Source of the DNA: a virus
DNA length: 64,000 bases
IMG/VR virus record: IMGVR_UViG_3300017605_000087
Coordinates: 23,173-87,172 of that record
Direction: 5' to 3' (one strand)
The notes beneath the pieces are model-generated. The model made no database searches. It was not told the DNA's origin and was given only the letters and a program-made list of their open reading frames with translations. Position numbers and translations under genes: made by a program. Each line of letters opens with the position of its first letter. Within the stretch, counting starts at the first letter, position 1. This document shows, one piece after another, positions 1 to 64,000 of the stretch.

Positions 1-3000
1 TTAGTTTTTACATTCATGTAAACACTATCAGTTCTATGCTCATTAAATGGTGCAGTAATTACTGCTAATTGCATTACATTACCATATTGACTAAATGTTA
101 CATCTACATTAGGATTACTATTAGCTTTATTAATATAATCTAATAAATAATCTATACTAGATACAAATTTATCTTTAGTTAATCTTTGAGTTATCCATCC
201 TTTTTTATTAGTAATATTTAAAGGTACTTGATTGTAATATTTTCTAATATTACTTTCTTTTTCTAACTCAAATTTAATAGCTTTATCAAGATTATTAGTA
301 GTAATACCTAAATCTTTATATAATTTAGTTAACTGTTTTGATATAATATCAGTATCTAAATTCCCTCCTTCATTAAGATATTTTACTAATGTATTCTTTT
401 CCTTTTCAATTCCGCTTATAACATCTGAAGTATAATATCCATTAGCTATTCTATTTTTTATCTTAGCTACAATATCATCTGCTTCTAATGTTTCATATAA
501 TGATTTTTTATTTCCGTAGTCAGGTTTTACTTCAAACTTATCTCTTAGTTTTTTATATAGTTGTACAACTACTGCTGGTCTTTGTTTATTAAATGAATGA
601 TACCAAGCATTAAGTAATTGTTCATTTTCTCTTACTCTATAAAATATATGATAATATGAAGGGTCTATATTTTCAGCCATAAATTTAATAGCATCTAACA
701 TCTCATACTTGTCATATTTTCCAAGCATGTTATTAGCTATTGTATTATAGGCTACATTAAAACTAATTGTTTCTCCTAATCCAGATAATGTATTAGTAGT
801 TGGTTTATATTTTAATAGTCCTTGTTCATCTACATACGATTGGTTTGCATCAGCTTTAGGTGTTGTAAGTATTAGTAATTTTATTTCAGCTAATACATTA
901 TCTTTAGAAGACATTTCCAATACGGCGGTATCATTCCAATTCTTTTCTAAATATTGTTCAGTAAATTGTTCTATTAACTCAGGACTTATATTGTACTCAT
1001 TAGTTATATACAACTTAGATTTCTCCCATATCTCACTATCATACTTACGTAAATTTTCTACATATCTATTGTATAAATCCGCTTGTTTTTCTCCTAGATT
1101 AGATATAAAATCGTTGTCATTAATTTTATTTCTAAGATGTTTTAATATAGCTATTCTTATTCCATCTATTCCCTTTCCTGAAACATTAGCATCTTCTAAT
1201 GCTTTTACATCTCCTAATGTAGATAAGAATAATCCTCCTGTAACATTTATTAAATGGTTCTCTTCTTCTCCCGTAAATCCTTCAGTTATAAAGAACTCAG
1301 AGGACTCTTGATCTTTCTTACTTTCTTTATCTCCAGTATTTCCTACTTCTTCATATAATTCTCCTTCTTCAGTTATACTATCGAACTCATCTCCAAAAGC
1401 ATCTCCAAGTTTTTTCTGAATATCAGTTTTATTACTGTGTGCTTTTAAATCAGTTATATTATTATTGAATTGTTCATTTAATATATCAGTTAATTCATCA
1501 AGTTTTGAACGTCCTGTTATTTGATTAAAAGTTTCTACAATTAATCTTTTCAATTTAGTCCATAAACTTTCAGGTTGATTATTTTCACCTTTAACTTTAA
1601 TAGAATCTAAGAAAGCACCAAATACGGGTTGAGTTAATCCATAAGTTACTATCTCTTCTACTTTACCTGAATCAACTAATTCTATTACTCTATTAATAAA
1701 AATAATAGCATTTCTTAATTCATTTTGTTGATTATTATTAAGTGCATCAGGTGTTGCATTAAATATATATAATGATAATCCTATTCTTTGTTCTTGTGTA
1801 ATTTTTCTTTTTCCTTTTTCTTCATCAAACTTAATAGTTGCCCAAAAACCTTTTAACTTAGTTTCAAATTGTTTTCTTTGTTCATCATTTTTAAGTCCAT
1901 TAGCTATTACTCCATGTACTAATTCATGGTTAAACGTACCTAACCTATTAGAACTTGACAAACCTCTTATTGCTTGTGTAAAATATACTTTATTTTCTTT
2001 ACGTGTATAAGCTCCTTTTACATTATTTCCTATTTCATCTTTAAAAGTAGGTCTTAATTTTTGTTCAATTTCTATATTTGCTTTTATAGCTTCTTCATAT
2101 AGAAAATTATATTTTTCAATTACTGGTAATAATGTATCAGCACTATCTTTTGTGATTAAACTTTTAGCAAATTTAACCATCTCATTATCTGTTTCTTCTC
2201 CTGCTACTCTTTCTTGTGATAATTCATCAGATGGAGTTTCAAATTCAGGTTTAATATTAATAATTAAAGGGAATCCTACAAAATCTTTACTTCTATTGTT
2301 AGTTAAATCATTTGTAAAATTACTTATTTTATTTCCCTGTCCATCTAATACTTTTCCAATGTTTGTTATAAGTCCACCAGTTTGTATAATATAGTGTTTA
2401 TAACTATCATATTCAATTCCACTTACAGTATCATAATAAGGGCCATCTAGTTTTAACCAGAAATAATCTACGTTTCTTTCCAACCCTGTAAATAATCTAC
2501 TCAAAAGTTTTCTTACTTCATCTTCTCCTTCTTTATTAGAGTTTACAACTTTTCCATCGTAATCAACATTGATACCACCACCTTCTGTAAAGAATATCTT
2601 TACAAGTTTTCCATCATGTTTAAATTGTACTCTATTATCTACTGTTTTTTCTTCCTCACCAAACTTAACTTTCTTTTTAGCTCCAACTAAAATTTTAAAT
2701 CTACCATCATCTTGTGTATCTTCATCAGGATAAGTTTCACTTACAATAGTAATACTTTCTATCTCATGTTTTAATTGAGTTAACTCAGCATTGTCTAATC
2801 TTATTCCTGATTGTTGTAGAATAGGTCTTAGTTGGAATATATAATCAGCTAATTTATCAGACAATTTTTTCTGATATGCTTTAGCTTCTTTTAATGTATC
2901 TGATAATTCTCCTTGCTCTAAACTTGGACTAATAGTTAATCCAATATTAGTTCTTATTAATGGAATACCAATTCTTTGTTCTCCAGATTTTAATACAACA

Positions 3001-6000
3001 TATTCTCTACCAGCGGCAAATTCTTTTCCTTTTAGATTAGTTACCTCAAACTCAGGTATTCCAGTTTTAATTGGAGCTAATGTTGTTTTATCATTTTTTC
3101 TAGTTGTAAATATATCAAAGTCGTAATCATCTTCATTATTACCTATGCTTTCATTTACAGCTTTATATATAAGTTTTCCTTTATCATCTCTTGATGTAAC
3201 AACTGCTCCACTAGTTAAATGTGCAATTTTAGCTTTAACAACTATACTCTTATCGGTTCCAATTACATTTCTTATTCTCCTTAGAGTTGTTAAATCTCTG
3301 TTCATTTTGTCATTCCAATTACCTAAGTTCTCAACAAGTTCTTGTTCATTAGGTACACCAGATTTAAAGAAATTATTACCAAAGAATAGTATATTAACTA
3401 AGTGGTCTAATCTTGTTGAAAAATTCTTTTTGACATCAACTTTAGCTTCACCTTTATTTTTTAATACATCTATTAATTCATCATTTTCTTTTAATCTATT
3501 TAACGCATTTAATCTTTCAACTCCTGTTAATGTTCTATATTCTAATATATCATTATATAAAGGATTAACAAAATCGGATATTGAATTGAATCTTTTAATA
3601 CGTTCTACTAGAGCTTCTTCACTTTCTAAATATTTAGAAGCGTTAGCATACGATATAGTATAGTTTATCCCAGGAACATTAATCATTAATGGAACATTGT
3701 TTGCATCATCAGCAAATTTGTTATATAATGGATTAGATTGATCTATTGATATAGATACTTCTGTTCCTACTTTTAATTTATTAAGAATATAATCTATAAC
3801 TCTAGCTCTTTCTTCATCATCAATAATTATATTTCCATCTACTCTTTTCTTATTAATTGGGTCTTTAATAGATTTCTTTTTAGTAGGATCATTTTTATAC
3901 ACAAAAGGAGATGTAAATACATTTAATAATCCTTTACCTCCTTGTTGTCTTATAGATTCACTAATAAAATCCGTATCAAATTGTATATTATCAGTTTCAT
4001 TATTTAACTCATCAAATAAAGATGTTCCGCCCAGTTCTTTTTGCTTTGCTTCCAGATAATTCTGGAAGTTTAAAAATTCATCTTTATCTAATCCTAATTC
4101 TATTATATCATTTTTTATAGTAGCTAGTTCTGTTTCAATAAATTTTAATGTTCCTTCTACATTATTAGCTGCTATTAATTGGTCTATTTTATCTTTCTTT
4201 AAATTTTCACTCATGCCAAATTCTTTAACATTGAATTTACCATCAGTATAATCTGTTTCGTCTGTCGTACTTTCATCAGCAACTTCTTTCTCTATCTCTC
4301 CAGTATCTTGAATTATTTTATTAATAGTTCCAGTTTTACCAGTAAATATTGCTGTTTCTCTTTCACTTAAAGGTTGTTTCTTAATTATTTTGTTAGCTAT
4401 CGAATTTAAGATTGATTCATCAGCTATATTATTATCAATATAATCTTTGAATTGTTCATCAGTGATAGGTTCAGTAGGTTTACTTCTTTCTATTTGTTCT
4501 TTCTGTACATTTAAACCTCTTTTCTTTTTCTGTATATCAATATCAGATTTAGATACTTTAAATCCTAAAGCATCTACTTCTTTTTGTAATTCGTCTAATT
4601 GAGTATTATAATCTCCTTCAACAGTAATAGCAGCTAATTTATCTTTAAGAACTTGTAATTGTTCTTTGTTAGCTTCTATAAATGCTTGTTTTAATTCTGT
4701 TTCTACTTTCTTAACTTCTTTAGGAGAAGTATCAACAGCTACTTTTTCTACTAGATACTCACTTGCTCCATCATAATAGATTTTATCTAGTGTATGTCCT
4801 ACTATATCAGGATTCAATCCTTTTAATAAAAGATCATTTATACTAGCTTTATCTAATATATCTGCTAGTTCATTAGCTCTCTTAGTATAAGATTCTATTA
4901 CACCATTTAATATTTTCTTTGTAGTAGGATTTTGATTAGATAATTCTTCTGTCATTAAATTAATAGATGTAGTAAGGGCATGTAGTTCTAGTATTCCATC
5001 TACATTTACTCCATCTTGTATTAATTTATTATAATGAATATCTTCTGCTTTTAATTTAGCAAGTTTTCCAGCTATTACATTAGATTTACTTTTAATAGTT
5101 TTTGAAGCAACATCATCTTTAATAGCTGAATTTAATATAACTTGTTTAATAGCTTGATTAACAGGAGTTGTAAATAATCTATTAGCATATTTATTATAGG
5201 CTGATTCTACATCTTTCCCTATTTCAAAAGCACGTTTAGAAAATATTACTGCTTCCTCTGGACTTAATTTATACTCATTCTCTAATTGTTTAATAAATTC
5301 AGGATGTGCAAAGTATTGTTTTAATAAATCTGAGTTACCATATTGAGCAGCATTAATCCACATATCAGTTAATGCTTTTTCTTTAATATCAGTGATTAAT
5401 TCATTTTTAGTTTTTTCAATTGTTGCTTCATCTCCTGTAATTTCTTCTCCAGTATAAGGATTAACTCCATTTTTTATTTGATTTAATAAACCAAATGCGC
5501 CCTGTAATTTAACAGTACGGCTTTTAATCTCTGTTATTCTTTCTCTATCAAAAGCATTTCTATCAACACCTTTGAATTTATCCATAGCCCATCCAGTAGC
5601 TCCAGCTACTTTAGTAAATACTGCTCCTCCTCCAACTCCCCAAAATGCTGCTTCCCAAGCGTGTGGGTCAGATATATATTTTTCTAATCTACTTCCAAAT
5701 GATGGGTCGTATGCTTTTTTTAATAGATATTTACCATAATTATTTCCTTCTTTATTTCCAGCATAGTTTATAAATTCTTCTGCTCCTTCACTTAATTCAA
5801 ATTTAAAACTACTTCTCATATCTTTGAAATATAGTCCAAGTTTACTAGGTAAACTTTTTTCAACTACATCTCCAAGTATTTCTTTTTGAGCTAAATTTAC
5901 TGTTGTTTTTTCTCCTAATCCACCAATTAGTTTATTTCTTCCTGCTTTAATTATACTTCCAGGTTTGAATCCAAATAATAAACGAGATTGTAAAACATCA

Positions 6001-6962
6001 AATACAATATTTACCGAATTAATATCATAACTTCTCCAAGCAGCTTTACTTCCAATACTATCAGCAAGTTGTTGTTTACTCATCAATTTTTCGTCCTCAT
6101 CTAATCCAGCATTGTTTTGTTTCCATGTTTCAAAATCACCATCACTCATTGGATTAAATAATTCCAATGCTTCATTTCTAGTTTCTAATAAAGTTTGATT
6201 AGCTTCTCTAAAGTTTTCAGCATGTCGCATACCAACTGCTGTACTAAATATATTAGTCCAATATTTTCCTTTTTCTCCTAACATTGGAATTTTAGCTCCA
6301 AGTTTGGTTAGCATAGTTCCTTTACCAGCAACATTTGCTAACTTAGATATTTTATTTACATATCCTAAAAATTTTCCAGTATATCCTACTGCTTTAGCAG
6401 TTCCTAATCCAGGTATCAATAAAGATAACGAACTTGCAACACTAACTCCATTATCAGCCCACCACGCATAATCTCTTACATCAAATGCTTTGTTAGGATT
6501 TTCTCTATATATAGGCATTTGTTCTTTACTCCATTCAGTAATATTGTTTCCAATATCTGTTAAAGCATTACTAAATTCATGTGGGTTTCCAGTATTTCTT
6601 TCAATTATTGCTTCTGGTATATCTAAAATAGCTCCGACTCCTGCAATAGTTTGTCCTACAATTTCTCCTAGAACAGCTTGTCCTAACATATTACCAGTTT
6701 GTGATAACCAAGATTGATTTTTAGCTTTTAAATAATCATCTAATGTTCCTAATCCAGCGGTATTTTTATCTAATGATAAATAAGGATGCTCTCCAAATAT
6801 AGGAGCATTTGCTAGTTTAGAAAATTGTTGGTAATCGGAAGGCTGCAAATTTCCAGCTAATGTAGAAATCCCTGACGGTTTATCAGTTAAGTTTTTTGCA
6901 GCATCTAAATTGATACCATTAGAACCTTTATTTGGTTCATTGGAACTTGGTAATATAATCAT
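1..6962 (-). CDS. Giant virion cargo/ejection protein (>2320 aa, 3' end beyond window) with zincin metalloprotease domain; may contain or accompany the virion RNA polymerase
   Basis: ATG at 6962 (MIILPSSNEPNKG...). Frame spot-checked at the start, at 1914-1928 (GTFNHELVHGVIA, HExxH, followed by KVEEIVTYGL) and at the left edge (still open). Gly-rich hydrophobic N-terminal segments. Position after two cargo genes matches crAss-like synteny. Absent from the track, probably because no stop lies in the window. Confidence 0.8.
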   Translation of the reverse strand, partial: MIILPSSNEPNKGSNGINLDAAKNLTDKPSGISTLAGNLQPSDYQQFSKLANAPIFGEHPYLSLDKNTAGLGTLDDYLKAKNQSWLSQTGNMLGQAVLGEIVGQTIAGVGAILDIPEAIIERNTGNPHEFSNALTDIGNNITEWSKEQMPIYRENPNKAFDVRDYAWWADNGVSVASSLSLLIPGLGTAKAVGYTGKFLGYVNKISKLANVAGKGTMLTKLGAKIPMLGEKGKYWTNIFSTAVGMRHAENFREANQTLLETRNEALELFNPMSDGDFETWKQNNAGLDEDEKLMSKQQLADSIGSKAAWRSYDINSVNIVFDVLQSRLLFGFKPGSIIKAGRNKLIGGLGEKTTVNLAQKEILGDVVEKSLPSKLGLYFKDMRSSFKFELSEGAEEFINYAGNKEGNNYGKYLLKKAYDPSFGSRLEKYISDPHAWEAAFWGVGGGAVFTKVAGATGWAMDKFKGVDRNAFDRERITEIKSRTVKLQGAFGLLNQIKNGVNPYTGEEITGDEATIEKTKNELITDIKEKALTDMWINAAQYGNSDLLKQYFAHPEFIKQLENEYKLSPEEAVIFSKRAFEIGKDVESAYNKYANRLFTTPVNQAIKQVILNSAIKDDVASKTIKSKSNVIAGKLAKLKAEDIHYNKLIQDGVNVDGILELHALTTSINLMTEELSNQNPTTKKILNGVIESYTKRANELADILDKASINDLLLKGLNPDIVGHTLDKIYYDGASEYLVEKVAVDTSPKEVKKVETELKQAFIEANKEQLQVLKDKLAAITVEGDYNTQLDELQKEVDALGFKVSKSDIDIQKKKRGLNVQKEQIERSKPTEPITDEQFKDYIDNNIADESILNSIANKIIKKQPLSERETAIFTGKTGTINKIIQDTGEIEKEVADESTTDETDYTDGKFNVKEFGMSENLKKDKIDQLIAANNVEGTLKFIETELATIKNDIIELGLDKDEFLNFQNYLEAKQKELGGTSLFDELNNETDNIQFDTDFISESIRQQGGKGLLNVFTSPFVYKNDPTKKKSIKDPINKKRVDGNIIIDDEERARVIDYILNKLKVGTEVSISIDQSNPLYNKFADDANNVPLMINVPGINYTISYANASKYLESEEALVERIKRFNSISDFVNPLYNDILEYRTLTGVERLNALNRLKENDELIDVLKNKGEAKVDVKKNFSTRLDHLVNILFFGNNFFKSGVPNEQELVENLGNWNDKMNRDLTTLRRIRNVIGTDKSIVVKAKIAHLTSGAVVTSRDDKGKLIYKAVNESIGNNEDDYDFDIFTTRKNDKTTLAPIKTGIPEFEVTNLKGKEFAAGREYVVLKSGEQRIGIPLIRTNIGLTISPSLEQGELSDTLKEAKAYQKKLSDKLADYIFQLRPILQQSGIRLDNAELTQLKHEIESITIVSETYPDEDTQDDGRFKILVGAKKKVKFGEEEKTVDNRVQFKHDGKLVKIFFTEGGGINVDYDGKVVNSNKEGEDEVRKLLSRLFTGLERNVDYFWLKLDGPYYDTVSGIEYDSYKHYIIQTGGLITNIGKVLDGQGNKISNFTNDLTNNRSKDFVGFPLIINIKPEFETPSDELSQERVAGEETDNEMVKFAKSLITKDSADTLLPVIEKYNFLYEEAIKANIEIEQKLRPTFKDEIGNNVKGAYTRKENKVYFTQAIRGLSSSNRLGTFNHELVHGVIANGLKNDEQRKQFETKLKGFWATIKFDEEKGKRKITQEQRIGLSLYIFNATPDALNNNQQNELRNAIIFINRVIELVDSGKVEEIVTYGLTQPVFGAFLDSIKVKGENNQPESLWTKLKRLIVETFNQITGRSKLDELTDILNEQFNNNITDLKAHSNKTDIQKKLGDAFGDEFDSITEEGELYEEVGNTGDKESKKDQESSEFFITEGFTGEEENHLINVTGGLFLSTLGDVKALEDANVSGKGIDGIRIAILKHLRNKINDNDFISNLGEKQADLYNRYVENLRKYDSEIWEKSKLYITNEYNISPELIEQFTEQYLEKNWNDTAVLEMSSKDNVLAEIKLLILTTPKADANQSYVDEQGLLKYKPTTNTLSGLGETISFNVAYNTIANNMLGKYDKYEMLDAIKFMAENIDPSYYHIFYRVRENEQLLNAWYHSFNKQRPAVVVQLYKKLRDKFEVKPDYGNKKSLYETLEADDIVAKIKNRIANGYYTSDVISGIEKEKNTLVKYLNEGGNLDTDIISKQLTKLYKDLGITTNNLDKAIKFELEKESNIRKYYNQVPLNITNKKGWITQRLTKDKFVSSIDYLLDYINKANSNPNVDVTFSQYGNVMQLAVITAPFNEHRTDSVYMNVKT

Positions 6963-6974
6963 AAATACTATTAA

Positions 6975-9404
6975 TTAAAATCCTATTGTTGTGTTACCTG
7001 AATATCTTACTCTCGGTTGACTATATACATTATATTGTCCACCTTGCTTAATAGTATTATAATTATTAGTGTTGGTTAAATTATTATTTACCCCACTATT
7101 TGTTTGATCTGTATTGTATTGCATGGTAGGAAGTTGTACACCTAATGTTCCACCTGCATTTGACATAACATTGTACATATCTATGCTGAACTTAGTTCCC
7201 ATTTCCCTCATTGCATTATCTGTCTGTTCTAATAATCCTAAGTATTGATCTCTTAATCCAGCATCTTGTGGATTGTTTACCCATGCTGTATGAGCTTGGT
7301 CTAACTGATTAGCTAGATAATCTAATACTTCACTATTTCTCATATTTACAGTTTGTCCATCTTTTACTACTGGTGTACTTACATTACCAATAGAATTTCT
7401 GGTTGTTTCCATTTCTTTTAAAATGGAAGTATGCCCTGTAATTATTGCATCATTTTGTAGGACATTATATACTTGTTTAGTATCTAGTCCATGTAGTTTT
7501 GTATCTCCTGCTGCTGTATTTACTTTTACAATATCAGTAACAGTAGGTGTATATTCTTTATATAAGTTTAATTCAACTGATTCAATTCCTGTTGGTTTTC
7601 CTTCTTTATCTAATCCTTTAACATTCTCACCAAATCTAAATATTTCTTGCCCAGTCATTTCATTAAAGGCTTTCATTTTATCTTTATCCCATCCAGCCTT
7701 CTTCATTTCATCATAAGTATATGTTGCATTATAATCCATTACAAACTTTCCATCTATTCCTTTATAAGCTCCTTGTATTCTACCTGTTCCAGTAGTTAAC
7801 TTATCCATAGTAGTAACGAAATTAGTCAATAAATTCTTTTGACTATCAGTTAACTTTGACTCCTTAAATGTTTTATATGTACTTCCTAATTGATTAGCAT
7901 CAACTCCATATTGTTTTGCTACTTTATCTATTTGTTCTTTAATCTCAGATTCAGTTGAATATTTATCAGGATATTGCCATGTATTACCATAAGTTAAATT
8001 AGTTCCAGTAATTACTGCTTTCTTTTCACTTAGTATATCTTTTAAAGCATTAATAGCGGGAAGATATTTTAAATCATCCTGTTTAATACCCATTTGTCCT
8101 AATAAACTATTATCTCCTAATTTAGCATACATTCCTGCTCCGTTAAGAGTTCCTTCATCACCAAGTAATGCTTTAGTCCATACTTCTTGATTTAATTGAG
8201 TATATGTTCCTGGTTCTATTGCAACTAAGTCCATATAAGGATTAGTATTATCTAATTCTTTCATACTCATTTCAAAACTTTGTTCCATCTTTAATTTAGA
8301 CATCCAATCTTGATATAAGTCAACCTTTTCTTTAGTATAATCCAACCATCTGGCTGCTGGATTAACTGCTTGTTTCATGTGTTCTTGGTCCCACATGTTA
8401 TTATATATACTTGTTAAAGCATCTTGATTTATATTTCCATTCTTATCAAATATGAAATCATTCATATAAGGGTCAGACACAAATACTTGTTTATTAGTTT
8501 TACTATTTAATTGATAGTTTCCTAATTTACCATCTTTAACAACTAATCCAAATCTGTCTGCAAATTGTTGTACATTAGGTTGTGTAAATACTAAATCACC
8601 ATTTGCATCTATTACTCCAAAATTTGCAAAATCATCTACTGATTTTTCCCATCTCATTCTATCTTGAAACTGAGGATTTTGTGCTATATATTGCATAGCC
8701 ATTTCATTAGCATCGTCTTCACTTATTTGTTCTGTTGTTCCAAATTTTAAATATCCACTTCCAGCTCTTGTTAATCCTATTGTTTGTAATGTATCAGCAT
8801 TTGCATCTTTAAGAAAATCTCTAGTAACCTTAGCCCAATCTTGTGCATCAGGTACGTGCATACTACTCCACATATTACTATACTTCCCTGTTACTGGGTC
8901 ATATTGTAATTGTTTATTATTCTTTAATGAGAACATTGTTTTCCAATTGTTCACATCTATTTCAGTTACTTTACCATCTTTCCTTCTAGTTTCTAAATCT
9001 CCTAAATCTTTATCATACATTGCTTTATCTTGTAAAGCTCCTTGTACCATTTTATCATTTGCAAAATCATAACTAGCTTGTTGTACTAACCAACTAGCAT
9101 CTTCCCATCTTCCACTTTCTCTAATTCCTTTTAATTTACCTTTTGCATTATCTAATGCACCACGTATAATAGGATTATTAACATCTCTAGTTGAGAGGTT
9201 ATTAATCATTGTTTCTAATTTGTCTTGTGCTAATCTTGTAGTTTTATATGTATCATCTAACTTCATGGCCGTCATATACATTTCCTGTATAGGCGCACCA
9301 GCATATTGTGGTACATAGTTGGCATAAGAATTATTGACTACATAAGGACTAGCCCCTTCATCAATATAAGTTTCTCCTCCAACGGGATACTTTTTAATCA
9401 ACAT
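6975..9404 (-). CDS. Virion cargo/internal protein (809 aa)
   Basis: Long ORF between C1-like cargo and giant cargo gene; starts KYPVGG; helical, Q/N-rich; crAss-like synteny. Confidence 0.65.
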   Translation of the reverse strand: MLIKKYPVGGETYIDEGASPYVVNNSYANYVPQYAGAPIQEMYMTAMKLDDTYKTTRLAQDKLETMINNLSTRDVNNPIIRGALDNAKGKLKGIRESGRWEDASWLVQQASYDFANDKMVQGALQDKAMYDKDLGDLETRRKDGKVTEIDVNNWKTMFSLKNNKQLQYDPVTGKYSNMWSSMHVPDAQDWAKVTRDFLKDANADTLQTIGLTRAGSGYLKFGTTEQISEDDANEMAMQYIAQNPQFQDRMRWEKSVDDFANFGVIDANGDLVFTQPNVQQFADRFGLVVKDGKLGNYQLNSKTNKQVFVSDPYMNDFIFDKNGNINQDALTSIYNNMWDQEHMKQAVNPAARWLDYTKEKVDLYQDWMSKLKMEQSFEMSMKELDNTNPYMDLVAIEPGTYTQLNQEVWTKALLGDEGTLNGAGMYAKLGDNSLLGQMGIKQDDLKYLPAINALKDILSEKKAVITGTNLTYGNTWQYPDKYSTESEIKEQIDKVAKQYGVDANQLGSTYKTFKESKLTDSQKNLLTNFVTTMDKLTTGTGRIQGAYKGIDGKFVMDYNATYTYDEMKKAGWDKDKMKAFNEMTGQEIFRFGENVKGLDKEGKPTGIESVELNLYKEYTPTVTDIVKVNTAAGDTKLHGLDTKQVYNVLQNDAIITGHTSILKEMETTRNSIGNVSTPVVKDGQTVNMRNSEVLDYLANQLDQAHTAWVNNPQDAGLRDQYLGLLEQTDNAMREMGTKFSIDMYNVMSNAGGTLGVQLPTMQYNTDQTNSGVNNNLTNTNNYNTIKQGGQYNVYSQPRVRYSGNTTIGF

Positions 9405-9406
9405 GT

Positions 9407-12178
9407 TTAGAAATCTTTTTCAGTTTTGTTAGTTCCATTTAACTCATTATATAATTTGATAGCGTCTTTAGTATCTCTACCTGTACGTTTCAAATCTTTA
9501 ATATCCCCTTCAAGCATTGCAGGATATTGTTTATACACATCTTTTAAGAATTGTGTATCTTGTAAATTTGCAGGAACTACTCCTGTATCTCTAAATTGCT
9601 TAGATAATATTTGCCATTTTTGTTTATCTAAATCTGACATGTTTTTCTCTGCTTGTTGTTGTCCATAATCAGATACAGCATTGGCTACATTACTACTCAA
9701 TGATGATAATATTCCTTTTTCTCTTAGAGCTACATCTTGATTATATCTATCTATATTAGCAAAATTATGTGCTGATATAGATTGATCGTTTAACATTTTT
9801 GTATTCTCTAATTGATTCTCTGTATTTTCTTTTGTAGTATAAGCTGAGTTTTTAGCAGACATGGTGTTAACATCTGCTGCCATTTTATTTACTCTAGCTA
9901 TTGCACTACTTGATGTATTAGCATCTATATCTTCCTTCGACCCTCTATTAATTCTATCAATTGCTGCTAATTGGTCATTAATATCGAACTTAGTATTTAA
10001 TGGTGCGGCATTAATTTTATTTGGAATAGGAACTTTAGGAGATGCTAATGTAGTTGCAAGATTAAACATATTATCTACATAAGGAGCTATACTAGCAAAT
10101 CCATTTCCTTTATTATTTGCCGGACTATTATTACTATTCATATTAGAAGGTTCTACTCCTTCAACTTTAGGTGTTGGTGTATAACTTTTTTCTAATGTAT
10201 TCTTATTTATAATATCATTAATACTCTTCATTATATCCTTTGTAGTAGGATTATACGTATCAATTGGATTCTGTTTCTCTCTTATATAATAAGGATTTTG
10301 ACTATTATCAGCAGTGAATTGTCCATTATTATTAGGCATTCCCCAAGCTAGATTTTGAGTTTCTGTTGGATATAATTGAACCTCTGGGTATGGGTCTGTT
10401 TCTCCTCCATTTGGATAACGCATTGCCATTCCTCCTTTTTTAAAACCTACTATAAAATTTTTCAACATATTTTCATCTGTTACTTGTTGATTATTATGTA
10501 GAGTATCAACTACTGTATTATTATCTAATATATATTGTCCATATTTATCAGTAGCGTATGGATTTAATCTAAAGTCTAATGCACCTTTATAATAAGTACC
10601 CTTACTATTTTCCTCATTAGCATCTACTCCAGTGTGGTGCATAGGAACCCAATATTGTGATGTATATTGACCTATCCATCCATCTACATCTGATAATGAT
10701 TGTGGAGCATGACTTCTATTTATTTTAGTACCTAATGTTGGACTATTATAGATGTCATTATAATATTGTTGCATTTTCTTAACATAAGAATCTTTCTCAT
10801 ATTTAAAATTAGGATTAGATTTAGTATATTCAGTCCATATATCATTACTTAAATTACCTTGACTTCTATCTAATTTTGTACGATCTACATTATTATCTGT
10901 TAAGTATTTATTATAATAGGAAATTAATCCAGTCCAATCTTGTATCTCTTGTCTAGTTGGTACAGTTCCACCATCAGGATACATTCCAATCTTCATTCCA
11001 TCTTTAGCAAATCCTGCCATTCCTCCATAATTACCATTCATTGATTGTTGAGTCTGAAATAACTTCTCTATTAAGAAATCACTATTCATCATTTCTTTCT
11101 CAAATGTATCACTTAAAATTGGATCAATTATTTTATCATTAATGTTCTCTTTTCTATCTCCATATTTCTTCATCGTCTTCTGCTTATCTTTCAATAATTT
11201 AGCATGACGTTCTGCAAATGTTTCTTTAGTTCCTGGAACTTTTAATGAATCACTAAATATTTTATTTCCATCTACTGTTTCTCCTCCTTCTGCTTCTATT
11301 ATATTTCCTTGTCCTGTTGCAATTTTAACTCCACCTTTATCATGTTGTTTACCAACAATCACCCCTTCATTCTCACCAGTTACACTAGGAACTATTGTTC
11401 CACCTTGTAATGGTTTCATTCTTTGTTGCATTTCTTGAGGAACAGCCATTCCTCCATAATTAAAATATGATGAAAAGTTTGTTCCTTGTGTTGGATATTG
11501 ATTTAAGTAGGCTTTATCTTGAGTTATTTGTTGATCTCTTGCCATCTTCTCTTTCTCTTTCCTTTTTTCTTTCTCAGAGAAACCATCTATTACAGAAGAT
11601 ATTAAACCACCTACTACTGGTATTTGACTTGCTAATCCACTAAATACTCCAGCACCATCTACTTTTCCTCCTGCTATTCCTTCTGTAATTGCTGGTGAAA
11701 CAGCATTAGAGAATGCTCCAAATAATCCTCCACCCGCACCACCTAACATATCACCCATTCCTCCACCACCTCCACTTTTTGCTCCTTCTAAAGCTCCAGC
11801 AGCACTTGATTTTTCACTTGCTTGTTGTAATATTTTTCCTGTTTTTGGGTCTATTAAATTTCCATATTTATCATACAATTCTTTTTCATAAATTGCATCT
11901 CCTCCAGTTCCAAATTCAGGAGTCTTACTAGAATTAGTAAGATACGTATTAAATGTCTTATCTAAATACTCATCGTATTTTTTATCTTGTTTATCAAATG
12001 AACCAAATGCAAATCTATTAGCATAGTCTTGCATTTCTTCATTATTAGTAAATGTTACTGCTCCATGTTTTTGGAGGTCAGCAACATCTATATTTTTTCC
12101 ATCGTAGTTAACAAAGTATTTACCTCTACTGTTATCTACATTAAATGGTTGTTGTCTATTCTTTTTACTTTTACTCAT
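9407..12178 (-). CDS. Virion cargo protein C1-like (923 aa)
   Basis: Directly after muzzle; Gly-rich hydrophobic segment (ASQIPVVGGLISSVIDG); HDKGGV...EAEGGE...IFSD motif; repeated xxGG motifs. Confidence 0.7.
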   Translation of the reverse strand: MSKSKKNRQQPFNVDNSRGKYFVNYDGKNIDVADLQKHGAVTFTNNEEMQDYANRFAFGSFDKQDKKYDEYLDKTFNTYLTNSSKTPEFGTGGDAIYEKELYDKYGNLIDPKTGKILQQASEKSSAAGALEGAKSGGGGGMGDMLGGAGGGLFGAFSNAVSPAITEGIAGGKVDGAGVFSGLASQIPVVGGLISSVIDGFSEKEKRKEKEKMARDQQITQDKAYLNQYPTQGTNFSSYFNYGGMAVPQEMQQRMKPLQGGTIVPSVTGENEGVIVGKQHDKGGVKIATGQGNIIEAEGGETVDGNKIFSDSLKVPGTKETFAERHAKLLKDKQKTMKKYGDRKENINDKIIDPILSDTFEKEMMNSDFLIEKLFQTQQSMNGNYGGMAGFAKDGMKIGMYPDGGTVPTRQEIQDWTGLISYYNKYLTDNNVDRTKLDRSQGNLSNDIWTEYTKSNPNFKYEKDSYVKKMQQYYNDIYNSPTLGTKINRSHAPQSLSDVDGWIGQYTSQYWVPMHHTGVDANEENSKGTYYKGALDFRLNPYATDKYGQYILDNNTVVDTLHNNQQVTDENMLKNFIVGFKKGGMAMRYPNGGETDPYPEVQLYPTETQNLAWGMPNNNGQFTADNSQNPYYIREKQNPIDTYNPTTKDIMKSINDIINKNTLEKSYTPTPKVEGVEPSNMNSNNSPANNKGNGFASIAPYVDNMFNLATTLASPKVPIPNKINAAPLNTKFDINDQLAAIDRINRGSKEDIDANTSSSAIARVNKMAADVNTMSAKNSAYTTKENTENQLENTKMLNDQSISAHNFANIDRYNQDVALREKGILSSLSSNVANAVSDYGQQQAEKNMSDLDKQKWQILSKQFRDTGVVPANLQDTQFLKDVYKQYPAMLEGDIKDLKRTGRDTKDAIKLYNELNGTNKTEKDF

Positions 12179-12184
12179 GTGTTA

Positions 12185-15100
12185 CTATCTAAAGTTTTGC
12201 ATGTAGTTAACTATACTGTCATGGAAGTAAAAATCTTTTTGGATATTATTGTCGTAAATATAGCGAACAATTACGAATTTTCCAAGTAAATTATCTTTTT
12301 TAAACCAAGTTTTTTGTGCAGCTATGTTAATAGTATTTACACTTCTATCTTCATTTATTATAGGGTTGTTCTTATTAATTACCATATCTCTAATCTCATT
12401 ATAATTCCAGCTTCCTTCTATAAATCTATTATTTCTTTGGAACCATAATAAGTCTGGTACAGCTATTATTCCAGTACATTGATCTGTATTATATAAACAT
12501 ATATGTGTAAGAGTTTCATTAAAGAACCTTGTTTCATTAACTTCTACTTCTGTAACCCATGTAACACTTTCTACTATTTTAGTAACTTCAGGAGATTCAT
12601 TATGAATCATATCCCAATATGAAGGATATACAGTTGCATCATAATATATTCCTTTTATTGTTTTAATGTTATGTTTAAATATTCTTCCTAATGTTGAAGT
12701 ATTATTTATAGCATATATTCCTGATCTATTATGAAATAAATGATTAGGGTAATAATCGTGGAATGATACCCAACCCCCTTGCCCTTGATTAATTTCTGGA
12801 CTATATGATATAGTCCACTTTTTATACACAAAATCTCCAACTAGAGCTTGTGGTCCACCTGGCTCTCCTACTATATGATTTTCTACTAAAGGTCTATATA
12901 TAGGATTATCATCTTCATCAAACTCTTCTAATATTACTATATTACCATCTACTAAAAAAGCATCTCCTATTTGATCTTCATCTATATCTGGAGATAATAT
13001 TCCATGATATATTACATCGTCATTAAGTCTTATATCATTTTTACTAATTATAACTCTATTGAATTGTTCGTCAAAAGCTGCTGTTAATCCAAACTCAGTA
13101 AAGGGATTATCTATATCTAATGTAGTATTAGTATTAGCTCTCATCCAATTACGAACATTTAAGTTACTAATTTCTTTTAATGCTCCATCAAATATAAATA
13201 TTTTTCCTTGTTGTCTATCTAAAAATACATATCCTAATTTACAAGTGAAACTTGCCCATTGAGATTGATTTCCTGCATACCCTTCTCTTGTAGGTAATAC
13301 ATTTTGTGGAGGTCTATCAAATACATCACCTGTTCCTATATATACTTCTGTTATATCAGAAGATAATTTGTCTTTATTTAAAGCAGTATATAAACTATAT
13401 TTCTGATGTATAATTAAAGTCTTATCAAGAGTTTCTAATTTCCATACTTCTCCTTTATCTTTTTCTCCTTCGTGATATTCATTAGCTCTGAATTTTCTCC
13501 AAGATTCACTTTTTTCTTCATCTTGAGTTACATCAGTTCTTGCTACTCTATATGGTAGTTTATCTATAAATCTATCATACGGACTCCATGAACCGGGAAA
13601 CTTTAAATTCATTATTGATGAATAGCTAGGGTCATAATCTATATCTACACTCCATTTATTTGGAGCATTAAACCCTAAATTTTTCTTTCCACTTCCCATT
13701 AGTAAATGACTTGGAATCTGTGAAAAGTCATTACCTCTGTTTAATACATAATTGTAATTAGAATAACATGGAAATCTAAAATGTAATCCTAATGCTGTAT
13801 TAATTATATGTGTATTCTCAAGAGCTTCATCTCCATCTATATGTGTACAAACACTTAAATCATTCTCCCAATTAGTATTAGCTGGATAATAAGTAGTTCC
13901 AGCTTCACTATAAAAATTATGTTTAATTGAATACCCTGTAATAAATGTATCGAAATTAAATAATCCTCCTATTGGGCCATTTACTCCAGCATTTACTGGA
14001 TGAATTAATTTACTTGCTAATGCTAAATCTTGTTCATAAAAATTAGTATGAACATTTTTTATCATACTCATTATATTACCAACAGCAAAATAAAACAGAT
14101 TTACTTTTACTTCATCATGGTCTGACCCTGGATAATTCAATTCATCTCCTTGATCGTTAGCATTATCAAAACCTCTTCTAATTCTATATCTTGAAAGTAA
14201 ATCTGTACTTGTATTTTCAAATGTTGCTCTAATACATGCTTCTCTAGTATTATTAGATATAGGAACAGTAGCGGAATTATTCTCTGGAATATATTCAAAT
14301 TTCTTTATTGCTCTATATGCAAGGTTATCTGCTATCCAAGTTGTTCCAGTAGTATCAGGAACACCTGTTAATCCAGGCCCAGTAAGAACTGGTCCAGGAG
14401 GATTTCCAAGAGATACTGGAGAGTTTACGTTAGTAGATATATATTCTCCTTTTATGTACCTTGCATTAACACTTGGTGTGTTATGTAATAAAGGTATATC
14501 ATAAAGTCTTGCATGAGCATTACTAATTACAGTTCCGGGAGTATAAAATCCATTCAAATCAGGCCCACTTAATGTAGTATCGTTACCATACATTGCCTCT
14601 CTATATATAGGACTTGTTCCTAAAACTGTACTATTATCTAATGTTTTAATTGCATAACTAAATACAATTCCTTGTATCTGGTCTTTTAAATATTGTGGTA
14701 TTTCAATATTATGAAATCTTATCTTTATAAACTTATTAAGGTTAGCAAAACTTGTTCCACCATACATTGTTTTCAATCCTGGCATTCTATGATGTCTAAC
14801 CTTTTGTCCTCTTAAATCAATTCCTCCTGCAATAGCATTTCCATCATAATCTATTGTTCCATCATATTCATCTAAGTTAGGATATGTTTCATCTTCATTC
14901 TCCCAATATCCCGGATACTTACCACTGACAGGATGATTTATATTTGCTGTATCTCTAGTATGAAATAGTTTTGCAGAATCAGCAACACCTAATGCTGCTT
15001 CATCAGCACCAAATTCAGCAGGTTCAGCAGCAACAGCATTTGTTACAGTTTCATCTTCATCAAAAGCAGTTGCTCCAATAGTTATTTGTTGAACTTCTCT

Positions 15101-16342
15101 TCCTGGTATATGCATACCTTTTCCAATAGTTCCATCTTTATATACTGCGTGAGCATAAAAAGCATATACTTCCCAAGGTTTTAATGTTCTTACTCTTAAA
15201 CAATTCCCCGGATTAGCATACCATTCGTATCTTTTATATATACTTTGGAATATATTAGGAGGTAGTGCATTTGCTTGTGTTAAATCTTCTATACTTTCTG
15301 TAAACCAAGATACTGAAATATTATTAGCATACTTCTGAAATCTTAATTCTTCTTGAGTTTTTAAATTACCAGCACAAAGTCTTTTATTATTATATGTTCC
15401 AGTTTTAAATCTAGTATAGTTTACACTATCAATTAATATTTCATCAGGAGTTAAATCTCCTTTAAATTTTCCAGTCCATACAAAATTGATTTGTGTTCCA
15501 GTTATTTCAAACTTATCAATATATATTGCTGTTTTTACTTTATTTACTTCCTTAATTGCAGCAAGTTTAATATACTTAAATCTAGTATCAATATTATCAA
15601 TTGTAATATCTATTGATACTCCACTATTTCCATCTTGTTTACTTTCTTGATAAAGATTACTTACTTTAAAATCATTACCATTGTCTGTATTTAATATAAA
15701 AGAATCATGGTGATACTTAGCAATAGGAAATGGATGGGATGGTAGCATCCAGTTTAATTGATCGTCTTCACTTACCTCATAAGATGTTACTAAATAATAT
15801 ACTCCTGGGTCTATATCTCCACCTGGTTTAATATTCCCAATGGCATAGTTTGGAATATTCATATCAGGATATAGTAACATTAAGTTTTGTGCGTTACTAG
15901 ATGTAAACTCTTTTGAACCATTTACAGGAAATGGTAAATTAGTTAGATTTAATAATCTTGGTCTATTGCTATTTGTCTTAGTTCCATCCCAAAATGATAT
16001 GATTAAATCTCCTTTCCAATTATATTTGAATATACCTTCTATTGGACAATCCCATTGAAATTGTAATAATTGTAATCCAACAGTATCTTTACAAATTGTT
16101 GTATAAATACCTAATTCAAAATATCCTATTTCACATATAGAGCCGTTTCTTGAAAATACTACTGTTCCTAAGTTTGTAGGAATAGTTCCAAGTATCTTTC
16201 CATTAACTTGTTTTTCTAATTGTGCTCCATCTTCATTAGCAATTGATCTAAAACCTTTAGTAACAAGAATGTTTTTAGCCCAAGCCCATCCTTGTCCTTT
16301 AAGGTTTCTAGTATCTAACGAAAGTCCTTGAATATTCAGCAC
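12185..16342 (-). CDS. Tail muzzle / P22 gp10-like stabilisation protein (~1385 aa)
   Basis: Size and position; GYAGNQSQW, GYVFLDRQQGKIF and WTISYS...WVSFHDYYP motifs typical of crAss-like muzzle proteins. GTG at 16342 preferred over the track TTG at 16381 because it follows the upstream stop. Confidence 0.8.
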   Translation of the reverse strand: MLNIQGLSLDTRNLKGQGWAWAKNILVTKGFRSIANEDGAQLEKQVNGKILGTIPTNLGTVVFSRNGSICEIGYFELGIYTTICKDTVGLQLLQFQWDCPIEGIFKYNWKGDLIISFWDGTKTNSNRPRLLNLTNLPFPVNGSKEFTSSNAQNLMLLYPDMNIPNYAIGNIKPGGDIDPGVYYLVTSYEVSEDDQLNWMLPSHPFPIAKYHHDSFILNTDNGNDFKVSNLYQESKQDGNSGVSIDITIDNIDTRFKYIKLAAIKEVNKVKTAIYIDKFEITGTQINFVWTGKFKGDLTPDEILIDSVNYTRFKTGTYNNKRLCAGNLKTQEELRFQKYANNISVSWFTESIEDLTQANALPPNIFQSIYKRYEWYANPGNCLRVRTLKPWEVYAFYAHAVYKDGTIGKGMHIPGREVQQITIGATAFDEDETVTNAVAAEPAEFGADEAALGVADSAKLFHTRDTANINHPVSGKYPGYWENEDETYPNLDEYDGTIDYDGNAIAGGIDLRGQKVRHHRMPGLKTMYGGTSFANLNKFIKIRFHNIEIPQYLKDQIQGIVFSYAIKTLDNSTVLGTSPIYREAMYGNDTTLSGPDLNGFYTPGTVISNAHARLYDIPLLHNTPSVNARYIKGEYISTNVNSPVSLGNPPGPVLTGPGLTGVPDTTGTTWIADNLAYRAIKKFEYIPENNSATVPISNNTREACIRATFENTSTDLLSRYRIRRGFDNANDQGDELNYPGSDHDEVKVNLFYFAVGNIMSMIKNVHTNFYEQDLALASKLIHPVNAGVNGPIGGLFNFDTFITGYSIKHNFYSEAGTTYYPANTNWENDLSVCTHIDGDEALENTHIINTALGLHFRFPCYSNYNYVLNRGNDFSQIPSHLLMGSGKKNLGFNAPNKWSVDIDYDPSYSSIMNLKFPGSWSPYDRFIDKLPYRVARTDVTQDEEKSESWRKFRANEYHEGEKDKGEVWKLETLDKTLIIHQKYSLYTALNKDKLSSDITEVYIGTGDVFDRPPQNVLPTREGYAGNQSQWASFTCKLGYVFLDRQQGKIFIFDGALKEISNLNVRNWMRANTNTTLDIDNPFTEFGLTAAFDEQFNRVIISKNDIRLNDDVIYHGILSPDIDEDQIGDAFLVDGNIVILEEFDEDDNPIYRPLVENHIVGEPGGPQALVGDFVYKKWTISYSPEINQGQGGWVSFHDYYPNHLFHNRSGIYAINNTSTLGRIFKHNIKTIKGIYYDATVYPSYWDMIHNESPEVTKIVESVTWVTEVEVNETRFFNETLTHICLYNTDQCTGIIAVPDLLWFQRNNRFIEGSWNYNEIRDMVINKNNPIINEDRSVNTINIAAQKTWFKKDNLLGKFVIVRYIYDNNIQKDFYFHDSIVNYMQNFR

Positions 16343-16343
16343 C

Positions 16344-16994
16344 TTAATATCTATTAAATGTTTTATCTTCGTATGTATCAAATAATAACATAGAAGAATT
16401 TTGTCTTATTTCTTCCATCTCTTCAGGAGTTGGAAAACTTAAACTATTTTTACATCTTGCCAACCACTTTTCAGCTCTTGCTTCACAATCTTCATATTTG
16501 AATACTGGATGGCTTACACCACCAGCTAATATAATTGACATACAATACCATTGACAAGCTATTTTAAACTTATCATTGTCTGGAACCATTAGTTTATTAT
16601 TTTTATCTAATGGTATTTTATAGTAATATACAGTTAAACAACCTTCTTTAAAAGGAGTTGTAATTGTATTCATATTAAAACTATAATTTCCTATATTTTT
16701 ATCACATATTTGTAGATCATTATTAGCATGTGCTACATTTGAACTCAAATCAATTTTATATCCATTATATGCAATTGCTCTAAGAAATTTTAAATCACAT
16801 GGAAATTCACCTTGATAATTCTTAATTTTAATCTTTTTAAATACTTTGTTATATATACGACCTACACCTACAAGTCCTATAAAATCAGCAATATCTTCAT
16901 CTATTTCTCCTAACCAATCGTTAGAATTTAGTTTGAAGATTCTAGCTATTCTTGCAGCTATTATGTCGGATGATATAAATAAATACCTACTCAT
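16344..16994 (-). CDS. Tail tubular / ring protein (P22 gp4-like)
   Basis: 216 aa directly upstream of muzzle; YYKIPLD...MVPD motif; synteny. Confidence 0.7.
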   Translation of the reverse strand: MSRYLFISSDIIAARIARIFKLNSNDWLGEIDEDIADFIGLVGVGRIYNKVFKKIKIKNYQGEFPCDLKFLRAIAYNGYKIDLSSNVAHANNDLQICDKNIGNYSFNMNTITTPFKEGCLTVYYYKIPLDKNNKLMVPDNDKFKIACQWYCMSIILAGGVSHPVFKYEDCEARAEKWLARCKNSLSFPTPEEMEEIRQNSSMLLFDTYEDKTFNRY

Positions 16995-17710
16995 TATCTT
17001 ATAAAGTTAATCATTACATCAGGATTTCTTCTTAGCATTGCATATATTCTACCAACAAATGTATCTTTACTTGCTCTACATGTTGGTACAAATAAAAACT
17101 TTTCCTTTATTGATTTCTTTATTTTTATACTTTTTGGACTCCAATAAACTTGTGGTCTATATGGGTCTGTGTAGAATACAATCCAATCATGTCCATTAGG
17201 ACATTCAGGACATTTAGGAATTAATCCTCTTTCTAATAATTCATATCTGTTTTTTCCAGATTCAACAGGATTAGCTCTTCCTTTATATGTTTTTCTTTTT
17301 ACTCTTTTTATGTATAACTTGCCGAACTTGAACATATTTAATGTATGTCCTTCAATCATATAATCAATAGCTTTATCATTAAATCTTTTAATTATAAATG
17401 CAAGTTCTTTAAATTCTTTTATTCCTTCTTGTTCTTCTAATTTCTTCTTTATTACATTTACTTCATTATAAGTCTTAACGTACAAATCAAGTTTAGACAA
17501 TATAACTCTTTTGTCTTTACTATCCCCCCAATATTCAATATCTCTATCGCTTATTCTTTCTCGTATATTTATTAATTCAATATCAGCAAATGTTTTCAGT
17601 AAATTTTCTTTACTCTGAAGGTTTTCTAAATCTACCTTCTTATTTTCATTTACTTTACTCTTATATACTTCAAATATTTCTTTAAGTCCGTTAATCTTTA
17701 GTTCACTCAT
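16994..17710 (-). CDS. IHF/HU-like DNA-binding protein
   Basis: IEGHTLNMFKFGKLYIKRVKRK and FLFVP segments resemble the IHF fold; conserved position in crAss-like tail modules; extra CPEC. Confidence 0.65.
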   Translation of the reverse strand: MSELKINGLKEIFEVYKSKVNENKKVDLENLQSKENLLKTFADIELINIRERISDRDIEYWGDSKDKRVILSKLDLYVKTYNEVNVIKKKLEEQEGIKEFKELAFIIKRFNDKAIDYMIEGHTLNMFKFGKLYIKRVKRKTYKGRANPVESGKNRYELLERGLIPKCPECPNGHDWIVFYTDPYRPQVYWSPKSIKIKKSIKEKFLFVPTCRASKDTFVGRIYAMLRRNPDVMINFIR

Positions 17711-18348
17711 TCTTCTTTATTCTCAAGTTTAGCTTCTATTTCATCTGGTTTCATTAATTGAAATTCACTACTTAAAATACCATTAACAATAGTTCTTAAT
17801 AAATCAGCAGGAATTGGATAAGGTTTATCATCATTCATACAATCATCAACACATGTATTAGCATCATAAGGATTAACTAATAAAGATTCTGCTTCTACAA
17901 ATTTAATTTTTGTACTACCTCCTCCTACAACATAACCAAAGTTATTTCTTTCATACCAACGTATAATATCTTTAGTTACTCTATTATGTTTAGTCTTTTT
18001 TACTACTTCAAAATCTGTATAAGTAAAATCAATTTCTCTACCAACACTTCCAAAGAACTTAAATCTTGTGCCACCAGTTCTTATAGTTTCTGGTAATATT
18101 CTTTCAGTTCTTCTTACTGGACAATCTAAACTTATATAACAAGTATCACCTTTATCAACTAATATTAAAGGGATAATTAATGTTTGATAAAATTGTCTAT
18201 CAACATAGTTTCTTTGTAATGATTGTTTAAGAAACTCTGCCCTATAATAATTAACTGTAAAACGTACTTGATCTTTGAACACTTCATTGAAATGTTCTCC
18301 ACGTATTGCAGCTATATGATCTGCTATTTTATTTATTGTATTATGCAA
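17707..18348 (-). CDS. Tail ring protein
   Basis: 213 aa, TTG start; NPYD...C...DDKPYPIP motif; synteny. Confidence 0.6.
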   Translation of the reverse strand: MHNTINKIADHIAAIRGEHFNEVFKDQVRFTVNYYRAEFLKQSLQRNYVDRQFYQTLIIPLILVDKGDTCYISLDCPVRRTERILPETIRTGGTRFKFFGSVGREIDFTYTDFEVVKKTKHNRVTKDIIRWYERNNFGYVVGGGSTKIKFVEAESLLVNPYDANTCVDDCMNDDKPYPIPADLLRTIVNGILSSEFQLMKPDEIEAKLENKEE

Positions 18349-18351
18349 TTA

Positions 18352-19296
18352 CTATTGTATTTTAAGTAATGTTAATACTCTTGGAGAACCTAATGATACA
18401 TCTCCAAGTCCACTTGTTTGTGTTATTTTAAGAGAAACCATCTCTCCTAATACGACTGAAATTTTAACTGTAAATGAACTTAAATGTACACCTACATTGT
18501 TTGTATTCATGCTAAAGGTTGTTCCTACTCCAACTGTATCAATAGCCATCCTTGCAGTATAACTACTTTGTCCTGCATCATTAGTACTATGTGAAAATGA
18601 TATAGTAGCTAGATAATCACCAGTAGGTATATCATCACCAAAATCAAAATCATTACTAGTACCTGCTGTTACTGTTACAGCATCTACATTTGTTCTTTCA
18701 TAACCTAACGCACCAGCGGCTATTGCTGTTTCAACAGCGGCAACGCTTGGATATTTTATATTACTACCTGTATCAGCAGCAATGTTAGTAGATTTGTTAG
18801 CTTGATTCTCTGCTACATATCCTATATTTTGTTGAGCTATTGCCCAATTAGCTTGTGTATTTCCTGGAGTATCTATAAGTGCTCTTACTGTATCTCCTAT
18901 CTCAACATTTAACCCAGTTGGTAACACTCCAGCTACACTAATAGTCCATATATCTCCTTTTTTAATAGCTCCTGCTACTCCACTTCCTCCACTAGAAGGA
19001 TATGCGTTAACACTAGCATCAAAATTTCCTCTATCATCCCATAGTCCTACTACTAAACCATCTGCATAAGCCTTTGCATTTGTTTCTGCTGTTGCAGCAG
19101 AACCAGCAGCATCAAAAGAAGCTGCAACTAGAGCAGCAAGAGCAGCATTATTTGATAATGTTAGTAAACTTCTACCGAAAGCAGTAGTTGTTAATGCGGC
19201 AATAGCTGTTAAATCACTATCTAATGGTTGAAATCCAGCTCCTAATTTATCTAATCTTGAGATTATTTCTTCTAATAACTTTTCTTCAGCAGTCAT
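18352..19296 (-). CDS. Tail/head fibre protein
   Basis: QPLDSDLTAIAALTTTAFGRSLL fibre motif; GDIWTISVAG motif; C-terminal beta domain paralogous to 22073-23116. Confidence 0.7.
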   Translation of the reverse strand: MTAEEKLLEEIISRLDKLGAGFQPLDSDLTAIAALTTTAFGRSLLTLSNNAALAALVAASFDAAGSAATAETNAKAYADGLVVGLWDDRGNFDASVNAYPSSGGSGVAGAIKKGDIWTISVAGVLPTGLNVEIGDTVRALIDTPGNTQANWAIAQQNIGYVAENQANKSTNIAADTGSNIKYPSVAAVETAIAAGALGYERTNVDAVTVTAGTSNDFDFGDDIPTGDYLATISFSHSTNDAGQSSYTARMAIDTVGVGTTFSMNTNNVGVHLSSFTVKISVVLGEMVSLKITQTSGLGDVSLGSPRVLTLLKIQ

Positions 19297-19398
19297 TTAT
19301 TTTAATTTAGATAGTTCGTTGAATAACTTTGCTAATTCTTTATCACCAAATACTATGGCAACTCTTTTACTTATTTCAAAATAGTATCTACTTTCCAT
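19297..19398 (-). CDS. Small hypothetical protein (33 aa, MESRYYFEISKRVAIVFGDKELAKLFNELSKLK)
   Basis: Fills the gap exactly; its TAA abuts the next ATG; below the track length cutoff. Confidence 0.5.
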   Translation of the reverse strand: MESRYYFEISKRVAIVFGDKELAKLFNELSKLK

Positions 19399-19678
19399 TT
19401 GAATATTTTCGTAATTCTTGTTTAAGTTCTCCTATGATTAAATTTTGTTTTCTCTCTCTAGCTTCACATTCTTTTTGAGCTAATTCTACATGTTTAACTC
19501 TTTCTTCTGTTCTAGTTAAACGAGTACTTAGAGCTTCAATAGTTTTACTAGACGCTTCTACTATTTTTGCTGCTGTATCAGCTATAAGATTATCTTTCTT
19601 TTGTCTTCCTATGATAATCCATGTAATAAACGTAGCTAATGTACCACTACTGATTGCTGTTGCTATTACCGTTTCCAT
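19388..19678 (-). CDS. Membrane-anchored coiled-coil protein (lysis-associated candidate)
   Basis: N-terminal hydrophobic helix then coiled coil; overlaps holin-like gene. Confidence 0.5.
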   Translation of the reverse strand: METVIATAISSGTLATFITWIIIGRQKKDNLIADTAAKIVEASSKTIEALSTRLTRTEERVKHVELAQKECEARERKQNLIIGELKQELRKYSNGK

Positions 19679-20003
19679 CTACTTTCTCTAAAGTTTCAGT
19701 TGTTTTTGTTTCAGTTGTTTTTCTATATCCATTTCTTAGTTCAACTAAGTTCTGAAAATTTACATATCCCCACAATAACCCTATAAAAATTACATCAAGA
19801 CATGAACCTAATAGTAGTTTATCTGGGTCTGTAATCTTTTGCATAAATGATACTCTACCATAAGCATATAAAAATGTTAGAAACATTGCAGACATTCTAC
19901 GTCCACTCGATGTTCCATTCTGTCCTTCCATAGATGCTTTCCACCATAGTACGACATCTTTTGCTTCTTTATATGGTACTTTCCACCAAGTAGTTTTTTC
20001 CAT
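19647..20003 (-). CDS. Holin-like two-TM membrane protein
   Basis: SSGRRM followed by two hydrophobic helices and a charged tail; ATG at 20003 (MEKTTWWK). Confidence 0.55.
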   Translation of the reverse strand: MEKTTWWKVPYKEAKDVVLWWKASMEGQNGTSSGRRMSAMFLTFLYAYGRVSFMQKITDPDKLLLGSCLDVIFIGLLWGYVNFQNLVELRNGYRKTTETKTTETLEKVDGNGNSNSNQ

Positions 20004-20004
20004 T

Positions 20005-22071
20005 TTATCTTGTATATCCAGCATTAACATATAAATTACCTACAACAGGATTAGTAGGAGCAACATTTGCTTTAGATCCTTCTGAATAAGTTACAGCAGC
20101 AGCTCCTCCAATTGATACAGCCACGCCGTCAGTAATTAATCTTGCTCCCATTAAATGAATTGCTCCACCTGCACTTGTAATAGGTATCACTCCAGCACTT
20201 GCAGCAGTACTAATTCTTGTATTATTAACTTCTAGTTCTCCTCCTGTTTGATTTATAACAACAGTAGTAGCTATTCTTGAACTTTCAAATATTACAGCAG
20301 ATGCACTAATTCTTGCTCCTGCTATGTTTCCTCTTTCAATCTTAAATACAATTTCGTTTCCAACACCAGTACATCTAAATAGTTCACGATTAGTCAATTC
20401 TATATCTCCAATCTTAATATCAGCTTTAAATGTTGTATTAGCCTGTGCATCAATGAATCCGTAAGTATTTGCACTTACATCTGACATATAATCTAATTCG
20501 ACTTCTAGTTTACCATCAATTACAGTAATCATTTGTATATATGCTTGAGATGCTGCTGCTCCTGGCATTTCAAATGTTTTAGCTTTAACTTTACATCTAC
20601 CATTCCAAGACATTCCAGCAGAATATATAATAGCGTTGAAGTTACTACTTGTTGTACATCTACAAACTCCTCCAATTTCAGCATAGAGATTTGATGTATC
20701 TTGTAATCTGAAATTCCTTCCTGCACAAACATAATCTCCTCTTACCTTTAGATATGTTGTACCATCTCTTAATACCATACCATTAGATATATTTGAAACA
20801 CTTACACTTTCAAATTCCAAATGAAATACAGCAGATGGATTAGTTCTTATTTGTAAGAATCCTCCTCCGCCACCATCTAAATCTTGTAATATTGAATTAC
20901 CTAATATTTTAACTGGTTGAGTTAAAACAACTCCTCCAGCAGTAGTATCAGCATTTAACATATCTCCTACGCTTTGAATTGTTGATCCAAGCATTCCCCA
21001 TATTGTTAATCCATCTACTAGTATACCTCCTCCAGATGAATGTGTTCCGGGAAGTAATAAAATTAATTGACCATAACTAAATAATGCCACAACAGCATTA
21101 ATTGATTGAAATGGTAAATCCATTCTTCCTACTTGTCCTGTTCCATCATCTCCATTAACAGGGTCAACAAAATATGTTGCATTAATTGGAATTTCAACTG
21201 TAATAGCTGCTATTGCAGCTTGTAAATCAAATAATGGTTTATATATACTATTCAAAACTTCAACAGCAATTATATCTCCAGCATTTCCTGCTGTTATTGC
21301 TCTTCCATATACAAATATACTATTAGTTTGATCTCCTACATTAGTAGGTCTAATCATTCCAGTAGCATTAACCATTACTTCATTATTTACTACTATTGTA
21401 TCATCTGCTTTTACATATACAAAATTAGTAACATCTACTATTGCTTTTCCATCATCTGTAATTCCTACAAGTACACCATTAATAGGTTTAGTATCATAAT
21501 ATTCATTAGTTACTAAACTTGGAGTTGTTTCAATAAAGTCAACTTCTCCAGGTGCAGCACCAGTTACAAGAGTAGCTGGTATAGCTCCATTTGCAATTTC
21601 ATCAACTTGTACTAAACTGAATCCAATATCTACTGCTGTATATTTAGCACCAAAAGTATTAGTAATATAATCTGCAAGATTTGCAGTAAATTCATCACTA
21701 GTAGTTGGTGGACTAAATGGCCCATTATTCATAACATCACCTTTAGTAATGTTTACTTGAACATCAAGAGCATTAGTTATTGTGCCAATAACAAGACTAT
21801 TAGCACCAACTGGAATACTAGTAGTTTGTAGAAACCACATTCCGAATTGTGTAGTAGTTACAGTAAAAGCATCATATAATATTGCATTACCTCCTGCATC
21901 AATAGTTACAGCTTTATTTATATCTCCAATAGTTAATGCTGTTGGAAATTGTTTAGTTCCATCAGAAGTTGTAAGTTCATCAATAGTATTGATGATAGCT
22001 TCAATCATTCTTCTATTTGATTCTGTTAATCCACTTTGGGATAACAAAGATATAAGTTCTACTTTAGTCAT
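20005..22071 (-). CDS. Tail spike/fibre with predicted beta-helix (depolymerase-like, 688 aa)
   Basis: YFVDPVNGDDGTG...PFQSINA...LLPGTH motif that typically opens pectin-lyase-like beta-helices; GRAITAGNAGDIIAV fibre motif. Confidence 0.65.
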   Translation of the reverse strand: MTKVELISLLSQSGLTESNRRMIEAIINTIDELTTSDGTKQFPTALTIGDINKAVTIDAGGNAILYDAFTVTTTQFGMWFLQTTSIPVGANSLVIGTITNALDVQVNITKGDVMNNGPFSPPTTSDEFTANLADYITNTFGAKYTAVDIGFSLVQVDEIANGAIPATLVTGAAPGEVDFIETTPSLVTNEYYDTKPINGVLVGITDDGKAIVDVTNFVYVKADDTIVVNNEVMVNATGMIRPTNVGDQTNSIFVYGRAITAGNAGDIIAVEVLNSIYKPLFDLQAAIAAITVEIPINATYFVDPVNGDDGTGQVGRMDLPFQSINAVVALFSYGQLILLLPGTHSSGGGILVDGLTIWGMLGSTIQSVGDMLNADTTAGGVVLTQPVKILGNSILQDLDGGGGGFLQIRTNPSAVFHLEFESVSVSNISNGMVLRDGTTYLKVRGDYVCAGRNFRLQDTSNLYAEIGGVCRCTTSSNFNAIIYSAGMSWNGRCKVKAKTFEMPGAAASQAYIQMITVIDGKLEVELDYMSDVSANTYGFIDAQANTTFKADIKIGDIELTNRELFRCTGVGNEIVFKIERGNIAGARISASAVIFESSRIATTVVINQTGGELEVNNTRISTAASAGVIPITSAGGAIHLMGARLITDGVAVSIGGAAAVTYSEGSKANVAPTNPVVGNLYVNAGYTR

Positions 22072-22072
22072 A

Positions 22073-23116
22073 TTATTGTACTTTGGTTAAAGTTAATATT
22101 CTTGGAGAACCAATTGAAACATCTCCTACTCCAGCTTGATTTGTTACTTTTAAAGCTATTGATTCTCCTAATGTTATTGCTATTTTTTGTGTAATAGTAC
22201 AAACATTTTTCATTGTATTATTTTGAATCATTGAAAATTCATTTCCTACTAATACACTATCTTTAGTTAATCCAGCTTTATATGTATTAAAAGTTACATC
22301 TCCTCCAGTATGACTAAAAGTTACAGTTGCTATATAATTTCCAGTTGGTATTGCATCATCAAAAATAAACTCAACATTTGTTCCACTTCCAACTAATATT
22401 GCATCAACATTACTATGTTGATAAGCTAATGGAGGGATTGCTGAAGCTGCTACTGTTTCTACAATATATACAGTTCTACTAAATGTTCCATCGGTTCTAA
22501 TTGCCTTAGTTATTTTTAAACCAGCAACAGTATTAGTAAATGTTAATGTTACTCCAACAGTAGTTCCTGTTGCAGCAGCACTAATTAGTATTGTTCCATG
22601 TGTAACTCCTGGTGTAAAAGATATTACATAAGCTCCTGCTGGAATATCTGTTCCTACTATTGGGTCACCATATGATAGTTTATTTCCATCTGCATTTAAT
22701 ACATTGGTAATACTTGTACTTGTATTAGTATTACCAGTCATTGTAACAGCAGTATCAGAAGCTCTCAATACTGTATCTATTTGTGGTATATGTGATGGTC
22801 TTACTATATTAGCAAAAGCAGTAGACAAAGCATCTTTATGTCCAATAGCTTCCAAATAAGTTGCTAGTCTTACTAATCCCTGAGCAGTTTCCGTAGCTGT
22901 ATCCTCTACATTCTTTTTAAATGTAATACTATTAAACAATTTGTCAAATACAGTTCCACTTGGATAATGGTTTGCTAGAAACCTATTATATTTAAGTGTA
23001 GGAGTTCCGTTAATTGTTACATAATATTGTGTTGGAAAACCTACCTCTTGGTCAGGTTTTGGTCCTACATTCACAGCTACTTGACGTAGGAAAAACTCTC
23101 TAAATTCTATATACAT
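22073..23116 (-). CDS. Tail fibre protein
   Basis: ATETAQGLVRLAT fibre repeat; VGTDIPAGAYV module; C-terminal domain paralogous to 18352-19296; ATG at 23116. Confidence 0.7.
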   Translation of the reverse strand: MYIEFREFFLRQVAVNVGPKPDQEVGFPTQYYVTINGTPTLKYNRFLANHYPSGTVFDKLFNSITFKKNVEDTATETAQGLVRLATYLEAIGHKDALSTAFANIVRPSHIPQIDTVLRASDTAVTMTGNTNTSTSITNVLNADGNKLSYGDPIVGTDIPAGAYVISFTPGVTHGTILISAAATGTTVGVTLTFTNTVAGLKITKAIRTDGTFSRTVYIVETVAASAIPPLAYQHSNVDAILVGSGTNVEFIFDDAIPTGNYIATVTFSHTGGDVTFNTYKAGLTKDSVLVGNEFSMIQNNTMKNVCTITQKIAITLGESIALKVTNQAGVGDVSIGSPRILTLTKVQ

Positions 23117-23135
23117 TTTAGTATTATTATATTGT

Positions 23136-23717
23136 TTAACATGTACATGGACATACAGTTTCAACGTTAACTGTACAGCTATATAAGTTTGCTAATGTTT
23201 CTTCTATGTTTATTGAAGTTGTTTCACTACATGATTCAGAAAATTCTAAAGGTTCTACTTCTAAATCTATTTCAATTCCCATTCCTTCGATTCCACCACT
23301 ACAATTAGTAGTAACTCCTTCACAAGGAGATGTAGTTGGTTCAACTTCAAATGTATTTTCGATTCCCATTCCATCTATTCCACATTCGGTTATAGGTGGT
23401 AATGAAAAGAATCCGGCAACTTTATCTAAGTCAATACCATTACAAGCAAATTTTTTCCTTTTATCTTCGTAACAATATTTAGTCTTAATTTCTTCCCATG
23501 TTTTAGTTCCACCATTTAATATACTAGATAATATTCCAATATAATAAATAGCAGCATAATATTGCATTGTTTTGAATTGTACACAGCTTTCTCCTTGTAT
23601 ATCTTCTTCTTTCCATTGTTGCTTATTCAAAGCTAATATCTCAGCCTTATAATACTTGAAAGTATTATTGATTGCTATTTCATAATAGTTAGCTTTATTA
23701 TAAGTTCTTAGAAACAT
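23136..23717 (-). CDS. Cys-rich tail hub-like protein
   Basis: 193 aa; duplicated GI[DE]GMGIExxxEVEP motif; synteny. Confidence 0.5.
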   Translation of the reverse strand: MFLRTYNKANYYEIAINNTFKYYKAEILALNKQQWKEEDIQGESCVQFKTMQYYAAIYYIGILSSILNGGTKTWEEIKTKYCYEDKRKKFACNGIDLDKVAGFFSLPPITECGIDGMGIENTFEVEPTTSPCEGVTTNCSGGIEGMGIEIDLEVEPLEFSESCSETTSINIEETLANLYSCTVNVETVCPCTC

Positions 23718-23721
23718 ATAT

Positions 23722-25392
23722 TTATTTACATCCTGTACAACCAGATGATGAAGATGTTTTTACACCATCTCCACATCCACTACAAGGTTTATTACAAGCT
23801 CTACAATATTCATTCATTCTATCTAACACCATTTGAATCTCATACAAGTCAGCTAATTTGTTAGGTAACAATGCTTCATATATAAAATTGAAATTATATT
23901 CTTCATTTAACATTGAAAAGAATGTATGTGCTGTAAGCATCATACTATTAAAGTCATAATATGCTTTACATGTATCTTGACAATCTGCCTTACATTTGCA
24001 ACATATTATTTTATCTAATGCTTTTAATATACACTCTTGTAATGCACAATATACTATAACTATAAATGTTTGAATCGTTTCTCCATCAGTTATAGTAAAC
24101 GTATATATACCATCACTTAAAGTTATATCTTTATATTCACCAGAATTTATTTCTACTACTAAATGTTCTACAAATTCACTTGTCGTATTTAATTTAGATA
24201 TTACAATTGATCTTGTAGCAAAGCTATTATTATAAGCCCTGTAAATATTACACTGTTGTTTCTTCACTTCCCACCAATTGCAAACATGTACAGGAAGATT
24301 AAAATTACAAGTAAATGGTCTTATTTCTCCGCCCCCAGTTACTACATATACTTCTGATAATGTAAATCTAACTATATAATCTCCTATTGTTGGATTTACT
24401 AAACCATAAGCATTAGCTATTGGGTCAAATACATATACTGGTGTAATACCAGTAAGATTAATGATTTGTGTACCTACTAAAGTACCATCATTATTATATA
24501 CTGAATAAGTTAATTCCAAAGAATCGAAAGCATAACTATTATTATCATTTACCCAATATGTTTCTAAATTTCCGAAATCTAATGCTGGATAAATGTTTGT
24601 TGTATTAACATTAGTTATACAATCTCCTACACATGTTTCACATGTAGCTGTTAAATTTTGAGTAGGTATATCTGTTTTCTTTAAGAAACTAGTTAATCCT
24701 CCTACACAACTATCTATTGGCGTACTTGGCCCTCCACAACATCCTTCTTCATATAATATTGTAGTTTGTTTTACACTAATGTTACTACTACATATTACTG
24801 TATTTCTAGTGTTAGCTAATGTAACACCATCAGCATCTAAATAAGATACTGAACCTCCTGAACTATCCAACTTATATAAATATAGGGCATTTGTATAAGG
24901 TTGATAATATCCAGTAAAACTACTATAAGCTCTTGTTTGTTCTCCTGATACTACGTTATTAGTTTCATTTATTAATCTAATATCCATATCAGGATTATCA
25001 TCCACAGGTGTTCCATCTCCATATAGAACATTAGGATTGTTTCCTAAATCATATCCAAATACTTGGAATATATTTTGATACAATATATATCCAGCTTTAG
25101 ATACTATAATTTCTACTTTACTTTTCATCCATACTTTAGGTATGTCAATGTTTAAAGTATAGTAGTCAGCGTTCTGTATTCCAATAGATGTTACAGTATA
25201 TCCTGCACCACTTACAATAGGTGCTGGAAATACATAAGTTGATACATCAGCAGTATTCCATACTATTGTATCATCAACTTTCAAAACAATACCTAAATTG
25301 ACATTGTTAAGTACGGCAGCAGCCTGACCACAAATCAAGTAGTCAGGTGCGCCGCTATTACCAGGTGAAAGTACTCTAAATCTAAGATTCAT
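23722..25392 (-). CDS. Cys-rich tail hub/fibre-docking protein (556 aa)
   Basis: Beta-rich body with DGIYTFTI; Cys clusters CCKCKADC and CRACNKPCSGC...CTGCK; follows auxiliary capsid gene. Confidence 0.5.
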   Translation of the reverse strand: MNLRFRVLSPGNSGAPDYLICGQAAAVLNNVNLGIVLKVDDTIVWNTADVSTYVFPAPIVSGAGYTVTSIGIQNADYYTLNIDIPKVWMKSKVEIIVSKAGYILYQNIFQVFGYDLGNNPNVLYGDGTPVDDNPDMDIRLINETNNVVSGEQTRAYSSFTGYYQPYTNALYLYKLDSSGGSVSYLDADGVTLANTRNTVICSSNISVKQTTILYEEGCCGGPSTPIDSCVGGLTSFLKKTDIPTQNLTATCETCVGDCITNVNTTNIYPALDFGNLETYWVNDNNSYAFDSLELTYSVYNNDGTLVGTQIINLTGITPVYVFDPIANAYGLVNPTIGDYIVRFTLSEVYVVTGGGEIRPFTCNFNLPVHVCNWWEVKKQQCNIYRAYNNSFATRSIVISKLNTTSEFVEHLVVEINSGEYKDITLSDGIYTFTITDGETIQTFIVIVYCALQECILKALDKIICCKCKADCQDTCKAYYDFNSMMLTAHTFFSMLNEEYNFNFIYEALLPNKLADLYEIQMVLDRMNEYCRACNKPCSGCGDGVKTSSSSGCTGCK

Positions 25393-25437
25393 TTGCTGAC
25401 ATTTGAATTTAACTAGTTAATTAGATACTGGTGTTTA

Positions 25438-26415
25438 TTAAGCACCAGTTTCAATTGGGTCTGTTAAATCAAATGCTTTAGCCATTGTTGTTGCAAAATC
25501 AGCAGCTTCAAATGTTGCAGCTCCATCAGGAACAGCAAGAATCAATGTTTGTTCATTCTGCATATCTCTTACATGAGTTCCATTCTTTTCCTCATACCAA
25601 CTAATCACCCATTGGTCATAGTTAATTGCAGTATTAGTTAAGAATGAACCACTAAAGAATTTAGCTGGAAGATGTACTTTGTTTGCATTTCCACGGCTAT
25701 CAGAATATTCTTCTTCAAGAGCAGCTACTTGTGCCCCTAAACCTCTTCCGATAAACATGTTTAAGGAGTTACTTGCTCCTTCTTTTTCAATTGTAGAATT
25801 TACAAATATTCCATCTCTTCCAATTTGGAACTTCATTCCATATTTTGCATCAAGACGTAATCCTACGTTTACTCCTACAATTGTAACAGATGCAATAGGG
25901 AATAATGGGTCGTTCTCTGCAATTTTAGCATCAATTAATGCTTTAACTCCCGCTAATACAATTGCATTTGTAGCACCTACAAGCAATGTATATTCAAAAC
26001 GATATGGGAATTGTGTTTCATCTAATGCACCATCTCTACGAGCAAAGATATTTAATATTGCTTGAGTTCCTTCAACCAATGTTCCGGGAAAGTTTAAAGC
26101 TCCTGTTGCTCCATCATTTCCTACAAATTGTCTTTCATTTACTGAAGCGACATAAGGACATGAATCAACTCTAGCCTCTCTCCTGATAATATTTGGGGAT
26201 TTAAGAACTAATGTTTCACTATCTTGTACTCCAATAGCTACATAAAATTCTTTAATGTCATCAAATACAGGAGCAGTAATATCAATTAATGCACCTTCTG
26301 CAAAAATTGCAATAGCACCTTTAGCTAGTAAGTCTAGCTCATTCATGTTGGCTATGGTTCCACCACCAACTTTAGCTGCATATACGACATCAGCTAATGG
26401 AAAGATTCGTTTCAT
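25438..26415 (-). CDS. Auxiliary capsid/structural protein
   Basis: 325 aa; GLGAQVAALEEE, YDQWVISW and LILAVP motifs; third gene after MCP as in crAss-like phages. Confidence 0.6.
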   Translation of the reverse strand: MKRIFPLADVVYAAKVGGGTIANMNELDLLAKGAIAIFAEGALIDITAPVFDDIKEFYVAIGVQDSETLVLKSPNIIRREARVDSCPYVASVNERQFVGNDGATGALNFPGTLVEGTQAILNIFARRDGALDETQFPYRFEYTLLVGATNAIVLAGVKALIDAKIAENDPLFPIASVTIVGVNVGLRLDAKYGMKFQIGRDGIFVNSTIEKEGASNSLNMFIGRGLGAQVAALEEEYSDSRGNANKVHLPAKFFSGSFLTNTAINYDQWVISWYEEKNGTHVRDMQNEQTLILAVPDGAATFEAADFATTMAKAFDLTDPIETGA

Positions 26416-26432
26416 ATTTTACTTGTTTTAAA

Positions 26433-27527
26433 TTAATTTTTTAATAATTCTTGATTGTTATATAGTAAGCCTTGAAAATTTCCTGCTTGTAATATTGCAG
26501 CTACTCTTTGTACGGCTGTATCTACTATCTTTTTTTGGACATCTTCTTTGAACTCTAAAGTTCTTCCTAAATTAATATCCATTCTTCTTGGAAACCTTAT
26601 ATATTCTAATACTAATTGTTCTACTACAAAAGTATTATCTTGAAATATAATTACACTCTTATTTTGTAAGTTACTTAACGGACTATTATACTTCGTACTT
26701 CCAAAAGAGAAACTCATCATATTTCTAGTATCTTCTCTATCTATAAGTCTGTCTGAGTAATAATTTCTTTTAATTGTACTATCAACAGTATATATTTGTA
26801 ATGTTAATTGTTCCATTGGAATAATTATTCCACCATTCATATTTACAGATATATTTGTAAATGATGTTTCGCTTACAAATATAAATGTATTATTATAATA
26901 CTGTCCATTAAACTCTTCCCAATATATTTGTACTGTTTGACTTGTTCTATTTATCTCTTCTAATATTAGATTGATTAATACAAACTTCAAGTCTTTATCA
27001 CTAAACCCATTCGGGTAATAATTATCTAAATCAAATAGAAGTGTTGAACTCCCTGTATTTAATGTTAATGAAAAATCCTTATAAAAATCAGTGATAGTGT
27101 TTACTGTATCATCTACTAAAACAAATTTACTTATATATAAAGTTTTGTTTGTTAAAGTCTTTTCAATTCCATTACATTTATAAACTGTTTTAGATACATC
27201 ATCTATCAGTTTAAAATAATTAGATGGTAATATTGCGTACATTGCATCGTCAGCATATCCATCAAACTCAATTCCTGCTTTAAAAGTAGTTAATAGTTTT
27301 GTTGTTACAAGATTCTGATAATCGTCATATCTAGCTTTATTATCTTGAAACTGTTTTCCTCCACTTACTCTAGTTCTTCCTTTAGGGTGAATTTGGTCGT
27401 CAATGAGCTTTAGAGCCGTATCATTTAATACCCAATCCATTTCCTCTGGTTCAAAGGCTCTATACCTATTTGAACTCATCTTTTGGAGTTTAGTATCAAA
27501 ATCTATGTGGCACTCTAAAGCTGTCAT
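26433..27527 (-). CDS. Head-tail ring protein (crAssphage gene 74-like)
   Basis: FEPEEMDWVLN, LPSNY, EYIRFP and IVDTAV motifs; ATG at 27527. Confidence 0.7.
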   Translation of the reverse strand: MTALECHIDFDTKLQKMSSNRYRAFEPEEMDWVLNDTALKLIDDQIHPKGRTRVSGGKQFQDNKARYDDYQNLVTTKLLTTFKAGIEFDGYADDAMYAILPSNYFKLIDDVSKTVYKCNGIEKTLTNKTLYISKFVLVDDTVNTITDFYKDFSLTLNTGSSTLLFDLDNYYPNGFSDKDLKFVLINLILEEINRTSQTVQIYWEEFNGQYYNNTFIFVSETSFTNISVNMNGGIIIPMEQLTLQIYTVDSTIKRNYYSDRLIDREDTRNMMSFSFGSTKYNSPLSNLQNKSVIIFQDNTFVVEQLVLEYIRFPRRMDINLGRTLEFKEDVQKKIVDTAVQRVAAILQAGNFQGLLYNNQELLKN

Positions 27528-27539
27528 TGACAATCAATA

Positions 27540-28640
27540 TTATAAACTAGCTAATGGGTCTACTGTTTCTTCAACTTTAGGTTCCTCTGTTTTCTCAACA
27601 ATAGGTTCCACTTTTTCTTCAACCTTAGCTATTGTTTCACTTTCTTTTTTTAATTCTTCTACTACTTTAGCTTTATATGATAATGGGTCTTGATACTTCA
27701 ATCCTCTATCATTATATACAGCATCAAGTCCAGCTAGAATTTTAGTATAAGTATTTCTATGTTCAGCTTTTAATAAAAATGTAACTGCATCTTCTATACT
27801 TACTCCTAATCTAACTGTATCTCCTCCCATTGGTTGATAAATAATAGTTTCACTATTATCTAATCTTTCAAGTACATTAACGTTCAAACATCTAAATATA
27901 AATGCTTTCATCATTAATTGAGGGTCTTCGCAGAAGTTTTTAAACTTAGTGATTTTTACATTCTCACTATCTTTATCAACTGTTTCAGGAGTTGATAATT
28001 TTTCTAGTATAATGTATTTTTCATCTTCACTCATATCATACGGAGCATATCCATATAATAATAATACATTATCCAATTTAACTGGGTCTGCAATTAAGTC
28101 AAGTCTATATCTTAATGCTTTATTATTAAGATCAACTCTACTTCTTGCACGTTTGCTTTCTTCTCTCTTATCTTCAATATAAAAAGATATATTGAAACTT
28201 GAGTTAATTTCATCAAACTTATTTGCTACTCTACTATATCCTAGACAATATTGCCATAGAACATAATTAGCAGGATTTAATGGTTTAACTGTTTTACCAA
28301 ATACTTTATTGTATCTAGTTATATCACCACTTTTGTAATCATCATAGGCTTCTTGAGTTGAATACTCAACACCTACCTCTAATTCTAATCCTGTATCGTA
28401 TGGTACTTCTACTGTAAGATTATCGAAATAATCTGCTACTGCTTGATTCCATCCGGGATTGTTATATGCTGTTCTTATAATATTAGGAAGAAGAACCATT
28501 TTTTCTTCTTCTGTAATACAATTTGAACCATTTAATGAACCTCCTATTTTTTTCTTTGTAAAAGAAGGATCATCGCCAGTACCTCTCCGTACATCACGGA
28601 AAGGTACTTGCTTGATCAAAATTTTTCTATACTCTCTCAT
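27540..28640 (-). CDS. Conserved protein following MCP (crAssphage gene 75-like)
   Basis: IGGSL, PLNPANYVLWQYCL and LGVSIEDAVTFL motifs; synteny. Confidence 0.65.
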   Translation of the reverse strand: MREYRKILIKQVPFRDVRRGTGDDPSFTKKKIGGSLNGSNCITEEEKMVLLPNIIRTAYNNPGWNQAVADYFDNLTVEVPYDTGLELEVGVEYSTQEAYDDYKSGDITRYNKVFGKTVKPLNPANYVLWQYCLGYSRVANKFDEINSSFNISFYIEDKREESKRARSRVDLNNKALRYRLDLIADPVKLDNVLLLYGYAPYDMSEDEKYIILEKLSTPETVDKDSENVKITKFKNFCEDPQLMMKAFIFRCLNVNVLERLDNSETIIYQPMGGDTVRLGVSIEDAVTFLLKAEHRNTYTKILAGLDAVYNDRGLKYQDPLSYKAKVVEELKKESETIAKVEEKVEPIVEKTEEPKVEETVDPLASL

Positions 28641-28697
28641 TCTGCGTGTTTTATTTTATTGTTTATATATACATTATAATTTATCACGACACTTATA

Positions 28698-30173
28698 TTA
28701 AGATAAGTTACATTTTACATGTAAGCAAAACTCATTGCGGAAGATGTTTACGGTCTTAGCTCCCAAGTAGTGAACTGAATCACTATCAAGGTCAGTAGAA
28801 ACTACTTTAGCTTTATTACCTACAACACTTGCAGCAAAGTTATCAAAAGGTGCTGGAGCCATACCAATTTCAGCACCAATGATTAATCCACGTCCTTTTT
28901 GTTTAACCATTTGTACGTTACGTTTTCCGTCATATACTGATTGGTCAATAAATACAGCTTCGTGAGAAGTCATTGGTAATCCACTAATAGGATGTCTGTC
29001 AGCAGCCTCAGCACGACCTCCAAAGTCGAATATTGGTGCTTTCACAACAGTCATTTTAGAACCATTGTTATGAACAAATGTTTTGAAGAAACCTCCAAGA
29101 ACAAGTGCATTAGAACTTCCACTAAGGAATTTATCACCTGTTCCACCTTCAATTACTTTCCACTCAGCAGCTTTTGCTTTCATAGCATCATCGAAGTCAT
29201 TTGCAAATCCTTCTCCACAGTACATTACAAACTCTTTATTGTCTGCATCAGTAGCACCGTATGTACTATCACCAATTAATTGATACAATTTCTTGTATGT
29301 TAATTGACCATAAGTATCATCATGTGGTACTTGTTGGAAAATACCTGCTCCGATTGGAATTGGTAAGCCTGATTCCTCATCAATTAAGTCAATCTCTCCT
29401 TGTTCATTTCTGTTATACAAAGATTCCCACATCCACTCTTCACACATTTCCATCCACTCCATGTGATGTTGCCACATTTCGTATTCTAACCAAAGGGTAG
29501 TTTTCTTACCTGCTCCGGTCATAAATTCTACTTCAACAATTCTATTTGATACGTTACCATCCCAACGATATGACTTTCTCATAACGTTCAACTGGTTCTT
29601 CATCTTTCCTGGGAATTTAGCATTACTTCTGTTTCCTTTTGATTTAGATTCAGAAACGATACCTGGCCCAGTCATTGACCATTTACTTCCAGCTACTAAG
29701 TCTGAGAATGGACAATAGCTATGTTGATTACCACTTAATAAGATCAACTTATATTGATAACCATTTGCTACTTGAATTGGTGGAGCCATTACACGGGCTT
29801 TTGTACCAGACCTTGATACAATTGGTGATTGTTCGATCAACCATCTACTAGCAAATACTACATAGAATGGTGCTCTTCCTACTCCGGGTTTATCAGTAGA
29901 TACATAACCGTGAGATACTACTACATCACTTTTTTTACTTCTTCTTTGTACAGGCCAAGTAAATTGTGCGTCTTGTACTTCACGTCCATCAGTTCCTCCA
30001 TTTTGTCCTTCTGTTAAAAAGGTTAATGGGAACTTATCACTGTCACGTCCACCTAAGTGTGTGATAACAGTTGATATTACATCAGGTTGAGTAATTAAGG
30101 CATTACTCAGACTGTTTTCATCAGTATATCCTTTACTGTCATACCGATCTTTGTAGATAATCTGTCCTTGCAT
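28698..30173 (-). CDS. Major capsid protein (crAss-like, HK97 fold)
   Basis: 491 aa; YTDENSL, FPLTFLTEG, KMKNQLNVMRKSY, IPIGAGIFQQ and MYCGEG motifs of crAss-like MCPs. Confidence 0.92.
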   Translation of the reverse strand: MQGQIIYKDRYDSKGYTDENSLSNALITQPDVISTVITHLGGRDSDKFPLTFLTEGQNGGTDGREVQDAQFTWPVQRRSKKSDVVVSHGYVSTDKPGVGRAPFYVVFASRWLIEQSPIVSRSGTKARVMAPPIQVANGYQYKLILLSGNQHSYCPFSDLVAGSKWSMTGPGIVSESKSKGNRSNAKFPGKMKNQLNVMRKSYRWDGNVSNRIVEVEFMTGAGKKTTLWLEYEMWQHHMEWMEMCEEWMWESLYNRNEQGEIDLIDEESGLPIPIGAGIFQQVPHDDTYGQLTYKKLYQLIGDSTYGATDADNKEFVMYCGEGFANDFDDAMKAKAAEWKVIEGGTGDKFLSGSSNALVLGGFFKTFVHNNGSKMTVVKAPIFDFGGRAEAADRHPISGLPMTSHEAVFIDQSVYDGKRNVQMVKQKGRGLIIGAEIGMAPAPFDNFAASVVGNKAKVVSTDLDSDSVHYLGAKTVNIFRNEFCLHVKCNLS

Positions 30174-30215
30174 TTTAATACATTTTTAAATTAGTATTGT
30201 TTATTTATTAATATT

Positions 30216-31553
30216 CTATTTTCCTACTGGTTTTGTTGCATCCCATACAAGTTCATCTAAAGAAGATGGTATATGGTTTGTTTTTTCTATTATTACTTCA
30301 TTGTTTTCTTTGGTTAAGTTTTCAGTAGATTTCATTTTAGTTAATGTTTGTACTTTAGCTACACCATTCAACGTTTGTAATACTGTTTTTAAATCTGTTT
30401 TTTTGAAACCATAGATATAATCCAAGAACAAGTTCATATCCTTATCTCGTTTCATTGCATCAAGAGCAGCTTGTGAGTGTCCTTTTCCATCCACATCAAC
30501 AGATATATATTTAAAGAACTCTTCTCTTTCAGTAACAGGTATTACCATATCACCTATTTTACCTTGTTCTTTTACTTGTTTTCCAATTCCATCCCAGTGT
30601 TCTTGGATTTGTTGTATTTGTTGATCTCTTTCAGTTTTAAGACGATTCATTTCATTTGTCTTATCCTGAGTTTGTTTAGCAGCTAACGCATCAACAGCAG
30701 CTTTAGCTTGTACATCTAATTGTTTTCCTTCTTTTGCGTATGTTGCTATTTGTTTCGCTTGTTCTTCAGGAATGCCATTATTAACATGGAAATTTACAAT
30801 TACATTAAACTTCTGATCTTCTGCTAATGCTTTAACATCAACTTTACTATAATCAATTTCCTGTTTGAAATATTTACTTGGGTCACCACCCATCATTCTA
30901 TACTTAGTATATTCTTCTACATCTGGCAATGCTTTGAATAAACTTTGAACTCCTATTTTCTGACTTTCTTTTACTACATCAGCTAGGTACTGATTTCTAC
31001 CTTCTTCGGTAGCTTCATAGACTTTTGGTTTTCCATCTTCTCCTAGTGGTTTAATCCCCACTACGTTTATCATATTATCTAAATAAGCTCTATTCTCATT
31101 TTCAATAGTTTCTATTTCTATCGCTTCTTTAGTTTTAATGATAGTTCCTTTATCATCTACTTGATTACCTTTGTCATCAAACTTAGGTTTATTTTTTTCT
31201 TCTTCTGCCTTAGCAGCATCTAAGTCTGCTTTAGATTTAACAACTTCTTTTTTATCATTTAGAAGATCACCTTTTTCATTAAATGATACTCCTCCAAATT
31301 TATCAGCTATTGCTTTATCTTCTGCACTTAGTTGTACACCTTCAGTTTTTTCTTCTACTTTCTTTTCTTCAGTTTTTACAACTGGTTCAGTTTTCTCGAT
31401 AGTTTTTTCTGTTCCATCAAGTTTTACTTCTTTGGCTTCTTCTAATTTGCCATTATTTCCAAACAAATCATTTTCAGTAATGATGGGAACCGTGTTCAAC
31501 ACGATAATACTACCGAATGGTTTAGAATCTTTGATTGGCATATTTTTGTCCAT
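30216..31553 (-). CDS. Scaffold-like protein upstream of MCP
   Basis: K/E-rich N-terminus, coiled-coil C-terminus; between portal and MCP. Confidence 0.6.
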   Translation of the reverse strand: MDKNMPIKDSKPFGSIIVLNTVPIITENDLFGNNGKLEEAKEVKLDGTEKTIEKTEPVVKTEEKKVEEKTEGVQLSAEDKAIADKFGGVSFNEKGDLLNDKKEVVKSKADLDAAKAEEEKNKPKFDDKGNQVDDKGTIIKTKEAIEIETIENENRAYLDNMINVVGIKPLGEDGKPKVYEATEEGRNQYLADVVKESQKIGVQSLFKALPDVEEYTKYRMMGGDPSKYFKQEIDYSKVDVKALAEDQKFNVIVNFHVNNGIPEEQAKQIATYAKEGKQLDVQAKAAVDALAAKQTQDKTNEMNRLKTERDQQIQQIQEHWDGIGKQVKEQGKIGDMVIPVTEREEFFKYISVDVDGKGHSQAALDAMKRDKDMNLFLDYIYGFKKTDLKTVLQTLNGVAKVQTLTKMKSTENLTKENNEVIIEKTNHIPSSLDELVWDATKPVGK

Positions 31554-31600
31554 ACGTCAAATGTATTTAATTGTTTATATATATCAAAATTAATAATTTA

Positions 31601-31608
31601 CAAATGTA
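31601..31608 (-). promoter_or_regulatory. Bacteroidota sigma-A -7 element (TACATTTG) upstream of scaffold/MCP
   Basis: Exact TAnnTTTG on the minus strand in the intergenic gap; no good -33 TTTG at 19-21 nt. Confidence 0.45.
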
Positions 31609-31656
31609 AACAATAATCAATAACATATACGCTTTTTTTGAAAAAAAATTTACACA

Positions 31657-34047
31657 TTATTGACTTTTATTTTCTTTTGCTACTTTCTCTTTACTTTGTC
31701 TATCCTTTTCTTTATCATTCATCTTATCATTATGAATAATCATCTTGTTATTCTCTTGCATCAACTTATTACTACTATCAGTAAAGCTACTTATATTATT
31801 CATAGTTGCATCAGTAATAGCATTTATGTCAACCAATTCTTCTGGAGTAAAATCTGTATTCTCCATTCCTTCCGCTTTAATTGCTGCAACTTTAACAGCA
31901 GTAATGTTTTTCTTATCAGCTATTCTTTCAGTTCTATCTCCTTCTTCTTTAGTTGCTGCGAGAGTAGCTTGATTAATTCTTTCATTACTATCTGTGATTT
32001 GTTTTTGTTTAGCCATTTCATATTCTCTTAGAATAGCAGTATATTTTCTAAATGCTGCTTTCAAACTAGCTACATTTTTAGCTTCTGCTACTTCTGCTAA
32101 CATTTCAGGGTCACGGTCATTTTGTGCCATACTGAATCCCCATTGTTTCAGAATATTTAAACTTTCTGCTTCAGTAGATGTATCCCTAACAAATATTCCA
32201 TATTCAGTTGCAGCATGTTCCATTCCATCAATATCAACTTCATATATCTTACCAGTAGGATTTACAAATGCTCCTCTCTTACCATCTATCCAAGCTACCT
32301 TGCTATAATCAATTAATCCATTTAGTTCTGATTCTATAAACTCATCGAATAATCTAAACAACTCTCTACTTGTTGTGAATGACCTTACAATAGCTTCTTG
32401 TGTAGTTCCTTTACCAGCACTTTGAGTTACCTCTCCCATACGTTGTGGATTGAATCCAATAGAAGAATAAAACTCTTGTTTCAATCTTTCTATTAATTCA
32501 TGTAACTGAATTATATGAGAAGCTAAACTCATGTCTACATCTTTTAATGCTTGAATAGCAGCAGCAAAGTTAGGATTAGTTTCATCTATAAATAAATATC
32601 CTAGAGCATCTCCATAATACATAAATTTATCTTCATCCCATCCTTCTTCACTAGGTATTAAACCTTTAGGAATAAGAAGTAATTTGCCTTTATTTTTGTT
32701 TACTTCTTTTTCTAACTGGTATCTCAATATATTAATTAAAACCTGCCATTGTATTCCCCTTGTTCCCCAACTATAAGTTCTTCCATCATTAGTTAATTTA
32801 ACTAATCCATTATAAGGAAGTTTACAAATAGATTTATTATCTATTTCATTTCTTTGTATTGCAACTGGTCTTCCTCTTAAATGTATATGATGTCCTTGAC
32901 TTAAATCAATTCTAGTTCCTTCCCATACTTGGTCTATCCAATATTTCTCCATCGAAATATCTCCAGCTTCTTTATTTAGAACATAAGTTTCATCCACACA
33001 TTTTTTATCTACTTTACCAGTTATAGGATTATTAAATGTAACTTCATAATAACATCTTAAACTTTTCCATGTTCCATGATATACATTAAACCTATCACCA
33101 CTATGTTCATTCCAATTAAACTTAGCTATCTTCTCACCTAAGTTGACGGAAGATTCAATCCAGTTAGGATTAACACTTCCTGTGCCAAACCCTCCCTTCA
33201 ATGAATCCTCCATTAATTTTATAGGGTCATATTTATCTGTGGTAATAGCGGCTAAATCCCTATAATATAAGTCAACAATTTCAGGTATAGTTAACCTTCT
33301 AAGTCTTATTGCAGCATACCCATCTTCTAATAAGTTACTACCTTTCGCCATAAAAGGATAAATTTCATGTACTGGTACTTCATCATATATAATGTTTTCT
33401 CCATCTACATCTTTATATGAAAAGCATTGATTTACTTTTAAGAAAGCATCAAACATCTGCTGATGTTTACTTCTTAATCTATTCTCTGCTTTAATTGTTT
33501 CTATCTTCTCTTGTCCATCAATTGCTTTCTTTTCACTTAATGTAGCATAGAATAACTTATCTTTCTTTTTATAATCTTCTATCTTCTCCTGACCCATCTT
33601 AGTATCCATCCCAAGTTTATTAAGATTATTAATGAAGTCTTGTTCAAGTAAACCATCCATTTCTTTATTATGTACATCTATCATTCCACTCTCTACTTGC
33701 TTATTCATACATACTACTTGTGTAGTATCTGGTTCATTAGACTTCTCTCCTAATGCTGTTTCAAATATAATACTTAATATATCATAATTTCTCAGCCTTG
33801 ATGGAAACTTCAATAGTTCCTTCTTTCCTTTTACCGAGTATGGATTTAAAACGTATGAATATCCAGATTCATCAATTAATCCTTCACAAGCCTTTAGAAG
33901 CATAAGTAGTTCTTGTTTACTACCTACATTTCCATCTAATACTTGGTCAGCATAATAATCAATACAATCCATCCACCACGTTCTTCCATCTGCTCGTTTC
34001 TGCATTTTCTCCTGGTAAGATACTTTTTGCTTAGGAAACTCTCTCAT
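31657..34047 (-). CDS. Portal protein
   Basis: 796 aa between TerL and scaffold; FPKQKVS, RLRNYDI, WEGTRI, CKLPYNG and GFNPQRMG motifs. Confidence 0.9.
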   Translation of the reverse strand: MREFPKQKVSYQEKMQKRADGRTWWMDCIDYYADQVLDGNVGSKQELLMLLKACEGLIDESGYSYVLNPYSVKGKKELLKFPSRLRNYDILSIIFETALGEKSNEPDTTQVVCMNKQVESGMIDVHNKEMDGLLEQDFINNLNKLGMDTKMGQEKIEDYKKKDKLFYATLSEKKAIDGQEKIETIKAENRLRSKHQQMFDAFLKVNQCFSYKDVDGENIIYDEVPVHEIYPFMAKGSNLLEDGYAAIRLRRLTIPEIVDLYYRDLAAITTDKYDPIKLMEDSLKGGFGTGSVNPNWIESSVNLGEKIAKFNWNEHSGDRFNVYHGTWKSLRCYYEVTFNNPITGKVDKKCVDETYVLNKEAGDISMEKYWIDQVWEGTRIDLSQGHHIHLRGRPVAIQRNEIDNKSICKLPYNGLVKLTNDGRTYSWGTRGIQWQVLINILRYQLEKEVNKNKGKLLLIPKGLIPSEEGWDEDKFMYYGDALGYLFIDETNPNFAAAIQALKDVDMSLASHIIQLHELIERLKQEFYSSIGFNPQRMGEVTQSAGKGTTQEAIVRSFTTSRELFRLFDEFIESELNGLIDYSKVAWIDGKRGAFVNPTGKIYEVDIDGMEHAATEYGIFVRDTSTEAESLNILKQWGFSMAQNDRDPEMLAEVAEAKNVASLKAAFRKYTAILREYEMAKQKQITDSNERINQATLAATKEEGDRTERIADKKNITAVKVAAIKAEGMENTDFTPEELVDINAITDATMNNISSFTDSSNKLMQENNKMIIHNDKMNDKEKDRQSKEKVAKENKSQ

Positions 34048-34069
34048 TTTATTTGTATATTAGTTGAAG

Positions 34070-36232
34070 TTATTTATATAATCCTCTATTAAAGAAACTA
34101 TCATTATTAGTAGAAACTGTTTGAACTCTTACTGGTATTCCTCTTTCCTCTTCTATATCAAACATACCTACTAACATACATGAGATAGCATCTAAGTTTT
34201 TCTTAATTGAATATTTCTGTATTTGGTCTAATAAATAGCCACAATATATTCTATGGTAGTTATACATTACCTTTCCAGTTGTATCACTCTTTGTAATCTC
34301 TTTCTCTAAAAACTCTTTAAATAATGGTAGTGCTGCATCTTTTCTATCTTCGTTCATTGATATACCAAACTCTCTACCATACTTCTTTGCTAAGTTCTTA
34401 TCCCAGTTAATATTTGGTTCTTTCTTTAATAAATGTAAAGCACCCATAGCTTTAGCATTATTTTTCACATTTCCTCTATCATTCTCAAACAATACTTTAG
34501 CATTAAAATAAGCTAATAATCTAAACATGTTTCTGTCATACTCTTCCATAGTAGCAGGTCTTCCTATATACCATCCTACTATTATTCCTCCTCTACTAGG
34601 TGTAAATACATTTGGTTTCTCATATATAAATGTTACTCCCAAACTATTCTTTATAGTTAAGTTTTTCTTATCCTTATCTATACCAAATGGGTCATTCCAT
34701 GCTGTATATAAATTATCAGGTATTCTACCATTAGCATCTCTATATGGTTCTTGTATTAATGTAATACACCCAGTTAAATCTTTTACATTTCCTTTTATTG
34801 GATATTCCTTAATTGGTGTACATCTTTTGTCTTCTTCAAATACTAATGTTTGTCTTCCACTAACTTCTCTCTCCCTTATCCATCCATTCTTTAATCTAGC
34901 TTTAATAGCATAATCATGTTCAAGTCTTAACTGTTGATCGCTTACATCAGGAAAGTATCCACTACTAGATTCAGCAAATACTTCTTTAGGTTTCATAGCC
35001 CTTTCAGACTTCCAACCCATATAATCATTAATACTCTTGCTTACTCCCTTTTGATATTCATCTTCTATCCTAGCATATTCCAATGACATTTCTTTCATTG
35101 TATTACCATCCTTATCTATGAATGGTTCTAAGTTCTTCCAATATGGAAAGAAGTTTCCACTACCACTAAACTCATCTATTGTTTCATCTTCCCATTGATC
35201 TTTAAATGCTAAACATTTCCACTCATTAGGATTATAGAATATTTCCATAAATGGTTCCCAATTTGTATCCTTATCAGGATTACCACCAGTTCCCCATAAT
35301 ACCATTTGTCCGGTTATGAAAGCTCCACTTTCCAAGGTAGGTAACATTGCTTTTATAACTTGTTTTAAATTAGGGAATGATTGACACTCTTCAAACTTTA
35401 GTTTCTTTCCATCAACTCCCCTTCCTGGTTCTGCTGTATCTTTAAATGTTACAGGTCTTAGAATACTTTGGAATCCATCTTCTACATTAGTTCCTTGTGG
35501 AGTAAATCCTAATTTAACTTCCTCCTCTATATTCCATTTTAAATAACCTCTATTAAAGTCTGTATGTTTCTCGAAATGGTCTAAATATCCTTTAGCCATA
35601 TTCATAATCCTTCTACCTCCTACAAGATAATCCATTTGATAAGCACCTGCAACACATGTTACAAAAGGATTCATATTAACTTCTAATGCTAAATCAAATC
35701 CTTCAAAGTAACTAAATCCTTTACGTCTTGCTTTAGTTCCTATTAAATGTAATCCTATACTCTTTGCATATCTCTTTGCTGTTTCTAATTGATAGTGTCC
35801 ATCCCAAAAGTCTGGGAACCCCATAAATTTATCAGCAGCTTTTAATTCACTATTTGTTACCTTTAATATATCCTTTAAATCTTTTAAGTCGTCATATACA
35901 TTCTTTACTCTTTGAATTAAAGCATAATTCATAAAGCCATAATGTGACCCTGATATATGTACTTCTTTTATCTTTCCATTAACTAATTGTCCGGGTAATG
36001 TTACTCCATGTAATAGTTTCCTTTCTTCTTCATCCCAAAATTCTTTAAAATCTAAACTATCAGGTGGTGCTTTAGTATATACTCCATGTTTCATAAAGTA
36101 TTTACCAACCCTTGTTAATTCAGATGTATTCATAAATGATACATCTTCTGGTACATATAGTCCAGTTCCTCTATTAGGAAGTAATAGCTTTTGATTGTAT
36201 CTATCTACTATTTCATCTACTACTTCTTCCAT
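34070..36232 (-). CDS. terL: Terminase large subunit
   Basis: KARRKGFS Walker A, FEE Walker B, WGTGG coupling motif, nuclease WNDP...ENDRG...NLDAI. Confidence 0.93.
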   Translation of the reverse strand: MEEVVDEIVDRYNQKLLLPNRGTGLYVPEDVSFMNTSELTRVGKYFMKHGVYTKAPPDSLDFKEFWDEEERKLLHGVTLPGQLVNGKIKEVHISGSHYGFMNYALIQRVKNVYDDLKDLKDILKVTNSELKAADKFMGFPDFWDGHYQLETAKRYAKSIGLHLIGTKARRKGFSYFEGFDLALEVNMNPFVTCVAGAYQMDYLVGGRRIMNMAKGYLDHFEKHTDFNRGYLKWNIEEEVKLGFTPQGTNVEDGFQSILRPVTFKDTAEPGRGVDGKKLKFEECQSFPNLKQVIKAMLPTLESGAFITGQMVLWGTGGNPDKDTNWEPFMEIFYNPNEWKCLAFKDQWEDETIDEFSGSGNFFPYWKNLEPFIDKDGNTMKEMSLEYARIEDEYQKGVSKSINDYMGWKSERAMKPKEVFAESSSGYFPDVSDQQLRLEHDYAIKARLKNGWIREREVSGRQTLVFEEDKRCTPIKEYPIKGNVKDLTGCITLIQEPYRDANGRIPDNLYTAWNDPFGIDKDKKNLTIKNSLGVTFIYEKPNVFTPSRGGIIVGWYIGRPATMEEYDRNMFRLLAYFNAKVLFENDRGNVKNNAKAMGALHLLKKEPNINWDKNLAKKYGREFGISMNEDRKDAALPLFKEFLEKEITKSDTTGKVMYNYHRIYCGYLLDQIQKYSIKKNLDAISCMLVGMFDIEEERGIPVRVQTVSTNNDSFFNRGLYK

Positions 36233-36894
36233 TATCCATGATTTCTTTTAGGAGTTGCTCTATTGCCTATTGGTTTCTTACCTTTACTATACATTACTTT
36301 TCTTATTTTAGTAACCACCTCTTTCTCATACTCCTCAATATTTTTAATAGCAGCAGGTACAGACTTGCTTAAATCCATTAAGTCTTTCATTGCGTTTACT
36401 GCTAATTCCAAATCTTTTATCTCTGGTTTCTGTCCATTCTCTTTAGCTTTCATTACTGCTTGAATGTTCTCATTACAGAAATCTATAATTAAGGTGCTAG
36501 AATATAACCCCTGTTTTAATCCTTTAATAATACGTACATCATCACTACAAGCATAATATTCATTATATGCTCTACGTGCATCTTTAATTTCCTTATCCTC
36601 TTTCCAATCTTCTATACTTTCATTCTTTCTTTTTAACCAATATGGTATATCTGTTTTAGCTAATGCTAAGTATCTTCTCTCCATTTCAGGTTCAGATATA
36701 TAAGGACTTCTAAAATCTTCCATAAACCATACATACTTAAACGCCTCCTCATTCCATAACTTTTTCTTTCCCTCACTATCCTTATTTACATTGTATCTTA
36801 TATGCCATAATGCTTTAAACTCTGGAATGAGTTTAACTTCTTGTATATCGAATACAAGATCACCATCGTCATTTACATCCCAGAGTTTATACAT
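36232..36894 (-). CDS. Conserved protein upstream of TerL (small terminase candidate)
   Basis: 220 aa; YVWFMEDFRSPY motif; stop/start overlap with terL. Confidence 0.5.
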   Translation of the reverse strand: MYKLWDVNDDGDLVFDIQEVKLIPEFKALWHIRYNVNKDSEGKKKLWNEEAFKYVWFMEDFRSPYISEPEMERRYLALAKTDIPYWLKRKNESIEDWKEDKEIKDARRAYNEYYACSDDVRIIKGLKQGLYSSTLIIDFCNENIQAVMKAKENGQKPEIKDLELAVNAMKDLMDLSKSVPAAIKNIEEYEKEVVTKIRKVMYSKGKKPIGNRATPKRNHG

Positions 36895-36901
36895 CTTCTT
36901 C

Positions 36902-37570
36902 CTATTTATCTAATGTTGGTCTAACTTCAGTAACAATATATTGTAAAGCACAATATTTAGATGTTCCTTTTAACATACCATCTACTAGTCTGAATCTTTG
37001 TCCTGGGTCAGTTCCTTTATTAAGGAAACTAGTTCCTGGGTCATAGAATCTATATGATACTTTCCCTTCATGGTCATACATTCTATCTACAATTACAACG
37101 AAGTGGCTTGTAGCTCTATTAGCATTACCAACACTTTCTTTCTTACGATTTACTCCAATCAATACTGGTTTCTTTTCATCTAACATTTTATCAAGTAATG
37201 CTAATCCTTCTTCAAGTCTTTTATCTGGAACTACATTTAATTTATCATCAAACTCTCCAGTTTCAATTCTCTTATCAGCATTAACAGTTTTGAATCCCGC
37301 ATCAGTAATCATAAGTTTACTTGCAGCACAACAAGCTATTTGCTCATCATGTTGATCGTGGTCGCCATCTCCATCTATATCTCCAACACGTTTACTGAAC
37401 TGTGTTTGAAATTTAACAATAGATGATAGGTCAACATTTTTAGATGGTACATTTACATGTTCCTTCACTCCTTCTTTTTTAACTGCTTGTTTCTTTGTTG
37501 TAGCTTTAATTTGTTCTTTCTTCTGATTTAGTTCATTCTCTGCTGAACCATCAGTTGTTTGCTTTGCCAT
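36902..37570 (-). CDS. Papain-fold C39-like cysteine peptidase with Ca-binding-like loop
   Basis: ACCAAS (Cys), KPVLIGV, HFVVIV (His), FYDPG (Asp); DIDGDGDHD. Confidence 0.65.
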   Translation of the reverse strand: MAKQTTDGSAENELNQKKEQIKATTKKQAVKKEGVKEHVNVPSKNVDLSSIVKFQTQFSKRVGDIDGDGDHDQHDEQIACCAASKLMITDAGFKTVNADKRIETGEFDDKLNVVPDKRLEEGLALLDKMLDEKKPVLIGVNRKKESVGNANRATSHFVVIVDRMYDHEGKVSYRFYDPGTSFLNKGTDPGQRFRLVDGMLKGTSKYCALQYIVTEVRPTLDK

Positions 37571-37581
37571 ATTATTGAGTT

Positions 37582-38571
37582 TTAAATTACTATTTCATTC
37601 TGTAATCTTTGTTTCTCTTCTTTCTTTAATCCTAAAAAGTTTATTACAGCTTTAGCTTCATTCTTTAAATAAGGCATTTTGTGCCATGTTATATCATCTG
37701 CAATTATTATTCCAGTATCAGTTTTATTTCCTCTTATATGACATAATTGCAATCCATCTACTTCTAACTTCATTCCCCACATCTCACATATATAAGCATA
37801 TATACTTAATTGTAAAGCATACTTATTTCCTATACTATTATCTAAATGACAAAGTGGGTATAGCATCTTTTCTCTTGTGCTTACCCACTCAGTCGTTATT
37901 ATACTACTTCCATCAGGCATTGTTTGTTTCTTATAATACCCTGCCTCAAATCTAAATGGACTCTTATTAGTCTTCCAATCTTTTATCCTAAATGTTCCAT
38001 ACTTAGATACTATAAGATTGTCTATCATTCCAGCTAAGAACGGCCAATTCAAATATACTATCTTCTCAGTATGTATTGTATATCCCGCATCTATATCTTC
38101 TTTCACTCTTTCAAAGACTTCAGGAAACTGTTTCTTAATCCTTCTATATGCTCTTATATCTTCTCCTTCTATTTCAGCTTTATCTCCCTGTATTAATTTT
38201 ACTGTCGCATTAGTACCATCCTCTATTTGCTTATGTATCTCAGTTCCCTTAACACATGCAATTTCCTTTAAGTGTTCCCACTCTCCTTTTATATGAGAAG
38301 TAGATACACTTAAAGGTATATTAAATGACTGCGATAATAAATCTTTGATAGTTACTTTGATGTTATCTATATAGATACTTTCCCAAGCTACTGTATCAGG
38401 TCTTACTTTATACCCGCTACGTTTTAATGCTCCATATAGTAACCAGTATTCTTCTCTGAATTTCGGAGTAACCAATCCGATAGTTGTGGTAACAGATATG
38501 TACCTATTACCTAGTTCATCACTATAAATATGTTCTGGTTCTTTTAGAACCACATTTCTCTTTACGAGCAT
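37582..38571 (-). CDS. PD-(D/E)xK nuclease
   Basis: SVTT, GTEIH, LAGMID, IKDWKT and YALQLSIY motifs. Confidence 0.85.
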   Translation of the reverse strand: MLVKRNVVLKEPEHIYSDELGNRYISVTTTIGLVTPKFREEYWLLYGALKRSGYKVRPDTVAWESIYIDNIKVTIKDLLSQSFNIPLSVSTSHIKGEWEHLKEIACVKGTEIHKQIEDGTNATVKLIQGDKAEIEGEDIRAYRRIKKQFPEVFERVKEDIDAGYTIHTEKIVYLNWPFLAGMIDNLIVSKYGTFRIKDWKTNKSPFRFEAGYYKKQTMPDGSSIITTEWVSTREKMLYPLCHLDNSIGNKYALQLSIYAYICEMWGMKLEVDGLQLCHIRGNKTDTGIIIADDITWHKMPYLKNEAKAVINFLGLKKEEKQRLQNEIVI

Positions 38572-38590
38572 AAGGTATTGAATCCAATAC

Positions 38591-38908
38591 CTATGTTCCT
38601 GTTCTAAGAACCGTTAAGTTCCCTAGTTTCATAGATATTGGATTTATATTTAGAGCTTCTACTTTTCTACGTTCAATAGTATTAGCCATCCTTACTTTGG
38701 TTGGTTTTTTTTTAAACTCTTTTGTAACCACTTTACCAATGTAAGGAAACTTCATTCCTTCTCCTTTTGCTAAAGATTCATAACCAGTTTCAAATTGGCA
38801 ATCAATAGCTAAAGCAATCTGTTCTAATGATAGTTCATATCCGAACTCCTGACGGAACTCTTCTTGAATATCAAGTAACATTTTGTTTATATGTTGATTC
38901 TTTTCCAT
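38591..38908 (-). CDS. IHF/HU-like small DNA-binding protein
   Basis: IDCQF...GMKFPYIGK motif; ATG at 38908 just downstream of a strong promoter. Confidence 0.55.
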   Translation of the reverse strand: MEKNQHINKMLLDIQEEFRQEFGYELSLEQIALAIDCQFETGYESLAKGEGMKFPYIGKVVTKEFKKKPTKVRMANTIERRKVEALNINPISMKLGNLTVLRTGT

Positions 38909-38939
38909 TATTACTGATTCTTTATATAAAAGATTAACG

Positions 38940-38971
38940 CAAATGTAAGTTACTTGTTTCACTTATCCAAA
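38940..38971 (-). promoter_or_regulatory. Host sigma-A promoter at the head of the late operon
   Basis: TTTG-N20-TACATTTG on the minus strand, matching the Bacteroidota -33/-7 consensus. Confidence 0.75.
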
Positions 38972-39079
38972 TGTTTTTGGACATTTCTTTCAAATTTAAC
39001 ATTTATCTACTCATATTTATAAAGATACATAGATTTAATATAGGGTTGCATCATCTAGGTTATTTAGTTTTGATTGGAC

Positions 39080-39345
39080 TACATATTAATATGTATGTTT
39101 TGATTTTCAAAAATTAAAATAATTTTTTGAATGTTTTGGGTAGAAGCGTACCCCACCCTAATATACACCCCGCCAACTCAAAACGGGATACAAGTACCCC
39201 GTATCCTTGATTCACTCCCAACTTAGTTCTGAGGAGTATTTGGGATTTATACATATAATAAGGTATAATTCCATCGAGAATACTCTTTCCGAGTAAAGTA
39301 AGACATCGAGAAGGTCTTGCACATGGTATCATAACATGTTATGAA
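39080..39345. other. Palindrome/hairpin cluster at the transcription divergence point (terminus/packaging or early promoter candidate)
   Basis: Perfect palindromes TACATATTAATATGTA (39080-39095) and TCATAACATGTTATGA (39329-39344); stems GGGTA/TACCC, GGATAC/GTATCC, TACTC/GAGTA, GTAAGAC/GTCTTGC; locally C-rich. Confidence 0.5.
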
Positions 39346-39376
39346 GTATGACAATTCAAATGTAAATTAGATCGTT

Positions 39377-39976
39377 ATGGAAGATCAAAAAGATGTGCAA
39401 ACTATGGTTGCACCACAAGGAGATGCAAATGGAGTATTTACTCCTCAATTGAAAGCTACTGCAAAAGCTAAAGTATCAACTCTGAAATCAGCTAAAGGTA
39501 ACACCATTGTTATCTTGAAGAATGAGTTCAAACATGAGTTGTTGCAAAAGGGCACTGAAGTGCTGCAAGTAATTGGAAGTGATTTCAAACAATTACTACG
39601 TGATGCTAAAATCACATTCTTTGGATTACGTGCTGCTTGTGAAGCAGGTGAAGTAACCATGGAAATTGGAATCAAATGCACCATCAAAGGTAAACCATAC
39701 TATAAGTATGATGGTGAGTCTACGTATATCGCAGGTGAGAACGTAGAAGGAGAAGATGGTATGGAATTGCACAGAGCATCAGTGATTAAGTTCATTGTAA
39801 GTGCAAAAGGCCGTCAAATTGCAAATGCTGAGGATAAACTCGTAGAAGCTAGAAATAACTTTGAAAGACGTAATCCAAAAGCTGCTGCTGCATTCCTTTA
39901 TGGATCATTAGGAACAGTTAATGCTGCTCCTGCAAATGATGGAGATGATAAAGGATTGGATGAAGAGCCAATATAG
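39377..39976 (+). CDS. First early gene; possible ssDNA-binding protein
   Basis: 199 aa, beta-rich, acidic tail DDKGLDEEPI; followed by a hairpin. Confidence 0.45.
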   Translation: MEDQKDVQTMVAPQGDANGVFTPQLKATAKAKVSTLKSAKGNTIVILKNEFKHELLQKGTEVLQVIGSDFKQLLRDAKITFFGLRAACEAGEVTMEIGIKCTIKGKPYYKYDGESTYIAGENVEGEDGMELHRASVIKFIVSAKGRQIANAEDKLVEARNNFERRNPKAAAAFLYGSLGTVNAAPANDGDDKGLDEEPI

Positions 39977-39989
39977 TAAAACATGTGAT

Positions 39990-40015
39990 ACAGGTGGTGA
40001 GTAATCATCACCTGT
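39990..40015 (+). terminator. Stem-loop after first early gene
   Basis: ACAGGTGGTGA-GTAA-TCATCACCTGT then TATTAT. Confidence 0.6.
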
Positions 40016-40053
40016 TATTATATCCAAAGTTGTAACCAATTAATACCATATAT

Positions 40054-40155
40054 ATGTTTGCACTAATGAGTGAAGCAGGAATGTCCATATTAGGATTTAT
40101 CTGCATTATCGCAGCAGCTATTGTTGTATCATACAGCATAGCACATTCAAGGTAA
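40054..40155 (+). CDS. Small membrane peptide (33 aa)
   Basis: MFALMSEAGMSILGFICIIAAAIVVSYSIAHSR; preceded by the conserved leader. Confidence 0.55.
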   Translation: MFALMSEAGMSILGFICIIAAAIVVSYSIAHSR

Positions 40156-40262
40156 TCACACATAACAGGAAATAGCTAACGCTATTTCTTTTAGCGGCAA
40201 ACAAACATTAGTACCAATATGTAGCACAACAAATAGTACAATAGATAAGCGAAAAATTAGCC

Positions 40263-40442
40263 ATGATTACAAAGCTCATATATTGCAAAAGATGTACATT
40301 CCCAACAAGACAGGTAATGTATAATGAAGATACACATGAATATAAATGTGTATGTGGAGAAATCAACAAAGACACCTCAATTAATGAGGAAGACAAACAA
40401 ACATCAGATGATGACAAAAATGATAAGGAAAAAGGTGAATAA
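40263..40442 (+). CDS. Small zinc-ribbon protein (59 aa)
   Basis: CKRC...CVCG then acidic tail. Confidence 0.5.
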   Translation: MITKLIYCKRCTFPTRQVMYNEDTHEYKCVCGEINKDTSINEEDKQTSDDDKNDKEKGE

Positions 40443-40462
40443 CAAAAGCCGATTTCCTTTCA

Positions 40463-40515
40463 TTTTTACGTGATTTACGTAAATTTGGTAGGTGTTTTTA
40501 CGTGTTTTACGTAAA
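40463..40515. repeat. Iteron-like 21 bp direct repeat, 2 copies
   Basis: TTTTTACGTGATTTACGTAAA (40463) and TTTTTACGTGTTTTACGTAAA (40495), period 32 bp; each ends in the palindrome TTTACGTAAA. Confidence 0.7.
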
Positions 40516-40581
40516 CCTAGTATTGATAATCAATCACTTACAAGGTTTTAGTGGACATATATATAATAGCGTTATTTTGTT

Positions 40582-40660
40582 TTTGAATTAAGTAGTAGAA
40601 CTCGATGGAGTTGCTGTGTGTACAGCAGGAGCCTTGGCTCCAATTATCAAACTATTCAAA
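40582..40660. other. Three contiguous hairpins enclosed by an outer stem
   Basis: AACTC-GATG-GAGTT, TGCTGT-GTGT-ACAGCA, GGAGC-CTTG-GCTCC; outer TTTGAAT/ATTCAAA. Confidence 0.6.
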
Positions 40661-40783
40661 TCAACATTTCACCAAATAACATCATAAACAATTCAAATCA
40701 ATCAAATTACTTAGATTACTCAAAACAATATCGAATTACATTTAATTACTCATTATTATATGGTGTATTTATTTGTTAATTTT

Positions 40784-40828
40784 CTTGTTTTTAACTATAC
40801 TATTACCTAAATTCGCATACGAATTTAG
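40784..40828 (+). promoter_or_regulatory. Degenerate sigma-A promoter overlapped by an inverted repeat
   Basis: CTTG-N20-TAAATTCG; CTAAATTCG-CATA-CGAATTTAG at 40807-40828. Confidence 0.4.
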
Positions 40829-40869
40829 TTATCCAATTATCAATTCATTTAATAACTAATTCAATAAGC

Positions 40870-41112
40870 ATGGATATAAGATACACAATAATCAATGAAA
40901 AGGGTGAACCAATACATCCTACAATAAGTATTAAGAATATTGGTGGTGTATTTATTGTACCATTAATAGGAACAGATGTATTATTTGATGATGATAGTAG
41001 ATTTCCTGAATACGTGAGAAATAAATTCTTTAGAGTATCTCATGTATTATTATATATGGGTTATCATCATACAGAAGCAACATCAATTAAACTAACTGAA
41101 ATAACATTATAA
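40870..41112 (+). CDS. Hypothetical protein
   Basis: 80 aa ORF, coupled to next gene. Confidence 0.6.
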   Translation: MDIRYTIINEKGEPIHPTISIKNIGGVFIVPLIGTDVLFDDDSRFPEYVRNKFFRVSHVLLYMGYHHTEATSIKLTEITL

Positions 41113-41113
41113 T

Positions 41114-41389
41114 ATGTGTTTAATTAAATCACTAGATGATCTAAATAAATATGGAGATTTATGTGATAAGATATATCACTTAATATCTGATGAAGATAGA
41201 CATACATTAATGTTTAATACAATGTTTGGAGATGTTAGGAAAAGTAGGTGTAATGATAATAATGAAGGACAAGAACGTTCATTAGGTGTAATATATGTTG
41301 GCTCATGGGCAGTTGAAGAAGCAGCAAAAGCATTTAAAGAAATGTATTTGAAGTATAGAGAGAAACATAAACTAACACACCCTATATAA
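41114..41389 (+). CDS. Hypothetical protein
   Basis: 91 aa ORF in packed operon. Confidence 0.6.
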   Translation: MCLIKSLDDLNKYGDLCDKIYHLISDEDRHTLMFNTMFGDVRKSRCNDNNEGQERSLGVIYVGSWAVEEAAKAFKEMYLKYREKHKLTHPI

Positions 41390-41418
41390 ATACTGTAACC
41401 AATTAAAACAACATAACA

Positions 41419-41961
41419 ATGAGAACATTCATGTATTTATTACTATTCACTATATGTGTATTAGTAATATCATTAAGAGTAAATGCACAACCCAATTTAA
41501 CAGTATTACAAATAGATACTGGTGTAGTAGCTTGTCATCAAGGTATGATAAGTATGACTATTGAAAATGATTCAATTGAAAATGTATCAGGTTTATTCAT
41601 GCTTGATTATTATAATTCCAATTGGATTAGTAGTAATGTCGATATATCTATTACAACACTAGATAGTATATTTGATATTACATTTAGTGGAATAGGTCAA
41701 ATAATGCACGATTATGATTCAATTAGAGTACAATATAGACATTATGCAAATAATGATACTATATTAATTGGATATTATGGTATACATTGTCCTAATCTGA
41801 GTATTGATGAATATTATACAAATGATATGAATATATCAAGTACAATATTATATAATATGTCAGGACAACCTATTAAAGATACTGATGCTTATAATATGTA
41901 TATCAAATTGATTACATATAGTAATGGTAAGCAGAGGTGGGAGAAAATATTAAAGCAGTAG
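41419..41961 (+). CDS. Secreted protein with Sec signal peptide and T9SS CTD-like tail
   Basis: MRTFMYLLLFTICVLVISLRVNA|Q signal; C-terminal LSIDE...LYNMSGQ...MYIK...KILKQ. Confidence 0.65.
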   Translation: MRTFMYLLLFTICVLVISLRVNAQPNLTVLQIDTGVVACHQGMISMTIENDSIENVSGLFMLDYYNSNWISSNVDISITTLDSIFDITFSGIGQIMHDYDSIRVQYRHYANNDTILIGYYGIHCPNLSIDEYYTNDMNISSTILYNMSGQPIKDTDAYNMYIKLITYSNGKQRWEKILKQ

Positions 41962-42048
41962 TTCAGAGTAGAGTGTGGTACTATAATAGCGAAAGCAATA
42001 CAGGTTAGGCCACACTTTATTATTAGTTTAACCAATAATACACATAAC

Positions 42049-42246
42049 ATGAAAAATAATGAAGAACAATCAAACATAGAAATATGTAGCAAATGTGGAC
42101 ATGAATTAATGGACTGCAATTGTACAATAGATGATAGTGATATGGATTATTATCCAGTACACATAATGAGTAGTAAAAGTATAATTATTGACAACAATAA
42201 CTTGTTAATGAATGACTACTTTAATGTACAACATCATTATCTATAA
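42049..42246 (+). CDS. Small Cys-containing hypothetical protein
   Basis: CSKCGH...CNC; conserved leader upstream. Confidence 0.55.
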   Translation: MKNNEEQSNIEICSKCGHELMDCNCTIDDSDMDYYPVHIMSSKSIIIDNNNLLMNDYFNVQHHYL

Positions 42247-42279
42247 TAATATAAGTTTAACCAATTAAAACACATAACA

Positions 42280-42525
42280 ATGAGTACAACAACCATTCAA
42301 ACAATCATACCTAAAGAGATAACTAACGATCTTGATGGTGGCGATATACAACATGCTTCATTTGGATATTATGATGGTATTGAATATGCCAAACAAAATA
42401 ATTTGAAACAAACCACAACATTTAGAGAAGTAGATGAGTTTACTCATTTTATAGTATGTTGTGGTGATGTAATGGTCAGGGTTAAATCAACAGATTATCC
42501 TGATATCCCACGAAGACAAATATAA
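42280..42525 (+). CDS. Hypothetical protein
   Basis: 81 aa; conserved leader upstream. Confidence 0.65.
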   Translation: MSTTTIQTIIPKEITNDLDGGDIQHASFGYYDGIEYAKQNNLKQTTTFREVDEFTHFIVCCGDVMVRVKSTDYPDIPRRQI

Positions 42526-42566
42526 TCCCGTTCTTACACACAGTTAAGTGGTTTAGTGATGTGATT

Positions 42567-42596
42567 GAGTGCTATGCCGTAAACATAGCACTCTTT
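42567..42596 (+). terminator. Intrinsic terminator-like hairpin
   Basis: GAGTGCTATG-CCGTAAA-CATAGCACTC-TTT. Confidence 0.65.
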
Positions 42597-42625
42597 CTTA
42601 AATTGAAACAAATAAAACAACATAT

Positions 42626-42922
42626 ATGAAATTTGTAGTTTACACAGTCGGAACAATTATCTGTTTAAATACCAACAAAAGATTAAATTCACAGGATAAA
42701 CCTGAAGGATTTAAAATGGAATTAGAAACAGATGAATTAACAGAAGCATTAGCTAAATTTCAGGAGTTACAAGATGCTAATCCACAAAATCCTGCACAGA
42801 ACCTATTAGATGAGAATAGTGATTGGGATAGCAAAGAGATGGATGAGGCAATAGAGAAAGCAAACTCTGAAAAGAAAGAAGAGGTTAAAGAAAAACCAGA
42901 GAGATCAACTGATGATAAGTAA
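42626..42922 (+). CDS. Acidic hypothetical protein
   Basis: 98 aa; A-rich leader. Confidence 0.6.
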   Translation: MKFVVYTVGTIICLNTNKRLNSQDKPEGFKMELETDELTEALAKFQELQDANPQNPAQNLLDENSDWDSKEMDEAIEKANSEKKEEVKEKPERSTDDK

Positions 42923-43361
42923 TGAACTTGAAGTTGAAATAGAAGATATTGCTGATGCCAGAGTATTTATATTAGCTGGTAATGCAATATTTACTCTAGT
43001 TGGTGAAAAGACTAGATTTACGTACAGAGTGAGAAAGAAAACTTTTAATCTTAGTAGTGAGTTCTATTATTATACAGTTGAAGTATTAACTGGAATGAAT
43101 AATAATACTGATTATACTAATATTGGAAAGATTATAGATATGGGTACAATATACAAATATACTTTAAGAAACAATGAGAAAGAAGCTCCATTAAGTGTTA
43201 GAGCATTTGCATGGTTCTTTAAAAGATTAATGTGTAAATTACCTGATATTAATAGAGTAAAATTCTATCATGTTGGAAGATGTGGTAGATGTGGAAGAAG
43301 ATTAACAACACCTGAATCAATACAAACTGGCATGGGAGAAATATGTGCTAGTAAAATGTAA
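42912..43361 (+). CDS. DUF6011-like zinc-finger protein
   Basis: FILAGNAIFT, RFTYRV and C-terminal CGRCGRRLTTPESIQTGMGEICA. Confidence 0.75.
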   Translation: MISNELEVEIEDIADARVFILAGNAIFTLVGEKTRFTYRVRKKTFNLSSEFYYYTVEVLTGMNNNTDYTNIGKIIDMGTIYKYTLRNNEKEAPLSVRAFAWFFKRLMCKLPDINRVKFYHVGRCGRCGRRLTTPESIQTGMGEICASKM

Positions 43362-43865
43362 TATGTCTGCTAGACATGTCAATGAACTATGGTGGGACAC
43401 AACACCTAGAGTAGTAATACTCTTATGAACAGCAGTTCTCGCAACCGGAACCGTTCTTTGTATATGAACCATGATATTAGCGAGGTTAGAAACTCACATG
43501 GACTGTCGATTCGTCAACAGAAGAGAAACAGAAGGACTAAATAGTTTATTTAAAATATACTTATACAATTGGCTCTCTATATTGGGATAGTGGGAGATAC
43601 GACTGCTCCACCAGAGGACAACCGTTAAGACAACCATTTAGAGTAGGAGATGATAATGTCATGGACTCCTGTGTAAGTTGCTTCACCGAATGAGTAGCTC
43701 AACTCTATTAGGTATATATGTACGATGGATATGAAGTAAATGAAGTCGTATGAAGATAGGACATATCGGTCGCACAGTTGCCTGAGAACCAACTGATGCC
43801 CATACCGATAAGTAGCGAACCTGTTATAGTGAGGTGATAAGCTATTCCTCACTTCCCTTCGGGGA
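43362..43865 (+). ncRNA. Putative large structured non-coding RNA (~500 nt), class unassigned
   Basis: No long plus-strand ORF in an otherwise packed operon; raised GC; more than 12 stems with multiway junctions; GTAA and TTCG tetraloops; ends TCCC-TTCG-GGGA. Confidence 0.7.
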
Positions 43866-43896
43866 TTAAAACGTAACCAATTAAATACATAACATA

Positions 43897-44022
43897 ATGG
43901 AAACTAGAATTAAAAAGAAAGTATCTTATAATAAAGTAGGTGTACCATTTAATGCTGGAGCTTACAGATGTATAGGAGGCACAGGAAGTGGGGTTATACC
44001 AATCTTTATTTATATGAATTAA
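43897..44022 (+). CDS. Small hypothetical protein (41 aa)
   Basis: METRIKKKVSYNKVGVPF...; conserved leader; stop 1 nt before next ATG. Confidence 0.6.
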   Translation: METRIKKKVSYNKVGVPFNAGAYRCIGGTGSGVIPIFIYMN

Positions 44023-44023
44023 T

Positions 44024-44332
44024 ATGGTAAAATGTATTTGCATAGATATTTCAGACAAGCCAGAGATTATACCTAATCACATGTGGCCTGTATTAAATAA
44101 AGAGTATCACATAACATGGATTTACTACCATACTCTACAAGGAGTTCAAGGAGTTGAACTCAAAGAGATAGCTATTGAAGGCTGTCCACCTTACGAATCA
44201 TATAGATTAACAAGATTTGCATTCACCAAAGAAGGAATAGAAGAATTAATGAAACTATTCAAACAATGTACTGATGCAAATGCTGTTGATATAGATGAAT
44301 TATTTAAAGAACTAGAAGTAATAGAAGTTTAA
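44024..44332 (+). CDS. Hypothetical phage protein
   Basis: 102 aa, MVKCICID...; coupled to upstream ORF. Confidence 0.65.
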   Translation: MVKCICIDISDKPEIIPNHMWPVLNKEYHITWIYYHTLQGVQGVELKEIAIEGCPPYESYRLTRFAFTKEGIEELMKLFKQCTDANAVDIDELFKELEVIEV

Positions 44333-44341
44333 CCGACAATT

Positions 44342-44488
44342 ATGAACAAACTAGCGCAAATGTCCAACCGAAGAGAAGAAATAGTAGTATTCTGTGCCAA
44401 AGCATTAATATTTGGTATAGTAACTACTGTTATAATAGCATTAGGAGCTGTAATGTTTATAGCATCTGCTATTTTAATCAACAATTAA
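44342..44488 (+). CDS. Small membrane protein (48 aa)
   Basis: Long hydrophobic stretch IVVFCAKALIFGIVTTVIIALGAVMFIASAIL. Confidence 0.55.
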   Translation: MNKLAQMSNRREEIVVFCAKALIFGIVTTVIIALGAVMFIASAILINN

Positions 44489-44490
44489 AT

Positions 44491-44596
44491 TACTGTTACT
44501 ATGAACCAGCGCAGAGACAGTTGGGCTGGGAATGGAGGATAACTCTTAATTGAGGACATAGGTATTACCCGTAATAAACGTATTTTATGACAAGTA
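44491..44596 (+). ncRNA. Putative small structured RNA (~105 nt)
   Basis: Intergenic nested stems TACTGTTA/TGACAAGTA, CTATG/CATAG, CCAGC/GCTGG, CTC/GAG. Confidence 0.4.
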
Positions 44597-44644
44597 GTAT
44601 ATACTCTATTTACTTTAAAGTTTAACCAATTAACACATAACAAA

Positions 44645-44755
44645 ATGAAAACAACAACCGACAAATGGATTAGGTTTACTGTTGTTCTAACATTTACATT
44701 ATTTTACCAATTATCATGTCATATAACTACTAGCGAAAGTGAGTCAATCAACTAG
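44645..44755 (+). CDS. Small membrane/lipoprotein-like peptide (36 aa)
   Basis: MKTTTDKWIRFTVVLTFTLFYQLSC...; conserved leader. Confidence 0.45.
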   Translation: MKTTTDKWIRFTVVLTFTLFYQLSCHITTSESESIN

Positions 44756-44841
44756 GACTATATCTCCGAATAATGGACACGGTTCATTAAAGAAATTGAA
44801 GGGGCATGATTATTACTCATAATTATATTATATTATTAGGT

Positions 44842-44879
44842 TAAATGGTGCATGGAAGGTAAAATACATGCACCATTTA
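44842..44879 (+). terminator. 13 bp hairpin directly before a conserved leader
   Basis: TAAATGGTGCATG-N12-CATGCACCATTTA. Confidence 0.55.
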
Positions 44880-44908
44880 TTAAAGTTTAACCAATTAAAA
44901 CACATAAC

Positions 44909-45142
44909 ATGTTAACAACCAATGGTACTTACAAAAGACTAACATTACATCAAAGAATATCTTTGAAAGGAATGATAGCAAGTCCTAAAGAAAGAGAAGT
45001 ATTGAATCATAAAACAAGAGAACAATTAGATAAAGAATTAGATGCTTTAAGAGCATATTGGTTATTATCTGATAATTTTGTTGAATCAGTAGAACTATTC
45101 TTTAGAAATGTAAAAATAGTTAGTAATCCAACACCTATGTAA
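44909..45142 (+). CDS. Hypothetical protein
   Basis: 77 aa; full-consensus leader. Confidence 0.65.
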   Translation: MLTTNGTYKRLTLHQRISLKGMIASPKEREVLNHKTREQLDKELDALRAYWLLSDNFVESVELFFRNVKIVSNPTPM

Positions 45143-45143
45143 T

Positions 45144-45548
45144 ATGAAATTAGTCGGTAAAATACTAATAATAGGAACAGTAGATAGTGGATTAATGACT
45201 ACTGAAGCAATTAAAACTGCAATGCTAGAACATAAAGCTAGTGTTGTCATAGTTGGAAAGGGAATGACAGATGCAGAAGTAGAAGCTGACGAATCTGCAA
45301 TGGAAAAGATAAGGGAATTAAAAGGTATTCCAGCATTAAATAGTATCTTAATGGAAGAAATAAATAGATTATCTTTCAAATTATCTAAATATCAACCACT
45401 AAAAGAAGTTGAATTAAAAGATATAGGTATTAAAGGAATAGCTGAGATTAAACCAACTATGGGAAAACGTCAACACAACAAGTTTCACACAAAGGTTAAC
45501 ACCAAACCTTATAAAACTGGTAAACAACACAATCATAGAAGAAGATAA
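45144..45548 (+). CDS. Hypothetical protein with basic tail
   Basis: 134 aa, coupled ORF. Confidence 0.6.
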   Translation: MKLVGKILIIGTVDSGLMTTEAIKTAMLEHKASVVIVGKGMTDAEVEADESAMEKIRELKGIPALNSILMEEINRLSFKLSKYQPLKEVELKDIGIKGIAEIKPTMGKRQHNKFHTKVNTKPYKTGKQHNHRRR

Positions 45549-45549
45549 C

Positions 45550-45804
45550 ATGAAGAAGAAACTATTAATGCTAATAGCAACGGTGTTTTATCATTTACAT
45601 AACTTTGTAGTTAGATTTGATAAGACACCGTATTTCATGCACCAAACCAGAAGATACATATTTGTTAGATGGTTAGGAAGAATAACTCTTAATACATCTA
45701 ATCAAGTATTAAATATAGCAACCACAACTAAACAAGACAAAATAAGAAGAAAACTCTATGAAGATAACTATAAATCAAATAATTCTTCTATTAGAAGTTT
45801 ATAG
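45550..45804 (+). CDS. Hypothetical protein
   Basis: 84 aa, coupled ORF. Confidence 0.5.
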   Translation: MKKKLLMLIATVFYHLHNFVVRFDKTPYFMHQTRRYIFVRWLGRITLNTSNQVLNIATTTKQDKIRRKLYEDNYKSNNSSIRSL

Positions 45805-45985
45805 AGGAACAGAAGCTCTACAATCAATGATTGGTACAAATAATGAAGATTATAAGAAATTAGTTAATCTTAAACTAATCAAAGGTAAAGAAAAAGGTGG
45901 AATAACCACTTGGAAAACTACAAAACAAGGAACAGCATTAGTTACTAATATAAAATATTTAGGATTAATGGTGATTAATATGTAA
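45758..45985 (+). CDS. Small winged-helix-like protein
   Basis: LVNLKLI...WKTTKQG resembles a wHTH wing (LTxxG). Confidence 0.45.
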   Translation: MKITINQIILLLEVYRGTEALQSMIGTNNEDYKKLVNLKLIKGKEKGGITTWKTTKQGTALVTNIKYLGLMVINM

Positions 45986-46002
45986 ACAATTAAAACAAAT
46001 AT

Positions 46003-46212
46003 ATGAACAATCAAAGAAAACCATTAATTGCTGCTAGACCTAATAAGACGGTCAACCACAACTACAATGAAGCTAAGATTGACAATCTTACAATCCAATT
46101 TGGAGTGAGTAAGACTTTCGCAAGATTAATGCTAAAGTACGAATGTAAAACTCCTGATGATTACCGAAAAATAAGGAATAAGAGGAAGAAGGAAAGAACA
46201 AAAAAGAAATAA
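46003..46212 (+). CDS. Small basic hypothetical protein
   Basis: 69 aa; degenerate leader. Confidence 0.55.
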   Translation: MNNQRKPLIAARPNKTVNHNYNEAKIDNLTIQFGVSKTFARLMLKYECKTPDDYRKIRNKRKKERTKKK

Positions 46213-46217
46213 CTAAT

Positions 46218-46430
46218 ATGAAAAAGAAACTTGTAACAATAGCTACGTATGACAAAGGTTCATGCTTAGTAGGAATGGGTTATTCAGGTGTAGAAGATGA
46301 TTCTCCAAGAGGATTTATTATATGTATTCCTGTACCACTTCCATGGATTATGGGAACATTTGTATTAGGAATTGGAGTTAAAACATTTAATAATAAAGAC
46401 AATTATGCCAAAAAGCCGAGTAAGACGTAA
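46218..46430 (+). CDS. Hypothetical protein
   Basis: 70 aa with hydrophobic segment. Confidence 0.5.
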   Translation: MKKKLVTIATYDKGSCLVGMGYSGVEDDSPRGFIICIPVPLPWIMGTFVLGIGVKTFNNKDNYAKKPSKT

Positions 46431-46608
46431 TAGAAAATTACCTAAGAGTAAATACGCCAATGCTAGACCAAAATCTACTAAAAGAGTTAAAGTAGAGATT
46501 CCAGAAGAAGAACAACGCACAATACCTGCTGTATATAGTAAGAAAGGTATTCTAATAAGACCAGAATATAAGAAAACACATAAAACAATAACACTTCACA
46601 CTTATTAA
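46405..46608 (+). CDS. Small highly basic protein
   Basis: MPKSRVRRNRKLPK...; ATG at 46405. Confidence 0.55.
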   Translation: MPKSRVRRNRKLPKSKYANARPKSTKRVKVEIPEEEQRTIPAVYSKKGILIRPEYKKTHKTITLHTY

Positions 46609-46609
46609 T

Positions 46610-46939
46610 ATGGAAAACACAGAAACAAGAGTAGATGTAAAAAGACCAATATATTTGGAAAACCTAATTGAAGCTAGTCTTAAACAAGATATTTCAGTTA
46701 GGAAAACTAATACTGAATTAGAGTTAGATTTTACAATAGCTAAAGCTGAGATGCAGAAGAAGATTGTTGAAGTAACTTTACAAATAGCTAATAAAGAAAC
46801 TGAATTAACTAGAAAAGAAAATAACATTCCATTATATCCTGATGATTGTTATGAAGTAGCTTGTGAAATAGCTCTATTAAATAACAAATTGAAGTATTTT
46901 GAGAAGTTACTAGATTCTAAATTCAATATCAATGCTTAA
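46610..46939 (+). CDS. Coiled-coil hypothetical protein
   Basis: 109 aa, coupled ORF. Confidence 0.6.
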   Translation: MENTETRVDVKRPIYLENLIEASLKQDISVRKTNTELELDFTIAKAEMQKKIVEVTLQIANKETELTRKENNIPLYPDDCYEVACEIALLNNKLKYFEKLLDSKFNINA

Positions 46940-47579
46940 AGAAGGAACATTAGTAGCTGTTAAAAATATGAAAACAGTTACACCAAATGGACAAGAACTA
47001 TTTGGAGAATGGGTATTTGCCAAAGTAGTAGCTTATGATGAAGAAAACAAACAGTATGCTTTAAACATAACAAAAGGTTTTAATGGAAGAGCTACTGGTG
47101 ATGTTAGAATAATTAAAGCTGCTGACCATGAAGTACATGATATAGTATTAGTCCATTGTTTTATCAGTATGGTAGTTCATAAAATAGCTCAATCCCATGA
47201 TAGAATAGCTGCACTCGTATCTGAAGCTGTAAAACATTATGCTGAATGGGTATTAGGAATGAATCCGAAAGAAAGAGTATGGTATCCAATAAGAAGTAGA
47301 AATGAATTAAAACAATTCATATTTACATTAGATACTTTAGCTAAAGCAAGAGCAACAAGGAGAGAAAGACAGATGGGGATGGTTATGGAATGGATGAAGG
47401 AACAAGAAGAAGCTAAAGATTTTGGTAATATGGTACATGAACTGTGGACTGATTATATTAATAAGGGTAAATTGGAAACAATAGAGATAAAGAAAGGAAC
47501 TTATAAAATTAATCAATGTGAGTGTGGCGCACCAATTTATAGAGCATCTCAGGACAAGAGGTTATTAATAACCCTATAA
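46932..47579 (+). CDS. Hypothetical protein
   Basis: 215 aa; C-terminal CECG. Confidence 0.6.
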   Translation: MLKEGTLVAVKNMKTVTPNGQELFGEWVFAKVVAYDEENKQYALNITKGFNGRATGDVRIIKAADHEVHDIVLVHCFISMVVHKIAQSHDRIAALVSEAVKHYAEWVLGMNPKERVWYPIRSRNELKQFIFTLDTLAKARATRRERQMGMVMEWMKEQEEAKDFGNMVHELWTDYINKGKLETIEIKKGTYKINQCECGAPIYRASQDKRLLITL

Positions 47580-47607
47580 ATAAACTATGCGATTATTTTG
47601 TTAAATA

Positions 47608-47639
47608 TTTGCATATCTATCAGTAAATCCGTATATTAG
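47608..47639 (+). promoter_or_regulatory. Host sigma-A promoter, probably giving a near-leaderless mRNA
   Basis: TTTG-N20-TATATTAG, 6 nt before ATG 47646. Confidence 0.55.
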
Positions 47640-47645
47640 CACCTT

Positions 47646-48011
47646 ATGTCTTTAACCATCTATGTATTAAGAAAGTATGAGAATAGCCGAAGAATTGACT
47701 TAGAACTTATTGCTAAAGTAATAAGACTCCCACTATCTGCTGTAAGAAATAACAAAGCAATGGGGATATATCTAATAGATGTATTTGGTAATAAGTTACA
47801 ATCAAACGTTGTAACAGTATTAGGACTTGAAAAGAGTTACGAGGAATACTATGAATTATTTCTAGCATATCTTGAACGTAACAGAGAAAATGAAATACTA
47901 GAAAATCAATATGGAAAAGTATATAATGGGGCTGATTTCATTACAGTAACAGAATCATGCCGACTTTTATTACCACACGAAGTAGATAGTAAAGGTCAAT
48001 TTATTGTTTAA
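47646..48011 (+). CDS. Hypothetical protein
   Basis: 121 aa after promoter. Confidence 0.6.
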   Translation: MSLTIYVLRKYENSRRIDLELIAKVIRLPLSAVRNNKAMGIYLIDVFGNKLQSNVVTVLGLEKSYEEYYELFLAYLERNRENEILENQYGKVYNGADFITVTESCRLLLPHEVDSKGQFIV

Positions 48012-48030
48012 CCATTTAATACTTAAAATT

Positions 48031-48624
48031 ATGCCAGACGAGCAAAACAAACATGACAAGAAACCATTCACAGAGTATGACCAAAAGAAAGGTAAACTAC
48101 GTAAAGCTAGGTTTCACGAAATTATAAGTAAATTAACACTTATGGAAAGAGCAGAACTATCTGCTACATTAATGCCCGAAGTAAACATGCCAGGGCAAGT
48201 TGATATAAAAGGAGTACAGAAGTTTTGTAGGTCATTACAAAATCCTGAAATACCTTTCGCAAAGAGTAATAATGAGCCTAAACCAGTAACAAAGGTAACA
48301 GAGAAGCCAATACAAGAGAAAAAACCTCAAGTAAATGCTCCTATGTTAGCTTCTACAAAGTTGAAGGATTTAGGTAAATTACCAAACATAGCTCCGTCAG
48401 ACATAAAAGATTACAAGATTGAGCCAGAACAATTCGCAGAAGTAGAAATGACCGAACAATCATTTAGAGGATACTTTAACACGTTGGGAGAACAATTTGT
48501 ACAAGAGCATGACTTACATGTGGTAGGTGGAACATTCAAATATCTAGGAACTGTTGATAACGGTGTAGGTAAATTTAAAATGTTCAGACAAGTAAGTAAG
48601 ACTCTAGTTGAAGAACAAGTATAA
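48031..48624 (+). CDS. Hypothetical protein bracketed by imperfect inverted repeats
   Basis: ATG 48031 (MPDEQNK) 22 nt after TAACC leader. Confidence 0.65.
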   Translation: MPDEQNKHDKKPFTEYDQKKGKLRKARFHEIISKLTLMERAELSATLMPEVNMPGQVDIKGVQKFCRSLQNPEIPFAKSNNEPKPVTKVTEKPIQEKKPQVNAPMLASTKLKDLGKLPNIAPSDIKDYKIEPEQFAEVEMTEQSFRGYFNTLGEQFVQEHDLHVVGGTFKYLGTVDNGVGKFKMFRQVSKTLVEEQV

Positions 48625-48645
48625 TTTAAGATTGGTTGGTTAAAC

Positions 48646-48693
48646 GATGTAGTAAGAGAGTGAGGTAGTTATGTGCCTCACTTTCCCTACATC
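48646..48693 (+). terminator. Extended hairpin
   Basis: GATGTAG...GAGAGTGAGGTA-GTTATG-TGCCTCACTTTC...CTACATC. Confidence 0.55.
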
Positions 48694-48706
48694 AATATAT
48701 AAGGAT

Positions 48707-48958
48707 ATGATAAAGATAAAGAATTTAGAACTATTAGCTGAACTAGATACTACAAATCGAGAGATTTATCTTTTTATCGGCACTAATTCAATTGAAATGC
48801 AAGTAAAACATTATTATATTCCTATTGGTAGTAAAGAAAGAGTAGTGGAATGTTGTTTAACATATCCTGCGAATAGATTTAACCAAATTGACATGAAAGA
48901 TGCTTTAAAATGGGCAGATAATCAAATAAACGAATTAATTGCAATTAAAAACAACTAA
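48707..48958 (+). CDS. Hypothetical protein
   Basis: Start moved to ATG 48707, downstream of the hairpin. Confidence 0.55.
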   Translation: MIKIKNLELLAELDTTNREIYLFIGTNSIEMQVKHYYIPIGSKERVVECCLTYPANRFNQIDMKDALKWADNQINELIAIKNN

Positions 48959-48959
48959 T

Positions 48960-49283
48960 ATGATAAGCATATTAAGAACGGTAACACAAGATATTGTAAG
49001 AAAAAAGAAAGAAGAAAAGAACTATAATAAGATACCAGTTAAATCACATTATTTATCGGGTTCTTTATTCATTCAAGAGAAACTAAAAGACTTAGCGAAG
49101 AATGTACACGATGATGTTGTTCCGTTAATTGAAAGAGAAGATGTAGTAGGATATGTTGAAAAAAGTGGTAAAGTAAAAATCACTTATGAAGATGAAGCTA
49201 CATTAGAAATAAAATTTGGTTCACCAAGAAACCAATACCTATACAGACAAGGTAAAGAAATTTTATTTAATGAAGAAGCATGA
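48960..49283 (+). CDS. Hypothetical protein
   Basis: ATG 48960, 1 nt after upstream stop. Confidence 0.55.
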   Translation: MISILRTVTQDIVRKKKEEKNYNKIPVKSHYLSGSLFIQEKLKDLAKNVHDDVVPLIEREDVVGYVEKSGKVKITYEDEATLEIKFGSPRNQYLYRQGKEILFNEEA

Positions 49284-49740
49284 TAAGTATGAGCAAAATC
49301 CATTCTTAGTTGACTTACAAATAAGTGAGAAATCAGAACTAAAAAAGATAATAGATTCAGGTGCAAAAATAGTAGATAAAGGACATGAAGTAGATTTAAA
49401 AGTTGTATATGCTAGTGAGAAGATTAGAGAAAGAGCTAGATTCTTAAAAGTATATGATAATGATTTAAGTTACTTAATAAATCTAACTAAACCCGGACTA
49501 ATAATGTTTGTATATCTCTGCAAACAACTAAGAGTAAATAAAGATAGAGTTTTACTAAACTCTGATGATGCACACGAAAAGTATCATATATCAATTAGAA
49601 ATGCTAAAGAAGGTATATTAAATCTAATTGATAACAGTATAATAGCTAGAACAAATGATACTAATATATATTTTCTTAATCCTAAATTAATATATAGAGG
49701 AGAAAGAAGATTTTTGTTACACCCAGATAATCAATATTGA
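49270..49740 (+). CDS. repL: RepL-like replication initiator / wHTH protein
   Basis: YEQNPF, FLKVY, LTKPGLIMFVYL and IIART...YFLNPKLIYRGER; ATG 49270. Confidence 0.7.
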   Translation: MKKHDKYEQNPFLVDLQISEKSELKKIIDSGAKIVDKGHEVDLKVVYASEKIRERARFLKVYDNDLSYLINLTKPGLIMFVYLCKQLRVNKDRVLLNSDDAHEKYHISIRNAKEGILNLIDNSIIARTNDTNIYFLNPKLIYRGERRFLLHPDNQY

Positions 49741-49741
49741 T

Positions 49742-49966
49742 ATGTGGCCCAAATGTGATAAATGTGGTAAATACCATACAGAAACGAAAACATGTGACGA
49801 AATAGAAGATATGGTTGAAGGTTTAACAATGATTGTTGAATTAACTAAATCTGGATATGCTGGAACATTACCAAATGGTAATATAGTTGATAGAAGAGAA
49901 CATCCTGAAGCATATCCTATGGCTGAAAATCCAATGCTAGGAATAGCTAAACCAAAAGATGTATAA
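49742..49966 (+). CDS. Small zinc-ribbon hypothetical protein
   Basis: CDKCGKYH...C; SGYAGTLPNGNIVDRR. Confidence 0.6.
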   Translation: MWPKCDKCGKYHTETKTCDEIEDMVEGLTMIVELTKSGYAGTLPNGNIVDRREHPEAYPMAENPMLGIAKPKDV

Positions 49967-50528
49967 GAGTAGAGCAAGAGGATATGGACAAATGAATGAG
50001 TTTGTACATTCTATGAAAACATTATTAGAAAATAATCCTAAGAATGGTGTTTTTGTTCCTACAACTAAATATCCAAAAGAAACATTAGAATGGTTAGAAA
50101 GATTAGGATTAAAAGCTAAAGCTGAACCAAGTTATGCAACAACCAACTCAAAACCAATATGTAATTGGCGAGGTGGTCTAATAGGATTTACTAAATCAAG
50201 TAAAAAATTAACAGGTTACATATTTTATAAAATGAAAGATACAGCAGTTATATTAATAGAAAAAGAAAGAAACGAACAACAAACTAAACATGGCAAAACT
50301 ACTAAGATAGATGTCATAGAAAATCCTAATGGAGAATTAATACAAGGAGCAAAAGCTATTATTGATGGAGATTTAATGGCTTTTCCAAGTAATTGGAAAG
50401 CAACCTTTGTTAATAAAATGGTAAACAAACCATTAAAAGAAAGATTAGTTATCGCAGCAGCATTATTAGCTGCTGAAATTGATAGACTACAATATCTTGA
50501 AGATAATACAAATCAAGACACTTTATGA
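49959..50528 (+). CDS. Two-domain hypothetical protein
   Basis: C-terminal ERxxQxxKHG...RLVIAAALLAAEIDRL phage domain starts at in-frame ATG 50232. Confidence 0.6.
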   Translation: MYKSRARGYGQMNEFVHSMKTLLENNPKNGVFVPTTKYPKETLEWLERLGLKAKAEPSYATTNSKPICNWRGGLIGFTKSSKKLTGYIFYKMKDTAVILIEKERNEQQTKHGKTTKIDVIENPNGELIQGAKAIIDGDLMAFPSNWKATFVNKMVNKPLKERLVIAAALLAAEIDRLQYLEDNTNQDTL

Positions 50529-50743
50529 TAGAAGAAGGAGATGCAATAAATGATTGCTACATGAGTGGAATTGGAGAGTTATCCGACATAGGATGTCCAG
50601 GAGAAATAGAACATATAGGTGAAGATTATGTAATAGTAAGAAATAGATTTACTAATAAACCTATATTCGTAAATAAATCAAGAGAAGAATTTGAGCAATT
50701 TTTAGCAAATACGAATAATGACACACATCGAGATAACACCTAA
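50525..50743 (+). CDS. Hypothetical protein
   Basis: 72 aa, ATGA overlap. Confidence 0.55.
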   Translation: MIEEGDAINDCYMSGIGELSDIGCPGEIEHIGEDYVIVRNRFTNKPIFVNKSREEFEQFLANTNNDTHRDNT

Positions 50744-52139
50744 TGAGAACCAAGAACTAGCATTAAAGTTCTTAGTAAATTGGATAAATAATAACCATAA
50801 AGAAATTGAATTACCAGAAGATACTAGAATAACAATAGATTGGGCAAATAAGTTGTTTATGACACTTGTTGGTTCAGCAGGAACAGGTAAAACAACAGTA
50901 TTAAAATGGTTGTTAGAATTAATTGATAATAGTAAAACAAGAAGGATAGTTGTAACAGCTCCTACTCATAAAGCAAAAAGTGTAGCTGAAAGAGTAACAG
51001 GATTAATGGGTCAAACTATTCAAAAATTATTAGGATTAAGACCTAATACAGACTTAGAAGAATTTAATATTGATAATGTTTTATTTGATCCAATTGGAAC
51101 AAGTGAAATAGCAAATTGTGATTTAGTTATTGTTGATGAATGTAGTATGATAAATGAAGATTTACATAAGTACATTACAGATCAAGCGGCTAGATATAAA
51201 GTAAAAGTATTATTTGTAGGTGATGAGTTACAACTTCCACCAGTAAAAGAAATATTATCAAATACATTTAAAAATACCAACTGTGTAAGATTAACTCATA
51301 TTATGAGGCAATCTAATACTAATCCAATGAATGAATTGTTACACAGGTTGAGAGAAGATATAATGAATCCACATCAAAATTCATTTGCTGAATACTTGAG
51401 AGATAATCCAGTAGCATATAATGAGGATGGTGAAGGTTATGAAATGGTTAGAGATGAATCCATAATGAGAGATAAAATGGATGTTATTTTTAACTCTGAA
51501 AGATTTGCAGAAGCAAAAGATTTAATAAAACTATGTGCATGGACTAATGCAGCAGTTGGAACAGCTAATGGAACTATTCGTAAAATGATTTACAAAGATA
51601 GAGCTGTACAACAATTAGTATTAGGAGAAGTATTAATGAGTTATAAAAGTATATCTGATGGAGATGGTGATGTTATATTAGCAAATTCAGAGGATTACAT
51701 AGTAGCTGATTTAATGCCAGCCCAAAACTTTTATGATATACCTTGTCTAAGAGTAAATTTAACAAGAGGAGTAGGAGGATTTAAACAACCACCTATATAT
51801 ATTGTTGATAGAAATAGCTATGCTGAGTATAAAGAGAAAGCAGGTAAATTCTTAAAGGATGCTAAACTAAAGAAAGCATGGAAAGCATATTTTACATTCG
51901 CAGATAATAGTCTAACAATGGAACCATTGAAGATTAGAGTAATGAACAATGAGAATGTTAATCCTAAATCAATAGATTATGGATATGCTTTAACAGTTCA
52001 CAAAACACAAGGTAGTACATACGAAACAATAGTTGTTAATGCCAGAGATATAGCAAAGAACAGAGATGTAGTTGAAAGACGAAAACTTATGTATGTTGCA
52101 ATATCCAGAGCAAGTAAAAACGCTTTAATATTTGTATAA
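50718..52139 (+). CDS. SF1B (Dda/RecD-like) DNA helicase
   Basis: GSAGTGKT, APTHKA, DECSM, GDELQLPPV, YALTVHKTQGSTY, YVAISRA. Confidence 0.92.
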   Translation: MTHIEITPNENQELALKFLVNWINNNHKEIELPEDTRITIDWANKLFMTLVGSAGTGKTTVLKWLLELIDNSKTRRIVVTAPTHKAKSVAERVTGLMGQTIQKLLGLRPNTDLEEFNIDNVLFDPIGTSEIANCDLVIVDECSMINEDLHKYITDQAARYKVKVLFVGDELQLPPVKEILSNTFKNTNCVRLTHIMRQSNTNPMNELLHRLREDIMNPHQNSFAEYLRDNPVAYNEDGEGYEMVRDESIMRDKMDVIFNSERFAEAKDLIKLCAWTNAAVGTANGTIRKMIYKDRAVQQLVLGEVLMSYKSISDGDGDVILANSEDYIVADLMPAQNFYDIPCLRVNLTRGVGGFKQPPIYIVDRNSYAEYKEKAGKFLKDAKLKKAWKAYFTFADNSLTMEPLKIRVMNNENVNPKSIDYGYALTVHKTQGSTYETIVVNARDIAKNRDVVERRKLMYVAISRASKNALIFV

Positions 52140-52237
52140 TGACATTCTATAATGTAGCATGGACAATCCTAATAGGTGCTGGTGTATTATGGGTAGCATA
52201 TACATATTTTAATAATAAAGAAGACGAAGAATGGTAA
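52139..52237 (+). CDS. Small membrane peptide (32 aa)
   Basis: MTFYNVAWTILIGAGVLWVAYTYFNNKEDEEW; overlaps helicase stop and polA start. Confidence 0.5.
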   Translation: MTFYNVAWTILIGAGVLWVAYTYFNNKEDEEW

Positions 52238-54741
52238 TATTCGGTACTGACAAAGATTATAACTTCAATGGTGAAGATATAAAGACATCAACATTCGATA
52301 AGGTATTAGCACATTTAGATAATTTTATATCTAATAAAGTAGATTTTAAAGAAGATATTGTACTAGGTATCGACTTAGAAACTACTGGGCTAGACCCGTA
52401 TGTTAATGACCCACTATTAGTAGCCATTGGAGTTCTTGATCGACAATATGTATTCGATGTTACGAACAAAGAGAATGGCTACAAATTAGGAAAACTAATT
52501 GAGAAGTGGGATAGGATTATAAAGTGGTTAGGACAAAACTTGAAGTTTGATAACTGTATGTTGTTAGTAAATTTGTTGTGTAGATTACAGAAGATGTATG
52601 ATATAATGATAGCTGAACAACGTATATATCAAAATATGGATTACAGTTATGGTTTTGAATCAATTCTGTTAAGACATACAGGACAAGAATTTCAAGTAGA
52701 TAAAAAGACAAGATTAGAGTTTATTGGAGTAAATCCACAAACACACAGATTTACAGAAAAACAAATAAGATATTCAGCATTTGATATAAAGAACTTATTT
52801 CCTATATATGACAGTCAATGTAAGTTGATTGATAAATATAAGCTACATTTTCTGTTAAGTGAGAAGATGGAGTTTGGATTAATCAATGTATTAAGTGATG
52901 CTGAATTAGAAGGATTTTACTTGAATGAAGAACAATGGAGAGATAACATTGCAAAGAATGAAGAGTTAGAATTTATAACTCAAGTAAAATTAGATGAAGA
53001 AATCAGAAAATTAAGAGATAATTTATTAGAGGGTGAAGAACGTTTAAGTTTGGTTGGTGGAATGTATGACCAAATAAGACGTAAACATCCTAAAATAATA
53101 TCTACTGATTTATTTGGTGGAAAAGTAACCTTTGCAGATATGCAAGGAGGAAAAGGAAAGAAACGTAAGAAGGTAAAAATTAATACGAATAATCCTAATT
53201 ATAGTAGTCCAACACAGATGGTAAGATTGTTTGGTAATTTGAAACAATTAATGCCTACTAAGTATGGACGATACGAAATCCCTGTATTAAAACTTGTGAA
53301 AACTAAACAAGGTGGTACGAAGATTAAGATAATGAATAAAGAGATGGAGTTCTCAACTAAAAAAGAATACTTAGAACAGTATATCCTAAAGTTCTCGACT
53401 TCCGCTATGGTAGAGTTTGTTAAACAATTAATTGTTTATAGAAAAACGAATAAGAAGATAGACAGCTTTGGAGAGAACTTCATTTTGAATTATACTAATC
53501 CAGTAACAGGTAAAATACATACTATATTTAGACAATGTTCAGAAACTAAAGGTGATGATACAGAAGGTAAATCACCTATCAATGGAAGATTAAGCTCTGG
53601 AGATACAAGTAGAGGAAGACCTAATATGCAAAATATACCAAGAGAAAAGGAGTATAGGACTGCATTTTTTGTTGACCCTAAGTATAGTGTAATAACATGT
53701 GATTTAGGTGGAGCAGAAATTACCACAATGACAGCTAAAAGTCAAGATGAGAAACTTCTTAGATATGTTAATGAAGGTATATTTCACGATTATGCTGCAA
53801 CACATGGATGGAGAAGAATTTTCAATTTAAGAGCTAATACATTAAAAGAATTTACAGCTTTAATAGGACAATCTCATAAAGAAGAATATAGAGATTTAAT
53901 GGATAAAGTTGCAAACTTTGTAGTAGATAAAAAGAACAATCCTGATTTAAGACAAATTGGTAAAAACATGCACTTTGGTATATTCTATGGACTACATGAA
54001 AAAAAAGGTAGTGAAACATTGAATATTACTAGAGAAGAAGCTAAAGTTTATATTGATTTTATTAGACAAGCCTTTCCTAAAACCATAAAGAAACTACAAA
54101 GTTACGAATATTTTGCTATTGATAATGGTTATCTTATAATAGACGAAAGAACTAATGCAAGAATTTGGTTCCCAAGGATTGTAAGAAATATTAGACATAA
54201 TATTGAAGTAGCAAATAGAAACAAACAGAATCCTCATAAACATTTACATGAACAATATACTGAAATAGAGTTCATGGAGAAAATAGAAATAGGAGGACAA
54301 GCAAGAAATATACCTATTAGTGGTACACAAGCTAATATGCTTAAAGAGTCAATGGTTGAGATATATGATTATATTAAAAAACATGGATTAGATTGTAAGA
54401 TATTATTACAAGTTCACGATGAATTAGTAGTAAGATGTCCAAAGAATATGGATGGGCAATCTGATGAATGGAATGAAGACCCAAAATATGTATATTTCAA
54501 ATTAGATAACCCAATTGATATTAAGGATGATGATATGAGAGAGTATTATGGTTGGGATAAATATGACATAGATGTTAGTAAAGATGTAAGAAGTCTAACT
54601 ATTCACGATGGTAAACTATATGGTTTTCATGTAGATTTTCCAAAGTTTGTAGCATTAACAATGTGTGAAGTGGCAAATAGGTATTTAAACGGTTTTAAAA
54701 TGAGAGCAGATTATCATGTCGCAGATACATGGACAAAATAG
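52231..54741 (+). CDS. polA: Family A DNA polymerase with 3'-5' exonuclease
   Basis: DLETTGL, NLKFD, YSAFD exonuclease motifs; NGRLSS...PNMQNIP; CDLGGAEI; RQIGKNMHFGIFYG; QVHDEL. Confidence 0.93.
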   Translation: MVIFGTDKDYNFNGEDIKTSTFDKVLAHLDNFISNKVDFKEDIVLGIDLETTGLDPYVNDPLLVAIGVLDRQYVFDVTNKENGYKLGKLIEKWDRIIKWLGQNLKFDNCMLLVNLLCRLQKMYDIMIAEQRIYQNMDYSYGFESILLRHTGQEFQVDKKTRLEFIGVNPQTHRFTEKQIRYSAFDIKNLFPIYDSQCKLIDKYKLHFLLSEKMEFGLINVLSDAELEGFYLNEEQWRDNIAKNEELEFITQVKLDEEIRKLRDNLLEGEERLSLVGGMYDQIRRKHPKIISTDLFGGKVTFADMQGGKGKKRKKVKINTNNPNYSSPTQMVRLFGNLKQLMPTKYGRYEIPVLKLVKTKQGGTKIKIMNKEMEFSTKKEYLEQYILKFSTSAMVEFVKQLIVYRKTNKKIDSFGENFILNYTNPVTGKIHTIFRQCSETKGDDTEGKSPINGRLSSGDTSRGRPNMQNIPREKEYRTAFFVDPKYSVITCDLGGAEITTMTAKSQDEKLLRYVNEGIFHDYAATHGWRRIFNLRANTLKEFTALIGQSHKEEYRDLMDKVANFVVDKKNNPDLRQIGKNMHFGIFYGLHEKKGSETLNITREEAKVYIDFIRQAFPKTIKKLQSYEYFAIDNGYLIIDERTNARIWFPRIVRNIRHNIEVANRNKQNPHKHLHEQYTEIEFMEKIEIGGQARNIPISGTQANMLKESMVEIYDYIKKHGLDCKILLQVHDELVVRCPKNMDGQSDEWNEDPKYVYFKLDNPIDIKDDDMREYYGWDKYDIDVSKDVRSLTIHDGKLYGFHVDFPKFVALTMCEVANRYLNGFKMRADYHVADTWTK

Positions 54742-55048
54742 TAAAGAATGGTCTGGAGATAGTCCCGGAGTAGGTGGAAAATCATTTACTTTAGAATTAA
54801 GTGAAAAATGGTTTTCTGATAACATATTCAAACCTATTCTTCCTAAGTATAAAAATGACTACCGAAGAAAACCATTAATAATGTATTGTGGATATAAAAC
54901 TATGGTAGAAATATTAGGAATGAAGAAGAAGACTTTGAGTAATAAGCAATCTTTAATAGTATTCAAACTAAAATATGAAAAGAGAAGAATTAACGCCAGA
55001 AATAATGCAACAACTCCCGTTAGAAGGAAGACAATATCTTCATTATAA
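54716..55048 (+). CDS. Hypothetical protein (start uncertain)
   Basis: Fills gap after polA but overlaps both neighbours. Confidence 0.35.
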   Translation: MSQIHGQNSKEWSGDSPGVGGKSFTLELSEKWFSDNIFKPILPKYKNDYRRKPLIMYCGYKTMVEILGMKKKTLSNKQSLIVFKLKYEKRRINARNNATTPVRRKTISSL

Positions 55049-55229
55049 AGGAGGATATTATAGTATCTTATGTATAGCAGAGCATACAGAAACAAAGGAG
55101 TTAATGGTTGTATATCAATCAGATTTCTTTCATACTTGTCATGTAAGATCATTGGGAGAGTGGTTAAAGAAAACAGAAGATAAGAAAGAAAGATTTGTAC
55201 TTCAAGATGAAGCACCGGCAAGTCAATAA
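54975..55229 (+). CDS. DUF1653-like protein
   Basis: YLHYKGGYY...AEHTETKELMVVY...VRSL...ERF. Confidence 0.8.
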   Translation: MKREELTPEIMQQLPLEGRQYLHYKGGYYSILCIAEHTETKELMVVYQSDFFHTCHVRSLGEWLKKTEDKKERFVLQDEAPASQ

Positions 55230-55230
55230 A

Positions 55231-55521
55231 ATGAAAAAAGATGAGCTTGTAGGAATTGATTTAGATGATAAGGGAATGTGCGCTTATTGTTGTAAGATCG
55301 AAAGATGTACAAGAGATCATTTTTATCCTAAAAGTAAAGGAGGAAGATTAACAGTTCCAGCATGTGAGATATGTCAGAGAACTAAAGGAGCTAAGATGCC
55401 ACGACATTGGATTTCTTACCTCGAAAAACATCCTTTAATTGATAAGGAAAGATTAAAGATTTTGAAGGATAATGTATATAATATTGAAATATTTATAAGA
55501 AATAATCCACATTTAAACTAA
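55231..55521 (+). CDS. HNH endonuclease
   Basis: CAYC...TRDHFYPKSKGG...VPACEICQRTKG. Confidence 0.8.
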   Translation: MKKDELVGIDLDDKGMCAYCCKIERCTRDHFYPKSKGGRLTVPACEICQRTKGAKMPRHWISYLEKHPLIDKERLKILKDNVYNIEIFIRNNPHLN

Positions 55522-55525
55522 GAAG

Positions 55526-56287
55526 ATGAAATTAACACTAAGAGAGTTCCTATTAATAGCTGGATTAGTTATATTAGGAGTAGTATTATTAACTAGAGAA
55601 TCTTGTAATAGAGCAAAACTAAGTGAAAAAGAAAATATAAACTTAGCGTTACAAGATAAAGTCCAATATGGTGTAAACAAGTTTGGAGATTATGCTAGTA
55701 GAATGATTATTATGTCAGATAAAATAGATGATTTAACATCTATTAATGCTGGAAATGATAGCACTCTCTTTATGTTACAACAACAATTGAAATATTTCGA
55801 TAAGAAATTAAAAGGTGGTGATAATGTAACTGTGTTTTATGATAGTTCACATGTTCATAGCACTACAAATAACTACTATGTAAATGGAGATAGTAGTACA
55901 AGAATAAGTAAATTCCAAGACAAATGGATTAATTATACAATAACAAGTAAAAAGGATAGTACAACATTAGATTTACATACTACTGATGGATATTCAGTAG
56001 CTATATTACATGAAAGAAGAAAACTATTTAAAAAGTTTAACAACAAAGGAGATTCTATATTCTTTAAGAAAATGGTTCCTGTTGCTGTTGTTACTTCATT
56101 CAGTCCATATAGTAGTGTAAAAGATGTAAGAAGTTATTCTGTAACAATTCCTAAAATTCCTAAATGGGGGTTAAGTCTTCAAGGAGGAGTAGGAATGGTT
56201 GCAACATTTAACGGACAAGTATATCCCGGAGTACATTTAGGAATAGGTGTACACTATATTTTAATACCATTTGGTAAAACCAGATAA
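55526..56287 (+). CDS. Membrane-anchored spanin-like protein
   Basis: N-terminal TM/lipobox-like (ESC), coiled coil, C-terminal amphipathic beta segment WGLSLQGGVG...HLGIGVHY. Confidence 0.5.
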   Translation: MKLTLREFLLIAGLVILGVVLLTRESCNRAKLSEKENINLALQDKVQYGVNKFGDYASRMIIMSDKIDDLTSINAGNDSTLFMLQQQLKYFDKKLKGGDNVTVFYDSSHVHSTTNNYYVNGDSSTRISKFQDKWINYTITSKKDSTTLDLHTTDGYSVAILHERRKLFKKFNNKGDSIFFKKMVPVAVVTSFSPYSSVKDVRSYSVTIPKIPKWGLSLQGGVGMVATFNGQVYPGVHLGIGVHYILIPFGKTR

Positions 56288-56288
56288 T

Positions 56289-57815
56289 ATGATTGACCAA
56301 AGTAAACTAGAACGTCAAAAAGAAGGAGCTAGAAAATGGAAAGAAAATCAAGGTAGAGGTACATTATGTTATCCAACAGGTTTTGGTAAAACTAAAACAG
56401 GTCAATTAATATATGAACCTTTCCTTGATTTTAACAAAGACAAAGACTATACAGTTGCTATTGCTGTAACATCTACTGCTATTAAAGATCAGTGGGTAGA
56501 ACAAGTAAAAGAAGAACATAAGTCAAGATTATTTGTTTATACGGCAGATGAATTACTAAGTAAAGTTATTCATACCACCCTATTAATAATAGATGAAATT
56601 GATATGTTTTTATCTACTGAACGATTTAAAATAATAGATGGAACACAAGTTAAATGGAAGTATGGATTAGGATTAACTGCTAACTGGGAGGATAGACATA
56701 AAAGACATGAAAGATTAGGAGAGTTCATGCCATTAGTAGATCACATAAGTGAGAAGGAAGCATTAAAGAATAAATGGATTTCACAATTTATTGAATATAA
56801 TATTGGAGTAGATTTTGATAACAGTTATATTTATAGAACTGAACATATCAAACATTCAGACGGTACAGCAGAAGACTTACCAATGACTAGAGAGGAATAT
56901 TATCATTATATTTCAGGTGAAATTCAAAGGTATAATGCTAAGTTTGGGGCTAATGGAATGGCAATGGCTAAAAGAGTTCTTAATGGATTCAAAGGAAACC
57001 ATCCAGAAACAGGTCAATATGTAGATATTCCAAATATTGCTTATGCAAGAAAAGTAGCTATTAATAATGGATGGCATAGTAATTTAGATTTAACTGATGA
57101 AGCGGATGAACAAATAGATAATGAGTGGAATCCTAATAAAGTAATAGGATATGCAAAAAATCTATTCAATTATGTAAGATTAAGAAAACAGTATTTATAT
57201 GATGCTGTTGAGAAACTACCAATAGGAAAGGCAATATTAGATAAATTTCCTAATGCAAAAGCAATAGCATTTGCAGAAAGTACAGAATTTGCAGATAAAT
57301 TTGCAGAGTATATTAATAAAGGGCAACCTAAACCTATATGTACTGTATATCATAGTAATATAGAATCAAGACCATTAATAGACCCTGCAACTGGAGATTA
57401 TTTTAAATATAGTAGTGGTAAGAAAAAAGGACAACCAAAGATATTTGGTGCTAAGACTTTAAAAGCTGCTGCTATAAACGCAATAAAAAGTGGTGATGTT
57501 AGATGTATTTCAACTGCAAGAGCATTAGATAGAGGTTTTAATGTACCAAGTATTAATCTAGTAGTTGCAAACAGTAGAAATAGTAATTTCCAACAACATC
57601 AACAAAGAGGAGGAAGAGCTAAAAGAGTTAATCCTCTTGCAGAAGATGAAATAGTAATTATCGTAAACATTTATATACGATATACAAAAGAAGAAGAATG
57701 GTTAAAGGAAGCACAGAGCAGAAATGAGAGTGCTACCTATTGGGTGAATACTGTCGAGCAAATAGATTATACGCCCAAAGAGAAATATGAATTTAATAAT
57801 GAGTTATTTTTATGA
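56289..57815 (+). CDS. SF2 DExD helicase
   Basis: PTGFGKT, IIDEID, GLTA, ALDRGFNVP, QQRGGR. Confidence 0.88.
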   Translation: MIDQSKLERQKEGARKWKENQGRGTLCYPTGFGKTKTGQLIYEPFLDFNKDKDYTVAIAVTSTAIKDQWVEQVKEEHKSRLFVYTADELLSKVIHTTLLIIDEIDMFLSTERFKIIDGTQVKWKYGLGLTANWEDRHKRHERLGEFMPLVDHISEKEALKNKWISQFIEYNIGVDFDNSYIYRTEHIKHSDGTAEDLPMTREEYYHYISGEIQRYNAKFGANGMAMAKRVLNGFKGNHPETGQYVDIPNIAYARKVAINNGWHSNLDLTDEADEQIDNEWNPNKVIGYAKNLFNYVRLRKQYLYDAVEKLPIGKAILDKFPNAKAIAFAESTEFADKFAEYINKGQPKPICTVYHSNIESRPLIDPATGDYFKYSSGKKKGQPKIFGAKTLKAAAINAIKSGDVRCISTARALDRGFNVPSINLVVANSRNSNFQQHQQRGGRAKRVNPLAEDEIVIIVNIYIRYTKEEEWLKEAQSRNESATYWVNTVEQIDYTPKEKYEFNNELFL

Positions 57816-58393
57816 TTGATATAGAGAGGTACATAGAGTTCATTGTGAAGCACAAAATGACTCAAGAACAATTTACTTTTTTATATCTTCTCTATTATTC
57901 TACAATAGATGAGAAAAAAGCTCATGCACTAGTCAAAAAATATAAAGGATGGATAGGAGTAGATAAGATGCTCTCAGATAGTGCAAGAGAAGACTTAATA
58001 GCAAAAGAATTAATAAAAAGAACAGACCATACAGATAAGTTTGGTAGTTTTGTTATTATGGATAAGTTCCTAGAAGCATTTGTTGATTTAGAACATGCAG
58101 CTAGAGAATCATGGAATTTATACCCAGGATTTAGTAAAAATAATGGGGTATTATATACATTAAAATCATTTGATTTTGAAAGGTATAAAAGATTGTATGG
58201 TCAAGCAATAAACCTTAGTTATTATGAACATAAAGAGGTAATGCTAGATTTACAATATGGAAAAACAAATGGACTATTAACTTATAAAATAGAAAACTTT
58301 GTTAAAGGAAAAGGATGGCTTGATTTAAGAGAATTTAGATTAGGACAAACAGTTCAAGTAAAGAAACACGTACAAAACCAAGAAGACTTCTAA
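57812..58393 (+). CDS. Conserved replication protein (helicase loader/initiator candidate)
   Basis: WNLYP motif; directly upstream of DnaB. Confidence 0.45.
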   Translation: MIDIERYIEFIVKHKMTQEQFTFLYLLYYSTIDEKKAHALVKKYKGWIGVDKMLSDSAREDLIAKELIKRTDHTDKFGSFVIMDKFLEAFVDLEHAARESWNLYPGFSKNNGVLYTLKSFDFERYKRLYGQAINLSYYEHKEVMLDLQYGKTNGLLTYKIENFVKGKGWLDLREFRLGQTVQVKKHVQNQEDF

Positions 58394-58394
58394 T

Positions 58395-59507
58395 ATGATA
58401 AGAGAGCTAAATGGAAAGAATATAGAGTTACCTGATGATTATGATGAGAAAAAATCAAGGTATATACTACCTGTGCAGAAGATGGAAAATGCTGCTAAGG
58501 ATGCTCTCAAAGTAATAGAAGAAGAAAGGTCAGGTGAACAACATGGATTATATTGTAGGTGGCCAGATTTGAATAAAGCAATGCTTAAATATTGGCGATT
58601 CAATAATGTGAGTGGATTAGGAGGATTATCAGGAAGTGGAAAATCTATAACATTAAATATGTTATTAGATGATTTTACTGATATAGAAGATGTAAAAGAA
58701 GATGAGAAAAATGGAATACTAGCGAGAAAAGCACTTAATAGTGATTACGCAGGAGATGTATTATGTCTTCATGCAGGATATGAAATGGATCCCGCTGATG
58801 AAGTATTAAGAACAGTCGCAAGTAAAAGAAAAACATCTTATAGTTACTTACTAAGTTCACAATGGATAGAAGCAGAAAAAGCCTATAATAAAATAAATGA
58901 AAAACAACTTGATGAAATTAAGAGAAATCTTGATGGATTAAAGAATAAACCAATATATTATATAAAAAGAGTAGGAACAGGAGAACAACTATATTTAACT
59001 TGTTATGAAATAATGAATAAATTTCCTAACAAGAAATTGGTTGTTAGTATGGATCATACTTTATTAAACAAATATAAAGAAGGACAAAGAGGAGAAATAG
59101 ATATGATAGCTAACCTTGCACAAGACTTTATAAAAATTAGAAAAGACTTTGAAGCAATGGTAATTCCATTAATGCAATTAAATGGAGCTATTGAAACTCC
59201 CGAAAGAAGAAACAATCCGGCTCTACATTATCCCATAAGAACAGATTTGCATGGTAGTAATCAAATGTCAATGGCATTGGATAATATAATGATATTTCAT
59301 AGACCTGCATTATTGAATCTAGGAATATATGGAGAAAAGGATACAATGAATAGGCAAATAAATGATACAAAACATTTAGTTCATGCTGCTGTAATTAAAA
59401 GTCGAAAAGGGAAAGTTGGTAATGCTTGGCTCAAAGAAGATTTTGCCCACACTCAATTATTGAGTGCGAAGCGGGATGATTTTATTACAGATGAAATTGC
59501 AATTTAA
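58395..59507 (+). CDS. dnaB: DnaB-like replicative helicase
   Basis: GLSGSGKS, YEM, MDHT, MQLN, DLHGS, KSRKG. Confidence 0.88.
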   Translation: MIRELNGKNIELPDDYDEKKSRYILPVQKMENAAKDALKVIEEERSGEQHGLYCRWPDLNKAMLKYWRFNNVSGLGGLSGSGKSITLNMLLDDFTDIEDVKEDEKNGILARKALNSDYAGDVLCLHAGYEMDPADEVLRTVASKRKTSYSYLLSSQWIEAEKAYNKINEKQLDEIKRNLDGLKNKPIYYIKRVGTGEQLYLTCYEIMNKFPNKKLVVSMDHTLLNKYKEGQRGEIDMIANLAQDFIKIRKDFEAMVIPLMQLNGAIETPERRNNPALHYPIRTDLHGSNQMSMALDNIMIFHRPALLNLGIYGEKDTMNRQINDTKHLVHAAVIKSRKGKVGNAWLKEDFAHTQLLSAKRDDFITDEIAI

Positions 59508-59528
59508 CAAAATAATTACGTCAAAATA

Positions 59529-59560
59529 TTTGCAAATAAGAGTTCTTATATATACATTTG
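59529..59560 (+). promoter_or_regulatory. Host sigma-A promoter
   Basis: TTTG-N20-TACATTTG, exact Bacteroidota consensus. Confidence 0.75.
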
Positions 59561-59593
59561 CTTAAAGATTGATGTAAAAATCATTCATTATTT

Positions 59594-60550
59594 ATGGACG
59601 AACAAAAAGTAGAAACAAAACAAACCAACGATAAGTTAGCTAAAACTAACCAAAGCGTTCCGTTAGAAAATAATCTACTAAAGATTAATTTAAAGTTCAA
59701 CACCATTGATGAGTTCTTTGACTTTTGTGAGAAGTTATCAGGTGATAAGAACATGAGTCCATTAGATAGTAAAGAGGAAGTAGCAATTGCGCTACTTGCT
59801 GGAGCATCTCTTGGACTATCTGTTCCTGCTGCTCTTAATAATGTAGTTCCAGTAAACGGTAGAGCTACATTAAGTAATAATTTACAAATGGGATTATTGG
59901 CTAAAAAAGGAATCATCACACAAATAGTAGAAGATTACAAGCCAATATACAGAGTATATTATTATGAATATGATGAACAAACAGGAGAACCTAAAAAGAA
60001 AGATAATGTTCCTGTGATATTAAGAACGGAGGATATGTTTCAATCAGAAATTCAAATGCTGATTGATGGATATAATAGGTTATTAGAAACAGGAGATTTA
60101 ACTGATGCTGAAAAGAAAATGCTGAAGCCTAAAGTAAAATGGGCACCAGTAGGAATGGCAACTAAAGTTAAATTAGAAAGATTAATACAACAACCTGATG
60201 GAAGTTGGAAAGAAGCAGTTGTAGAAAGATCATATTCTACAATAGATGCTGATAAGATTTACTGTGTTGAAAAAAGCTCAGGCAAACTTAAACCAGTAAG
60301 ACAAGTAAAAGATAGTTGGAAGAATTATGAATCAGATATGCTTTATGCTAATGCTTTTAGAAGATGTGCTAAAGTAATTGGAAATGACCTTCTATTAAAC
60401 TTGTATTCAACAGAGGAAATGCTCGACACAACAAATAATAATTATGACTTGACAGAAGATGGTCAAGTGAAGATTTATGATGATAAGGGGAAAGTGAAGT
60501 ATCAAAGTCAAAAGACAGAAGATCAAGACTTTCAACCTGTCACTGAGTAA
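59594..60550 (+). CDS. RecT/Redbeta-like ssDNA-annealing protein
   Basis: GASLGLS..ALNNV..VNGR; WKNYESDMLYANA...LYSTEE. Confidence 0.7.
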   Translation: MDEQKVETKQTNDKLAKTNQSVPLENNLLKINLKFNTIDEFFDFCEKLSGDKNMSPLDSKEEVAIALLAGASLGLSVPAALNNVVPVNGRATLSNNLQMGLLAKKGIITQIVEDYKPIYRVYYYEYDEQTGEPKKKDNVPVILRTEDMFQSEIQMLIDGYNRLLETGDLTDAEKKMLKPKVKWAPVGMATKVKLERLIQQPDGSWKEAVVERSYSTIDADKIYCVEKSSGKLKPVRQVKDSWKNYESDMLYANAFRRCAKVIGNDLLLNLYSTEEMLDTTNNNYDLTEDGQVKIYDDKGKVKYQSQKTEDQDFQPVTE

Positions 60551-60583
60551 TACAAATGTTTAACAAATAAAAACAAAAATCAC

Positions 60584-61132
60584 ATGTTTAAAGTAACGAA
60601 ACAAGTATCTGGAACCAGAGTGGCAAAAGATGAAGGAGTAGCAATGTTAGCTACACCATCTGAAAATGTAAAATTTACTGATGCTGCTGCAAAATTACTC
60701 GGTATTACTGATGTAAACCGAATTGTAACAATGGAAGTAGAATTGGAAAATGGTGAAACCCGTCCTGCTTTCTATGTAAGTCCATGGGCACACGTTAAAG
60801 GAACTGATGGTAAATTGGAAAAAGATGCAGAAGGAGTAGAAAAATTAGTTTTAACTAATGAACAAGCTCCTGAAAAATTACGTTCTAAAGGACGTAAACT
60901 TTCATATCCAAATGGAACTGGTGGAAGATTGCAAATGAATTGCGCACCATCATGGGAATTGTTGAAAGGAACTTTAGATGGAACACAACACTGGGCTATC
61001 AAAGGTTTAGCAGAAGGAGAAGAAGCCTTCAAACAAACAGTAGGCGGAGTAACAATTTATGTACTTGAACTTCAAGCTGATAAATATACTCCAAAATCAG
61101 AAAGAAAGCCAAAAGACGAAACTGCTGAATAA
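60584..61132 (+). CDS. Conserved hypothetical protein
   Basis: 182 aa; FTDAAAKLLGI motif; followed by a hairpin. Confidence 0.65.
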   Translation: MFKVTKQVSGTRVAKDEGVAMLATPSENVKFTDAAAKLLGITDVNRIVTMEVELENGETRPAFYVSPWAHVKGTDGKLEKDAEGVEKLVLTNEQAPEKLRSKGRKLSYPNGTGGRLQMNCAPSWELLKGTLDGTQHWAIKGLAEGEEAFKQTVGGVTIYVLELQADKYTPKSERKPKDETAE

Positions 61133-61151
61133 TTGAAGTTTTAAATTATAT

Positions 61152-61183
61152 AAATAATAGACCACAATAGTGGTCTATTATTT
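61152..61183 (+). terminator. Intrinsic terminator
   Basis: AAATAATAGACCAC-AATA-GTGGTCTATTATTT. Confidence 0.7.
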
Positions 61184-61219
61184 TATTTACCATATTTATA
61201 AACAAATTAATCAAAAGTT

Positions 61220-61933
61220 ATGCCAGAAGACGAATTAGAAGGTAAGTTAAATAGTGCCGAAGGTCAAGAGAATGATGACCTAGATATTGACTCGAAAGTT
61301 GAGTTAAGTGATAGTTACCCGCTGATACCAGCGAAAGACCCACAAATTGCTGGGTTATTAAGAACAACGTTTCATCCTGAGTACGAAACAAAAACAGGTA
61401 AAAATAAAGGAAAGAAACAACCTCTTTTAGAGTATGAGTTTCAATCTATGAAACAACCTGAAAGAAAAAGTATATTTAGAAGTTATGCTCCAAAAGCTGA
61501 TGATACAAAAGAAAAGAAACAAGCAGCTTGGGATAGAGTAAAGAAAAGATTCCTAAACATTTATCGTGCTTATACAGGACAAATGCCGCATGAAGATTTA
61601 TTCAAAGGTGCGAAAGGTGCAAAACAAGGAATGGAAGTAATTGCAAAAGCAATGAATACAGGAAATAATGGTAAACCAGTATTTCAAACAGAAGATGGAC
61701 AACCTATTCCAGTTTGGCTTATTCCAGTATATTATGGAACAAGTGTAGAATTACCTCTTGATAAATTTATTGAGAAAGTTCGCAAAGATGGAGAAGGAAA
61801 AGTTAGAGATTCACTTATCAAAGTATTACCATCTCACAATATTGAGATGAGCAATGATGAGGGAAAAGATAACAAAAAAGGTGGGAATGATTACTCTAAT
61901 GGTAATTTTGATTCAACAGACTTGCCTTTATAA
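61220..61933 (+). CDS. SSB-like protein
   Basis: Ends FDSTDLPL (SSB-type acidic tail); between recombinase and primase. Confidence 0.55.
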   Translation: MPEDELEGKLNSAEGQENDDLDIDSKVELSDSYPLIPAKDPQIAGLLRTTFHPEYETKTGKNKGKKQPLLEYEFQSMKQPERKSIFRSYAPKADDTKEKKQAAWDRVKKRFLNIYRAYTGQMPHEDLFKGAKGAKQGMEVIAKAMNTGNNGKPVFQTEDGQPIPVWLIPVYYGTSVELPLDKFIEKVRKDGEGKVRDSLIKVLPSHNIEMSNDEGKDNKKGGNDYSNGNFDSTDLPL

Positions 61934-61953
61934 TAATTAAAGTAAGTAAAACT

Positions 61954-61983
61954 AAATGGGGTACAACTAAGTACCCCATTTTT
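61954..61983 (+). terminator. Intrinsic terminator
   Basis: AAATGGGGTAC-AACTAA-GTACCCCATTTTT. Confidence 0.75.
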
Positions 61984-61993
61984 ATATACTCTT

Positions 61994-63127
61994 ATGGATG
62001 ATATAAACCTAGACGGCTATCCCCCATTAAGTAAGAAGTATATTCTAACACACGTAACACAGGAACAAATATTTGAAAAGTTCACAGGTCTTACAGTAAT
62101 ACCAAACTATCAATACAAAAGTCCTTTTAGACAAGATAATACACCGGGTTGTAATTATTATTACTCTAGTGATGGAGTATTAAGATTTAATGATTGGGCT
62201 GGATACTTTCATGGTGATTGTTTTGATGCAGTAGCTTTTAGAATTAGTGTAGATGCTAATACAAAAGAAGGATTTAAAAGAGTTTTAGATCATATTGCAC
62301 AAGAATTTAGACTATGGAAATATGCGGATGAAACTGAGTTTAAAAGGATGCTTTACAATAGGCTTGTACAAAATGTTGTAAAGTTAGATAAAGAGATTGA
62401 TATAAAAGTAGTACAAAGAGATTGGATAAAAAGAGATGCAGAGTTTTGGAGTAAGATATTTGCAACTAAAGGATATTTAAACTATTTTACTGTTTATCCA
62501 GTAAGAGAAGTTTATCTTAACAATAATGTTAGATATATATTTCGTAATGATTGGGATTTAGCCTATTGTTATGATTTTGGTAAAGGAAGAAAGAGAATAT
62601 ATTTTCCATTTAGAAAGAAGTATAGATTTTTAGGCAATACTAATATATTACAGGGTATTGACAAATACGAGGTAAATAGAGTAGGATTAATAACTAAATC
62701 ATATAAAGATGTAATAGCTGTCAAAATAGTATGTCATAACTATTTTCCAATAAGTTCAGTAGCACCAACCAATGAAAAATACAAGTTAACCAAAGATGAT
62801 TATAGAACATTAAAAGGAAAAACTGATTTCTTATTTAGTTTATATGATTGGGCTAAGGGAACTGGAATAGATAAAATGAGTATTAGAACAGCAATACAAA
62901 TGAGGAGAAATTATAATGTTACTCCTTTATTCTTTACAAATGGAAGATTTAAAACAGTAAACTATAAAGCAAAAGACTTTTCTGAGTTCCTAGAAATAAA
63001 TAAGATGGATAAGACAAGATTTGTTGTTGAAAGAGTTTACGAACATTTTGAAAAAACATATTTTGAACCATACGAAAATGAAATTAATAACGAATTAAAA
63101 TGGATACAACAAGAGAGGCCATATTAG
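61994..63127 (+). CDS. dnaG: DnaG-type DNA primase
   Basis: SPFRQDNTPG, FND...GDCFD, ITKSYKDV and AKDFSE motifs of crAss-like primases. Confidence 0.8.
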   Translation: MDDINLDGYPPLSKKYILTHVTQEQIFEKFTGLTVIPNYQYKSPFRQDNTPGCNYYYSSDGVLRFNDWAGYFHGDCFDAVAFRISVDANTKEGFKRVLDHIAQEFRLWKYADETEFKRMLYNRLVQNVVKLDKEIDIKVVQRDWIKRDAEFWSKIFATKGYLNYFTVYPVREVYLNNNVRYIFRNDWDLAYCYDFGKGRKRIYFPFRKKYRFLGNTNILQGIDKYEVNRVGLITKSYKDVIAVKIVCHNYFPISSVAPTNEKYKLTKDDYRTLKGKTDFLFSLYDWAKGTGIDKMSIRTAIQMRRNYNVTPLFFTNGRFKTVNYKAKDFSEFLEINKMDKTRFVVERVYEHFEKTYFEPYENEINNELKWIQQERPY

Positions 63128-63552
63128 ATGGTGAAAGAGAAACAAAATTCATCTTTAGAAAGATTACACAAGAAGAACATGAAGCAATGGTTGCATATAT
63201 TCCACAGAAGGAAAATGAAACTGCTAGAAGAAAGTTTAAACAAGAGTTCGGATTTCATTTGAATGATATGGAAGGAATAGGTATTATTTCTCAGAATAAA
63301 AATGATTTCTGGATTGGTAAATGTTTAAGAACAGTAGATATGGGAGGCCCACATGGAAACGGTGTATGGGTTCCAAGTGGAAAAATCAAAGATGTTCAAA
63401 CCCATGAAGAATATGAAGATCATGGAGGTAAATTAAAACATAATGAAAGAAGGTTAATGACGCAAAAGATATTAACTCCAACAGAAGCCTTATTAGCTAA
63501 AGTTAAACACTTAGATGCAACATACGGTGTAATATACAGAATATATGCTTGA
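63100..63552 (+). CDS. Hypothetical protein
   Basis: 150 aa, overlaps primase stop. Confidence 0.6.
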   Translation: MDTTREAILDGERETKFIFRKITQEEHEAMVAYIPQKENETARRKFKQEFGFHLNDMEGIGIISQNKNDFWIGKCLRTVDMGGPHGNGVWVPSGKIKDVQTHEEYEDHGGKLKHNERRLMTQKILTPTEALLAKVKHLDATYGVIYRIYA

Positions 63553-64000
63553 TAAAGAATCGTTTGATTATTTATTTACAATTAATATTCCTAACTATAT
63601 TAGAGAAGTAACATTATCTGAACAACAAAATGCTCAGTATTATGAGTGGAAAGATGGTCAAATAAAAGGTAAAAAACCAGTTCCTAGAGAATGTATTATA
63701 CAAAAATTCAAACAGGAAAGAAAAGTTTTACCAGATCACTTAAAAGAACCATTCAAATTAGCTGTTATAGATAAACAATCTAATGTAGTTGGATTAGTAG
63801 ATACTGCTGATGATATTAAAAATGAAGTAAAAACACATCCTGTTTATAAAGGATGCAGACTTCGTTTATATAATACAGCAACAGGTGTCTATGTACTTGC
63901 AAATCCTACTAAAGTAGGGCAACCTAATAAATCTATTATTAACGGACAAAGAATTAGTAGTGGAGTTGTTAGAGAATTTGCTAAAGGTAAAATATTTGAA
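63545..64000 (+). CDS. Partial CDS, possible RusA-like resolvase N-terminus
   Basis: ATG 63545; IPNYIREVTLS and ANPTKVGQP...INGQ segments; open at window edge. Confidence 0.45.
   Translation, partial: MLDKESFDYLFTINIPNYIREVTLSEQQNAQYYEWKDGQIKGKKPVPRECIIQKFKQERKVLPDHLKEPFKLAVIDKQSNVVGLVDTADDIKNEVKTHPVYKGCRLRLYNTATGVYVLANPTKVGQPNKSIINGQRISSGVVREFAKGKIFE

Follow-up and report, generated by a model that had tools for sequence, protein, structure and literature searches.

The ROOL and GOLLD RNAs are 500 to 800 nt long, are often found near tRNA genes, and have no known function. The tRNA cluster of phage T4 contains much smaller structured RNAs (species 1 and 2, rnaC/rnaD), whose function is likewise unknown and which are presumably freed by tRNA-processing enzymes. 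Bacterial tRNA genes can also be interrupted by group I introns, which sit in the anticodon loop. More generally, orphan structured RNAs whose invariant bases are held in covarying pseudoknots have been fertile ground for the discovery of new ribozymes and riboswitches. The crAss-like phages are dominant among human gut viruses, and an RNA element described below in such phages would be among the few non-coding elements in them that have comparative support.

What is new here is a predicted small, pseudoknotted RNA family that is absent from Rfam 15. Its representative in the present genome occupies 120 nt in the middle of a longer region that lacks ORFs, and on comparative grounds we have little doubt that this module is a real, selected and structured RNA. 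How it acts is addressed below with correspondingly less assurance.

The ORF-free gap and its host phage

The source record is 87,172 bp long and carries direct terminal repeats; the stretch analysed here (the window, 64,000 nt) corresponds to its bases 23173-87172. Terminase, portal and capsid proteins of the phage match crAss-type PHROGs, and a tblastn search with the capsid protein matched 110 phage records, with a top identity of 38%; the records comprise crAss-like phages as well as Bacteroides and Flavobacterium phages. The 87-kb record has a G+C content of 30%, and neither the window nor the whole genome contains a tRNA or tmRNA gene.

The gap comprises 535 nt (43362-43896) and is flanked by + strand ORFs at 42912..43361 and 43897..44022. 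The first-pass annotation had proposed that a single, ornate non-coding RNA of ~500 nt, comparable to ROOL and GOLLD, is encoded here. Its description of the region as free of ORFs is borne out: under translation table 11 the + strand has no ORF longer than 39 aa and the - strand none longer than 75 aa, and recoding as TAG=Q or TGA=W also leaves the gap without a long frame. The gap is, as it also noted, richer in G+C (0.37-0.43) than the flanks (~0.27-0.31) or the genome overall (0.30). The 149-aa protein encoded upstream (ORF 42912..43361) has only distant relatives, which belong to unrelated jumbo phages, and it aligns with full-length relatives through residue 149. Because this ORF aligns through its last residue and no tRNA halves flank the gap, no exons appear to be joined at this site. 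No related loci were found among viral contigs with either the 149-aa protein or the large terminase, and a downstream 102-aa ORF gave no tblastn matches. Promoter-like sites numbered 8, against 7.6 expected, and no terminator-like sites were scored on the + strand.

Known families were sought in several ways. No Rfam 15 family matched at gathering scores anywhere in the window, and allowing E-values up to 10 in 43200-44050 produced only chance-level similarities to DUF805b, adapt33_3 and PhotoRC-I. ARAGORN found no gene in the window, and relaxing its threshold brought up no tRNA relic; the lowest setting gave just a few intron-bearing predictions, none of them plausible. The earlier statement that tRNA, tmRNA, RNase P and intron sequences are lacking therefore agrees with both Rfam and ARAGORN.

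Folding energies give a different picture of the region than had been proposed from its stems. The listed stems are legible in the sequence, and most recur in the minimum-free-energy fold. However, the fold of the whole stretch is no better than that of shuffled sequences (-130.2 versus -122.9 +/- 6.6 kcal/mol; z -1.11, a value matched by 12 of 100 shuffles), an outcome that the first-pass annotation had itself named as refuting its proposal, and the - strand has a z of -0.71 against dinucleotide shuffles. When the gap was scanned with a sliding 120-nt segment, the sole outlier was 43750-43869, with z -3.3 on the + strand and -2.3 on the - strand. The middle of the gap, where the module lies, has a folding z of about +0.5 to +0.8. 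Such values would be expected of an RNA that is knotted and leaves a long strand unpaired, but they lend the module no independent support. Its fold was defined by comparison instead of thermodynamics.

Comparison also delimits the conserved part of the gap. Blastn searches of the gap and of window positions 40500-47500 against 50,697 phage records gave a sole match, in which 43599-43665 is 85% identical to the crAss-like phage genome cr126_1. This identity is maintained between crAss-like phages that have no other detectable DNA similarity. Local blastn of the gap against all loci fetched later matched nothing outside the module; the 5' spacer has no match in GenBank phages or any fetched locus, and the 3' spacer has no relatives among fetched loci. 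Only 120 nt (43559-43678) are thus common to any other fetched sequence, contrary to the proposal of one ~500-nt RNA, and by this comparison the remainder of the gap is lineage-specific spacer. The cluster of hairpins in the 3' spacer is predicted to be stable, and could possibly represent the 3' end of the transcript or a terminator.

The idea that the entire gap of ~500 nt encodes a single large, ornate RNA with the module as its core can still draw on the extent of the gap, which is the longest ORF-free stretch of the + strand region and G+C-richer than its surroundings, on the folding energy of its 3' third (z -2.63), and on the fact that no + strand terminator-like site splits it. We nonetheless regard this as highly improbable, given the z of -1.11 for the entire stretch, the failure of ROOL and GOLLD models to match, and the finding that no relative has matching sequence outside 43559-43678. 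Moreover, in several relatives the module lies at most ~100 nt from flanking ORFs or tRNAs.

Structure of the 120-nt module

The features of the gap are collected in Table 1. The topology predicted from the alignment is that of four nested helices plus a pseudoknot from loop to tail that wraps a nearly invariant strand. All helices of the module form in the window copy, which also carries the signature of the family: ACCAGAGGACAACC-R-TTWAGA-Y-AACC, in which R and Y are paired, together with Pa, Pb and Pc. A direct repeat, GACAACC ... GAYAACC, is present in the core.

Table 1. Features of the ORF-free gap, in coordinates of the window
Feature	Position	Strand	Sequence	Remarks
5' spacer of gap	43362..43558	+		lineage-specific hairpins; z -1.51, 17/200 shuffles as good
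Conserved small RNA module, type 1 form	43559..43678	+		single copy in genome
Outer stem Po	43559..43567 / 43670-43678	+	ACTTATACA / TGTGTAAGT	nine pairs, one T.G
Linker	between Po and Pa	+	ATTGGCT	
Closing stem Pa	43575..43582 / 43636-43643	+	CTCTATAT / ATTTAGAG	7/8 positions paired
Inner hairpin Pb	43584..43590 / 43603-43609	+	GGGATAG / CTGCTCC	A.C at fourth position
Pseudoknot x/x'	43593..43596 (Pb loop) / 43666-43669 (beyond Pa)	+	GGAG / CTCC	
Open strand	43610..43635	+	ACCAGAGGACAACC-G-TTAAGA-C-AACC	nearly invariant, A/C-rich, ~27 nt
Hairpin Pc	43650..43662	+	ATGA-TAATG-TCAT	followed by invariant GG at 43663-64
3' spacer of gap	43679..43896	+		stable hairpin cluster 43764-43866; z -2.63, 3/200 shuffles as good

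Support for the individual helices is drawn from nine type-1 sequences, the form found in the window, and from 43 distinct sequences of the wider family. All eight pairs of Pa (helix 1) vary on both sides among the 43 sequences, in which 86.7% of its cells are paired. In addition, about 20 distinct, fully complementary versions of this stem were found by a script before any model was made, and hence constitute independent support for the fold. In Pb (helix 2), six of seven pairs vary on both sides among the 43 sequences, and the A.C mismatch is kept in seven of the nine type-1 rows. Hairpin Pc (helix 4) is paired in 100% of cells among the nine type-1 sequences, with variation on both sides at all four of its pairs. 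Within the otherwise open strand, an isolated pair (43624:43631) is broken in none of the 43 sequences, 24 of which have A-U and 19 G-C at this site. The putative outer stem Po measures 6-11 bp and differs in sequence in the eight other type-1 sequences, although its strings there were chosen by eye as complements; those in two further relatives (L210 and L224) were likewise read by eye.

When the helices are considered together, 87.2% of cells are paired in the nine type-1 sequences, as compared with 67.5% after shuffling (none of 500 shuffles was as high) and 27-45% when slid, and 16 of 20 pairs vary on both sides. Among the 43 sequences, 85.3% of cells are paired (57.4% shuffled, again 0 of 500 as high; 24-44% slid), and variation on both sides extends to 19 of the 20 pairs, with the reservation that this alignment leans towards the model structure, to which it was fitted. 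Identical sequences were collapsed ahead of these counts, and a MAFFT alignment of 36 domains, which misplaced 5' stems between subtypes, was left out of them. Covariation among homologues, which the first-pass annotation had put forward as a check, is consequently found in the helices of the module, and the rest of the gap has no relatives among the fetched loci in which it could occur.

The pairing of the Pb loop with the 3' tail takes many forms in relatives, including GGCTT/AAGCT, TACTACA/TGTAGTA, AGCG/CGCT, GTAAT/ATTAC, GAGGG/CCCTT and CCCGT/ACGGG. Duplexes between loop and tail are stronger within sequences than across them, and only 62 of 20000 permutations were as good. These comparisons give moderate support to a Pb-loop to 3'-tail pseudoknot across the family.

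Two observations indicate that the folded molecule is the transcript of the + strand. G.U cells outnumber A.C cells 48 to 20, and 14 of the latter are at one position; and the module has the same orientation as the tRNA or tmRNA genes at every locus where both could be mapped. The claim of an uncatalogued, structured non-coding RNA on the + strand hence survives, but its size of ~500 nt, its fold and its assignment to a large, ornate class do not. In the conserved middle, the CTCT/AGAG, TGGGAG/CTCCA, AGGAG/CTCCT and TAGAGT/ACTCTA stems that had been listed are not the pairings that covariation supports, which are instead those of Pa and of GGAG with CTCC in the pseudoknot, and both of the three-way junctions proposed from them are lost on comparison with relatives. 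A large ornate RNA called on the basis of stems only can therefore conceal a real element that is far smaller.

A covariance model (R1) was built from the nine type-1 sequences. It matches the window copy, over the full length of the model, with 108.5 bits (E 1e-26), and has no second strong match in the window or the 87-kb genome. Applied to the 43 family sources, R1 gives exactly one match in each, and in 62 loci that were chance hits and served as a negative control it gives a single match, of 24.4 bits.

Distribution and carrier RNAs

By blastn, the module is found among GenBank phages only in cr126_1, and in no cultured phage. Pattern scans derived from the block matched in cr126_1 recovered 24 viral loci, of which 22 were judged true, and 75 metagenome loci, of which 41 were; the rows dropped (2 of 24 and 34 of 75) were judged by eye to be chance matches in coding or low-complexity DNA. 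After deduplication, the family comprises 43 distinct sequences from viral and metagenome contigs, or 44 with L224. These scans fix 19 bases of the core, so the invariance of the core is partly built in, and the census is biased too. Few true members came from anchors that lie beyond the core (3, 6 and 2, with L031 and L224 each reached via a separate anchor), and all of these have the exact core except L224, which carries two substitutions. A scan for the exact core in 185,579 prokaryotic species genomes identified only two small MAG contigs, and R1 found no match in 150 further genomes from the phylum to which one of the two MAGs belongs. As judged from these searches, the family is rare, restricted to phages, and confined to uncultured phages that are apparently lytic.

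The surroundings of the module differ greatly from one locus to another. Its distance from neighbouring + strand ORFs or tRNAs ranges from 7 to ~450 nt in relatives, the flanks of 11 relatives of close type have no blocks in common with one another or with the window, and no ORF family recurs nearby (the commonest occurs at 4 of 40 loci). In cr126_1, R1 matches 53734-53853, which corresponds to an unannotated 120-nt gap in a tRNA array, between tRNA-Lys genes at 53662-53735 and 53856-53929. Copies that are free-standing, with their own outer stem, occupy such a tRNA slot (cr126_1-like and L031) or lie between ORFs (the window copy, L117, L119 and L129). A tmRNA adjoins the module in L130, according to Rfam, and in L125 as judged by eye only, and truncated tRNA-like minihelices adjoin it in L113 and L155.

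Other copies are carried within larger RNAs. The Rfam tRNA model matches L116 with 38.5 bits, with acceptor, D and T arms aligned and 89 nt inserted into the anticodon loop, and nine more carriers of this shape were recognized by eye, for 10 in total. Because a working anticodon arm could not be derived, we take them to be carriers with the shape of a tRNA and not tRNAs that have been interrupted. L120 contains a group I intron that is complete and scores 59.1 bits, above the gathering score of 50. The module, together with its stems, caps a long hairpin inserted into this intron, and a GIY-YIG-like ORF is located upstream. The possibility that the L120 module is itself the core of an intron was dropped, since a wider search revealed the complete intron into which the module is inserted. 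The occurrence of one module on three different carrier RNAs is unusual, and argues that it is a self-contained unit.

Insertion at helix tips, both in a tRNA-shaped gene and in a mobile intron with a GIY-YIG-like ORF, would also be expected of a selfish or DNA-level element, that is, a mobile insert or a recognition site for a protein or single-stranded DNA that is kept by mobility. The direct repeat in the core and the patchy occurrence of near-identical cores among unrelated phages are in keeping with this idea. Even so, the ratio of G.U to A.C cells and the orientation of the module, which follows that of RNA genes, point to a folded transcript, and no transposase or endonuclease recurs nearby. 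The module is single-copy in four of the five phage records or MAGs that were scanned whole, and in the fifth (the L117 phage) the second R1 match, of 28.9 bits, was rejected by eye as AT-rich, coding-like DNA without the core. The carriers, furthermore, vary and yet keep the shape of a tRNA, which suggests long co-evolution over recent insertion. Taken together, we consider it very unlikely that the module is maintained as a selfish element.

The module is not described in the literature that we retrieved by full-text searches on its core, on crAss non-coding RNA, on phage RNA motifs and on introns in tRNA loops; what matched the words of the core were primers or chance resemblances. The available portion of PMC7886860 makes no mention of non-coding RNA. 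Part of PMC10690425 describes a catalogue of ~10,000 candidate viral RNAs, of which the module may be one. A 9-base word shared with a hammerhead construct, in the portion of PMC11300833 that was available, was dismissed as coincidence.

Possible functions and comparison with known systems

The reading that we favor, at close to even prospects, is that of a portable, trans-acting binding module displayed on stable carrier RNAs. The module would be an autonomous folding unit at the tip of a helix, where the helix belongs to some stable carrier. This carrier would be the stem of the module itself, situated between tRNA genes, a tRNA-shaped body in which the module takes the position of the anticodon arm, or a group I intron that displays it on a peripheral hairpin. 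If tRNAs flank the module, host enzymes that process tRNA ends could release a discrete RNA of ~120 nt, a route that is inapplicable to the window phage because its genome has no tRNA genes. The invariant strand, held by the knot, would then be the working surface, and would bind in trans to something that is conserved across many bacteria. The most likely target would be a component of the machinery for translation or tRNA processing, with a small ligand as the alternative; the suggestion of translation machinery is a guess from the genomic company of the module alone, namely tRNAs, tmRNA and tRNA-shaped carriers. That the module is a trans-acting binding module is, as a claim in itself, plausible but tentative. 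The role as scaffold, sponge or decoy that had been suggested for the larger RNA is possible for the 120-nt module.

A bolder proposal, which seems to us rather doubtful, is that the 70-nt heart of the module represents a new class of RNA, either catalytic or an aptamer that binds, with high affinity, a molecule universally conserved in bacteria. For an aptamer, candidate ligands would be a component of the ribosome or of tRNA processing, or a small nucleotide with a function in signalling or immunity. Lytic phages would then graft the module onto any available stable carrier, be it a bare stem, a tRNA-shaped body or an intron hairpin, and it would be a natural counterpart to aptamers that have been engineered into tRNA scaffolds. 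At 70-120 nt, the element is a short object that can be synthesized for direct tests.

Catalysis merits separate consideration. The twister, pistol and hatchet ribozymes have a profile that is fitted by the size of the module (~70-120 nt), its pseudoknots, its nearly invariant unpaired block, and its patchy, phage-only spread, and the transcripts in which the module is located require processing. These properties would be accounted for by a novel small RNA, self-cleaving or otherwise catalytic, that trims polycistronic tRNA and early transcripts or excises itself from them. Yet no Rfam ribozyme family matches the gap, or positions 3470-3720 of L120, at E-values up to 10, no conserved candidate cleavage site was found, and cleavage within an intron hairpin or a tRNA-shaped carrier has no obvious use. 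For these reasons a self-cleaving function appears improbable.

The topology of the module, in which the loop of the inner hairpin pairs past the closing helix, resembles that of exonuclease-resistant viral RNAs. This resemblance raises the possibility that the module is a protective or processing knot that acts in cis, by blocking or steering host ribonucleases, and thereby stabilizes adjacent RNA. Such a function would be difficult to reconcile with the inconstant position of the module relative to genes, and the tRNA-shaped carriers and the intron hairpin leave nothing downstream to protect. The coremin element, as described in the available part of PMC6546385, is composed of two hairpins separated by a conserved 10-nt spacer, and the 5' one has a YGAD loop. 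By eye, the loops of Pb and Pc are not YGAD and there is no such spacer, so the features of coremin given in that portion of PMC6546385 are not seen in the module and an identity of this type was rejected. We therefore think a cis-acting knot to be quite improbable.

The preferred reading, a trans-acting module on stable carriers, can be compared with several described systems. ROOL (RF03087) and GOLLD (RF01998) are linked to phages or prophages, as is the module, but neither model gives a match, whether at gathering scores or at E-values up to 10, and the unit conserved in the present family is shorter, at 120 nt. Pseudoknotted ribozymes and aptamers resemble it in size, in their pseudoknots, in having covarying helices around an invariant unpaired block, and in their patchy, phage-biased spread; unlike them, the module matches no known family and has no constant gene downstream.

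Group I introns (RF00028) are related to the family by position, given that the L120 relative resides inside one and other relatives are located in the anticodon loops of tRNAs. Positions 43200-44050, in contrast, have no RF00028 match at E-values up to 10, in a search that does detect the L120 intron, and the loop-to-tail pairing of the module does not follow the helix order of these introns. The small RNAs of T4, likened to the module here by description only, are alike in occupying a tRNA slot (as in cr126_1 and L031); the window phage, however, has no tRNA genes, and the module is also found on tRNA-shaped and intron carriers.

The module has no tmRNA or YrlA match in Rfam, and no tRNA-like body surrounds the window copy. 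Chimeric, tRNA-shaped RNAs such as tmRNA and the YrlA-type Y RNAs nevertheless have a parallel in 10 relatives, in which a tRNA-like body of acceptor, D and T arms bears a foreign folded domain in place of the anticodon arm.

Surroundings of the ORF-free gap

The gap that houses the module, a conserved 120-nt pseudoknotted small RNA, also contains in its 3' part a stable hairpin cluster that folds clearly better than shuffled sequences whichever strand is taken (z -3.3 and z -2.3). Among its elements are AGTGAGG/CCTCACT, TCCC-TTCG-GGGA and a long arm. Conservation of this cluster is absent among all fetched sequences. The gap is followed by a 41-aa ORF, within which lies a weak, sub-threshold match to the DUF805b RNA (14.8 bits, versus a gathering score of 35.6), and a comparable weak match adjoins the module in locus L116.

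The protein encoded upstream of the gap belongs to phrog_20259, whose function is unknown. Its sole tblastn relatives, at 31-42% identity, are in phages of Caulobacter, Agrobacterium, Rhizobium, Sinorhizobium and Brevundimonas, many of them jumbo phages, and in four further viral records that are uncultured or unclassified; none is a crAss-like phage. Elsewhere, two stretches lack ORFs of at least 40 aa on either strand. One is 244 nt long and is the genome's second-longest such stretch, the terminal region being longer; the other comprises the genome's final 448 nt. Direct terminal repeats are part of the record's classification.

Group I intron carrier

In L120, a locus of an uncultured phage, a group I intron is present in complete form (59.1 bits), and one of its hairpins houses a nested copy of the RNA module. 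A GIY-YIG-like ORF is immediately upstream, and the intron's host appears to be a protein gene that resumes from ~3700.

tRNA-shaped carriers and minihelices

In several loci the module replaces the anticodon arm of tRNA-shaped genes in which the acceptor, D and T arms are present. ARAGORN makes no tRNA call for the L116 representative, which scores 38.5 bits with the Rfam tRNA model. In two other loci, a truncated tRNA-like minihelix composed of an acceptor and a T arm is found directly 3' of the module, and it partially matches the Rfam tRNA model, covering positions 10-63.

Positions of the features in the window and in loci carrying module relatives
Feature	Location	Coordinates
149-aa protein gene	window	42912-43361
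Hairpin cluster	window	43750-43869
Weak DUF805b match	window	43914-43942
ORF-free stretch	window	44665-44908
Terminal ORF-free stretch	window	63553-64000
Group I intron	L120	3293-3718
GIY-YIG-like ORF	L120	2538..3335
tRNA-shaped gene with module	L116	10332-10489
tRNA-shaped genes with module	L127, L152, L164, L165, L184, L172, L174, L188, L208	
tRNA-like minihelix	L113	~4029-4084 (-)
tRNA-like minihelix	L155
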